Of a stretch of 64,000 nucleotides of DNA, positions 1 to 64,000 are shown piece after piece. The stretch is from NCBI GenBank assembly GCA_051599415.1, contig AP039694.1:1-64000 (forward strand), given 5' to 3'. The position numbers were made by a program, and so were the translations under genes. Position 1 is the stretch's first letter. Each line of letters opens with the position of its first letter. This stretch comes from Savitreella phatthalungensis. Its lineage: Eukaryota. Below the pieces are notes generated by a model. That model worked only from the letters and a program-made list of their open reading frames with translations. It searched no databases and was not told the origin of the DNA.

Positions 1-9502: not shown

Positions 9503-10435
9503 TTAGCGATGTGTGGAGCGTCTACCAGCTAGCACCTTTTTGCGTCGCGCGAATGCCTCGCCAACAAGTGCGAAGTCGTCTGTAGAATCCTGGTTACGGG
9601 GTCGCTTACGACTGCGATCAAGAGCAGAACCACGGCCGGTTCCTGCCTTGGCTGTCACATTGTCGTACAGCTCCCGATCAAGCACTCGGAAGTCCTCTCC
9701 CCCATATACATCCCGATCCCTGGCGCCACGGCGTGTCTTATCTTGCTTTTGCGAAGGCAATCTTGTGTAATTTTCTTCCTCGTAACGACGCACATCGTCC
9801 CTGCGCACTTTCTCTCTGTGAGACTCTATGTCAATCCCCGCTCGTCGGCCGCGTCCTCCGCTAGTGATGTTGGATCCAATGGAAGCCTCAGCAATTGGCG
9901 CATTTGACATTTCGCCATCCACAAATTCTCGCAAAGTATCGTTCGGCCGAGATTTGCGGCGCTCTTCTTTTTGTCGCCGCTCGAGGTCAGGCAGTGTCGC
10001 AGCGATGCGTGGTGGTCTGTATACATTACTTCTGTTTACCTCTTCGTAGTTTTCTGTGTCATCGTCTTGTTCACCATCGTCATCAGCCACGAGAGCGTCA
10101 AGTTTGGGTCTGAAAGTCATGGGATCGGGGTTAGCCTGTGCCTGAGTAGACTCAAAGCGCTCAGCAGCTCGTAAGACTTTGTCGATCTGATACTGCAACT
10201 TGTTCTCGAGAGGCTTAACTCCGCGCTCGAGATCGAGTCGCAGGTCGATCAAATTATCGATGATGTCGGCTCCAACATCTTCCCGACGTAAACGTGAGTA
10301 TGTATACAGGGCCAGGTGAAGCAGGTAGTCGCAAAAGAGGTGCGACTTCACATTGAGTAGCGATATGCCATCTTCAGTACCTTCGATCTTCACTCGACTG
10401 AGTGCCTTGCAAGCAGCCTCAGCGGAGCCTTCCAT
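9503..10435 (-). CDS. LCP5: U3 snoRNP/SSU processome protein Lcp5 (neuroguidin, Sas10/C1D domain)
   Basis: GISLLNVK, LERGVKPLENKLQYQIDKVL, VYRPPRI and YEEENYTRL motifs. A micro-exon at 10482-10488 with intron 10441-10481 is possible. Confidence 0.88.
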   Translation of the reverse strand: MEGSAEAACKALSRVKIEGTEDGISLLNVKSHLFCDYLLHLALYTYSRLRREDVGADIIDNLIDLRLDLERGVKPLENKLQYQIDKVLRAAERFESTQAQANPDPMTFRPKLDALVADDDGEQDDDTENYEEVNRSNVYRPPRIAATLPDLERRQKEERRKSRPNDTLREFVDGEMSNAPIAEASIGSNITSGGRGRRAGIDIESHREKVRRDDVRRYEEENYTRLPSQKQDKTRRGARDRDVYGGEDFRVLDRELYDNVTAKAGTGRGSALDRSRKRPRNQDSTDDFALVGEAFARRKKVLAGRRSTHR

Positions 10436-10800
10436 CCAGCCTGCTGCTTATTCCTGGTTTACGTGAAGCGTTTTGACGTACCTGACATGGACAAGGACAC
10501 CGCATTCGAACTTGTGCATCATACTGATCTTACCGCTGGCACTGGAACGATTTATTTCTAGCCAAGTCGGATTATGGTAGATTGATCCAACTGTTCTTGG
10601 TGCATCTTATCAAGTACCTTTCCTCTAGTAGAAATTACTGTTAACTATCTTATGACAATATTATTGATATAATTTAAATTAGATACTGCATTATTTTGCC
10701 AAGCAGTATACCATGCATGGAATATGTACAAGCACGAGATCGAAAGGACCCATATGCGAGGCAATTAACTGAACGTTAATAAGATTTCTACAGATATGGT

Positions 10801-12378
10801 TTATTGATGATACAGCAGACTCGCGACTGCTGCACGCTCATTGACGAGCGCGTGCTGGAGATTTTGCGCGACAGATTTATAAGAGGCCGCATGATCAGTC
10901 TGGCCGAGGGTATAGTAGGCTGATGCGTTGAATGCTGCGCTATCGAGCGCCCAGAGAAGCCCGCCGGTGTCGCCCTGTCCTGAAGATCTGTAGGCGACAG
11001 AGGCGAATTCTACGCGCTTGTCCAATGAATCGCCGAGACTACGCCGCGATAGTGCAGCAAATGCAATGGCTCGCAATTGCGCATTGCCATGCACATTTAT
11101 CCGCTGCGCGCTCTCGTGCAGCAATCTGCGCACTGATGTCGAAGCTGCGCCCGGGCTCATGGCCTGTAGAATGTAGCAAATCGTACGGGGCACGGCCTGA
11201 TCAAAGTATAGCTCCTCTGCGCGCCTCAAGACATCATGTGCCTTTTGTGAATCACTCAGACGTAGAATAGCCACGCTGTTGAGCATGGCAAGAGCACTAT
11301 GCTCATCAGTGTACAAGCCATCGAATTGTAGCTGCGTGGAGTATGCTTGCAAGGCTGCTTCGAGCTGGCCTTTTGCTTGTAAGATGCCACCTTCGAGCAG
11401 GAAGGTACGAGCAGTCTTTCCACGTATGCTCGATACCCTCTCCAGATTCTGTGATGCTGCTTCAAGGTGACCATGGAGGATCAGGAATGCGATCTGAAGG
11501 TCTTCTAGCTCTGCACGAATCGAATCAGAGCAGATCAGCTCTAGTCCAGCTTCCAGGTAACGACCTGTTCGTCTCGAACTTGTGTCTGGTAAATAAGTGG
11601 CTGCGCTGAGCAAGTAGACCAGCGCAAACAGCTCCGATACACGACCCCAGGATACTTCGAGAGTCGTCATTGGATTTACGACATGGCAAATCTGCAACAA
11701 AGGATCCTTGTGGGCATCGAGGCTTTGCTGGAGCAGGGCTAGTTTTTGCTGGGCATGTTGACCTTGACCGGCGCGGAGATCTGAGAGCAGGTCGTAGGAC
11801 AAATACAAATAATCGTAGACATCAAGTCTGCGATCCGAGAATACAGCACTAGCGGGCTCGGAAGACTTGGCCGTCCCCGTTAGACAGATGAGCTGCGCTT
11901 CGAGGACATGTGTCAGCCTGTTGGAAAGCGACAGAAGTTGCTCCGCATGTCCGAGACATGGTTCAATCTGGAAGCGAAGTAATCGAAGGACCGTCTGCCA
12001 ATGCTGAGGAGCGAATTGCCAGTGGCTGAGAAGGATTGACATGGCAGCCTTCGGCTGCCCTGAACGGTACAAAAGAGTGATTTGCAGTACGACACAACGC
12101 ATTTTGTGGGATCGAAGGTCTTCCCTGTAGCCACAATGCGCGATGCACCGTCCGACGATCCTCAGGGCACGATCAAATTCCATGGTATGCGTGCAGATCA
12201 GCTCAGCGATCTTGATCTGTGCATACAAGCCGAGCAATGGATCTCGCGTCGCCGTCGCAAATAGCTCGAATGCGGAAACGACGAGTGCTAGAGTACTGCA
12301 ATGGGCCGCAGTCTCAATCGGCGTTCGCGCGAGAACCGCCTCGAGTTCGAGCGCTAGAACGAGCGGTCTCAGACTCAT
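10801..12378 (-). CDS. SCC4: Cohesin loader small subunit (Scc4/Ssl3/MAU2-like TPR protein)
   Basis: 525-aa helical TPR-like protein. AQIKIAELICTHTMEFDRA...DLRSHKM...PKAA and LFALVYLLS...RYLEAGL segments resemble the fungal cohesin-loading family. Confidence 0.65.
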   Translation of the reverse strand: MSLRPLVLALELEAVLARTPIETAAHCSTLALVVSAFELFATATRDPLLGLYAQIKIAELICTHTMEFDRALRIVGRCIAHCGYREDLRSHKMRCVVLQITLLYRSGQPKAAMSILLSHWQFAPQHWQTVLRLLRFQIEPCLGHAEQLLSLSNRLTHVLEAQLICLTGTAKSSEPASAVFSDRRLDVYDYLYLSYDLLSDLRAGQGQHAQQKLALLQQSLDAHKDPLLQICHVVNPMTTLEVSWGRVSELFALVYLLSAATYLPDTSSRRTGRYLEAGLELICSDSIRAELEDLQIAFLILHGHLEAASQNLERVSSIRGKTARTFLLEGGILQAKGQLEAALQAYSTQLQFDGLYTDEHSALAMLNSVAILRLSDSQKAHDVLRRAEELYFDQAVPRTICYILQAMSPGAASTSVRRLLHESAQRINVHGNAQLRAIAFAALSRRSLGDSLDKRVEFASVAYRSSGQGDTGGLLWALDSAAFNASAYYTLGQTDHAASYKSVAQNLQHALVNERAAVASLLYHQ

Positions 12379-12803
12379 GACAACTGCTCGCGTTTCTTTA
12401 TTGCACGCTTTCGCTTTTCCAGTTGTTCCTCTTTCTGTTTGTCTTTCCTCTCGATCTCTTTGGCCTTCGCTTCGCGAACCGCTTCCAGATCCTTGACTCG
12501 CTGCAGCTTTGAACGAATGACGCCTTCTTGCTTGTCGTTGACCTCCGCGAGAATGCCTAGCAATTGGCCTGGAGCGTCGTCTACGAACACTTTGCCTTTC
12601 TTACCCCTCTTGATGATTGCCACAGGCTTTGCGACGGTGTTGAGGGGATCAAGGCCGAGTTGCTTTTCAGTAAAGGTCACCTGCTTTCTGCTCTTTCTAA
12701 CGCCACCAGCCCTAAGCCCTGCTTTTGCCTTTGCCGATGACTTTGGCTTCTTGCTGCCTTTCTCTGCGTCCGTGAGCGACGCACTTTGCAGTTTCTTTGC
12801 CAT
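12375..12803 (-). CDS. LOC1: 60S ribosomal subunit assembly/export protein Loc1
   Basis: Lys-rich 142 aa with KKGKVFVDD...KQEGVIRSKLQRVKDLEAVREAK. Confidence 0.85.
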   Translation of the reverse strand: MAKKLQSASLTDAEKGSKKPKSSAKAKAGLRAGGVRKSRKQVTFTEKQLGLDPLNTVAKPVAIIKRGKKGKVFVDDAPGQLLGILAEVNDKQEGVIRSKLQRVKDLEAVREAKAKEIERKDKQKEEQLEKRKRAIKKREQLS

Positions 12804-12999
12804 CCGCGTAGTGAGCTCTACTATGCCAATGCTTGTGTGTCGCGTGTTCCTGATTAAACGAAGCGCGTCTCCGTTAATTCACCTGCATGCGTCGACGTGC
12901 ATGCTGTCAATGGAATGTGGGCAGACATATTAATTGTACTCTGTGATATACATCATTTGAGCACGATCCTGGCAGTTGACGGTCTACTGGACATCTCCG

Positions 13000-13671
13000 A
13001 TGCCAAACGCGAAGAAGAGAGCCGAGAAGGTGGACGCGGCCAACAGCCGTAAAGAGGCAGAAACGTCCGCCAAAAAAGCTGCTGCAGATGACGCATACTG
13101 GTCACAAGGTGCGAAAGGTGATAGTAAGGCCAACAAGGAGGCAGACAAGAAAGCTGAGCTACAGCGCAAAAAGGACGAGAAAGCACGGCTTGAGGCCGAG
13201 GAGGACGCCAGTAACAGCAGAACAGCAAGCAAGGGAAAGAAAGCTCCGGCTAAAAAGGGAGCTCCTGGAATAGACGACTTCCTTGCTACTGCTGGCCTCG
13301 CTCCGAAAGGAGGGCCATCCAAGAAACAAGCTGGTTTAGCTGCATCTAATATCGATGATGCTATCGATGCCCTGAGCTTGACAAACAAGAAGGGAGGCCC
13401 CGTCTCGGCGATGGATATCGAGAAGCATCCTGAGAGGCGATTCAAAGCGGCATATACAGCTTTCGAGGAAAAACGGATATCAGAAATGAAGGAAGAAGGG
13501 CTAGGCCTGCGTCTTCAACAGATGAAAGACCTGTGCTACAAGGAGTTTCAGAAGCATCCGGATAATCCTTTCAACCAAGTGACTGCCCGCCACGACGCCA
13601 GCAAGGATGAGCTGAAGGCGATCGCAGAGCATGAGCGGCGAAAAACAGAACAAAGATTGGCCACCAGATGA
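13000..13671 (+). CDS. LSO2: CCDC124/Lso2/Oxs1 ribosome-associated coiled-coil protein
   Basis: EKHPERRFKAAYTAFEE...GLRLQQMK...KHPDNPFNQ signature. Confidence 0.88.
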   Translation: MPNAKKRAEKVDAANSRKEAETSAKKAAADDAYWSQGAKGDSKANKEADKKAELQRKKDEKARLEAEEDASNSRTASKGKKAPAKKGAPGIDDFLATAGLAPKGGPSKKQAGLAASNIDDAIDALSLTNKKGGPVSAMDIEKHPERRFKAAYTAFEEKRISEMKEEGLGLRLQQMKDLCYKEFQKHPDNPFNQVTARHDASKDELKAIAEHERRKTEQRLATR

Positions 13672-13685
13672 TATAATTCAAGCTT

Positions 13686-14519
13686 TCATTGTACAAAGCC
13701 TATGCGTTTCGATTTGACCTCTGCAAGCAAGCGCTTCTGCTTGTCTGCCACTGTTTCGTCCACGGCGTCGAGTAATGATCGCCACCGGTCCACAGCGTCT
13801 ATCTTAGCCAGCTTGGCCTCATCCTGCGCATTTTTACCGATTTCCCGAGCCAAGCGCTCGAAGGCATCGATTGGTTCTCGTGTAAGATGCGGTGAAATGG
13901 ACTCAATTTTGTCTTGTGCGGCCTTTCGGATCACGCCTAGCTGTTGCTTGGCCTCGCGCCACTCGTCGGCAAGCGCTTCCGTAACCTGACTGGCCGTTTG
14001 GCGCACGTCTTTTGAGGTGTCGCGGGCAACTGTCGTGGCTTTTTCACCGCGCGCCTGCCACAGCATCTTCTGCACCTTGGCTTCGTGCTCGAGCCTTCGT
14101 CCTGCATCATGAGCGAGACCACGCACGTTCTCTGAGACCTTCTCGAGCTTACCCTCGGCCTCGCTATGCTGCTCTGCCGTCAAACCCGTGAGGTATTGAG
14201 CGGCTGAGTATGCACGCTCTCCGAGCTTGTCGTAATTGTAGTTGGTTACCGCAGCGTAGCCACCGGATATCGCATCATTCCACCGTCTCCGTATGTCATC
14301 AGACAAAGCTTCTACTCTGCGTACTGGCGTCGTCTGTTCCGAGTCATAAGCATGCTGCTTTGCCCTGTACCGCTGCACGTTAAGCTCATCGAGCCTTGCG
14401 GCCTTATCATGCAGCTCCGATGAGATGTGATCCGTTGTCGCACGCAAGTGCAGAGTAGAGATGTAGAAGATGCCTGCAGGGAGGGTCAAGCCAGCAATGA
14501 AACCCAGCGTACGCGACAT
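13686..14519 (-). CDS. MIC12: MICOS subunit Mic12-like protein with a long helical C-terminal extension
   Basis: N-terminal TM segment (LGFIAGLTLPAGIFYIST) and a downstream RRRWND motif as in the Mic12/Aim5 family. Start at MSRTLG. Confidence 0.55.
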   Translation of the reverse strand: MSRTLGFIAGLTLPAGIFYISTLHLRATTDHISSELHDKAARLDELNVQRYRAKQHAYDSEQTTPVRRVEALSDDIRRRWNDAISGGYAAVTNYNYDKLGERAYSAAQYLTGLTAEQHSEAEGKLEKVSENVRGLAHDAGRRLEHEAKVQKMLWQARGEKATTVARDTSKDVRQTASQVTEALADEWREAKQQLGVIRKAAQDKIESISPHLTREPIDAFERLAREIGKNAQDEAKLAKIDAVDRWRSLLDAVDETVADKQKRLLAEVKSKRIGFVQ

Positions 14520-15193
14520 CTCGGATCTGACTGTGATGGCACAAAGGATCTCTTGCTTGACCTTTTCGCTGGACCGACGTCGATATATGAATATCACAAC
14601 TGCTATTGACGCATTGATCGAGCAATATGTCTTTGTATCTCGATTGATACACGTCCATCGTGAAGATGTCTCGAACGAATCGACGAATTGATCAAAAGGA
14701 TCACTCATCTGCGCTCAACAATCCGGATAACATCGTGACTACGGCCTACTCGATCATGACGAGATAGCATGTACAGTACATTGTCTCGTGGCATTCACTG
14801 TACGCAGTGTGGTAGCTGCCGAGTGGCAAACCTATCGGCTGTAGGCACGACCAGAGAACATGCTTGTCCTTGTGATTACTTTGCGTCGAAGATAACCCAC
14901 GGGCGCCATAAACATGACAGGTGAGGTTGAGCTGTTCCAGACAGGCAATGGTGCGCATAGATACATTTTCAGCGTAATTCGCTCAAGGAGGTATATGATC
15001 GCATGTTATCCGCTCACTCTGTCGATCACGTTATGCGCACGCATTCCGGGTAAGGCGCACTTTGCATGGATCGTCCATGGATGAAAAGCTATACTGTATG
15101 CAGAGTCTACCGCAGTCAGCAGCCTCGCACTCATACACGTATTTCATTAGACACTCAGGACATGCATGCCTGTGAGCGATTGGTGTTGTTGTG

Positions 15194-18100
15194 TCAGGCA
15201 AACGCTGTCCTGAGCGAGATTTGCGGTGCAGAGTCCTTGTCACCCGCTTGTTTGCCTTGCAAACGCAATATGAAGCTTTGCAGCATTGCACGCTGCTCAA
15301 GCGGCATTTGGGACACATACATCTTGAACGAGACCGGCTCGTCCCGAACATGGTCGAGAAGTCGACTTAGGAGATTGATCGTGATGAGGGTGTTTTCATT
15401 TGCTTCATGACTTTCGATCTTGAGTTCGTTCACCTCGTTCGCCTGCACAAAGAGCAGCACAAGCGGGATCAACGCTGGAAGATCGGCCGTCTCGAGCAGA
15501 TCAAATAGTAGCGAAAGGAGCGCACCACCTGCCCGAGGGTCATCGAGTACATGCCGCGTCAATTCCGTGAGGATGAGCCTTGCCACGATTGGGTGGGCTG
15601 CATAAGTAGTCTTGCATGCCCACTCAGCCGACCTTCTTGATGCAGCGTTGCTGAGAGCACGCACCACAAAGGTGGCGTGCTTCGCGAAAAGCTTGTCTTG
15701 TGGCTGTAAAGCTCCAACAAGCGCGTTGGCTAAGATTGTGCTTGCTAGCACACGATTATTGACTGTCTCATCCTCCTGAGCAGTCACAAGCTTGCGCAAG
15801 ATGTAACGCGCCGGGCCCACAAGCATTCCTGCATCTACTTCGCCATTCTGACCATGCTCGTGCAACGTGGCAGAAACCTTAGCGCAGAATGCTCGAAATG
15901 GTGGGAGGATGGCAGGGACGACCGTCGCCTGTGTCTGAAGGGCCTGGAAGACGTTGCCGAAAACGTGAAACATCGCATTGTAAAGATCGAGGCGTATGAT
16001 GGGAGGGAATCGCTCAGTCAAGTCGACGAAATGAGCTAAGCATGTCCGAGCGAGCTTCGGAAGCGATGCGTCGATTTGTGTGACCTCCTTGCCCTGCTCG
16101 GATTGGTCCCAAGAGAAGACAATGGTGAGAGGTAAGATCGTCAGTCTTGCGAGGTCAAACATTTGGTCCACGAAGCCTTGCTCTAAGTTACTGGACGTAT
16201 TTGGATGACTGAGCCCTAGCATGTGGATTGTGTCGACTAGCAATAGCTGTGACGGAACTCCCTCTGTGAGTAAGAGTCTTCCGAAAAGATCGGTCAGCTC
16301 AGTAAAGATAGGCTCAGAAAAGACAACATCACCGCAAACGGACGGAGACAGAATTGACCTGAGGGCTTGCAGCGTCGCGTAATTGCCTCGTCCCTCCAGC
16401 GATGCGTGTGCGAGTGACTCATAGCAGATGCCGAAAAGGACCATGAAGAACGCTGCTGGCTCACCTCTGTAGTCGATATCGTCGCTAGACTTCTCTCCAA
16501 GCACGTTGAAGACAAAGGCTCTATCAATGTCCAGCAGAGTGGCTACAGCGTGGACTATGTTGAGCCATGCGCGATCGTAGAATGTCAATGTAGTCTCGCG
16601 TGAAACAGAAGTGAAGAGGTCCGATGTCGGCTCAAACTTGAGGCGAGCATAATCCTTCAGTGCATCGAGCCACAAAGGTAGCAAGTGGTGAAGTCTCTCA
16701 CTGAGGATGGGTCTCAAATAATCCTGCTCGATAGACATGACTTGCAGTCGCGCCCAGGCGGCCAAGGCGGCAGTTCTGAGCATGCCGTGATAGGCAGCCT
16801 CGTCGAGCGATCCGCTGAGCATTCTGACCACGCGCGACATACGTTCCACATCTCGCACGATGCCGGAAGAGATGAACACTGCGCAAACATGAATAGCCGA
16901 AGCCGTCACAGCTGGTGGCGCATCGGCACCAAAGGCCGGTGTCAGTGCTGATGCGAGCTGTGCTTGATACTGTTCGAGCAGGGGTTGCTCGGGGAATTCT
17001 GGGTCTGCTGCCGTTTTCAGTCGCTCGATTAGCAGATTTAGAAGCGTGAGGCCTTCAATCCTCAAGCCCTCGACTGGAGACGTAGCCGCTGTAAAGGCTA
17101 TTCGCACCAGGTCTGCTACCCGGTTAGCTAAGTGTTCCATTGCAAGGACGCTAATCAGCTTCGCCAAACTTTTGATCGCAAATTTACACGTCTGCCAGCG
17201 CAGAACTGCATCCCTGGCTTCTTGTCTAGCTTGCTCGAGACTTGCGCCTTCGTCCTCTGCTGCTCTCGTCTCGGTCGAAAGCTCTCGAGCGGCGGAAGCG
17301 GATCGATCAACCTCGGTTAGCCTCTGACGGATAATGATCTGGCCAAATAAGTCCACCCAGTAGTTGTACTCATGTTGCGTTTGCAAAAGCCACGCTAAGA
17401 TAATGTCTTTGACCGTGTCGCACGAAGGGTCTGCGTTGAGCAAGGTCCAGATCGCGGTATCGAATCGTGATGATATACTCGAGTGTTGAATGACCTGGTT
17501 GGCATCAACCCGCACGAGTTGGTAGAGGCCGTCCACTGTCGCATTCCGGATTGCATCATCATGGCTCTTGAGGTAGAAGTGTAGCGAGAGAATATAGCTC
17601 GTCATGTCGATCTTGCGCGGAGCGAACAGGGCAAGATGTTGGGAACAACGGAGTCCTACAGCGACCAGCGATGGGTCCTGGAGGACTTCGCCTACGAGCT
17701 TGACCAAGAGATCTCTAGATGTTGCACTGTCTTCTAGGTCTGGTCCTAGCAGATTGATGAGGCCATCAGCACACTCTGCTAATACGGACGTCGCGTCGTT
17801 GTCAAAGGCCAAGTTGGAGGTAGCCGTAGAGCCTGCCGTCTCGTCAAGCAGATCGGACGTGTAAAGTCGCAAGAGCAAAGCAAGCGTGCTGCTGGTGTGC
17901 TGAGCGAAATTGAGCCCGGACGAGCTGATCGTGCGCGCTAGTGCCTGTAGCGCGCAGAGGTGCACAGTCGGATGAGGGTCAGCGGCAAGGCTCACAAGGA
18001 CATTCAAGATACGCTTGAGATGATATCTCGCGGCAATGCCGCCGAGAGCGGCGTGTATGTGCCCAAGAGCTATTGTGCAACCCGCGCGGGTGTTTGGATC

Positions 18101-20350
18101 CCGGTCATTCACAATTCGATCCACAAGTTCGTCCACCTGTGCAGAAGCATGCGCGCTACCCTTGGTGGACACAGCTTTGCCCAGAGCCGCACCAGCGAGA
18201 TTGCGCAAATCGGAGTCACTCGAACTCATGGCTTCCTTGAAACTCTCAGTCTCAAATCCCAACACCAAATTCGTCAGCAGGGCTTGTTTACGTGCTGCCG
18301 TAGCCTTGGACAGGAACTGCTGAGCTTGCGCCAGTAGCGATGCCTGAACCTGGGGAGACTGCTTCGGATACAGCATGCGGAACAGCTGGATACCGAGGTC
18401 GATACATTGCGTTGAGCTGGATGGCGACGCCTCGATTTCTTGAAGGACGGCCAAGTAATCGTGCTCGAGGGCTGGCAGGATTGCGTTCGAGTTCAGTACC
18501 TCTAATGACAGCCCCTGTGCAGCGAGGGACGAGAGACCCGATCGATAGTTGTCTGCAGCTGTAGCAATCGTAACCAGGGCCATCGGATCCTTCGATGGGG
18601 CAGGGTTGGCAAATGATGTGAGAGCGAGACTGATGCAGTCATCCATCGCGGTGGCACCGCCATTGACGTGACTGTTCAGCTCGAGCAGGCATTGCAATGT
18701 GCGCCGGCGTAAGTCATCCTTGCGGGTCTGGATACAGTTTCCGACAAGCGTTGCGACCCGTTTCGCCACGTCGGCAGTCAAGAGACTGCGACATTGTCGT
18801 AGGAAGCAATAGACCGATGTGAGTGCCCATTCTGATCCTTCGCCACCTCGTGGCAGGGCGTTTTTCCATAATAGCAGTAGCTGAGATAGATGCGAGCGAA
18901 CAAAGCTTGGTCCGAGCGACTGCAATGCGGCGATCAAGATCCAAGCCACATGCTCTCGCCCATCTACTTTCAAATTCGACGTTGCGAAGTCGAAAACCTG
19001 GGCTGCAATGCTGTCGAGCGAGACGTAGAGAGGGCGCCGGACAGATGCAGTCAACAGTGCGCCGAGAGCCAAAGACAGCCCGCACATTTCTTGCTCTTGA
19101 TCCGTCTCCTTGAGTTGTGTGAATACCGCAGCGATAAAGTTCGAAAGCAGAGATGGAACGTTGAGGCAAATTGTTTTGACAGCATGAGCTGCAGCGACAT
19201 GAACTGCGGCCGTGGGATGCGACACAACGAACATCAAAGCATCCATCTCGAAATTTTGTGGTGCCGCACAGCCCAGCATCTCAATGAGCGATGCGACCTC
19301 TTCAAGGCACGAGACCAAAATATATCGAGAAGGAGCTGTGCGCACGTGCAGAATCAGCCGCTTGATCGCCAATAACTGGTGCTCCTGGTCCAGTGCACGA
19401 TTAAAGCGTCGGAGAAGCAATTGAACATGAGCCCGAGCTCCAAGTGCTTTGAAAGGGTCCGTTTCTATCGAGCTCATCTGCAAATCGTTCACGAGGGAAA
19501 GCAAAAGCGTCTCCCAGTGTTGTGCGATCCAGGTGACGTCTGCCTGCATGAGCATCTCCTCATATGTGAGTGCTACAATTGTGCGCGTCCGGCGCGACGA
19601 AGATTTATTGTAAAGTGTAGATAGAAAGACAAATTCTCCGGAGAACCTGCGAATCTCTCTGGTAGCCAAGCACTTTGCTGCAGCCCGTCTGACGCGAGCG
19701 CTGTCCATGTGTTCGAGTGCTTTAATGACATGAGCAATGTCGAGGTCGGCGTGCCGGAGGATCGCCTCCAAGCAGAGGAGCGCGCTTGCGCAAACCGCAT
19801 TAGACTTGTCCGGCACGCATTGTCTGATCGCTCGATATACATCCCTTGCGATATTCTCATCGGGTTCGACTTGTTGCAAGCCCGCGGCCAGTGCTCTGAA
19901 ACCGTGACATCGAACTGCATTGGAAGTGCTCTTCGTGGCCTTGAGGCAGATTGCAGCAAGCTCTGGAAGGAGCGACAACATGTCTCGGCCGAAGGTCTCG
20001 AAGACATTGAGTAAAATCGAAAGCAGAGCCGTACGTATCTTCTCATCTTTCTCCTTTCCTAGCGTCTGCAGAAGCCTGCTTGTCGGCTCGAAAGGTCCTA
20101 CGGCCATGCGTCGAAAGACTACAAGATAACAACGGGAAAGAAGGGCTCTGTTAGCCTTATTCAAGCCAGTAGCGCGCGTTGCGGCACCGAGCTCATCCAG
20201 CAAGATTTGACTCGATGCCACGAGTATTGTGGCGTCAAGCAAGCAGAGATGACGGTGATGCGTCGACAAGGTGTTGAAGACATAGAGCGCATGCTTGTCT
20301 TGAGGTAGAGATGTGAGCTTCTGGAGGTCACTGGACAGCGAGGCCGCCAT
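15194..20350 (-). CDS. LAA1: Large HEAT-repeat AP-1 accessory protein (Laa1/Sip1/HEATR5)
   Basis: About 1720 aa of HEAT repeats with HLSQLLLLWKNALP, DRDPNTRAGC, DPHPTVH and DPEFPEQPLLEQYQAQLASALTPAF motifs. Confidence 0.92.
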   Translation of the reverse strand: MAASLSSDLQKLTSLPQDKHALYVFNTLSTHHRHLCLLDATILVASSQILLDELGAATRATGLNKANRALLSRCYLVVFRRMAVGPFEPTSRLLQTLGKEKDEKIRTALLSILLNVFETFGRDMLSLLPELAAICLKATKSTSNAVRCHGFRALAAGLQQVEPDENIARDVYRAIRQCVPDKSNAVCASALLCLEAILRHADLDIAHVIKALEHMDSARVRRAAAKCLATREIRRFSGEFVFLSTLYNKSSSRRTRTIVALTYEEMLMQADVTWIAQHWETLLLSLVNDLQMSSIETDPFKALGARAHVQLLLRRFNRALDQEHQLLAIKRLILHVRTAPSRYILVSCLEEVASLIEMLGCAAPQNFEMDALMFVVSHPTAAVHVAAAHAVKTICLNVPSLLSNFIAAVFTQLKETDQEQEMCGLSLALGALLTASVRRPLYVSLDSIAAQVFDFATSNLKVDGREHVAWILIAALQSLGPSFVRSHLSQLLLLWKNALPRGGEGSEWALTSVYCFLRQCRSLLTADVAKRVATLVGNCIQTRKDDLRRRTLQCLLELNSHVNGGATAMDDCISLALTSFANPAPSKDPMALVTIATAADNYRSGLSSLAAQGLSLEVLNSNAILPALEHDYLAVLQEIEASPSSSTQCIDLGIQLFRMLYPKQSPQVQASLLAQAQQFLSKATAARKQALLTNLVLGFETESFKEAMSSSDSDLRNLAGAALGKAVSTKGSAHASAQVDELVDRIVNDRDPNTRAGCTIALGHIHAALGGIAARYHLKRILNVLVSLAADPHPTVHLCALQALARTISSSGLNFAQHTSSTLALLLRLYTSDLLDETAGSTATSNLAFDNDATSVLAECADGLINLLGPDLEDSATSRDLLVKLVGEVLQDPSLVAVGLRCSQHLALFAPRKIDMTSYILSLHFYLKSHDDAIRNATVDGLYQLVRVDANQVIQHSSISSRFDTAIWTLLNADPSCDTVKDIILAWLLQTQHEYNYWVDLFGQIIIRQRLTEVDRSASAARELSTETRAAEDEGASLEQARQEARDAVLRWQTCKFAIKSLAKLISVLAMEHLANRVADLVRIAFTAATSPVEGLRIEGLTLLNLLIERLKTAADPEFPEQPLLEQYQAQLASALTPAFGADAPPAVTASAIHVCAVFISSGIVRDVERMSRVVRMLSGSLDEAAYHGMLRTAALAAWARLQVMSIEQDYLRPILSERLHHLLPLWLDALKDYARLKFEPTSDLFTSVSRETTLTFYDRAWLNIVHAVATLLDIDRAFVFNVLGEKSSDDIDYRGEPAAFFMVLFGICYESLAHASLEGRGNYATLQALRSILSPSVCGDVVFSEPIFTELTDLFGRLLLTEGVPSQLLLVDTIHMLGLSHPNTSSNLEQGFVDQMFDLARLTILPLTIVFSWDQSEQGKEVTQIDASLPKLARTCLAHFVDLTERFPPIIRLDLYNAMFHVFGNVFQALQTQATVVPAILPPFRAFCAKVSATLHEHGQNGEVDAGMLVGPARYILRKLVTAQEDETVNNRVLASTILANALVGALQPQDKLFAKHATFVVRALSNAASRRSAEWACKTTYAAHPIVARLILTELTRHVLDDPRAGGALLSLLFDLLETADLPALIPLVLLFVQANEVNELKIESHEANENTLITINLLSRLLDHVRDEPVSFKMYVSQMPLEQRAMLQSFILRLQGKQAGDKDSAPQISLRTAFA

Positions 20351-20671
20351 GTATACTCGGATCTGAGTGAGCCCGAGTTCCAACTAGGAACAATCGATCC
20401 CTTTGAAGATTGGAAGGTTATCCTAGCAGCAGATCCGTCATTTGCGTCACCGTCGCGAGAGCTGCAGATTGAACCGCATGTTATTTTTAGGACACACGCA
20501 TAGTTTTATGCAGGCGAATGCACATCTTCATGCATCAAATAGTCGGATGCATCAATCGAATCAGCAGCATGGCTGTCTCGCTTTCGCGCAGCATTCACGG
20601 CAGATATCAGCATGGTGTTGTAGACGATAACATCCAGTATTTACATGTTGTCGGTGACGTTTGCTCTATGA

Positions 20672-21259
20672 TTAATTGAAGCTACCAGTAGCACGCGGGG
20701 CAGCGTCACGCTTGAACTTGCCAGTCGCACGGGCCTCTGCTTCACGCTTGAACTTTCCTGTGACTCGCGGCTCGGCCTCACGCTTGAACTTGCCAGTCGC
20801 ACGGGCCTCTGCCTCACGCTTAAACTTTCCTGTGGCTCGCGGCTCGGCCTCGCGCTTGAACTTGCCAGTCGCACGAGCCTCTGCCTCACGCTTGAATTTG
20901 CCGGTGGCTCGCGGCTCGGCCTCACGCTTGAACTTTCCGGTGGCTCGCGGCTCGGCCTCACGCTTGAATTTGCCAGTAGCTCGAGGCTCAGCAATGCGCT
21001 TCTCGAATCCGGTCGCGCGTGCAGCATTGTAGTGCACCCGATCGATAGAAGCGGCGGCCACGAACTCGTTCACCCGTTCCAGCTCGGCGACACTGCTTTG
21101 CGCAGAAGCAGCGACAGCCGCTTCGTCGATATCGTTTTCCGTGAACCAGCGACGGAAATTGCGGAACACGCCGCGCTCCTCGAGATGCTGCTGAACTTCA
21201 GCCTGCGCCATGACGGCAGAGGCACCGAGCAGGAGTTGTAAAACGGCTGTGAGCTGCAT
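20672..21259 (-). CDS. Secreted Kex2-processed repeat peptide precursor (KEP-1; RATGKF repeats)
   Basis: Signal peptide MQLTAVLQLLLGASAVMA and a pro-region, then eight x-A-E-[P/A]-R[A/V]TGKF-KR units and a terminal DAAPRATGSFN. Confidence 0.88.
   Translation of the reverse strand: MQLTAVLQLLLGASAVMAQAEVQQHLEERGVFRNFRRWFTENDIDEAAVAASAQSSVAELERVNEFVAAASIDRVHYNAARATGFEKRIAEPRATGKFKREAEPRATGKFKREAEPRATGKFKREAEARATGKFKREAEPRATGKFKREAEARATGKFKREAEPRVTGKFKREAEARATGKFKRDAAPRATGSFN
20675..21030 (-). repeat. 36-bp coding tandem repeat (about 9 units) in KEP-1
   Basis: Units such as CGCTTGAACTTGCCAGTCGCACGGGCCTCTGCCTCA recur every 36 bp with mostly synonymous variation. Confidence 0.93.
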
Positions 21260-22958
21260 GGAACTTGTTTCTGTAAATGTTGTCCGAGTTGTCTCGTCTA
21301 GTGTTCGTGTCCTGTTCATGTCGCGGTACTCCTGCCATTTTGTAGTAGTCGAGCGTTTGCACGATCGTCATCGGCAACCCTCTAGAGAGCAAGATATCGA
21401 GGGCCGCTCGCATGCGAGGCCTGCGGCTCGACCCCGAAGATAGATTGCAGGGCGTCGGCTCACCACAAGCGACCTGGTGCTTGCGGGTCTAGGACGCTCG
21501 ATGGCTCCACTAGCAAAAGCGAAAGGAGTGCTGATCGTGCGCGACATGCAGAAGGACGCCTCTCGCATCATAATACTAATCATGCGTATTGGGCAACATC
21601 AGCTTCAATGTTTGACTCAATGGCGGTCGTGATGATTCACCATGCCCACAGATTTTCCACTCTGAACAATGCCATTACGGCTGCAGGATGACGGGCGGTC
21701 AAAGAGAGTGGAATCTATTCTGATAAGGTCCAAGACAAGCGTCGATCTGAGCAATGCTCGGGTCTTGGTCTCGACGATCGCAGTGCACGTACAAGGGGCT
21801 CACTGCATCTGGTTTCATTCTGGGGCAAATCTCACCATATCGAAAGGTCTTTCACTGTAATGATCTGCGCATTTCAGCGACAAGACCTTCCTGATTCTGA
21901 CAACTAGCAACGAAGCGCCAACTGTGCAAAGGCTCTCGACCCTACATAGAGCTACGCATTTTGCCAATCGGAAGCAGCGGACGGCACATTTTGTAGACTT
22001 CAACGATCTAATCTTCCATCTTTTCATATTCGCAAAAACGACGGCCGCGGCGATCATTTCGAAATAGACCAATCAGGCATCGTCAATCAACGACGCGTTC
22101 GATTGATCTCTCTGGGGCGGTTCATACATATGGTACGTATGTCGATCCTCCACATCGAAAATCTCGAAATCGCATCCCTTAGTGAAATCTGCCAAGTGAG
22201 GAAATTTAGAGAGCACGTTACTGCATATGTCTGCATATGTCAGAATGAGTGAAGAAATGGCGCGATTGATATTTATTAGCTCCGGCAGAAAGTTTCTATC
22301 ATGTCGGCTAGGCTTCAATGCTTTGGCTGATGTTGTGGCTAGAAATGTGGCGACTGACCAGGTGAGCTGTGGAGAATACATATGGATAGACAGGGTCTCA
22401 ATCAAGCCCAGCATGTGGCAGGTGGCACGAGTCATCGAAAGGCCTAATGATGGAAAGCTGATACAGGCATAGCTGTGGAGCATAGCCAAGAATATCGCAA
22501 TCAGTACTGTTAGACTTGGTGTGTCGTGCGTCTCCACAGATACCAACATAAGGGAAAATCGCCACGATAGCGCGCATGGCAGCGTCTCAACTAATTTGCA
22601 ATGTGAATATGCCCTTCATCGATAAAGGAACACGCAAATGATGTGAGCCACAGTGACTAGATCGATGCTCGAGGATTGCAAGCTGTTGATGGACTCGTTG
22701 ACTTAAATTAGATGAAGACACGAAGCGTCATTTGCAACAGCATCGAAATGGCAAGCAGCTCAAGCCACGCAATGTTGTCGACTTGCTTAGCCATGTGTCG
22801 ATCTCGCGAGCATCGTGTCCAAGGATTCATCGAGAGTATATGCAGTCGTGTGTAGAGACAGCTTCGTGATAGAGAAATCAACAATATTTGATAAGAATAC
22901 TAAAAGAGTGGCGTCTATGGGCAAAAAGAAGCAAGATGTGAAAGACACCTTTGTCCGC

Positions 22959-23633
22959 TCAAGGAAGAGCAGGACGTTCGAGCTGAGGCAACTTGAGGGA
23001 AGGCAGCTCAATCTTGGGGAGCGCCGTAGGAATCACCGAGACTGGCGTCGACTTGGCCGCCGAAGCAGAGGCAGACGCAGAAGAAGCGCTGGCACTAGCA
23101 GACGAAGCAGCCTGCTCGTCACGGCGTCCGATCTTCGGAAGGTGGAGGTCGGGGAGGGCGATCTTGGTAAGCGCGGTGGGGATCGAGATGAGGGTTGTCG
23201 ACTTGGCCGCCGAAGCAGAGGCAGACGCAGAAGAAGCGCTGGCACTGGCAGACGAGGCGGACTGCTCATCACGGCGTCCGATCTTGGGCAGCTTAAGGTC
23301 TGGCAGCTCAATCTTGGGAAGTGCCGTAGGAATCACCGAGACTGGCGTCGACTTGGCTGCCGAAGCAGAGGCAGACGCAGAAGAAGCGCTGGCACTGGCA
23401 GACGAGGCAGCCTGCTCGTCACGGCGTCCGATCTTCGGAAGGTGGAGGTCGGGGAGGGCGATCTTGGGAAGCGTGGTGGGGATCGAGATGAGGGCAGTCG
23501 ACTTGGCGGCTGATGCAGAGGCCGATGCGGAAGAAGCACTGGCACTGGCGGAGGAGGCGGACTGTGCCTCACGGCGGTCGATAGCTGTGGCCGAAGCAGC
23601 AACGACGAGGAGAGCTGCCTGTAGAAGCTGCAT
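22959..23633 (-). CDS. Secreted dibasic-processed repeat precursor (KEP-2; four ~50-aa Ser/Ala-rich and LP-pentamer units)
   Basis: Signal MQLLQAALLVVAASATA and DRR, then units DEQ..SSASASASSASASASAAKST...LPKI[A/E]LPDL[H/K]LPKIGRR. Confidence 0.85.
   Translation of the reverse strand: MQLLQAALLVVAASATAIDRREAQSASSASASASSASASASAAKSTALISIPTTLPKIALPDLHLPKIGRRDEQAASSASASASSASASASAAKSTPVSVIPTALPKIELPDLKLPKIGRRDEQSASSASASASSASASASAAKSTTLISIPTALTKIALPDLHLPKIGRRDEQAASSASASASSASASASAAKSTPVSVIPTALPKIELPSLKLPQLERPALP
22975..23575 (-). repeat. 150-bp coding tandem repeat, four copies in ABAB order
   Basis: ACGGCGTCCG anchor at 23121, 23271 and 23421 (150-bp period). Units 1/3 and 2/4 are more alike. Confidence 0.92.
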
Positions 23634-26600
23634 GATGAATGAGTATCGAGGAGTCTTGCAGAAGCTAGGAGTGGATCAATTGATTTGTTGTTGTTCGACC
23701 ATGGGCGACATGCTGGCTTTATGTGCGTCCTTCGCAGACCCGGCGCAGTGGCGGTCATGCAACGTCCTTCCCCGCCAGATCACACGCCTTCGCCGAGGAG
23801 CAGTTCTGCCGCATCCACAAGCTTGATGATGAAGCATCGATACGGTCATGCCGTATCTGCAACTGCCTACTGAGCGCTTTCTTCATGTCTCAATACTATG
23901 ATTCTCGAGACAACGGGACGGGCTGTTCCCGCTGCGGCATCCATGGAATGATGAAAACCTTCGAGACTTGCTCATACGAAATCAGCTAGAAATCTACTCG
24001 TCGTTGAGCATGATACGTTGAAGAACACACATGTGGGTCAATGTCAGATGTGCCTGAGATACAAAAGTTTCGGGTCGGGTCCTCTACGCATCGGTATTGG
24101 GCCATTTAATCTCATCGAGAAGACAAATTATCAGGATACTGGGAAGGAGGTGACAGCAGAAGACAGGCAGCATGCTACCGACGGTGCTGTAAAACATGTA
24201 CTTACAGCGTGGGAGGGGCCGCCGTGGGGCACGGGAAAAACCAGATCCGGCAAGAGGGGATCGGTTTCTTCTGCATCTTTCGAGTTACGAGCGGCTCCCA
24301 CTCGATCACGTACCACAGACTTTGTGCATGCACCATAAGCATAAGGCCAAATTCGGTGACGGAGAAATTCCGTGCTGATTTCCTGAAGGATTTGATCTGA
24401 CCGAGATCGAGGATCCTTGAATTCACAGAAACTGGGAAGTCGGAAGAACATTTGAAAGACGGCAATCTGGTGCGCCTTGACATATTGGATATTAAAATTC
24501 TTGCAACACGTCCGATATCATTTTGAGCCAGATAGCTCTACCCTCTCATGCTTAGATGGCTGACCCTGCCTCACGCGTGCATGAGAGGAAAGGTCGATGA
24601 GACAGCGTCGGAGGCGTTGAGCGGCAAGACCGCAGGAGCTTATCGGAGTGCAGTCAACATCAGAACGTGAACATGGTGTTAACCACTACTGAATTTTTGA
24701 AGGCCCGCGTGGATGAGACTGTCTGTGGCTGTCGAGGGCCGCCCAGTTCAGCTCAATGATGCAGGCTTGCTAACCGCAACACGTGATCTTGCGTCGTATC
24801 GAGCCCAATCTTTCGGACGTGCGCGCAATAAATGATGCATCGCAGAGCAAGTGGACAGAAACAGTCCCACATGCCCATTGGTATGTGCTCGGCGGTCCCA
24901 CATCAGGTGAAAGACAATTGTCGATTCATCTGATGGCTGACATATCGTAGCAAAGAGCTTCGGCGGCGAGGGCCGCTCGACTTGAAGACTACGATGGCTA
25001 ATGACAATTCGTTTTGCCAGCGCTAACGATCCATGTGCTGAGCTTCGAAAAGCGACTTGTAGATAAATGTGCAAATTGAGAATGGTTTGAGTTTCATGAC
25101 TTAGCTCAAAATATACTGACAACCTCAGAACCTTTCCCAAAAAAGATGTCCCGGGCGATCGATAAAACTGAAAGCGCGTCATAGGAAGTCAATCATGCAA
25201 GCGAAATATGTCCTCAGACTATCGAACTCTCCTCAAAAGGTCTTAAAGCTCTTTCATCATGAAAGCGTCGCGAACACTTTCCTCATGACATCTTTTTGTT
25301 TTTGGTACACTAATAATATACTAGGCTTTCCTTCATTGGGAAACCAAGATCATTCACAGCGGTCATTGCTGGTAGTCGATGTTTCGCGTCTTGTCGCAAC
25401 ACTCCGTATATATCACGATTGTGGGTGTGCCGAATGCACAGAAAGGTAGCATGAACCGATGCTTTGGAGGATGGTGGCAATTGAGAAGGAGCACATGTCT
25501 CAAATCATGTAATGGTGCTCCTCCGTGCACAAGAACATCGATGTGCTTTATGCTTGCCTGCTGCAATGCGCAGTTGTTGTCATGGCACTTCTATGAAGGC
25601 GTTCTACGAGGTCGATATGGACAGTCAACCAGAACCCTCATGGTCGCGGCCATATGTCATTGTGCACGTGATGGACATCGGGAAATGTCCCATTCAGATA
25701 TTGAGATGGAAAAGACGCATGCATGGATTTGCAGCATAGGCGAAGATCGGCGAATTTGAAGAAAAAAATAACTGACGTGATGTGGCGGATTGGTTCCGCC
25801 TTCAAAATGCTCCATATTCGAATTGAACAGGCAAACCCGCCGGTGACAAGCTGAGTGTCAGCCGGCGTCATCATCATGCAGCATCCATTGTTTCCATATA
25901 ATGACCATTGCGCGTGATCATCTTCTTCAATACCGCGTTCCGGTCGGATTTCCCTCAAGATTGCAGGACCCTTTGCTTCGCTAAGCACATGACTGACATA
26001 GTTGCCGCGCACGATCAACAGAGGCAATGTCTTCGCGGACGGTAGCGTACACATGATATTGACATTACGCTATCTAGACAAGGTTGCGAATCCGGAGGTT
26101 GCGGAGCTATCCTTGAATCGATCATATGATCCAATACTTGATCCAAGACAACATTCTTGAGTTCGGAAGTGCGGCTGTGACTGGGATGACGCGGATGCAC
26201 GTCCAATCTCAGTTACAGCGTCCGTTCTGATCAGATTAAAGTACGATTAGGGCTTCGATCTGACTGGAGGTAGAGCAGGAAATGCAAAAGATCTCTCTCG
26301 GATCACAATAAGTTTGACTAATGTTGCTCATTTCCTCGCCAGAGAGTTTTAGGTTCGGGTTGACATGGCTTCCGTGCACCACAAATTGTTTTGTGGCGAT
26401 TTGGGGTAGCTGGCCTCTGTGTAACCATAGACATTGTTTTCGCAGGCGGCCGCGAGTTGACGCTAAGTCTTCAGACGGCTCCCGCGGGATCCGCGTTCTT
26501 CACACCTTATTGGTCCGGGTACAGTTTCCGAAAGTCCGATGTATTCGCAAGGCGGACTCTCGCACAGGTCAGAATTTTCTCACAGAAACGGGCTTCATTA

Positions 26601-27039
26601 GAGTGGTTTAAGCAGGTGCAGGCTTATTTAATTTCTCAATGTTCAATTATACAAATCGAAGCTCATCCGCCGAGAAATACAATGCACAAAGGCGAAATCT
26701 GAACCAATCTGGGCAGTGGTTGCGAATCGACCCCACAGATCGTTGTAGGTATGAGACCTGACAACCACCTCTGTGAGATTTGACGGCTGCGATTGACCCG
26801 GTTCTCATAGGGGCTATTTTATGTCGATCATCCGTGGACATGGTTGACTCCGGGGTCGTCGAATCCGGGGAGAGGTAATAGCAGCAACCGGCCATTGGCT
26901 CGTGAGCTCGGAACTTTCCGAGCAAGCCGTCAAGGGGCGCGGTTGACAGACACCAAAGCCAACAGAAGAGTGAACACTATAAGTGGATCGAGGATGCCAT
27001 GTTCCTAAAATCAGCTCTTCTCCTATTAAGCTATTCAAC

Positions 27040-28938
27040 ATGCTGTTCTCTGCGGCAGCACTGCTGACGGCCGTAGCGTTCGCTGCGCCTGTTGTCAACG
27101 ACATCGGATCTTTCGAATTCATTGTCGTTGGTTCTGGTGCCGGCGGTGGTCCGTTGGCCAGTAGACTAGCGCAAGCAGGTCGCAAGACGCTTCTGATAGA
27201 AGCGGGCGACGATCAGACCGGTAACGTCAACGTCACCGTGCCAGCCTTTCAGGCAGCCGTGACAGAAGACCCTCAGATAGCCTGGGACTTCTTCGTCAAC
27301 CACTACAAGAACTTTGATCAGGCAAAGCGAGACAGCAAGTATGTTTATGGTCTTCCCAATGGCGGGCAGTACGTCGGACTGAATCCACCGGCAGGAGCAA
27401 AGCCGAAAGGCATCTTCTATCCTCGTGCTGGCACTCTTGGCGGATGTGCGACGCACAATGCCCTGATTACAGTCTACCCACACGAGAGCGACTGGAACTA
27501 CATTGCACAGCTGACCGGAGATGACTCGTGGTCCGCGGCGAACATGCGGAAATACTTTGTGAAGCTGGAGCGGAATCAATACTTGCCCAACAGTGTCATC
27601 GGCCACGGATTCTCAGGCTGGCTTCGGACAGCCCAGGCTGATGTCGCTATCGTGCTGAAAGATTCAAAGGTTGTGCGTTGGCTGGTCGCTGCAGCTGCTG
27701 TGGCTGGCAACACTATTCCTGGCATCGATTACATTGCTGGTCTAACGCAGCTTGCTGCTCGCGATGTCAACGCGTATCTACCAGGCCGTGACTCGACAGG
27801 TGGCTACTACCAGATCCCTCTGCACATGGAGCAATCGACGGCATCACGTTCTGGTCCTCTTCAGCTGATCCGTGACACAGTTGCACAAGGCTACCCGCTC
27901 ACCGTACGGACCAATTGCCACGTCACTAAAGTAGTGTTTGACTCGAACAAGACTGCCACCGGCGTTGAGTTCCTTGATGGCGCGCATCTTTACCGGGCCT
28001 CACCTCTGTCTGGAGGCAGTGGTACCCCGGGCAGGGCCACAGCCTCGAAGGAAATTATTCTCTCTGGTGGCGCTTACAACACGCCACAGATTCTCAAGCT
28101 CTCAGGCGTCGGCCCAGCAGCCGAGCTTCAGCAATTTGGCATTGACGTCGTAAAGGATGCGCCCGCTGTCGGCACCAACCTTCAGGATCGTTACGAGATT
28201 GGCACCGTCTACAACACAACAGGATCGCAATACACTTTACTACAGGGCTGCACATTCGACGGCAGTGCGAATGACAAGTGTATCGGCCCGTGGCGCAACA
28301 ATCCGAATGTGCTCGGCGGCAAAGGCGCCTACGCTACGGACGGTCTCGCAGCTGCGATCCTCTCACGCTCGACTAACGCGGACGACTCCAACATTGACAG
28401 CTTCCTTTTCGGTGGGCCAGTCCAGTTTCTTGGCTACCAACCTAATTGGTCTCGCATCGCTGTTGATGACAAGCGTTCCTGGACATGGGCTGCGCTCAAG
28501 GCTCACACGCGCAACACGGCTGGCACAGTCACTCTGAGGTCATCCGATCCACTCGATGTGCCGGAAGTCAACTTCAACTACTTCTCCGAAGGCAGCGCGG
28601 GCTGGGAGAAGGACCTGGCCGCCATGGTTCAGATGGTCACGCAGGCCCGCGAGATCGGAGCGCAGATCACTGACTTCACCGAACAACACCCAGGATCTGT
28701 GGACGCGGCGCAATGGATTCAGGACGAGGCATGGGGCCACCACGCGTCCTGCACAGCGCCCATCGGTGCTGACAATGACCCTAATGCAGTCCTGGACTCT
28801 GGCTTCCGTGTTCGTGGCGTCAACCAGCTGTCGGTCGTCGATGCATCGGTATTCCCGAAGATTCCCGGTATTTTCATCGTCACTCCGATCTATATGATCT
28901 CTGAAAAGGCTGCCGATGTCATCTTGGCCAGAAACTAA
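27040..28938 (+). CDS. Secreted GMC (glucose-methanol-choline) FAD oxidoreductase, AA3-like
   Basis: Signal peptide MLFSAAALLTAVAFA; FAD motif IVVGSGAGGG; YPRAGTLGGC; GAYNTPQILKLSGVG; VGTNLQD; WGHHASCT; VVDASVFP...MISEKAAD. Confidence 0.93.
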   Translation: MLFSAAALLTAVAFAAPVVNDIGSFEFIVVGSGAGGGPLASRLAQAGRKTLLIEAGDDQTGNVNVTVPAFQAAVTEDPQIAWDFFVNHYKNFDQAKRDSKYVYGLPNGGQYVGLNPPAGAKPKGIFYPRAGTLGGCATHNALITVYPHESDWNYIAQLTGDDSWSAANMRKYFVKLERNQYLPNSVIGHGFSGWLRTAQADVAIVLKDSKVVRWLVAAAAVAGNTIPGIDYIAGLTQLAARDVNAYLPGRDSTGGYYQIPLHMEQSTASRSGPLQLIRDTVAQGYPLTVRTNCHVTKVVFDSNKTATGVEFLDGAHLYRASPLSGGSGTPGRATASKEIILSGGAYNTPQILKLSGVGPAAELQQFGIDVVKDAPAVGTNLQDRYEIGTVYNTTGSQYTLLQGCTFDGSANDKCIGPWRNNPNVLGGKGAYATDGLAAAILSRSTNADDSNIDSFLFGGPVQFLGYQPNWSRIAVDDKRSWTWAALKAHTRNTAGTVTLRSSDPLDVPEVNFNYFSEGSAGWEKDLAAMVQMVTQAREIGAQITDFTEQHPGSVDAAQWIQDEAWGHHASCTAPIGADNDPNAVLDSGFRVRGVNQLSVVDASVFPKIPGIFIVTPIYMISEKAADVILARN

Positions 28939-29034
28939 GCTATGCGCTGTATCATCTCTGTAGCAGGGATTTCTTACGTGTAAATATCATAATCATGAGG
29001 TTTCATTGGCCTTATTGAGCTGCATCTGCGCCAT

Positions 29035-30918
29035 CTAGTCGACCTTGATACTCGCATAGATAGTGCGTACGAAGATGAAGCTCGCGAAAAAGCCGACAGT
29101 GCCTGTGACGAGGAACAAAGAGAACGCAATCAGTGCTGTGTAACCGAAATAGAGGATGACGCTCGACAATCCTGCAAGTCGGAGTTTCAAAACGTAGTAG
29201 ACGATGCTGTTGACAAGCACATAGATGGCGATTGATCCGCCACTCCAGATGGATCGCCACCACCAGCGGTGGTTCTCTGCACAAAGCTGGAGGTAGGTAG
29301 TGAGAATGGTCGTGAGCGCCGTACTGACAAGCAATATGCCATACGTTAGGAATAGGAATCCGAACATCCAGTAAATCCGGCCAAACCAAAGGGAGTTCAG
29401 CATGAAGAATAGTTCGACAAAGATGGCGCCGAACGGCATGATACCAGCCAAGAGGATTGTCGGAATGGCGCGTAGATAGACTGGTTGAGGCGGAATCTGC
29501 CTCGGAATCTGATTTGTCTTGACTGGATCAGCAGGCATGTTGACCTTGAATCCTATGAGACCACCAGCGACACTCAAGGGAAGTGAGACCAAGAACCAGA
29601 TCGCTACGATTGCGGCCATGGTTCCTAATGGGACGGCACCGGACGCGCCTTTTGAGATGAGCACAAAGTTGAGCAGCAAAGATGTCCCAAAGATGACCGA
29701 TGGTGCAAACATTGGTGTCAGGACGAGCAAGGTCTTGTAGCGCTCTGCTTTCCCTAGTGTCTTGTAGACGAGCGCCGCTGTGAATCCTCCAATGGTACCG
29801 TACAATGCGTAAAGGACAAGGGCTGCTGTAGCAAGGCTGCCGCGATTAGAAGGTGAAAGGAAACCAAGCGCTGCAAGAACAATCGTCGTGCCTACCATCA
29901 CAAGCAGCTGCACACCGTTGCCGAGAAGGATCGCAAGCATGAGAGAGCTATCAGGCTGACGGAAGACATCCGCGTGGACGAGCTTCCATCCTGCATCTTC
30001 GACGACACCATCCCGTTCAAGCTCAAGCGCGTTGTAATGCTTCACGTCGCGACGCAAAGTTCTCACCAGGACGGCAGCCACGGTCACTGTCAGGAAGATG
30101 ACGATGACAAAGCTCTCGGTGAGACTGAGCCAATGGATCTTCGGGTCATAAACATGCAAGTACCGATCCCAACGCGTTGCCCATGTGAGATCGGATTTGC
30201 GCCATCGCACAGAAAGCTTGAAGTCAAAAGTTGTCTTTTTACCATCCCGCTCGTCGAGCTTGATCGGCTTACCGGCAGCGCAATCTTTGGCGGAGGTCGA
30301 AGCGGGGACAACTTCAACACCGACAATACGATAGTCCTCGTCGTCGATCTTATGATAATCGATCGTGATCTCGTACAGGTTGTGATAGACCGGTTGACTA
30401 AACTGTTCGGTTGTGGCGCCGATATCGCCTAGGAGGAATCCAGGCATGTCGAACTCTGTTTGAGTGATGAGATCAGCCATTCGGCTGCCAGCTGGAAGAT
30501 TATCGATAAGCATCTCGACTAGATAATTATCTCGAATACGATCATTGATGATCTTGGCATCGATGTGGTCGACGGTCGTCGTGCAGATTGTGCGACAGGT
30601 CTCGTTCTTCAGGAATTCGAGCTCATACGCGGAAGACAGGATGCGATCGCCCATGAGCACGCTGCCTATGGACTCACTCTGCGCGACTGGTCCACCTTCC
30701 GGGATACAGAAATGGAAGGGCGGATAATAGTAGTCGTAGGAGATGACCTCATGAATCCTCGCATCATTGTCTGTTGTCCCGGGAGATAGAGCATTGACGT
30801 AGATTGGTACTCGCTGACCAATGCGGAATTCTGTCGGTGCGATACCAGGGATATAAAGTGCGGCGATCGACGAGGCAAACCACGTCACGCAGCTTACTGC
30901 GAGCAGTGATATATGCAT
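29035..30918 (-). CDS. EMP70: Transmembrane 9 superfamily protein (Emp70/TM9SF2-4)
   Basis: Signal peptide, then ESIGSVLMGDRI, IHWLSL, GWKLVHADVFR, PVKTNQIPRQIP and C-terminal IYASIKVD. Start at MHISLL. Confidence 0.93.
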   Translation of the reverse strand: MHISLLAVSCVTWFASSIAALYIPGIAPTEFRIGQRVPIYVNALSPGTTDNDARIHEVISYDYYYPPFHFCIPEGGPVAQSESIGSVLMGDRILSSAYELEFLKNETCRTICTTTVDHIDAKIINDRIRDNYLVEMLIDNLPAGSRMADLITQTEFDMPGFLLGDIGATTEQFSQPVYHNLYEITIDYHKIDDEDYRIVGVEVVPASTSAKDCAAGKPIKLDERDGKKTTFDFKLSVRWRKSDLTWATRWDRYLHVYDPKIHWLSLTESFVIVIFLTVTVAAVLVRTLRRDVKHYNALELERDGVVEDAGWKLVHADVFRQPDSSLMLAILLGNGVQLLVMVGTTIVLAALGFLSPSNRGSLATAALVLYALYGTIGGFTAALVYKTLGKAERYKTLLVLTPMFAPSVIFGTSLLLNFVLISKGASGAVPLGTMAAIVAIWFLVSLPLSVAGGLIGFKVNMPADPVKTNQIPRQIPPQPVYLRAIPTILLAGIMPFGAIFVELFFMLNSLWFGRIYWMFGFLFLTYGILLVSTALTTILTTYLQLCAENHRWWWRSIWSGGSIAIYVLVNSIVYYVLKLRLAGLSSVILYFGYTALIAFSLFLVTGTVGFFASFIFVRTIYASIKVD

Positions 30919-31358
30919 GGGTGGAACCTGACTGCGGATCTTACAAGTTGTTCCGTCGAATGTCGCTGCAATCACGAGGATCTCAAATTGGACTCGATCG
31001 TGTCGCGTTTCTAATTGTGTATGGGTGACACGAAAGGATGCGATGTCTGCGACATCCTTAGCCTGATGCCATGTGCTGTTCCGAGGCCGAGGATCCACAA
31101 CTGCGGGACGAGTGGAAATGTATGGTACTCTTGGCTAGGTGTACGTAGGTGCTGGGAATCTGACGTTTGTATGCATACTGTACGTGCGGACAATGTGCAT
31201 TGGGCTTCGCAATTGTGCAGTATGACATTGACCTTCTGATGCAAGCTACTATAATTCATATATGGCTGGTAAATTACAATGCATAATTTGTATGTGACGT
31301 TATATACCTACTATTCTCTTCCCCGGACTTTCTTTGGTGTGGGTCATAGTCTCCTGGT

Positions 31359-31922
31359 TCATCGATTGGGTTGGACGCGCCTAGCTAGCGAGTCCGATCT
31401 CGGGTCTGGACGCCGATAAGGTTGAGATCGGGGTCCGCCGCGACTTCCTGTGCGTCTTCGGCCAGTTTCTCTCTCATCCTCGCGACGCCGAGGCCTCGGT
31501 TTCTGTATGTCGTCACCGTCGCCAGGTCCGCGATGCCGTTCTCGGTTGCGTTTGTGCCTTTTTTCCGGCGAGCGCAAACGATCAGAGGCCTGTGTAACGT
31601 GGCGCCTGCCAAGGGGCATGTCATTGGCGTTGCCGGTCCCGTTAGACAAGCCAAGCGCAAGATTTAACGCATCCTTCTCAGCGGCTTTGATCGCTTTTCT
31701 TTCCGCATCCTTGTCCCATGGGTCTGTATTGTCCTTTCTCTCGGCTCTTGCGAACCACTCGAGATCTCTGCCGTGTGCCCATTTGCCTTTGGGCGCTTTC
31801 AGCGAATGTCCAAGGTAATTGCTCAGGTGGGAATTGTCCTTGACCGATTTAGACGACCAGTCAAAGTCAGCTTGACCTCCACGCACACCCTTTTTCGAAC
31901 CGGTGCCACGTAACAGATCCAT
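31359..31922 (-). CDS. MMTAG2/C1orf35-like nuclear protein
   Basis: GVRGGQADFDW...NYLGHSLKAPKGKWAHGRDLEW N-terminal domain followed by an Arg-rich tail. Confidence 0.85.
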   Translation of the reverse strand: MDLLRGTGSKKGVRGGQADFDWSSKSVKDNSHLSNYLGHSLKAPKGKWAHGRDLEWFARAERKDNTDPWDKDAERKAIKAAEKDALNLALGLSNGTGNANDMPLGRRHVTQASDRLRSPEKRHKRNRERHRGPGDGDDIQKPRPRRREDERETGRRRTGSRGGPRSQPYRRPDPRSDSLARRVQPNR

Positions 31923-32293
31923 CACTCACCGGCGCTCTGCCTCTTCCGTGTTTCAGTTCCGAACGAGCATTTCGATGCCAGTATGCCACATCTGTCGTTG
32001 TACAATTTAGAGATCGCCAAGCCCAGCGCGTCTGCAATGGACGTCACCGCATGATTGTTCAAAAGTCAGATCCATGAAACTTCGTGCGTTTACAGCCAAT
32101 CGATCAATCAAGTAGAAAATTGATTAAATTACACATCTCACCGTGGACAGATATCTGCACACTGGTCAGTGCTTCGCGATATGAACAGCACTTTGCAGTC
32201 CAACTCATCGTCGTTTGCCAAGCTAAGTGTGAAGGTAGACTCCAGTCCTCAGCCGACGAGCGGGAATCTTTGGCTTCATTTGACTCCGATCTA

Positions 32294-34426
32294 CTAGTCG
32301 GCCAATTGCCACCTTCCTCCGCAATATAAACAAAGAGATGCGGCAGCGTAGAGTTTGAACAGGAAATGGTCGTCGGCCTGCGTGCCATGATCCTGCAAGG
32401 GTATCGCATGCCGCCCGCAACACGTGCAAGTGAGCGAGCGCCGTCCACTCATCGGACGCAGGGAGACGCTACACCGCGGCCAGAGATGACCATTGTCGCA
32501 CCGCGCCAATGATACAATCGGTGAAGCTGATTGTTCCGAAGTCCCGCGAATGCGCGAGTCACACGCTAAGCATCGCTCGATGCTGGTTGAGTCTTCCTCT
32601 CGATCAGAGCGCGAGGCGAGGTAGATTTGAAGTTGCTCGTCTTCCGACATATCTGAGACCTTTCCCATGACCGAATAACTTTGAATGATGGTTTGAACCA
32701 GACTTGATGATTTCAAGGATGGCTTTGAGGCTAGCCAGCTTAGCATCAACTGCAATAGAACGCGAGAGAGTTGCTGTCTGAGAGGCTCGAGCCCATCATT
32801 ACCTCCACCGAATAGATGATTGATGCGTAGAATGTTCAGCGCTGGAGTAAACAGCGGATCCTTTGGCGCAGCATCATCCTGTCCCACAGATACGTCGCCT
32901 GCATGATACTGTTCGACAATTGTGTCCCTGTGGGCACCAAGCAAATCCCTCATGCCGAGCAGAGCCAGAGGATCTCTTGTGTATGGCTGCGCAATGTAGT
33001 CCGAAATGAGACCTTGGACAACAGTATCGGCGATATTCACATCACCCGCTCCGTCGTTTAACCAGACGAGTAGTAGAGTTGCTGCGATAGTGTGGTGCTC
33101 CGACGCGACACGATAGATATGTTTGTCGGCGGGAACGATGTCAAAGTGAATTGTCAGCAGGGTGCAGAAATCCTTGTTATCTTGACCATGAGGCATCATT
33201 CGTGAATGACCACCGTAGCAGCGGACTCTCAGATTCTCTTGCTCCGTAGACGAATCACGAGGCTGAACAGCTGCTACTTGATCTGCCAAGTAGCTCTTAA
33301 GCAGGTCTCGGTGATCTGTCATCCTAGACAATGAATGAGCATGGTCATCATATGAAAAGGAAGAAGTGTCACCCTGGTCAGACAGGCAATGGATCTCGAT
33401 CTTCTCAGCCGACGTGCGAAGGAAAGAGAGCAAAGCTGTCGGGGCGTCGTAGTCCAGCTCCAATTCCATTCGATCCCCCGGAGAGTGAGCGTGGTTGCTG
33501 GCAGGATTGAAAACGCAGCACTGGAGAATGCTCGTGTAAGCCGCAGCCACGAAAAGACGATTGGATTGTAACACGGCGACTTCTATTTTGTGAATGCATC
33601 GTCGTCCCAGAATAGTTGGATCAGCTGATGATGTGCTCCTCGTCGTCTTGAAGAGTTCCTGCTGACTGGCTTCGGATCGCCGGCTGCCGAGGAGGAAGTG
33701 CGAGAGATCGCCATTGCCGAGAGCTACCACCACGTGCTTCTCGGCAGGCCTCTCAGATTCGACCACGTTGATGTGGACAACATCATACGCGGATTCGAGA
33801 TCGAGCTCGGTCGACCTGTAAGGCTGAGCACCTGATGAAAAATGCCACAGATCAAGCCTGCCACGTTTGCCCACGAGAAGGGCCGCGAATTTATGCTTCG
33901 AGTCGTAGTCATCCAGGAGAGGGCCGGCCCAGGCGATAGATGTGAAGCGGAGCGTCTGAATGGTGGCCGAATCCTCGATGACCACGGTAGCATTCCCAGA
34001 GATCTTTCCAAAGATGAGCTCATGTAAGCTATACCTTATAGTATACAAGGCGGGTGCTCGCTGGAGGGTAAGCTCAGAAACCAGCACCCGGCCATCAGCA
34101 GTAAGCATCGCGAAAAGGTTGCCTTTGTTGTCAGACGTGCCTTGTGGAGATACGCGCAGATCAATGACGAGTTCATCACCAAAATCAGCTTGAATGGCGT
34201 CTTTGACGTCGTCAGCGTTGAATGCGATCGAGGTAGGTCGATTGTCCCTTTCGAGTAGCGGACCAGAGATCATCTGTTTGGTGGAGTCGTACGGCAGGTA
34301 GTGCACTGCCTGACCCGTGGCGAGGAGCTGTCCGCAATTGTCGAAGTCGCCAGCAGACGCAGCTGAAATACCGGCTATCGCTCTGTGTGAGAGTACGCGA
34401 GAACTACCTATATCCGCGCGAGACAT
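32294..34426 (-). CDS. TFIIIC subunit 4/TFIIIC90 (Sfc9-like): beta-propeller plus C-terminal zinc finger
   Basis: C-terminal CLAC...ARCDNGHLWPRCSVSL...CTCCG...CLYCGG matches the zf-TFIIIC pattern; WD-like N-terminal half. Start position uncertain. Confidence 0.75.
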   Translation of the reverse strand: MSRADIGSSRVLSHRAIAGISAASAGDFDNCGQLLATGQAVHYLPYDSTKQMISGPLLERDNRPTSIAFNADDVKDAIQADFGDELVIDLRVSPQGTSDNKGNLFAMLTADGRVLVSELTLQRAPALYTIRYSLHELIFGKISGNATVVIEDSATIQTLRFTSIAWAGPLLDDYDSKHKFAALLVGKRGRLDLWHFSSGAQPYRSTELDLESAYDVVHINVVESERPAEKHVVVALGNGDLSHFLLGSRRSEASQQELFKTTRSTSSADPTILGRRCIHKIEVAVLQSNRLFVAAAYTSILQCCVFNPASNHAHSPGDRMELELDYDAPTALLSFLRTSAEKIEIHCLSDQGDTSSFSYDDHAHSLSRMTDHRDLLKSYLADQVAAVQPRDSSTEQENLRVRCYGGHSRMMPHGQDNKDFCTLLTIHFDIVPADKHIYRVASEHHTIAATLLLVWLNDGAGDVNIADTVVQGLISDYIAQPYTRDPLALLGMRDLLGAHRDTIVEQYHAGDVSVGQDDAAPKDPLFTPALNILRINHLFGGGNDGLEPLRQQLSRVLLQLMLSWLASKPSLKSSSLVQTIIQSYSVMGKVSDMSEDEQLQIYLASRSDREEDSTSIERCLACDSRIRGTSEQSASPIVSLARCDNGHLWPRCSVSLRPMSGRRSLTCTCCGRHAIPLQDHGTQADDHFLFKLYAAASLCLYCGGRWQLAD

Positions 34427-35919
34427 CGCGGGTTCGGGCACCCCTGGCCGCGGCAAGCCTTCAGCCTCTAGTCATGTCTCCGAGTAATCTCGATACCTTC
34501 TCTGTTCCATACAGGATCAGAGCATTGAAGTACTAGCCGTGAAAGAGGATCGCAGCATAGTAGAGAGATTTTCATGAATGGCGTAGGACGCTCCGGGGAA
34601 ATATGAAGTCAATGCATCGTTACGTACATGTATGTGCATCCTGAATTGTATGCACCGCGTTTTCGATGACTGCATATGAACAACCGATATATTGACACTT
34701 TCTGACGAAGATTAATTTGTGTCTCGATACACGGGAACGTTGTTGAAAGTGAAAGCCTCATAAGAAACCGATAGGGTACAACCTTTGAGGCACGGACGAG
34801 AGCTTTGTTGTCAGAAATATGTGGATGAATCACCTGAGCCGTATTGCAATTCTGCTGAACTCTGCATTTTACACCCTGTCGTTGGCTGATGCATGATTCC
34901 GCTATGTGCTACATGCAGATTCGTCTGCTTGGCACTCACGCTGCTTGAGATCTTGGTTGATCTTGCTGGAGAATGTGCGGAGGTCAAGTCAAAATGGTTA
35001 GTTCGCCTTAGGCCGCCGCATTTATAAAAATCAAACTGTACGCGGAAAGCAAAGCAAAGCAAAGCAATGAAATTATCTCTGAGTAGGACTGGCACAACTG
35101 TAGCTGAAAGAGCCGCATCATTCAAACGGCAGATTCCCCATTTGGATCAAGTGTACTAAAGAGAAAGCCTGCCATCTGATGCAGTGAGCGTGTCGAAAAT
35201 CCCGCTTTGTCGATTGAGGCAGGTCAAATTCCCTCTGCTACCATGGTGGTAGCTTTTAGGGAAGAAAGAAATGGGCATCGACGGATAGGACGCGGATATT
35301 GCGTATTTCCACTGTCAATCTGACTGCTGTCAGCCTTTGTAGCCATTGGCGGAATCCTCCAAGACTGATTTTCGTCCTATGAGTGGAATTAGTACAGATT
35401 GAGAGCACGGCAGGGAGAGCCGATATTATCTGAATCTTTGTCTTTTTCCGATTTTCACGGAGTGCCAGAAACTTTGATCTGAATCTTGTTCCAGCGGAGG
35501 TGGACTTTGAAGTCAAAGTCGATCAGGTATCACTTGATATGCAGATCACTCGCACGAGGAAGTTGTCCCAAGGATTTGCGCATGCAGTGATGCCCGACGT
35601 GTTTGAAAACCAAAGCAGAGCAAGACCACCAGCAACCCACAGGAGCGGGGCAGTGTGTGATCGACACTTTCCACGCACTCCGCCCACGTCCGAGCACTGT
35701 CCCGACCATTAAGTTTCGCGCTAGATCACTGTGAGACTCTGACTGAGATCATTCATATCCTCACGCGTGCGGCGTAATACGCGCATAGGGCCAGGGATCG
35801 ACTTCATCTTGGCAGATCGATCCTCGGCACCAGGCTCTGATTATCGCTGTCTCCGGAGAGATTCCCCTCCTGGTGCATCCATTCGTGTACGGGTACAATA
35901 TTTGTAGCCAAGTGTGAAG

Positions 35920-37326
35920 ATGACTATCGCTGCGACGCAGCAGCAGGAGCAACAACCACCACCACCACCATCACCACAGCAGCATCCCGATCCACCGCGA
36001 ATTTCATCTGCGCACAAACTCTCTAGCTCTGTCTCGAGTATTTTCAGACTAGGCAGACACAAGCACGAAAAGGACAAACCCTCCTCAACAGGTACTGCCA
36101 GCGCTCACGCGCTTACGCAGCCTGCGATGGCCCAAGTGCAGACGCCCTTGTCGGGCAACGGTTTTGCATATGCGCAGTCTCAAGTGGTCTCGCAGCAAAC
36201 CCTGAGCACCGGCGACGGCGTCAGCGTGACCGGCAGCAGCGGTGGCTTGGTTTCCCGTACAGTCTCGAATGTCACCTCTAAATCAAGCCATAGTCAGCTT
36301 GGCGACAAAGGCGATACAAGCCTCACACGACGGCGCGTCGGGGACGACTGGAATTTCATCTCTACCTTGGGGACGGGTACCTTCGGTAGAGTATTCCTCG
36401 TGCAACATAAATCCGACGCTTCGCCGACTGGCCGCTTTTATGCAATGAAGACGCTGCAAAAGAGCGAAGTCGTGCGGTTACGACAGGTCGAGCACATGAA
36501 TAACGAGCGGGAGATTCTTCAACTGGTGCAGCACCCATTCATTGTCTCCTTGCGGACCTCATTCCAGTCGGCTCACAACTTATTCATGTGTCTCGACTAC
36601 GTACCGGGCGGAGAACTGTTCTCGCATTTGCGACGAGCCGTCAAGTTCCAAAATGACGTGACACGCTTCTACGCTGCAGAGATCTTGCTCGCCCTGGAGC
36701 ACCTACATGCTCACGACATTATCTACCGCGATCTCAAGCCCGAAAACATTCTGATTGACGCTGACGGCCACATCAAGATCACCGATTTTGGTTTTGCCAA
36801 GCGCATTGCCGATCGCACATGGACTTTGTGTGGCACTCCAGAATATCTTGCGCCTGAGATCATTCAGTCTCGTGGCCACGGCAAAGCGGTGGACTGGTGG
36901 GCTTTGGGCATTCTCATCTATGAGATGTTGTGCGGCTATCCACCCTTTTATGACTCCTCCCACATTGGAATCTATGAGAAGATTCTGGCAGGGAAGATTC
37001 GGTGGCCGTCTCACCTGGAGCCGCAGGCGATCGACGTCATCTCTAGGCTGCTCAATCCGGACATCACAAAGCGTTTGGGCAATCTCTCTCGGGCGGCGAT
37101 CGACGTCAAAGACCATCCGTGGTTCCGGTATTGCCGATGGGATCTGCTGATGACGAAAGCAATTCGTCCTCCAATCGTGCCGTTGTGCAGATCTAACGGC
37201 GATACGCGCAACTTCGACTCATATCCAGAATTGAAACGCGATCAGATGCAGATGCTCCTGGCCGAATCTCAAGGTGATGACTCGGATGCAAGCCAGTATA
37301 AGCGCGAGTTTGCTGCCTGGCTGTGA
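35920..37326 (+). CDS. cAMP-dependent protein kinase catalytic subunit-like AGC kinase (PRKX/PkaB-type)
   Basis: GTGTFGRV, YRDLKPEN, DFGFAK, RTWTLCGTPEYLAPE, AVDWWALG and GDTRNFD motifs. Confidence 0.92.
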   Translation: MTIAATQQQEQQPPPPPSPQQHPDPPRISSAHKLSSSVSSIFRLGRHKHEKDKPSSTGTASAHALTQPAMAQVQTPLSGNGFAYAQSQVVSQQTLSTGDGVSVTGSSGGLVSRTVSNVTSKSSHSQLGDKGDTSLTRRRVGDDWNFISTLGTGTFGRVFLVQHKSDASPTGRFYAMKTLQKSEVVRLRQVEHMNNEREILQLVQHPFIVSLRTSFQSAHNLFMCLDYVPGGELFSHLRRAVKFQNDVTRFYAAEILLALEHLHAHDIIYRDLKPENILIDADGHIKITDFGFAKRIADRTWTLCGTPEYLAPEIIQSRGHGKAVDWWALGILIYEMLCGYPPFYDSSHIGIYEKILAGKIRWPSHLEPQAIDVISRLLNPDITKRLGNLSRAAIDVKDHPWFRYCRWDLLMTKAIRPPIVPLCRSNGDTRNFDSYPELKRDQMQMLLAESQGDDSDASQYKREFAAWL

Positions 37327-37525
37327 GATTGTGGGCCATTTTGGACGACTGGGCGACCTGCGGGCCTTAATTCTTGATGATACGCCTGTTTTAAAGCTGT
37401 CGCACTCTTGCATCTCTCGTCCGCCAAGCGATTATTCTGACTCCGCGACACATGACATGCCAAAAGACAACGTATGATGTATGCATATATATTTACATGA
37501 GAAAGACCAGGGAAGCCAGACCCAT

Positions 37526-38281
37526 TTATGCCTCTGCGCGCGACGTCACTGTGGGGTCCTCCTTGCCGTGAATGGATAGAGTCTTCAGGGCTATGCGTAG
37601 TCGGGTTTCCTCACGCTTGACTGCTGCCTCCAGGACCTCCTTACCCGCGTCTCCCCTGTATCGCACCACCTTGGCAGCATTCTTGAGTGTGAGCGGGGTG
37701 AGCTCCTTGCCACTAATACGTGACTGTGCGATGGCGGCCGCGGTCACATCAAATCGCACGTCCTTTGGGCCATCGCAGAAGGAGAGAACTGCCTGTCTAG
37801 CCTTATCGCCTTTTCGTGCAGGCAGACGAAGCACACGCGTATAGCCTCCAGGTCGATCTGCGTATCTCTGAGCGAGCGTGGTGAAGACCTTGTGGACGAG
37901 CACACGTTCACGCTGTAATTCTCCTCTGGCTCTCGCAGGAGGTGGCGTGTGCTTGCCCGGGGGAGGCAAGGTTGTGGGATCTGGCGGGACGTAATTGGCA
38001 CGTAGGTGCTTCTTCCTGATCTCCAGCTCAGCTGGAAGAGGGACGACGGCGTCAGTGTGAAGATGGTCAAATAGAACATCGCGGACCTTCTGCAACGATG
38101 CAGGCGTTCCGCGTTTGCCGTGTGTTACGAGCTTGTCTGCGAGCTGCTGTGCCTCTTTTGCCTTTTCCCATGTGGTGACGATAGCTTCATGCTCGACTAG
38201 AGAGGTCACAAGATTGCGGAGCATGGCCTGCCTGTGTGAGGCTGTGCGGCCAAACCCACGAAGATTACGCTTTATGGGCAT
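37526..38281 (-). CDS. MRPL8: Mitochondrial ribosomal protein bL17m
   Basis: GRTASHRQAMLRNLVTSLVEHEAIVTTWEKAKE...RYADRPGGYTRVLRL. Confidence 0.92.
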   Translation of the reverse strand: MPIKRNLRGFGRTASHRQAMLRNLVTSLVEHEAIVTTWEKAKEAQQLADKLVTHGKRGTPASLQKVRDVLFDHLHTDAVVPLPAELEIRKKHLRANYVPPDPTTLPPPGKHTPPPARARGELQRERVLVHKVFTTLAQRYADRPGGYTRVLRLPARKGDKARQAVLSFCDGPKDVRFDVTAAAIAQSRISGKELTPLTLKNAAKVVRYRGDAGKEVLEAAVKREETRLRIALKTLSIHGKEDPTVTSRAEA

Positions 38282-39122
38282 CTTGGACCTGCCTTAAGAC
38301 AAAACAGAAACTTGACTGCTGCAGGACAAGAGAAGACTGATTGTTTGGCTGACTTGTAAGGGAACCTCTACCCTGATCGTGCTGGCTGACGTCTCTTGTG
38401 AGTATGGGAGGGTGCAGGAAACTTTGTTCTGGCCTTAATACACTGAATTTGCAGCATATACTGTATGCAATATTGCATATACTGTATGTATACAGCATGC
38501 GGTGAATGTCCGATGCATACCAAAATCAATCAAATCCATATGCAGCCATCCAGCCATGGAGGTATACTCGATCGAACGCTGATCAGGCTTGAGTTTGTGA
38601 TATTCAATTGTCTTGTCCGTGCTCAGGTCTAATTTTAGTATTGCATGTCTAATATTTCGAGATCTGATTGTGTGTATCTGCATCCTCCAGCACGCTCTTT
38701 ACCCTGGCATGTCAAATTCAGAATAATGGGAACGTACACGTATAAATTTACGGCTGAACTCAATTGGATTATTCACAATTTTAGTGCCTCCCCAGGGCAT
38801 GGTCTGAATTGCATGAATGCTGATTCGAATGGATTGTGCAACTGCAGCAATTGAATTGAATGCACACCAGCTGGCACGCAGAAGATCCAGGTACAACAAC
38901 ACACGCCAGATGCACACAATTTGAGTCAACTCGGTAGACGACACGCAAATCATCATTCGGCCGACCGTGCATCACTGGCTGGACATCAAATTATCTTCTG
39001 CTGTAGTAAGGCACAAGGCATTGCAGCCAAGTATCGCGTCTTCCTGCGGCTACAGTATCTGTTGAAGCTTACGACGAAGCTTACGACGCGTCACTGACGA
39101 CTGTTGCTGAGAAATACCAGAT

Positions 39123-40067
39123 ATGTCTGACGAGATCATCTGGCAGTGTATCAACCAACAATTCTGCTCCTACAAAGTTCGTGCGCCCTCACTCACCTTT
39201 TGCCGGAACGAGTACAATGTCAGTGGTCTATGCAATCGGCAGTCCTGTCCGCTGGCCAATGCACGCTATGCAACCGTGCGAGAGCGTGATGGCAAACTCT
39301 ACCTCTACATGAAGACAGCAGAGCGCGCGCACATGCCTGCAAAGTGGTGGGAGCGGATCCGTCTGTCGAAGAACTACGCAGAAGCCTTGGAGCAGATCGA
39401 CTCTCGGCTGCAGTACTGGTCGAATTTCAGCATCCACAAGTGTAAGCAGCGTCTTACCCGGCTCACGCAATATCTGATCAAGTCACGCAGGCTTGCGCTC
39501 GACCCGGGTGTCAAGCTCATCGGCATTAAGCCCAAATTGGCGCGTCGCGAGGAGGCTCGTGAGCGGAAGGCTCTGGTCGCTGCAAAGCTGGAAAAGTCGA
39601 TCGAGAAGGAATTGGTGGAGCGTCTGAGGTCAGGGGTATATGGCGATCAGCCGCTCAACGTCAACGAGGATGTATGGAAACGGTTCCTCGATGCGAAACA
39701 CGGCAAGGTGTCCGACACGAACGAAGAGCTCGAACTCGTTGATGAGGCAGAATTCGTCTCGGATGAGGAAGAAGTAGACGAGGACGAAGATGGGGAGTAC
39801 GAAATGGAGGGCGAATATCTTGATGAGAACGACCCAGATGTGGCTGATCTTGAGCGAGAGATTAGAGATGGCGACGACATCGAAGACTGGTGGAATGGTC
39901 AGGGCTCTGACAACGAAGATGGTGACAGCGGCAGCCCTGCTAAAGCAGGATCGAAGCGTAGACAACCTGCGAATGATGCTTCTGCCGGGCCGCAGAAGAA
40001 GTCGAGACCTCATCTCGAGATCGAATATGAGCACGAGCGCGAAACACTACCGCAGCTCACGGCCTGA
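39123..40067 (+). CDS. MAK16: 60S ribosome biogenesis protein Mak16
   Basis: [18 protein letters not shown]...[21 protein letters not shown], an acidic tail and EIEYEHE. Confidence 0.96.
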
Positions 40068-40138
40068 GACCTCCGACCTTGTATAAATTATTCGTAATCC
40101 TATACAGCTCAAATATGGAGAGTTGTCCAAGTTCTCTG

Positions 40139-43009
40139 TTAGTCGTCACCTGTCATGCCAAAGCCACCGATTTGCCAGCCGATAGCCTCAAACGCATCCA
40201 TGGACCCCGCAGCGGCGGGTCCTGTCGGAGGCATGGCCACTTGGCCGATGCCAGAGGCCGCTTGCGCCATCAGCTTTGCAAGTCTTCCGTCCGGGACAAT
40301 GATCGGGGACGCACCGCCTAGGGGCGTCTGGGCCGGTGTTCGTCGGTGTAAGGGAGTGTTGGTGGCTGTGGCTGCGCCGACCCAAGGGTCAATCTCGGCG
40401 CCCGCGATCACGCCGCCTCGTGGTCCAATGCCATTGCCCTGGAGTAAGCCGTCGCGCTGTGGCTGTGAGTGCGGCACGCCATCTATCTGCCCACCTCCAT
40501 AGCTTGCCCGCAGTGTCTCTGGTAATTGTCCTGCCACTCGGGCGAAGAGATCTGTCACATCCGCCTGGACGCCCTCCACATGCGGTCCCATCAGCAAGCT
40601 CGATGGGGTCGATGCTGTGCCGGTATCGATGGAGGGTGTCGCCGTTCCTGGATATCCACTGCTTCGGCCGAACGTCATGTTGAATAGCGCATCAGACCTC
40701 TCCGTATGGCCATTCTCGACCTTGACGTTGTTTTGAGACGTTACGACAACGCCTTCGCAGAGATCTTTGAACAGATCCGCGCATTTCTGCGCCACCTCCC
40801 AAAACTTTGCGAGCGCCAGCAGGACACGAGAAGTACAGGCGATACCTTCCTGAACTTCGAGCATGGTTAAGGCGGGACGATTGTCGGCCACATCGCAGAA
40901 GAATTGGCCTTGATGTGCAGCACCGTCCTCTGGGTTTGGAGTCTGAGGTGGACACAGAAAGACACACCATAACATCGTGACACCGGCCGTGAAGCACATA
41001 GCGAGCGGTGCAAAGTTGACAGTGAGAGTCTTCTCGTCTAAAAGCTGCTTGTACAGCTTGACACTGCGCAAGGCAGCCTCTGCACAATGACGAATGTCAG
41101 ATGGATTGCCCTTCGGTGCGAGCAAGCGGTATAGCAGCAATCGAGCATGGAAATATCCGAGCTCGTAGAAAGTGCTGGACCGGTAAATGCTGGGGACGAT
41201 CGCATTATCTGGTTGCTTGACCTGGCCCGAAGGGATTGTCAACCGCCATGCTTCGAGCTCAGTGACAAAGCGATCAACAGCTGGCGCGAGATTCTCGTTG
41301 GGTCGGTGCTGCGTACAATAAAGTGTACCCAGGATGCGGCCCATGAGTCGACGCAATTTGATGATCGCAAGAGAGTACGTCATTTCTGTGATCACACCTG
41401 GCGGCAGAGTCTGTATCCGGTCTTCCAGGATACAGTCATCGTTGACGTCAGCGGGCAATTCGCAAGATACGTTCTCGTCGACGATGGCACATGGTCGTCC
41501 AAGGACAAGCGAGACGAATCGATCGAGCGAGTAGCAGGACCAGAAGATGCGCTTACGAAGCTCACGATCGAGCAATGTCAATTGAGACCGATTGTTCTGC
41601 TCACGATGGAGTGATAGCTCGACACAGATCCTCATAGCCAAGCCTGACGTCCGATAGATCGACACGGTATCTGGGTGATGCAAACCGTAAACGACCAATA
41701 GCAGCATACATTGCACCGTGGCAAGAGTTGTGCGGTCGAGAGCGAGTTCCAGATGGTCCATGGCAACCTCAAAGAAGCGATGTCTTGGATCGGCTTCTTG
41801 ATGCTCTCGACCGATGACTGTAGCTTGACGGGAGAGCGTGGTTTCGCCAATGGCGAGCACCATATTGAGGATGAAAACCATCTGCGCACGCGGTGCTTCA
41901 GGTCCGAACTGATAGAATTCGTGGAAGCGCTCCATGAAGGAGCGATGGTGAAGAAAGGGTGAAGCAGTATGGGTGTGGCAGAAATACGCATCGATAAGTC
42001 GTAGTGCAACGTCCATGCGAGGATAGAACGGCTTGACTGTTGGTCCCTCGTGACGATCGCCCGGTGCGCGGATCGTGGCGGCGGTCACCTTCGACGCCGC
42101 TGCTCCACGATTCAAAATGTCATCTGGCTGCGTAGGAAGTCGCGTGTAGGAACCATACGTCCTCTCGGTGCTGATCGGTTCGTTTGATTCAAGGGTGGGA
42201 TCGAGGAAAAGCTGTCCGCTGGGCAAAAGGCCCTCGGGCATTCCAACCGCCTTGCGCGGCGGGGCACTGCGGATATCGGACATCCGCTCGCTCCGTGCTC
42301 GAGCTGCAGCATCTCTGCCGCTCGAGTGAAGTCCGAAAGGTCCTGCACCCGGAGTTGCAGCTGGCGGCAAAGGGAAATTGGCTGTGCCGCGGAACATTGA
42401 CGGGGCTGGAGAAGCGGTGGCCCGCAACGGGGAGCGCACAAAATCTGTGGGCGTAGACCTGCCCCTCGACGGCTCTGGAGATTCCACAGCGCGTGGACCG
42501 AGCATCGGAGAGAGTCCTCCAGGCCCCGAAAAGGCAAGGCTCGTGCCGGTCGGTACGTTTGACATGTGCATTCCCGGATTGACCTCGTCCAGGAGTGATT
42601 CGAGCCACTGGATGCGTGCCTCTAAGTCTGGCACATGTGAACGCGGCAAGACTTTGTTACTCATTTTATCCGTCAATGTGCACTGGACTCCTGCCTGTCG
42701 ACAGGGCCCACATTGCACTCCTCCATCACACTTCTGCTTCCTCCGGTGGCAACGATCACAGGCAACAGCCAACCTGAGGCGCTTCTTTCCCGAGGCAGAG
42801 CCGCCACCATCGCTATCAGCGGCATTGGAGCTAGCCGACGTCAATGCTCGATCACGACGCTTTGTAGGCCGGTTGACAGAAGCGCTAGGTGTATTCGCGC
42901 TCCCCGTGATTGTCTGATGAGGCGTCTGCCGCCCCGTTTTGGTGCCTACATTATCGAATGTTGATGAGATCGCGGATATAGCCGATTGGCCATTGACGCC
43001 GTCTGTCAT
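40139..43009 (-). CDS. Zn(II)2Cys6 fungal transcription factor with fungal-specific TF domain
   Basis: ACDRCHRRKQKCDGGVQCGPCRQAGVQC cluster and LRKRIFWSCYSLDRFVSLVLGRP middle homology region. Confidence 0.93.
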   Translation of the reverse strand: MTDGVNGQSAISAISSTFDNVGTKTGRQTPHQTITGSANTPSASVNRPTKRRDRALTSASSNAADSDGGGSASGKKRLRLAVACDRCHRRKQKCDGGVQCGPCRQAGVQCTLTDKMSNKVLPRSHVPDLEARIQWLESLLDEVNPGMHMSNVPTGTSLAFSGPGGLSPMLGPRAVESPEPSRGRSTPTDFVRSPLRATASPAPSMFRGTANFPLPPAATPGAGPFGLHSSGRDAAARARSERMSDIRSAPPRKAVGMPEGLLPSGQLFLDPTLESNEPISTERTYGSYTRLPTQPDDILNRGAAASKVTAATIRAPGDRHEGPTVKPFYPRMDVALRLIDAYFCHTHTASPFLHHRSFMERFHEFYQFGPEAPRAQMVFILNMVLAIGETTLSRQATVIGREHQEADPRHRFFEVAMDHLELALDRTTLATVQCMLLLVVYGLHHPDTVSIYRTSGLAMRICVELSLHREQNNRSQLTLLDRELRKRIFWSCYSLDRFVSLVLGRPCAIVDENVSCELPADVNDDCILEDRIQTLPPGVITEMTYSLAIIKLRRLMGRILGTLYCTQHRPNENLAPAVDRFVTELEAWRLTIPSGQVKQPDNAIVPSIYRSSTFYELGYFHARLLLYRLLAPKGNPSDIRHCAEAALRSVKLYKQLLDEKTLTVNFAPLAMCFTAGVTMLWCVFLCPPQTPNPEDGAAHQGQFFCDVADNRPALTMLEVQEGIACTSRVLLALAKFWEVAQKCADLFKDLCEGVVVTSQNNVKVENGHTERSDALFNMTFGRSSGYPGTATPSIDTGTASTPSSLLMGPHVEGVQADVTDLFARVAGQLPETLRASYGGGQIDGVPHSQPQRDGLLQGNGIGPRGGVIAGAEIDPWVGAATATNTPLHRRTPAQTPLGGASPIIVPDGRLAKLMAQAASGIGQVAMPPTGPAAAGSMDAFEAIGWQIGGFGMTGDD

Positions 43010-44913
43010 GACGTCCTTAGACTGGACAGAGAAGAGCGTGCGGACAGATCGCAGACCTTTTGGCGACACTAGCTGCAGCGCAAGGATGAACCTGACGGAT
43101 CAGACGAGTCTTTACGTTCGGCAGGAAACGCAACGCATGGCGATTTGACGGTCGAATGGCCAGTCAGATGAGCGCGAAACAAAGATGAATGGTAGCTGCG
43201 ATCAGTCAAGCTGTCGAAGTGTAAGGTTGAATGGATGATCAATGAATAGGTCGACTTATGATGGCGAGTTCTCTCCGCATCTATGTATTTACAGCTAGTA
43301 TATACAGTGGTATGGAGGCACGCATGTAGGTCGGTAGATGCATGCACGGGTTCGGATAGTGAAAGAGTGCTATCACGCGGGAGATGTTGAATGGATAATT
43401 AACTTAATCCCTGTAGACATACAGGCGATTCATTTGGAGACTATCCAGTCTAGCTATCACGGGAGGTTTATTCACACCTAGCTATGTAGACTTGATCCCT
43501 GCAAAGAATGAATTGACGGCCGACCCGGGCCGTGGATGAAATGATCTGGCCAGATCGAGGTTGGTCCACGATCTCAATTATTCCAATGCACCAGAATCAA
43601 GAAATCCAGCGGACCGCGAAAGTACATGGCACAAGTGGATTGCAACTTTCTACCTTGGTCGAATGCTTCGAAGCAGACTGACTTGAACACGGAGCGTTGA
43701 AAGGTCAGATCTGACTCCATTCAGTTCCTCGATATTTGCTAGCTCTCGCCTGCTTTGACTCTTCCTACTTTCAATGGGGTTTCTGGAGATATAGCCAGAG
43801 GCCATGCTGCTCGATAATGTAGAAAGTCCTGGGCTAATTCACTTTGGTTGGTTTGGCTTGACTCTCATGGCTTGGCTCTCATGACAAGCTTTGTCGGCAC
43901 TACATAGAGATCACGGCCTACATAGCCTGGACAATTCAGACATTGCAATTCGGCAGCACAAAAAGCGTGTTTGCACCTGTAACAGATTGCAGTCTATCTG
44001 ACCCTTGTATTCAAATGTCGAACTGGAAGATGACCGTTGACTGCGCCACGAATTAGCCCAGAAAGCCGATCAGTAAAAGGCGGTCTCAGGTGCTAGTTTA
44101 GCTCGCAATCTTCGACGTTGAAGGGACTTTCCATCCGAGAACCTGTGGAGATTGCTTGGGTCAGGATACAGAGAGAAGCTTCAGAGAGAAGCTCTACAGA
44201 GAAGCCAAATCGCATGCGACTTGCAAGAATGGTGCATGAGCATAAAATGTGTATTGCCATGTCATTCATTGCTCCTAGATTGATTGACAACCGTATAGAA
44301 TTTGTAAGATTGTGGGCTCGTAGACACAGGAGAGTTTCTTGGCGTCCGCGTCCATATACTCGATCAACCACCTTCCCGGTGGTGGAGTAGCAGGTCATGC
44401 AAGCTGTCAAATCAATTCAGACTACAGCTCCATCATTCTCATTTTCATTTTCTTTTTCTTTTTCATTTTCTTCCTTGACTAATCGCGCTTTCACCTGAGA
44501 TCAGTTGATACAACATCATCGATAATCTGAGCAGGTAATTTGCATAGACTCCACATTCTATAACGTGTGGCCTCTCCGATATGTGGAGTGAGTGACGCAG
44601 TTGACGAATCCAACACCACATGCCCATGCGTAGATCTGTATTATAGCGTACGTACGTTTTGCGTAAATATTCACGTATCATACACTGTACATTGCACAGC
44701 CGACTCTCTTGCTAGGCAGTGTCACCGCAAAAGGTGTAGTGATACTTCCAGCAGGAGATTGTTAGCGCAGATTCGCGGCTTTTCGAGCCCGGGCTTCTCC
44801 AGCGCGCGCGGTGCTCGAAAGACTTTCTGACGCGTGTCCGCATCGTTGCTGCGCGTCATTGCCGCATCCATCGCAAAGAGGCGCACATTGCTGAGAGGGC
44901 GTGTCTCGGAGCT

Positions 44914-47028
44914 ATGAGCGATCTTGAAGATGTTGACCATCAGGATCATACCCTGGTCTCTTACACCTCTCACACAGTCAGCCTCCTATTCGCCAAGTCC
45001 GCCGTGTATGTCCATCCGACGCCAAGATCACGAGACAATATAGGAGGTTTCATCGCGCTCTCGCGTCTCTCGTCACCTTCGACTCGTGATCCAGAAGCTG
45101 CGGAATTGCTTCTGTCTTGGCAGTCTGCGGATCAGCTCCGCGAGACTATCAGCAAATATAGCACGATCGAGCAAGATACAAGTGCAAACGTTCGCGTACC
45201 CAGGCCGCCTTATCAGCCAGACGGATCGACTTTTGGCTTCTGCCTACCTCTTCATGAGATCGCTCAACTGTCGGCAAAACCACCGAGGGCAGGATGGTCA
45301 TGGGGTTCTCTTGTGATCACGAAGACTGATGGTGAACAGTTACCAGCGCTCTTCTTTCACGATGACGAATGCATCTCCACGATTGCGGAGCGCAAGCATC
45401 GTCAGGAAAGTTTTGATCCATTTGGCGAGGAAGGACACGTTTTCTGGGGTTTTGACTCCTTGCTAACAGTCTTGAGGGCCGTGACTGACATCTCGAAGAA
45501 TGATGCATCTGCTGGTACATACACGCTCAATCCCTTAAGACCAAAACCTCCAACACTTGCAATCCACGATCAAGCGAAACCCGGGGTCAAGTGGCGTATC
45601 CTTGAGAGGTTCGGCCGCATCACCCGCATGGGTCGGTCAACCGCCGACCAGTTGCTCGATTCTGACGCAGGTCGAGAGATCTTATCGAGATTACCTCCGC
45701 AGATACGCCAGATGGTGGCGTCGCAACAAGCTCAACGGGTCGCTGACGAATATGACAGCGCACGCCTTTATCTTGCTCGATGGGCCGCCTCTATTAGTGA
45801 TGCAAGCGCTTTCGCCCCGCCAAGTATGGCAACGGCTACAGACGAGACTTTCGAGGAGGAAACTGCTCTGGGTATGTTCGAAGTTCTTTCTGTCTCCGAG
45901 GTGCAGCGTCGCGCAGTAGTGACTGAGAAGGAATGGAAGACCTGGTTCAATCCTCGCGGTGTCCTTCTCAAATCATCGCACGAAGTCCGCGACGAACTTT
46001 TCCACGGCAGCTGCGAGCACAGTATCATGGGTGAAGTTTGGTGTTTCCTTCTCGGTGTCTATCCCTGGGACTCTGATCTGAAGACGCGTCGTGCGATAGC
46101 AGCCTCGAAGCGAGACGAATACTACTTGCTCAAGCGCAAGTGGTTCGATCATCTGGATGCTCCTTCCTCACAGTTCATTGAAGAACGACACAGGATTGAG
46201 AAGGACATCCATCGAACGGATCGTCAACATCCGTTCTTCGAGAAGGAGGACATGCCTTCGCCCGATCCAACAGCTGAGTGGGGCACCAACGCGCACATGG
46301 AACAGCTCAAGGACATCCTGCTTACATACAACGAGTACAATGCTGAGCTCGGGTACGTCCAGGGAATGTCTGATTTGCTGGCACCGATTTATGTCGTTTC
46401 GGGCGAAGACGGTCTGGCGTTTTGGAATTTTGTCGGCCTAATGGCTCGCACAGAGCGTAACTTCCTGCGTGACCAATCCGGCATGAGGACGCAGTTGTCG
46501 CAATTGGCCGAATTGACCCGCTTCATGCTGCCGAAACTTTACGCTCATCTGGAGAAGTGTGAGTCGCTCAACTTCTTCGCGTTTTTCCGCATGCTCTTGA
46601 TACTGTTCAAACGAGAATTCGAGTTCGACACCATACTTGATCTGTGGACAGTCATCTTTACAGACTTTCTCTCGCACGACTTCCACATCTTCTGCGCTTT
46701 GGCCATCTTGGATCTCCATTCTACCGTCATTGTCAACCACCTGCGTGCGTTTGACGAAGTTCTCAAGTACATGAACGACTTGAGCGGCAGGATGAAGCTG
46801 GACGAGATTCTTTTGCGAGCGGAAAAACTCTACAGGGCTTTTATCGTGAGGGTTCGTGAGATGGACAAGCGCAGACAACGCATTGTCGACCGCAAGAATG
46901 AGGGTCATCGGCAGAACGAGTCTCAGAGCACCGCACACGATGATTCGACGACAAATTCGGACTTGGACCGTGCAGTCGATAGTCTCACGTTGAGCGAGAA
47001 TCTTGCCAGACTCATTGGACGCGATTAA
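44914..47028 (+). CDS. GYP7: Rab7/Ypt7 GTPase-activating TBC protein (Gyp7/TBC1D15)
   Basis: LLFAKSAVYVHP, LPALFFHDDE, IEKDIHRTDR (Arg finger) and GYVQGMSDL (Gln finger). Confidence 0.93.
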   Translation: MSDLEDVDHQDHTLVSYTSHTVSLLFAKSAVYVHPTPRSRDNIGGFIALSRLSSPSTRDPEAAELLLSWQSADQLRETISKYSTIEQDTSANVRVPRPPYQPDGSTFGFCLPLHEIAQLSAKPPRAGWSWGSLVITKTDGEQLPALFFHDDECISTIAERKHRQESFDPFGEEGHVFWGFDSLLTVLRAVTDISKNDASAGTYTLNPLRPKPPTLAIHDQAKPGVKWRILERFGRITRMGRSTADQLLDSDAGREILSRLPPQIRQMVASQQAQRVADEYDSARLYLARWAASISDASAFAPPSMATATDETFEEETALGMFEVLSVSEVQRRAVVTEKEWKTWFNPRGVLLKSSHEVRDELFHGSCEHSIMGEVWCFLLGVYPWDSDLKTRRAIAASKRDEYYLLKRKWFDHLDAPSSQFIEERHRIEKDIHRTDRQHPFFEKEDMPSPDPTAEWGTNAHMEQLKDILLTYNEYNAELGYVQGMSDLLAPIYVVSGEDGLAFWNFVGLMARTERNFLRDQSGMRTQLSQLAELTRFMLPKLYAHLEKCESLNFFAFFRMLLILFKREFEFDTILDLWTVIFTDFLSHDFHIFCALAILDLHSTVIVNHLRAFDEVLKYMNDLSGRMKLDEILLRAEKLYRAFIVRVREMDKRRQRIVDRKNEGHRQNESQSTAHDDSTTNSDLDRAVDSLTLSENLARLIGRD

Positions 47029-47320
47029 GTGGCGAACACACGAGGAACTCCGAGTGGCTGCGCTGCTTCGGTACGATACGCACTAGCCTTATGAAAATAT
47101 GATGTCAATGTTGAATGGTACTTGAAGGCACTAGTGTAAGCTAAGACCGCACAGTGTAGTCCAGGTTGAGAGTCACGGGCCACGCGCCCGTAGTGCTCTC
47201 TGGAAGGGGGTTATCGGTGCATGATTGAAAACTGCACATGTGGATGCATACCGATATGCTTACCATGCATGCAATGCTACAAATGAAATCCAATCGAGAT
47301 CACGCACGAACGTCGTGTTT

Positions 47321-48547
47321 ATGACAGACAGCCTAGAAAGCGAGGCTCATAAGCTCTTCATCAAGCGATGCTTGACAGCGCTTCCACACTATTATACTGC
47401 CGAAGCAACGAACCATCTAGCGCTTATAAACTTTATCTTATCTGCTCAGACCCTTTTGCGGGAGAAAGTGCCCGCGGGAATCGCACCGTCGCTTTCTGAC
47501 CATTTTGTCCCGGCCACGTCCACCTTCAGCTCTCACACGTATCATCCGAATGACACGCACATCCCATCTACTTTCTTCGCCTTGTGCAGTCTTTACCTTG
47601 AGCATGCTCCGGCATCAGAAACCCTGTCATTTCTAAACCCAGCCGCTACCATCCGTGAAATAGGACGGCTGCAGGTGACAGAAAGCGGTGACGCAGGGAG
47701 CTTCCGCTCGCATCGAGACGGCTTGTATGATGCTGATATGCGTCAATTGTATATGGCGATGGCTGTTGTGTGGCTCTGTGTTCGTGAGGGGCTGTCGCGG
47801 ACGATGCCAAGGGAGCACCTGTGCAGAATGCTGAGATGCAGTGGACCTGATGGCATATCTTTGGCGCTAGCCAGGTCTTTCGTTACACGGTCTCTCAACA
47901 AGCGTGAGCATGCATACGGTGGCAAAAGAGGGGGCGAAGCCCATGCAGGACACACTTTCTGCGCACTTGCCACGCTCGTTCTGTTAAACGATTTGGAAAG
48001 CTTCGCCACCGGAAAGGCGGGGACACTGTGCCCTGGACGGCTCGATTCCAATCGATACGAACGAACGATACGATGGCTCGTCTTGCGGCAGGTCGGATGT
48101 GACAGCGCGCGGACAGTAATGGATGATTGCCTTGCAGTCTGGGATTGGGGAGGCTGCGCCGGACGAGCCAATAAGAGGGCCGACGCATGCTACGGTTTCT
48201 GGGTAACGGCTGCGCTGTCTCTGATCTCACTGCCTAATGGAGCACCTGCGACGACCCTGCTGGACGAGAAGGCCTTGCAAGATTTTCTTCTTCGCTGCCA
48301 AACACGCGTAGCAGGCTTTGCCCCAGGTCCGTCTATTGCTCCGCTGACAGCCGAAGCGACGCTATGCCAAGGAGAGCTGGCGGTAGAATTTGCCACCGCA
48401 GCGAACCGTATGCCAGACGTCTATCACACATACCTGGCCCTGTCAGCGCTGGAAAAGATCGCAAAGGGCAACGAAGTCCGACAAACTCACGACTATCAGG
48501 CTCATGGCATAGCCGAGCTAGCGCTGTGCCTAGTGCAGCCCAGTTGA
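47321..48547 (+). CDS. CDC43: Geranylgeranyltransferase type-I beta subunit (Cdc43/Cwg2)
   Basis: Prenyltransferase repeats DMRQLYMA, GEAHAGHTFCALA, GRANKRADACYGFW (Zn ligands D, C) and PDVYHTYLAL; N-terminal KRCLTALP. Confidence 0.8.
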   Translation: MTDSLESEAHKLFIKRCLTALPHYYTAEATNHLALINFILSAQTLLREKVPAGIAPSLSDHFVPATSTFSSHTYHPNDTHIPSTFFALCSLYLEHAPASETLSFLNPAATIREIGRLQVTESGDAGSFRSHRDGLYDADMRQLYMAMAVVWLCVREGLSRTMPREHLCRMLRCSGPDGISLALARSFVTRSLNKREHAYGGKRGGEAHAGHTFCALATLVLLNDLESFATGKAGTLCPGRLDSNRYERTIRWLVLRQVGCDSARTVMDDCLAVWDWGGCAGRANKRADACYGFWVTAALSLISLPNGAPATTLLDEKALQDFLLRCQTRVAGFAPGPSIAPLTAEATLCQGELAVEFATAANRMPDVYHTYLALSALEKIAKGNEVRQTHDYQAHGIAELALCLVQPS

Positions 48548-48686
48548 GCTGGCTTGAGAGTACGTAATGTGTCATGCATTGAGTTAAGAAGATGCAACCC
48601 GGGCGACATAGGTCGCGGGCTGTACAGGGTCGTCTCCACAAATGTTAATGGCTCGTTCATGAGATGCAATGGCGGTATATGCATCG

Positions 48687-49337
48687 TCAATCATACATTT
48701 CATCGGCGCTCCGCCGCACAAGCTGACGAACTTTCTTCTTAAATGCTTGAGGATCGTCTCTCAGCTGCCGAGCACACTCGATGTTAGCAGGCGACTCGTC
48801 GTTAGGACTCGAAAGCATCGAAACGACCGAGACAAGAATGGTCTCAACGGTGTGTACAGGTGACCATCGCTCGCCAGCATCTTCATAGCCGTACTGGTCT
48901 TCTCCCGGAGCATGAAGAATCGAGATACAGACAGTGCCGTCAGAGTAAATATTAGGGTGCCACATCTCAGATATGAAGCGCATCTTCGGTGGCAGTAGTG
49001 GGTACTCTAAGGGAAACGACAGGCGTGCCTTCAGAAAGGCGCCTTCATAGATTGTGTCCTGAGGTCCGATCACCATGATTTCCCACTCGTAAAAGTTGCT
49101 CTCGTCAGGCAGACCGCAGGAAAACCCATCGATTGGGTTTTTCTGCATCTCCTTGTATTGTCGGCGGAGGATCATCGAGCTTGAAGCGCCAGGGCCGGGC
49201 GATGGCGTGTTCGATTTGCTAGCGCTTTGATGCACGGGAGTGATGACACTGCTGCCGTTGTTGGCGCCGCCATTTCCTCCTGTGCCTGTTGATCGCACTG
49301 TCGCACCTCCATCTCTCGGTGCATTCGTATACGACAT
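48687..49337 (-). CDS. Ubiquitin-conjugating enzyme E2, UBE2G/Ubc7/Ubc15 type with acidic loop
   Basis: WHPNIYSDGTVCISILHAPGEDQYGYEDAGERWSP...ESPANIE, with a low-complexity N-terminal extension. Confidence 0.92.
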   Translation of the reverse strand: MSYTNAPRDGGATVRSTGTGGNGGANNGSSVITPVHQSASKSNTPSPGPGASSSMILRRQYKEMQKNPIDGFSCGLPDESNFYEWEIMVIGPQDTIYEGAFLKARLSFPLEYPLLPPKMRFISEMWHPNIYSDGTVCISILHAPGEDQYGYEDAGERWSPVHTVETILVSVVSMLSSPNDESPANIECARQLRDDPQAFKKKVRQLVRRSADEMYD

Positions 49338-50117
49338 CTCGATTCGCGTGCAGTTCTTGCGCTAGCCGTTGCCGTCTGCTGTATCTGCAGAGAGACCGTC
49401 ACGAATATCCTAAGAGCAACTTTGGAACTAGCTCAAATTCACCGCCGCCGCTTGCTTGGATGTAGCGACTAGGTTGAGTCGCGCTCAATTGTCGTCTTTC
49501 GGACTCGACAACCGTCTGGTTACCTACAGGGTACGTACTATACGTGTATGGAATCTGCTATTGCAAGGAATTTCAGCCTGCGGTGAAACTGTTGATCACA
49601 AGCCAGATCAAACTTATGGTCCGATCAGCAAGCAAGCTCGAGCGTAATATTTGCAAGCGACTAGTTTTGTAAAGTATATGTACGCATATATGTACGTAGC
49701 TATATAAAAATGTGTGATTTATCGATTGCATGATGAAATAACTTATAGAAATCATAAGGCCGGGAACTTGATCTTCGATCTGGACCACGGAATGAAGATT
49801 CCGCATAGCGACTTCGTCGCATCATTTTCGCCACCCTTCGGCGTACACGCCGAGGAATTAGACTTGCAACGTGCTCAACCTTCCAATTCATTGAAGCTGT
49901 CCTCACGACCGGAGGATCATGCATCATCCCCGAACGATAAATTGAGCGCTAGCCACGGCGTGACTGACGTTCATCTCAAAGGCTCGATCGCTAATGTGCA
50001 CTGAAAAGAGGTAAGACTGAAGACGGTTGCGAACATGAGCCGTTACACTGAATGAAAAGGTCAATAGACACCGCAAGCTCTTTCGTCTGGATGACAGCAC
50101 ATGGATCGTGCTGAAAT

Positions 50118-51137
50118 TCAGACGCATCGGCCGAAGACTCTGATGCGCTTGACCCCTCCATCCGGGTGAATAATCAATCTGACATGAGAGAATGGACCCC
50201 GGTTCACGAGCTGGGAGCTTTCGAACGAGTGCTCTTTATCCGCTTGAGTCTTCGATCTGCCCAAGATTGATTGCCACCCTTGCACATTACTCCAGTCTGT
50301 CGTGTCAGCAGTGTTGGTTGGCACATCGATTCCGAGCACCTCGATACTTTCCGGGAAATTTCCGCGAAAGTGGGCCGTATCAATGACGATAGTGTCCACT
50401 TCGACACGAGCTCCGAGTTGAATGACCGCCCAATCGCAATGATCTGGAGATCGAGACCGCGCAGTCTCCCAGCCGTCCCCCATATCAATGCCTCTACCGG
50501 GCAAAATCAAATTCTCCTTGCGCCCGAAATGTTGATCGCTGCAAGCGACAGCCCGAGCGCCACTCCCTATTGACGCTGCATCAAATAATGATGAGGTGTC
50601 CTGAGGCAGCTGTGGTGTGACGCGACCCAACAACCGGAACCGTGCAATCCCACCGTCCGGATGCTGATGAAGTTTGACATGCGTGAACGCTTTCCCCGTG
50701 CGCGGGTGTTTGAGAACGAAGAAGTGTCTCTGCGACGGTCCGCATGCCGTCTTCGGGATGACTTCTTCCCAGCTTGCCTGCTGCCAAGTCTCATTGTCCC
50801 CAGCAAGGACAGATGCCTCGACAGAGATCGCTGGTGCCTCATTACCATTGAAGTACGCCGTATCGATCTCGCATCCATATATGCTTCCTGTCAAACCCAA
50901 TTTGATAACGACCCAATCTGTTGGTTCGGGATTGTGTCTGCGCGTTTCCCAGCCATCAAACCAGGCCCCTGTTTCGACATAATATCCAGCTCTCCGAACG
51001 GGCTCCTTCGGATTGAGCAGGTTCGAAGCAGATGCGAAATACTCATCCGAGAAGCCACAAATCTGACCTCCGACATCGGCAGATATTAGATTCGTCAGCG
51101 ACTTATCGACATGATCGATGTCAACCCTCTCGACCAT
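50118..51137 (-). CDS. DAL2: Allantoicase
   Basis: Two allantoicase repeats: FSDEYF...DGWETRRHN...PDGGIARFR and SDQHFG...MGDGWETARSR...PDGGVKRIR. Confidence 0.95.
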   Translation of the reverse strand: MVERVDIDHVDKSLTNLISADVGGQICGFSDEYFASASNLLNPKEPVRRAGYYVETGAWFDGWETRRHNPEPTDWVVIKLGLTGSIYGCEIDTAYFNGNEAPAISVEASVLAGDNETWQQASWEEVIPKTACGPSQRHFFVLKHPRTGKAFTHVKLHQHPDGGIARFRLLGRVTPQLPQDTSSLFDAASIGSGARAVACSDQHFGRKENLILPGRGIDMGDGWETARSRSPDHCDWAVIQLGARVEVDTIVIDTAHFRGNFPESIEVLGIDVPTNTADTTDWSNVQGWQSILGRSKTQADKEHSFESSQLVNRGPFSHVRLIIHPDGGVKRIRVFGRCV

Positions 51138-51376
51138 TTCTACAACCGCGTACGCAGCTATCGCCTCGCGCAACTGGCAAGCAGATTGTGTTACGATTGG
51201 GCATGCATATTCAATTTATATTTTGTTTATTGTCTTCAGCTGCTCCATCCAGCGACCACTCTTGAGATTTCGATCAGGAGTTTCGCGTATCACCGAGATG
51301 CAGATGGGTAGCCTACTTAGAATCTCAGGGTACTTGTGGCAGAGAACGATTCGGCAAGTGGTGAATCCTGGTCATT

Positions 51377-52213
51377 TCAACGCTTGTGTAGAGCTTTATT
51401 TGGCGGAGGCGTGCCATAGACAAGGCGATAGGCCCATCGAAGACCGAGAAAGCTTCCAAACGCTATGATCGTGGCCCCTGCAACAGTCATTCTGCGCTGA
51501 GCCTCGGTCATCAGGTCGAACATCGGATATGGATACCAGCCGTTGATTGATTGACAGTGTTTGATCCACGCATAGTAGCCCAGACCGTAAAGAGAGTACG
51601 TTACCATTCCGACGAGCGTGCTCGCCTCCAGGGCCTCGGACATGCCGAAAATTTCGACGAGGAGCAGGATAGTTGGGATTGCATGCATCGATAAGTCCGC
51701 AGACAACGGGAATGTGGCCACAATCTCAGGTGGAGCGAGCAGGGTTGCATCATATGACTTGATGGGCCAGTAAATGACCGAAATCAAACACTCAACTGGA
51801 CCGGCAATGAGCAGTATCGCCCGCTTGCTGGCTCGCAAGATTGCGACCAGTGCGGATGTATTTGAAGCGCGCAGCAAGTCGAGCAGTGAGGCCAAGATGA
51901 ATTGTATGTATGTGAGTGTAAGAGTCAAAATGGTGAGATACTGAAAATGCCAGCCATATGCCGTGTTGATGTGATTCGGGTGTGTCTGGATATAGTAAAA
52001 TGGATAAGTGAGCAGCGCACAACTGAGTGCATGAAAAGTCAATCTAGTTGTGCTCGCCGGTCGAGTTTCGATGCCACCTGGCCTCACAGAACCATGATCC
52101 GCCCTTGAAATTGTGTTGTCCTTTGCGCGTGCCATCGCGTCCGCAAAGTGGGCGTCGAACGAGTGTCTTTCCACAGCAGATCCCCTCAAATGATCAATGT
52201 CGTCAGTAGTCAT
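51377..52213 (-). CDS. FAR-17a/AIG1-like multi-pass membrane protein
   Basis: YGWHFQYLTIL (Thr), DLSMHAIP (His) and NGWYPYPMF motifs. Confidence 0.85.
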   Translation of the reverse strand: MTTDDIDHLRGSAVERHSFDAHFADAMARAKDNTISRADHGSVRPGGIETRPASTTRLTFHALSCALLTYPFYYIQTHPNHINTAYGWHFQYLTILTLTLTYIQFILASLLDLLRASNTSALVAILRASKRAILLIAGPVECLISVIYWPIKSYDATLLAPPEIVATFPLSADLSMHAIPTILLLVEIFGMSEALEASTLVGMVTYSLYGLGYYAWIKHCQSINGWYPYPMFDLMTEAQRRMTVAGATIIAFGSFLGLRWAYRLVYGTPPPNKALHKR

Positions 52214-52484
52214 TCGTGGGGTAAGGATGATGATATTGGAGAAGGCATAGACTAATCGAATTTCAATTCAACATATTACAATCAATATAGTTTGTATAGT
52301 GTCACATGCACAAGGTTCGGGATGCTAACTGCACAAGATCAATCAATACCCAATCACAATTAACCAACCAATTGAAACGAATTACTTTTGGAGTTTGCAG
52401 CCAGAACGCAAAAGTCCAAAAGTTCGTGCCCTCAAATATCGTTATGATGTGCCTACGGGCATCGGTGAGCAGAAAGCTCACGCC

Positions 52485-53912
52485 ATGCTCCTACGGCGGG
52501 TTTCTCGACATCGCGGAGGATCTGTTCTGCCTTTTAGGTGTATATCGTCCGCCGTATCCACACTAGACACACTGAGAGCTCGGGGTCTCGTCAAAACTAC
52601 GACGGCGGACGATGAATTGGCTCGTGCACTCGATACTTCGTCGATCGCATTCTATTGCGGAGTGGATCCCACCGCAGCCTCGTTGCACCTCGGAAATCTA
52701 CTGACGTTAATGCCATCGCTGCACCTGGTATTGAGGGGTCACAAGGCGTTCGCACTTGTGGGAGGAGGGACGGGGCGGATAGGAGATCCAGCAGGTAAGA
52801 CCCAGGAGCGGGACAGAATCCAGGCTCAGCGTCTGAGGCACAATGTCAGTAAGCTGGAGGGCCAGCTGTTTCAGTTCTTCAGTCGTGGTATCGAGCACGC
52901 GCTACGCCATGGCTGGAACAATGCTGCGATAGGGACGTGGCGTGTGGTGAACAATGCTGACTGGTATGACAACCTGCGATTCATGGACTTTATGGATGAG
53001 GTGGGGCGCAACGTACGAATGTCGAAGATGCTGGCGCGCGATAGTGTGAAAAGCCGTCTTGCAAGCGATGCCGGCATGTCTTTTGGCGAGTTCGTCTATC
53101 AGCTACTCCAAGCGTACGATTTTCTACATCTCAACCGCCATCATGGCGTACGACTTCAACTTGGCGGCAGCGATCAATATGGCAATATCACTGCAGGTGT
53201 GGAATTAGTTGGACGTATACGGCAGCAGGAGCAGGATGGGACGACAGATTCAGCAAAGCAATCGCAGGTCTTTGGCTGGACTGTCCCACTACTTACTACG
53301 CCAAGCGGAGAAAAATTTGGTAAGTCAGCCGGCAATGCAATTTGGCTCGATCCAGAGATGACATCTCCATTTGACCTGTATCAATTCATGATAGGGACAA
53401 GTGATGAACAGCTAGTTCCTTTGCTTCGTTTGTTCACTTTCCTCCCGGCTGAGCGTATCGAGGAACTCGCTCAGATGCGATCTGCTGACAGACAGAGTCG
53501 GACTGTACATCACACGCTTGCATACGAAGTCATCGCTTTGATCCATGGGCGCGAAGTCGCGAGTCAGACATCGGCCGCGGCCCGGCTCTTGTTTCCAAAG
53601 GACTTCGGTGAGTCAGACCGGCTGACTGCGGACGCTCCATCTCTGCTTGCGGCATTTGCAAATGACAAGCGATTGACCACCATGCCGAAGTTTGACCTAC
53701 TCGGACGATCTCTTACGTCCCTTCTACGAGACCTTGGAGCAGTCTCAAGTGGGAAAGAGGCACGTCGGCTGATTCTGAATGGTGGTGTTTCTGTCGGCGA
53801 ACATGCTATCCGTGATGCTGAGGCCACAGTGCGCAGTGACTGGCTTCTGGACGAGACCCTGCTCGTCATTCGGCTGGGCAAAAACAAATTCTCCCTTGTG
53901 CACGCGACATAA
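52485..53912 (+). CDS. MSY1: Mitochondrial tyrosyl-tRNA synthetase
   Basis: YCGVDPTAASLHLGN (HIGH), YQLLQAYDF, QLGGSDQYGNI, KFGKS (KMSKS), S4-like C-terminus and Arg-rich presequence MLLRRVSR. Confidence 0.95.
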   Translation: MLLRRVSRHRGGSVLPFRCISSAVSTLDTLRARGLVKTTTADDELARALDTSSIAFYCGVDPTAASLHLGNLLTLMPSLHLVLRGHKAFALVGGGTGRIGDPAGKTQERDRIQAQRLRHNVSKLEGQLFQFFSRGIEHALRHGWNNAAIGTWRVVNNADWYDNLRFMDFMDEVGRNVRMSKMLARDSVKSRLASDAGMSFGEFVYQLLQAYDFLHLNRHHGVRLQLGGSDQYGNITAGVELVGRIRQQEQDGTTDSAKQSQVFGWTVPLLTTPSGEKFGKSAGNAIWLDPEMTSPFDLYQFMIGTSDEQLVPLLRLFTFLPAERIEELAQMRSADRQSRTVHHTLAYEVIALIHGREVASQTSAAARLLFPKDFGESDRLTADAPSLLAAFANDKRLTTMPKFDLLGRSLTSLLRDLGAVSSGKEARRLILNGGVSVGEHAIRDAEATVRSDWLLDETLLVIRLGKNKFSLVHAT

Positions 53913-53920
53913 GCGCTCAG

Positions 53921-54664
53921 TCAAGGATTCGCAAGTGCGCTCTCGAGAGCCTTGTGCATCGCTAGCTGTCCGGAAGACAGTCTTGCAGTTTTGTCAGCCG
54001 CTTCTTTGAATCTGTGTCCGCTGTCAGGATCATAGTAGACGTTGTCATGCAGGAGTGTCGTCAAGTCGGCGAGGGCATGATTGATGTTGAGCTTCCGTCA
54101 GTCAGCGATTCTGCTCGGGCCATCTGGATGGCTACCTACCAGGCGCGTGGAAAGAATATTTGCCGTGTCAGGGGCAAGGTAAATATTGGCGTTCAGGACG
54201 ATGTAGCTTGCGATTGGTCGCACTGTCGGTGATGGTCAATTATCTGACATCAGCCATAGGACAGGCCTAGCTTACCTTCCGAGGGGCTCTCGCGATATCG
54301 CTTTGAGATAATCCACAGATCGGGCGGCTGCTCACTTGCCACCGCAAATTCCAAGCCTCGCATTCTGGTCAAAGCGAGAGTAGCGTCGCCAAAGTTCTGA
54401 AATTGCGATTGCATCTTGAGCGCGGCTTCCGGGTGTCAGTGAGTGTCCAGATGAGTGAGCAACAGGATGTAAGCACTAACAATTATTGCTCCTCCGATCG
54501 TAGAAAGGGCTGAAAGAGAAGTACTCGAGGACATTGTCCGTTCGCAATTGACCGAATGCCTGTTTGCGGAGATCAGTAACCTGCAACGATTTAACCTCAG
54601 AGTGATTCACCTTGATGATTTCTGGTGCACGCCACACGATATGCCTGAGATCTGTGGAAGCCAT
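53921..54664 (-). CDS. MED6: Mediator subunit 6 (5 exons; introns 54560-54610, 54426-54480, 54223-54275, 54092-54139)
   Basis: Spliced translation gives DLRHIVWRAPE...DNVLEYFSFSPFYDRRSNN...MRGLEF...LWIISKRYRESP...YIVLNANIYLAPD..ILSTRL, the Med6 motifs. All four introns are GT-AG. Confidence 0.9.
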
Positions 54665-56259
54665 TGATGCCTTCGTGTATATAACGATCTCGACAGAGCG
54701 ACAAGAATGGACCTGCGATTCGGAAACGTCCGTCGTCTCCTTTCTGTGCGTTTGTGCACCTGCCGAGCGATAGCGCCAGTTGTTCTACCTTTCCAACTGG
54801 GATGTCATATCATGCATGTTTAGAACATTTTTATCGACACAATTGCATCTTCCTTACCTGGCAAGTGCAGTCACCGCCAGAGATGTCAATCAATATACAT
54901 TGCCAGTTACAAGATGGACAAAATCTCGCCAGCCGTTTGCCCTTGACTGGTTATTGATTGAATATGGTATCTATCTACAGTAGAGCAACACAATGGATTT
55001 ATACCTAATTCGATTGATTGGTATATATGGAATTTATTCGTCGTCGATATATCCATCTTGCATTCATGTTGCGACTGGAAATGATGCAAGTCCATACGCT
55101 GTCAATGCGATCTAAGGTGTGCATCAGCTCTAATATCTGACACGACATGCATTGAAAGACTAATAGCTAAGTTGTTTGTCATCGTGTGGGGCGCCTCTCG
55201 GAACGAACAACCGGCCAAATTTCTCCTCCTATAGCTAACAACAAACATAATGTGCCTCGAGCCGAGCGCAGATCGAGAGATTTAGAATTGAACACATGGA
55301 TAGACGTGCTCTCTATAGCGTGACGCTTGAGCAATGCACAAACCTGATCCACCTCTATTGAACCTGAATTGCAATCTCGTGTATTAGGCTACAAATCCTG
55401 AGATTGGCCTTGCTCGACCTTTCGAAAGGCAGAGTAGCTGTCCACAAGTATTCCTTGGCAGGAAGATCTCTTCTTCGCAATGGGTAGCCAGACTAAAACT
55501 GCAAGTGGACTGCAGCACCGGCAACATCTCTCGAAATCAAGCCAAGTCCTTGATTACAGTCTGAGAGCACTAGGGTATCTTGATAGAATAGTCGGAGTCG
55601 TTTGGCGTTTCGACCAGGATGCAGTTCACAACTGCAGTCTTCTCGATCAGACTACTCGTATCAAATGTGTGCATATCGAGGCAAACCTAGCTAGGCACAT
55701 ATATAATCGATCGATGCGAATACTGATCACGATCGATCGAGTTCTATGGAAATTATACTGTCAGATGGCTTCATAAACATATTCAGAATCCTTCTCCTAC
55801 AGTGCTAGCTGTGCTTTTCTCTGCCTCTGAATGGAATTGTAACATATCTACAGCGAAGCCTAATTAAGCGAACCAGGGTACAGCTACCGGATATACGCAC
55901 GTTTGTTCCGACGTACGCTCGAACGTTTCAACGACGTGCACACAATTATTCTCACTCTCGCTCTATATCATCTGAACAGCACGCTGTTGGTCTAACAAAG
56001 AAGCTAATCGCCGGCGAGTCCGCACCATTCTGCTGTGGATGACAACACTCTAGGTCTCTCACATGACTGCATAAGCATCGACAGGTCAAAGCTTGTGCAT
56101 TTCCGCCTCAGGATATAGAAGCTCGAGGGTGATAACTTCGACTTCAACCAGCTCTGCGTTGATCTCCGGCCGCGTCTCTGATGACAGCTAAGCGCGACTG
56201 AGAAAGTATTATTCTCTGTTTTCTCGAGAGCCTTTGCTGCTGCTTTCGCAGTCGCTGCC

Positions 56260-59200
56260 ATGAACGTAGACGGCAAGCACGATAGCAAAACGGCAGGCGT
56301 GTGCGATGCTAACGCCGATCGCGTCGCTCCCAAAGGTCATGCGGCAGAGGCACGAGTTCTCAAAGAAGCTGTGCTCCAGGCGCAGGCTAAGGACAAGCGA
56401 GGCCAGTCTAAGCTCAATCAGACATTCACGGTCGCTTCGCCGCTATCGTCGAGCAGCAGTGTCTCCAGCACCGGCACTATAAGCGCGAATGCTCGCCAGG
56501 CTGGATCACGCTCAGGCGTATCGTCGAGTTCCTCGGGCCACAGAGCATACAGCTCGTCTTACTTTCCGCGCTCTACCACACCTGGCGGGAGCTTGGTGCA
56601 AGGGCAATCGACGACGACAGTGTCCACCCCTCGCGAAACCGGGCGCTTGCCCCAGACTACCTCATCGTCGATCACGACTTCCGAGCTGGAGACCATGTAT
56701 CCTGCTCCACGCATTTACGACCTCAGTCTCATCTTATCCTCCGATGTTGGCATGTCTAAGTTCTGGACGAACATCATTGAAATTTTTGCAAAGTCTTACA
56801 AGGCTGACCGGGTAATACTCACGATTCCACACGATTTGACCGATGTACGCAATACGCCCTGGGGCTTGAAAGCTCTTTGGAACGCCAACGGACTGCCCCA
56901 AGAGATTGCAACTCGCAAGCAATCCGGCCTAAGTCGCGCAGAAAGTGGCGATTACGAAGACATGGAAGAGTTTCAAGTTGTCACACCAGGATCCGATCGA
57001 GAGGCGTTTTGGGCAATGCAAGAGAACAAAGACGGAATTGTCTACAATAGTCTGCAAAGACTCGAGCTTGAGGAAGCTCCGCTACTTGAGAATGTCACTG
57101 TGCATCGAGTGCTCGAGCGTGGTGGAGGTCTCGTCGTTCTCAACCGCGAATACAGGAATCTCCAGAATGGAATCGAGTTGAGCGATAAGACACCAGGTGG
57201 GACTGTGATGTCGAGGCAAGGTGTGGTCGATAATCAGCTTGGACAAAGAACGCATGGTGAGCTGCCTTCGAGGACCGATGTGTTTCCGCCCGCACGGCAT
57301 GAACAGCAGAAGCTACGGGATCCTCGCAAAGATGTAGATGACACAGGCACCGACCGCCCAAAGGACTCCATTGCTCGAGACAACACCGGGCCCCGACGCA
57401 GTCTCCTCAGGCAGCTCGACTACGAGGAGTACGAGCAGCCCATAATGTCACCATGGTCTCAATCGCCAGCGCCATCACCAGCAATTCTCGCTGAGACTGA
57501 CCGAAGCCCCTTTTTTCATGCGGGCCATACAGTGGATGAAGGTGCGTTCTCGCCGTCTAGCGATGACGGACGCGTCTCATACAATGATCGGCAGTGCTTT
57601 GAAGCCATCGGCATGGAATCCGCTCTGTCTGTCATACACATTCCGCTGGTACATCCGTCGACTGCAAGAGCGATTGCAATCTCTGGCCTGCAGGAGTTGA
57701 AAGGGCAGGTCCCAGTGGGGATTCTCAGTTTCGAGTCGAAGGTCGTACCATATCCGACACATCTCATCGAGAGCCTCACGGCATTGGCGCCGTTCATAGC
57801 GACTGCGATGTCGGCTGCTCAGAGCCACGCAAGCATTTTACATCAGTTGGCCTATGAACCTCCGCTGGGACTATCGCCTAGCGCGAGGTCAGGCACCGGA
57901 ACGACTTCACCGTCCATGGTCAGCCATTCTGAGAGGCTCTCTCCTGCGGCGAGGTCAATTGATGCTACGCTAAACACGACGGATTCGAGTATGCACGTAC
58001 GATCATCCTACTTTCCGCCAACACGAACCGAATCGACGATCAGCACAGAGGAGATGGGACAGACGTCGGTTCAGGATGACGATATCAAGGGTCCAGCCAG
58101 ACGGCAGCCAAGCATACGGCTGAGCCGGCCAGCACTTGCACACCGTCGACTGGCCAGTGCTCCAGATTTATCCCAGATCGACAATATTGTGCCAGGCACG
58201 CAGTCGAAACGTCGACGCAGAACTGCCAACAAGTCCTTGCTACACTCGCTCGGCGCAAATTTGCAATCGAGCTTCCATCCGGCATCGACTACTGGGTCGC
58301 AGCAAAACGAGGACGCGAATGCCGTTGAGGCAGAGGTTCAGGCGCAACCCAGCTCGCGGCTGATTCGTGTCATCGTAGACGCTATACCTGTGTGTGTCTT
58401 CACCGCCAGTCCCGTGACCGGTCGAGTGACCTGGGTCAACGAGCGGACTTTGCAGTATGCAGGCATTAGCGCCGAGCGTTTCCTCAAAGTATCGCGCGAG
58501 GCAATCCATCCAGAAGATCGTGATCGGCATATCGAAGGTTGGGAAACAGCGCGGACGGCTGGCGCCGGGTACAATTCTCAAATCAGATTCCGTCGGTTCG
58601 ACGGGCAATATCGCTGGTTCCTCAGTCGAATTGTACCTCTGCGCGACTCCCGGGGGGTAATTGTGCATTGGTTCGGCACTATGATGGATATCCACGAGCA
58701 GAAGGGCGCGGAGCGTGAGGCCGCTCGGCGTGCCGAGACTGTCGCCAGTGAAGCGAAATATCGTGGTCTTGCCGAAGCGTCGCCGCAGATTGTTTTCAGC
58801 CTAACCACAGCTGAAGGCATCACGTATGCCAACCAACAATGGCTGTCTTTCTCTGGACAGTCTTTTCAGCAGGCGAAAGGTCTCGGTTTCTTGAGTCACG
58901 TGCATCCGTCCGACCGGGATTCATGCCTAGTGCCGAGCACTCGGGAGAGCGGCGAGGGTGCCATCAAGCGCGAGTTGCGACTGCTCGACAAACATGGGGA
59001 CTATAAATGGCACCTTGTCAAATGTGTTTGTATCGGTCGGGCAGATGATAGCCCTGTTGAGAACTGGCTGGGAACGTGCACCGATATAAATGAGCACAAG
59101 CTACTCGAGGCTAAACTGCAGGAAGCCAAAGAAGCAGCAACGAAGAACATGGAATCCAAGACTCGCTTCCTGTCAAACATGTCGCACGAGATCAGGACTC

Positions 59201-60930
59201 CACTGATTGGCATCACTGGCATGGTGAATTTCCTGCTCGACACAGAACTGTCGCCTGAACAGTTAGACTATGCTCATACTATCCAGCAATCAGCGGAAGC
59301 TCTTCTTGCGGTCATCAACGACATCCTGGATCTCAGCAAGGTCGAAGCAGGCATGATGAAACTCTCCATCGAGCCGTTCTCACCTCGGGCCATGGTGGAG
59401 GACGCAACTGAGCTGCTCTCCACAATGGCCATAACGAAGCGGCTCGAACTCAATTTCGTCGTCGAAGAGGATGTTCCTGAGGTCCTGCAGGGTGATCGCA
59501 TCCGTCTGCGTCAGATTCTCCTCAATATCGCTGGCAACGCCATCAAATTCACGGGTCAAGGTGAGATTTTTACCCGATGCTTTGTGTCTGATTGGTCATG
59601 CCTTTCTCGCCACGAGATTGAGATTGCCTGGGAAACAGTCGACACTGGACCGGGCTTCACCACGGAAGAAGAGAAGACCATGTTCAAGCCCTTTTCGCAA
59701 CTGGATGGCTCGCTCACACGCCGTCACGGAGGCACTGGTCTGGGGCTTGTGATATCGCGACAGCTTGCTGAACTTCACGGAGGTCGCCTCTTTTGTACTA
59801 GCACAAAGGGCGTGGGTTCGACCTTCACATTTACAGCAAGGTTCAAGGTGGATGCAGAGACGGCAAATTGGTGCCTGATCCGCCGACAGTCTGAGTACGA
59901 CAATAAGCGACAGGCACGCTCACCCGTGGATGAAACAAGTGCTGTAACGAAAGAAATCCTTGTCATATCGGAGTCGCTCTATTCGATCGTGGCCCTCAAT
60001 CACCACATCAGACAGGTCCTGCCACCGTCCTGGCACACTCGAATTGTGACGACTGACAAATTCGATGCCGCTGTCCGTTCGCTCAAGCAACCTCCAAGCA
60101 AGACACATTGCTCGTATGTTGTCGCGAACCTGCCGAGGGCTGAACAGATCCTCGAGCTTGTCAAGCTTCAACAGCGATTGTCGCAACGAGGCACCACGGA
60201 GCCAATTTGGCGCCTCATTCTCGTTACATCACCATTACAACGAAATCTCGTCAAGGAGCAGGCAACTGACAGACAGATCGACCTCGAGACTGGCCATGTG
60301 TCCTTTGCGTATAAGGTGATCAAGCCGGCAAAGCTTGCACCATTCTTCACCGAGACAATTCCAGTCTCATCAAGCCTGTCTGGAGTTCCACAGGACATCA
60401 AAGCTCCGAAAGACCATGTCAAAACGCTGGCGCAGCAAACTGTGGCAACACAGAAGGCGATCTTCGATGACATGTCATCGAAAGTAGGAAATCGCAAGCT
60501 GTTGGCACTCTTGGTTGAAGATAATCCTGTCAACCAGAAAGTCATGTCAAAATTCTGTTCAAAGATTGGACTGGAAGTCGACGTCGTAGGTGACGGCCAG
60601 CAATGTCTGGACAGGCTGCGTGGAGCAGTATCTGACGGCTCGAGGCCATACGATGTGATTCTGATGGATCTCCACATGCCCGTTCTCGACGGCTACCAGA
60701 CCTGCGCAGAGATCCGAACCTGGGAGCAGCGCAGGGAACCGGGGTTTGCGAGCAGGCGTATACCCATCATTGCTCTATCCGCCAATGTCCTCAGCGATGT
60801 CGCCGAACGTTGCAAGGCTGCAGGCTTCGACCAATATCTCTCGAAACCGGTCTCATTCCCCAAGTTGGCAGCAAAAATTGGTGAGCTCATGCCGGACACA
60901 GACTTGGGAAAGATCCAGCAGAAACCATGA
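56260..60930 (+). CDS. Hybrid two-component histidine kinase with two PAS/PAC domains (Mak1/group V-like)
   Basis: PAS/PAC (IHPEDR...YRWFL...HWFGT; VHPSDR...YKWHL...WLGT), HisKA FLSNMSHEIRTPL, HATPase (N, G1 and G2 boxes) and receiver VEDNPVN...LMDLHMP...SKP. Confidence 0.93.
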   Translation: MNVDGKHDSKTAGVCDANADRVAPKGHAAEARVLKEAVLQAQAKDKRGQSKLNQTFTVASPLSSSSSVSSTGTISANARQAGSRSGVSSSSSGHRAYSSSYFPRSTTPGGSLVQGQSTTTVSTPRETGRLPQTTSSSITTSELETMYPAPRIYDLSLILSSDVGMSKFWTNIIEIFAKSYKADRVILTIPHDLTDVRNTPWGLKALWNANGLPQEIATRKQSGLSRAESGDYEDMEEFQVVTPGSDREAFWAMQENKDGIVYNSLQRLELEEAPLLENVTVHRVLERGGGLVVLNREYRNLQNGIELSDKTPGGTVMSRQGVVDNQLGQRTHGELPSRTDVFPPARHEQQKLRDPRKDVDDTGTDRPKDSIARDNTGPRRSLLRQLDYEEYEQPIMSPWSQSPAPSPAILAETDRSPFFHAGHTVDEGAFSPSSDDGRVSYNDRQCFEAIGMESALSVIHIPLVHPSTARAIAISGLQELKGQVPVGILSFESKVVPYPTHLIESLTALAPFIATAMSAAQSHASILHQLAYEPPLGLSPSARSGTGTTSPSMVSHSERLSPAARSIDATLNTTDSSMHVRSSYFPPTRTESTISTEEMGQTSVQDDDIKGPARRQPSIRLSRPALAHRRLASAPDLSQIDNIVPGTQSKRRRRTANKSLLHSLGANLQSSFHPASTTGSQQNEDANAVEAEVQAQPSSRLIRVIVDAIPVCVFTASPVTGRVTWVNERTLQYAGISAERFLKVSREAIHPEDRDRHIEGWETARTAGAGYNSQIRFRRFDGQYRWFLSRIVPLRDSRGVIVHWFGTMMDIHEQKGAEREAARRAETVASEAKYRGLAEASPQIVFSLTTAEGITYANQQWLSFSGQSFQQAKGLGFLSHVHPSDRDSCLVPSTRESGEGAIKRELRLLDKHGDYKWHLVKCVCIGRADDSPVENWLGTCTDINEHKLLEAKLQEAKEAATKNMESKTRFLSNMSHEIRTPLIGITGMVNFLLDTELSPEQLDYAHTIQQSAEALLAVINDILDLSKVEAGMMKLSIEPFSPRAMVEDATELLSTMAITKRLELNFVVEEDVPEVLQGDRIRLRQILLNIAGNAIKFTGQGEIFTRCFVSDWSCLSRHEIEIAWETVDTGPGFTTEEEKTMFKPFSQLDGSLTRRHGGTGLGLVISRQLAELHGGRLFCTSTKGVGSTFTFTARFKVDAETANWCLIRRQSEYDNKRQARSPVDETSAVTKEILVISESLYSIVALNHHIRQVLPPSWHTRIVTTDKFDAAVRSLKQPPSKTHCSYVVANLPRAEQILELVKLQQRLSQRGTTEPIWRLILVTSPLQRNLVKEQATDRQIDLETGHVSFAYKVIKPAKLAPFFTETIPVSSSLSGVPQDIKAPKDHVKTLAQQTVATQKAIFDDMSSKVGNRKLLALLVEDNPVNQKVMSKFCSKIGLEVDVVGDGQQCLDRLRGAVSDGSRPYDVILMDLHMPVLDGYQTCAEIRTWEQRREPGFASRRIPIIALSANVLSDVAERCKAAGFDQYLSKPVSFPKLAAKIGELMPDTDLGKIQQKP

Positions 60931-61123
60931 CTCTCACTTGCAGAGGTGGCATCGTTATTGATGGATAATTTAACAAGCTAATGGCTTTACCATCTTCAAG
61001 AAGACACCTGTAGAATAGCACGATCGATAAATCTATGTCGAAGCGGCGTGTGTGTCAAGTCATTATTGTTCATCAGTGCTGCACCAGGCAGAACTGCGCA
61101 TGGATGGTCCAGTTCTGCGCATG

Positions 61124-62005
61124 CTACGGCTGATGCCGTTGCTGCGACGTGTCTGTTGCCGTATTCGACTCCTTCGGAGGGCAAGCAGCTTCATTGAACA
61201 CTTTTTGTGCCTCGTCAACGCCGCGGACAAGTCCTTCGAGAATGCTGTCAAGTAAGTAGGAGATGGGCAGCCGATTGACCTGGTTCGCGCTTTTGGACAA
61301 TGCGGCCACGATGAGCAATAGCGTGCGTTCGATTATCCGATGCTCCTGCTCTAAGGCTAAGCCCTGCTGTATTGTGGGCAAAGCCGAGCGCGCGGCGACA
61401 GCGGCACCACGGATGCACTTGACGAGCAGGTTGCCGATCATGGAGGAGCGCGGATTAGAGTCTGCTAGGGCTCCTGAGCCCTCTGCGACTGTCCCGACAG
61501 GATTTTGTGCAGCATAGGAGGCAAGTGCGTCATCCACGGCTTGCCGTACACCTATCGCATCGACCAGACCAAGTTGAACACGGTCGCTCGCTGAAAGGAG
61601 AGTACGTCTAAGGGCATCCTTATCGAGTTCCGACAGAGCGCATTTCTGATAGCCTGCGGGAAGTGCACGGATGAGCATGTTGATGGCTGTCATGTACATT
61701 TCATTTGCAAAATCGACGTTGCCCTGGTCATAAGCATCCTGTGCCACCTGAAGCGTTGTCATTGCTTGTTGCGCGAACAGGGCTTGCTGTGCAGATTGCT
61801 TATCAATCGTCGCAGCAGATCCGGTGTTATCCTTCACGTGGAGAGCATGTTGAAGCGCTTCTTTTGTAGAAATGCTGGAGTCTGAGGCGCTGGAGTAGCT
61901 CGGTGGCTTATCGGGTCCATTGTACGACAGTCCGCGGAAAGCGTAGGCAAAAGCACTGCGCGCGGTCGGCATCGGCAGCGCCTGGATGTAGGTGCTGATG
62001 ACCAT
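61124..62005 (-). CDS. Hypothetical helical protein, possibly MIT-domain-like
   Basis: Long intact ORF. AQQAMTTLQVAQDAYDQGNVDFANEMYMTAINMLIRAL resembles MIT helices 1-2. Start uncertain. Confidence 0.55.
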   Translation of the reverse strand: MVISTYIQALPMPTARSAFAYAFRGLSYNGPDKPPSYSSASDSSISTKEALQHALHVKDNTGSAATIDKQSAQQALFAQQAMTTLQVAQDAYDQGNVDFANEMYMTAINMLIRALPAGYQKCALSELDKDALRRTLLSASDRVQLGLVDAIGVRQAVDDALASYAAQNPVGTVAEGSGALADSNPRSSMIGNLLVKCIRGAAVAARSALPTIQQGLALEQEHRIIERTLLLIVAALSKSANQVNRLPISYLLDSILEGLVRGVDEAQKVFNEAACPPKESNTATDTSQQRHQP

Positions 62006-63095
62006 TGTGTCGCACCTTTCGCTTGCAAAGCACGTCGAGGGACGCGCTTTTATCGTCGAAGAAAATCGAGGCCGGAGTGGAAGCGCTTCCGATCCTGGCG
62101 ATTGTGCTGCTTGATCAATGCTTTGAATGCTTTGACTGTTGACCTTCCCTTTGCTTGGTTGGCAAACAAACCGTTGAAGCACGAGAAAGGAAAGATCAGA
62201 GGATTGGGATTTTGAAATCGTGAAACAAACGGACGCCGTTGCCTGACCTGATTCTGCAGGACGGCGCTTCCGTGTTTCAATTCCACGACGACTTGCAAAT
62301 CTACTGTGTCCAGTGCTACGGACAAGCTGGTTTCATCGACTCGGTTATACTGATGTATCTCATCATGCATTGTTAGCCTTCGAGCCGCCGGATATCTAAA
62401 CACTGTTAAATTCGTCAAATTTTCTATTTGGCTCCCGTCCGACAGATTTCAACCAGTTTCAGATTAAGCATGATCAATTCATTATCAATCTCAGGCGGGA
62501 ATGACAAGCCTAGGTGTTCAACAAATCAGGAGTGAAAAGGACAAGACGAAATCACTTCTTCGGGGCTCCCAGGATTCTGCCGCGAGGAAAAAAAGTTCTG
62601 GCTCGGGGGGCTATTGGCTATATGTGGTTAGCCGGTCGAATGTACGTGACATGTGAAAAATGCATTGACGGTCAATTGTCATTTGCCGCGTTGACACAGA
62701 GTTCACAGTCGCTCCGAGCGGTGTGGGTATGCCGCAAATCTTTCAGTTTTTGACGATCCTCGTTCCTCGGCAGGCAACCGCGCGATAGACATTAGATTTG
62801 ATCAACATCAGTGCACGTGGTCAAGACTAGCAGTACGTCTCAGAAAACAACACAATTCAAAGAAATATGCTGGCATATACCATGTGCAATAGGCAGTACG
62901 GGTTGCCACAAAGCCTGATCAGCCAGATTGAGCAATACCTGGAACGATGTACAAATTTTATCTGGACGAGTCGGATGCTCTCGGGTCGACATTGCAATGC
63001 TGAACGTCTAAAGCTGGCTCGCGAAGCTGATGATGGGATTTCTAGTCATAGTGCCAACGATTCTTATTAAAATGCGCTGGCTCAGCCGTGTCGCT

Positions 63096-64000
63096 CTAGT
63101 AGCGCTCTGCCATGATGTTGACAATGCAGGACGTCCAACCGGTGAAAGCTTTCGTTCTCTGACCTCGGCCGTCGTCTGGGTTGTATTGTTCGAAGAAAAT
63201 GCCACTTCGCTTCCACTCCTGATAGACCGTTTCGACCACATTTTTCCGCAACTCGCGATAGATCTCCTGTGCTTGCTGTCGATAAGGTCCGTCGATTGCG
63301 ATGTAATTTTTGTACAATGACGACAGTGCCAAGTAGTTGATATTGATCCATATTGGACCGCGCCAATAATCCTCTCCGGTACGATAGTATCGATCGCTCT
63401 TCGCAAGAGAACGCAAGCCATATGGCGTCCAGAGCTGATCTTCATCCCGCATGCTGCTGAGGACATAGCCGAGATTCGGGTGATCTGCAGGTAAGAGACC
63501 AAGTAGCACGGGGAAGAGGGTGACATAGCCGATGTGGCATTCAGAGATTGACTCCTCATATTCATCGATAGTCTGATCGCAGTACGATTTATCGTTCTCA
63601 CTCCAATAGAGTGCGTCCAAGTTTTCGATGATGCCCTTCTCAATCGCGCTCAGCTCGACAAGCTCATCCTCGCGGTTGATGAACTCGGCCATACGACGCA
63701 ACATCCTTGTCATTAGTCCCATCCAAGAATGCAGGTCAACGTGCAATTCACCGATGTGCGGAGGGCGGGCTCGCGGATAGTCGTCTAGGCCGCTGGTCAA
63801 GCAATGTTCAAGGGTCCGTCCCCGCCAGCGATAAGCCTCTCGCGCTTTTGCAGTCCGGTCATAGGCTTTGATCTCGCCTTTCTGCGTTCTTCGAAACCAA
63901 TCGAAATGGCGTCGAAGAACTGGATACAGGTCCTCAATGAGACTATGCACTGAGTCCTCGTTCTCCAGAAATATCGAGTTCGCGACAACGTCCTTGGCGC
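63096..64000 (-). CDS. CWH41: Mannosyl-oligosaccharide glucosidase I (GH63), 3' part only; 5' end lies beyond the window
   Basis: YRWRGR, LTSGLDDYPRA, GELHVDL, LWTPYGLRSL, YWRGPIWININY and EQYNP...FTGWT motifs. Confidence 0.95.
   Translation of the reverse strand, partial: AKDVVANSIFLENEDSVHSLIEDLYPVLRRHFDWFRRTQKGEIKAYDRTAKAREAYRWRGRTLEHCLTSGLDDYPRARPPHIGELHVDLHSWMGLMTRMLRRMAEFINREDELVELSAIEKGIIENLDALYWSENDKSYCDQTIDEYEESISECHIGYVTLFPVLLGLLPADHPNLGYVLSSMRDEDQLWTPYGLRSLAKSDRYYRTGEDYWRGPIWININYLALSSLYKNYIAIDGPYRQQAQEIYRELRKNVVETVYQEWKRSGIFFEQYNPDDGRGQRTKAFTGWTSCIVNIMAERY

Follow-up and report, generated by a model that had tools for sequence, protein, structure and literature searches.

A candidate alpha-factor-type Kex2-processed repeat protein gene near a chromosome end of a probable early-diverging ascomycete

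The locus and its predicted precursor

On the minus strand of the window (the whole stretch of 64,000 nucleotides that was analysed), we located an open reading frame (ORF) for a protein that ends in a string of near-identical short units, all but the last closed by a Lys-Arg (KR) pair (Table 1). When the 205 ATG-initiated ORFs of at least 60 aa in the window were passed through a simplified screen for KEP-like features (KEP, Kex2-processed repeat protein), only two were retained, namely, this precursor and a 224-aa protein encoded by an unannotated gene next to it. The neighbouring protein begins with the predicted signal peptide MQLLQAALLVVAASATA, followed by IDRR and then by four units of about 50 aa that are separated by RR, each made of a Ser/Ala-rich stretch and IPTALPKIELPDLKLPKIG. 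Its variable columns are distributed as 12, 7 and 31 over codon positions 1, 2 and 3 (P=3e-5), with a pN/pS of 0.29, and it had no match at E<=0.001 in a word-indexed search of 5.8 billion clusters restricted to near-length candidates. We found no promoter repeats common to the two KEP-like genes.

Table 1. Features of the precursor gene and of its surroundings (positions in the window; strand "." where none applies)
Feature	Position	Strand	Remark
Precursor ORF	20672..21259	-	Stop codon included; product of 195 aa
Start codon and predicted signal peptide, residues 1-20, MQLTAVLQLLLGASAVMAQA	21200..21259	-	Cleavage between AQA and E21, by inspection
Pro-region, residues 21-88, acidic, predicted helical	20996..21199	-	From composition and AlphaFold2 single-sequence model
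Relic copy NAARATGFE-KR, residues 78-88	20996-21028	-	Forms the tail of the pro-region
Eight tandem 36-nt units, residues 89-184	20708..20995	-	Spacer X-A-X-[A/P], core and KR
Terminal copy DAAP-RATGSFN, residues 185-195, and stop	20672..20707	-	Stop codon at 20672-20674
Second unannotated KEP-like gene, 224 aa	22959..23633	-	1.7 kb upstream of the precursor gene, same strand
Telomere repeat (CCCTAA)n, about 36 copies	73..290	.	Inner end degenerate to CCCTGA/CCCTCA
Laa1/HEATR5 gene	15194-20350		Downstream of the precursor gene
GMC oxidoreductase gene	begins 27040		Upstream of the precursor gene
EMP70 gene	29035-30918		

The telomere repeat places both KEP-like genes about 20-23 kb from the chromosome end. 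Outside this repeat, bases 1-72 are what we take to be untrimmed long-read sequencing adapter and barcode. Just inside it, short tandem repeats with periods of 12-35 nt (e.g. TCACCTGCAACTGCACCA) at 617-1283 have the look of subtelomeric satellites. A further 12-nt tandem repeat, CACTCACATGGG, is present in 9.4 copies at 7067-7179 within the ORF of a cation-efflux (CDF) transporter (5351-7657), where it presumably encodes a His-rich loop. The 5.7 kb from 21320 to 27040, which include the 224-aa KEP-like gene, hold no Pfam-recognisable ORF; the rest of the window is gene-dense and intron-poor.

The predicted signal peptide of the precursor has its hydrophobic core at residues 3-17, with Kyte-Doolittle 9-residue means of 1.3-2.3 across residues 1-10, and by inspection the Ala-Gln-Ala at residues 18-20 ahead of E21 satisfies the -3/-1 Ala rule. 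Beyond the N-terminus, inspection of the sequence found no further hydrophobic stretch. Starting instead at an in-frame ATG at 21319 would lengthen the protein by 20 hydrophilic residues, to a long form of 215 residues. The computed pI and net charge are 4.77 and -5 for residues 20-77 and 10.35 and +14 for the mature part. In the AlphaFold2 single-sequence model, helices extend over residues 13-89, with mean pLDDT values of 73-89 for the 10-residue blocks at residues 21-70, and the repeat region is modelled at a pLDDT of about 50 with short helices only and no strands. A helical pro-peptide followed by a repeat string predicted to be disordered fits a peptide precursor.

The eight 12-aa units comprise one IAEP-RATGKFKR, three EAEP-RATGKFKR, three EAEA-RATGKFKR and one EAEP-RVTGKFKR. 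Tandem Repeats Finder reported the array both with a period of 36 nt (8.5 copies, 79% matches, score 358) and with a period of 72 nt (3.9 copies, 90% matches, score 428). With its higher agreement at the longer period, the array is a two-unit higher-order repeat, which grew via duplication of a pair consisting of one EAEP unit and one EAEA unit.

A sequence-only reading of the same DNA had described a signal peptide, an acidic pro-region, eight 12-aa units ending in KR and a terminal DAAPRATGSFN, with about nine peptide copies, two X-Ala/X-Pro dipeptides before each core and a cationic stretch (GVFRNFRRWF) in the pro-region. We could locate all of these elements in the 195-aa ORF. The cores amount to seven RATGKF, one RVTGKF and one RATGSFN; X-A-X-[A/P] follows each of the nine KR sites; and the cationic stretch occupies residues 30-39 and includes a dibasic RR pair at 36-37. 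The same reading had also listed a degenerate unit, NAARATGFEKR. This sequence is indeed present, but it forms the tail of the pro-region, and since no dibasic site precedes it, NAARATGFE would not be released as a peptide. The sequence-only reading had given no strand and had passed over both the KEP-like neighbour 1.7 kb away and the subtelomeric location.

Coding status and constraint on the repeat units

The eight units have eight distinct DNA sequences that encode only four peptides. Of their 14 variable nucleotide columns, 10 are third codon positions, and first and second positions account for 2 each (binomial P=0.004 for at least 10 of 14). Pooling the Nei-Gojobori counts from all 28 unit pairs gave pS and pN values of 0.645 and 0.019 for the core RATGKF (pN/pS 0.03), of 0.613 and 0.133 for the four spacer residues (pN/pS 0.22) and of 0.188 and 0 for KR (pN/pS 0); because the pairs are not independent, owing to tandem repetition, higher-order duplication and possibly concerted evolution, these ratios are descriptive and not the outcome of a formal test. 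Variation in the spacer stays within the X-Ala/X-Pro rule of Ste13-type dipeptidyl aminopeptidases: every unit has A at position 2 and either A or P at position 4, KR never changes, and it is the X positions that vary, with E or I at the first and with D and A in the terminal copy. Such a codon pattern would be expected of a reading frame that encodes peptides and in which the core and the cleavage site are under selection.

Parts of the gene (within nucleotides 20843-21286) were recovered at 95-99% identity in contigs of three sequencing runs, which are labelled as two other organisms and come from two other studies. The presence of these pieces in the three runs indicates that the gene is not an artefact of one assembly. 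Compared with the related DNA, the pro-region has four differences, of which V75 is synonymous and A47T, L26H and V22G are replacements; with three of the four being non-synonymous, the pro-region evolves quickly. Two runs of one study, which can be assigned to RNA by guess only, have contigs over 20843-21286 and 21082-21277 with empty flanks, a coverage that is uninformative on expression because a low-depth DNA run was equally patchy.

These observations bear on whether the ORF is a gene at all or merely runs by chance across a non-coding minisatellite. Neither the exact protein nor its 215-residue long form nor the neighbouring 224-aa protein was present in a collection of 15 billion proteins that did include the product of the nearby EMP70 gene, so gene callers evidently skipped the precursor gene. 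None of the sequencing runs recorded as RNA contained it, and the repeat can also be read through without a stop in three other frames. Each of these points would suit a chance ORF. However, the third-position bias and the core pN/pS of 0.03 are found in exactly the precursor frame; none of the three other frames has this codon pattern or a signal-peptide start, and their translations had no Pfam match. Moreover, the precursor frame starts with an ATG and a canonical signal peptide, continues through a non-repetitive pro-region of 68 residues that is modelled as helical (block mean pLDDT 73-89 over residues 21-70), and meets a stop codon immediately after the last copy. We thus consider a chance ORF extremely improbable, and the sequence looks like a real gene under selection.

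A second possibility is that the product is secreted as a very basic repeat protein and stays uncut, residing in the cell wall either intact or as large fragments, in the manner of a repellent or adhesin. The high positive charge of the mature part and the predicted disorder of the repeat region would agree with such a role, and the neighbouring gene with its 50-aa units looks more wall- or repellent-like. Nevertheless, constraint is strongest on KR and on the six core residues, and the spacers comply with Ste13 trimming, all of which would be needless in a structural repeat; nor did we see Ser/Thr-rich or GPI features in the precursor. A structural wall protein is thus very unlikely, and the pattern of constraint is consistent with the notion of a precursor that is cut into peptides.

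Homology, host lineage and membership of the KEP class

For the precursor, Pfam returned only sub-threshold entries at E<=10 (RDM3_C, NUDIX-like, Vesi_VP2 and DUF5704), and the alpha-factor families MF_alpha_N (PF05436) and MF_alpha (PF04648) were unlisted even at this cut-off. These two models cover mainly Saccharomycotina, so their missing match leaves room for an analogous pheromone. The RDM3_C beta-solenoid (PF23348) was rejected, with a score of 19.1 bits against a gathering cut-off of 35 and a repeat region modelled as strandless. The word-indexed search of the 5.8 billion clusters, again among near-length candidates, gave no match to the precursor at E<=0.01. With HMMER, 71 matches at E<=0.001 were obtained among 1.84 billion representatives, their best stretches lying nearly all in the repeat half and five of them beginning at residues 26-64. 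All 19 of the matches that were inspected are unrelated repeat proteins, and a pattern scan found repeated TGKF or ATG[KS]F in none of the 71; one match rich in KR-X-A-X-A sites was dismissed as a non-secreted coiled-coil protein of AEAKR type. In a protein atlas, the best scores, 0.84 for the precursor and 0.81 for the 224-aa neighbour, were below the meaningful level. A metagenome scan with the back-translated RATGKFKR pattern, run with the Arg AGR codons left out, yielded 38 loci with one match each and none in tandem, which we treated as chance matches. With no homologue in the Pfam, cluster, HMMER and metagenome searches, the precursor is an orphan.

Neither RATGKF nor ATGKFKR, RATGKFKR or TGKFKR was found in a full-text literature search. 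The peptide strings were also not found in the supplements of the KEP surveys of Le Marquer 2019 and Umemura 2020, a blank that weighs little because the Umemura table gives accessions without sequences and the Le Marquer motif table lay outside the search.

The nearby EMP70 gene was used to place the host. Among the 120 listed matches of its product, the named ones that were inspected are all ascomycetes at 47-51% identity, spread over Pezizomycotina, Lipomycetes-type yeasts and Saitoella, with 48-51% identity to all three subphyla; several further listed matches reach 55-61%. In a maximum-likelihood tree of 28 of these 120 matches, picked to span the groups and including no basidiomycete, the window's EMP70 protein and its three closest relatives, which are among the matches at 55-61%, formed a clade outside Saccharomycotina plus Pezizomycotina, where Saitoella also lies. 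The terminal branch of the window protein measured 1.12, compared to 0.17-0.29 for the three closest relatives, and could reflect either acceleration or read-through of an unrecognised intron. The subphylum is not settled by a single-gene tree that has this long branch and lacks a basidiomycete outgroup. The likeliest reading is that the host is a poorly sampled, early-diverging ascomycete of Taphrinomycotina grade.

We then compared the precursor with the operational definition of KEPs. The pipeline described in the text of Le Marquer 2019 (PMC6339444) calls for a signal peptide at the N-terminus (SignalP) in a protein that has no transmembrane segment (TMHMM), for in silico cleavage at KR or RR into 4 or more fragments of 2 aa or longer, with 3 or more of them similar, and for repeats that make up at least 15% of the protein. 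In the simplified screen, the precursor has nine KR sites and one RR site and gives nine similar fragments, and its eight units of 10-12 aa account for 41-49% of the 195 aa. In its fragments and its repeat content, the protein thus agrees with this definition, and by inspection it has a putative signal peptide and no other hydrophobic stretch. It resembles the KEPs of the two surveys (PMC6339444, PMC7329392) in its predicted signal peptide, in the apparent lack of a membrane span and in having at least three near-identical short KR-delimited units. Its repeats lie far above the 15% mark, and a Ste13 signature stands after each KR. Its orphan status is unremarkable for the class, since 2560 of the 7878 KEPs reported from 1461 genomes in the text of Umemura 2020 (PMC7329392) stand alone without homologues. 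RATGKF itself is unlike the conserved motifs that Le Marquer 2019 (PMC6339444) names in its text. The predicted precursor is a KEP of alpha-factor grammar that is both new and orphan.

Closer comparisons can be made with four known systems. With MFalpha1 of S. cerevisiae and map2 of S. pombe, the precursor shares a pre-pro architecture, many copies of KR followed by two X-A/X-P dipeptides and a peptide, a last copy without trailing KR, a fast-evolving pro-region and the lack of a DUF3328 neighbour. In contrast to both, its predicted peptide has 6 aa (4 if R-A is removed) instead of 9-24 aa, it has no match to Pfam MF_alpha or MF_alpha_N, and inspection found no N-glycosylation sequon in its pro-region. 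The basidiomycete KEPs with Ste13 motifs presented in Vogt 2022 (PMC9769878), with the products pyro-QYKAPS, QYKAPSW, QMRPPSW and SGVAADW, likewise combine short linear peptides, dibasic sites and X-A/X-P trimming. Those peptides, as given there, end in Trp or begin with Gln (as pyro-Glu), whereas RATGKF is cationic (R and K) with Phe at its end, and the phylum here is probably a different one. With the dikaritin/ustiloxin precursors (UstA, PhomA and the victorin precursor VicA), the common elements are a signal peptide, predicted in the present case, and many KR-delimited cores of 4-6 aa.

This last likeness raises the alternative that the gene encodes the precursor of a modified cyclic RiPP of the dikaritin/ustiloxin/victorin type, in which DUF3328 (UstYa) oxidases would cross-link the hexapeptide prior to release. 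The victorin core, which is also a hexapeptide containing K and F, counts in favour of this possibility. Furthermore, a DUF3328 gene was reported near 22% of KEPs in the survey text of Umemura 2020 (PMC7329392). No DUF3328/UstYa, tyrosinase, methyltransferase or similar RiPP enzyme matched, however, among 22 large ORFs from the whole window, 14 further ORFs and 105 intergenic ORFs of at least 60 aa, the small ORFs covering 7.7-39 kb, a scan from which exons under 60 codons could escape. Within the vicinity used for such genes (10 kb or 15 genes), DUF3328 was thus not encountered in the scanned ORFs, and none was seen within about 13-18 kb of the precursor gene, compared to an average distance of 3.09 genes in that survey (PMC7329392). 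The core contains Phe but lacks Tyr, through which, according to the same text (PMC7329392), DUF3328 proteins are considered to form the cross-link in the three solved ustiloxin-type compounds, and the X-A/X-P spacers, which set the precursor apart from the dikaritin type, are typical of linear pheromone-like KEPs. A cyclic RiPP is therefore highly improbable, and we retain linear, unmodified peptides as the expected products.

Candidate peptides and the mating-pheromone alternative

From the precursor sequence, we infer every processing step as well as secretion and function, as follows. The signal peptide would direct the precursor into the ER, and signal peptidase would cut after A20. In the late Golgi, a Kex2-type protease would cut after the nine KR pairs and possibly also after RR36-37. 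A Kex1-type carboxypeptidase would then remove the trailing K and R, and a Ste13-type dipeptidyl aminopeptidase the two X-Ala/X-Pro dipeptides, leaving seven copies of RATGKF, one of RVTGKF and one of RATGSFN as the secreted products. Because the R-A at the start of the core is one more X-Ala dipeptide, further trimming to TGKF could follow, and the RVTGKF copy would resist it; DPP-IV-type specificity makes both the removal of R-A and the resistance of R-V reasonable. The calculated average masses are 678.8 for RATGKF, 451.5 for TGKF and 1105.2 for the untrimmed EAEPRATGKF. The peptides would remain linear and unmodified and would serve as a diffusible extracellular signal, either in self or mate signalling or in interaction with other organisms. 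The Kex2/Kex1/Ste13 grammar that the sequence-only reading had recognised is complete in the sequence, and the substitutions between units obey it. Altogether, we consider it probable that the locus holds a lineage-specific KEP gene with alpha-factor-type architecture whose linear, unmodified peptides act as such a signal.

At 6 aa for RATGKF, or 4 aa for TGKF, the products would be at the low end of the known sizes of bioactive fungal peptides. Peptides of this scale have precedents: Le Marquer 2019 (PMC6339444) describes a 3-8 aa size class and conserved cores on the scale of hexapeptides among KEPs, and Vogt 2022 (PMC9769878) includes 6-8 aa peptides from Ste13-motif KEPs that were detected by mass spectrometry in other fungi. 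The novelty that had been suggested for the peptide thus holds for the core, which matches nothing in the searches, and not for the kind, given these detected peptides and the many stand-alone KEPs of Umemura 2020. In other words, the predicted architecture is of a well-known kind, and the putative core peptide is new.

More specifically, the gene could encode the precursor of an alpha/P-type mating pheromone, a peptide that would bind the Ste2/Mam2-type receptor in partners of the other mating type. By the EMP70 comparison, an ascomycete host is most likely, and the Ste13 signature, present here at all nine KR sites, is in Ascomycota "generally only dedicated" to alpha-type pheromones, in the wording of Le Marquer 2019 (PMC6339444); many ascomycete KEPs are likewise regarded as probable pheromone precursors in the text of Vogt 2022 (PMC9769878). 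The fast evolution of the pro-region is consistent with a pheromone precursor as well. Missing homologues would also be expected, since the pheromone precursor genes of Pneumocystis and Taphrina were undetectable or not assessable by homology in the account of Almeida 2015. In the protein atlas, the rank-2 neighbour of the precursor is an MF_alpha cluster, which at a score of only 0.83 is a lead and not evidence.

On the other hand, typical alpha-type pheromones contain Trp, Pro or a turn of the Gln-Pro type, and the core RATGKF has none of these. Ste13 trimming would leave 6 residues (10 aa only if Ste13 were inactive), compared to 9-14 aa for the known alpha-type pheromones considered in Billerbeck 2018 and 9-24 aa for those in the text of Le Marquer 2019 (PMC6339444). 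The precursor also lacks a match to the Pfam alpha-factor families, and the unrelated KEP-like gene next door shows that a KEP of this fungus is not necessarily a pheromone. A Ste12-type WGAAACA site lies 7 nt before the ATG (21266-21272), yet the window total of 17 such sites is at chance level (18.6 expected). Finally, the ascomycete phylum is unproven, the EMP70 tree having included no basidiomycete. Weighing these points, we regard a mating pheromone precursor as a rather unlikely, though serious, alternative. Although the precursor would work in an alpha-factor-like way, we do not file it as an alpha-factor precursor, since the sequence models do not recognise it and the predicted peptide after trimming is shorter than known alpha-type pheromones.

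Our preferred reading is thus the broader one of a KEP gene for diffusible signal peptides. The sequence-only reading was right on architecture; as to function, the signalling, effector or host-mimic role that it put forward is one that we, too, can only infer. If the peptides are made, they would represent a new, very short and cationic peptide that is secreted by a fungus whose lineage has hardly any sequenced relatives. Taken by itself, the precursor is one orphan KEP among thousands, so its value hinges on the function of the peptide, and it would gain interest if the peptide were the mating pheromone of the lineage. As a doubtful but far-reaching suggestion, RATGKF or the overtrimmed TGKF would then be the alpha/P-type pheromone of an early-diverging ascomycete lineage, the shortest fungal peptide pheromone known, and its precursor, in a lineage of Taphrinomycotina grade other than the fission yeasts, the first to be recognised straight from the sequence, such genes having eluded homology searches there. 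In that case, the R-A and R-V copies would provide a built-in mix of trimmable and trim-resistant ligands. The locus also illustrates that raw sequence is enough to retrieve KEP genes that are subtelomeric and lack annotation, and the RATGKF gene offers a cheap and direct test of what an alpha-factor-like grammar stands for beyond the well-studied yeasts, be it pheromones or other signals.
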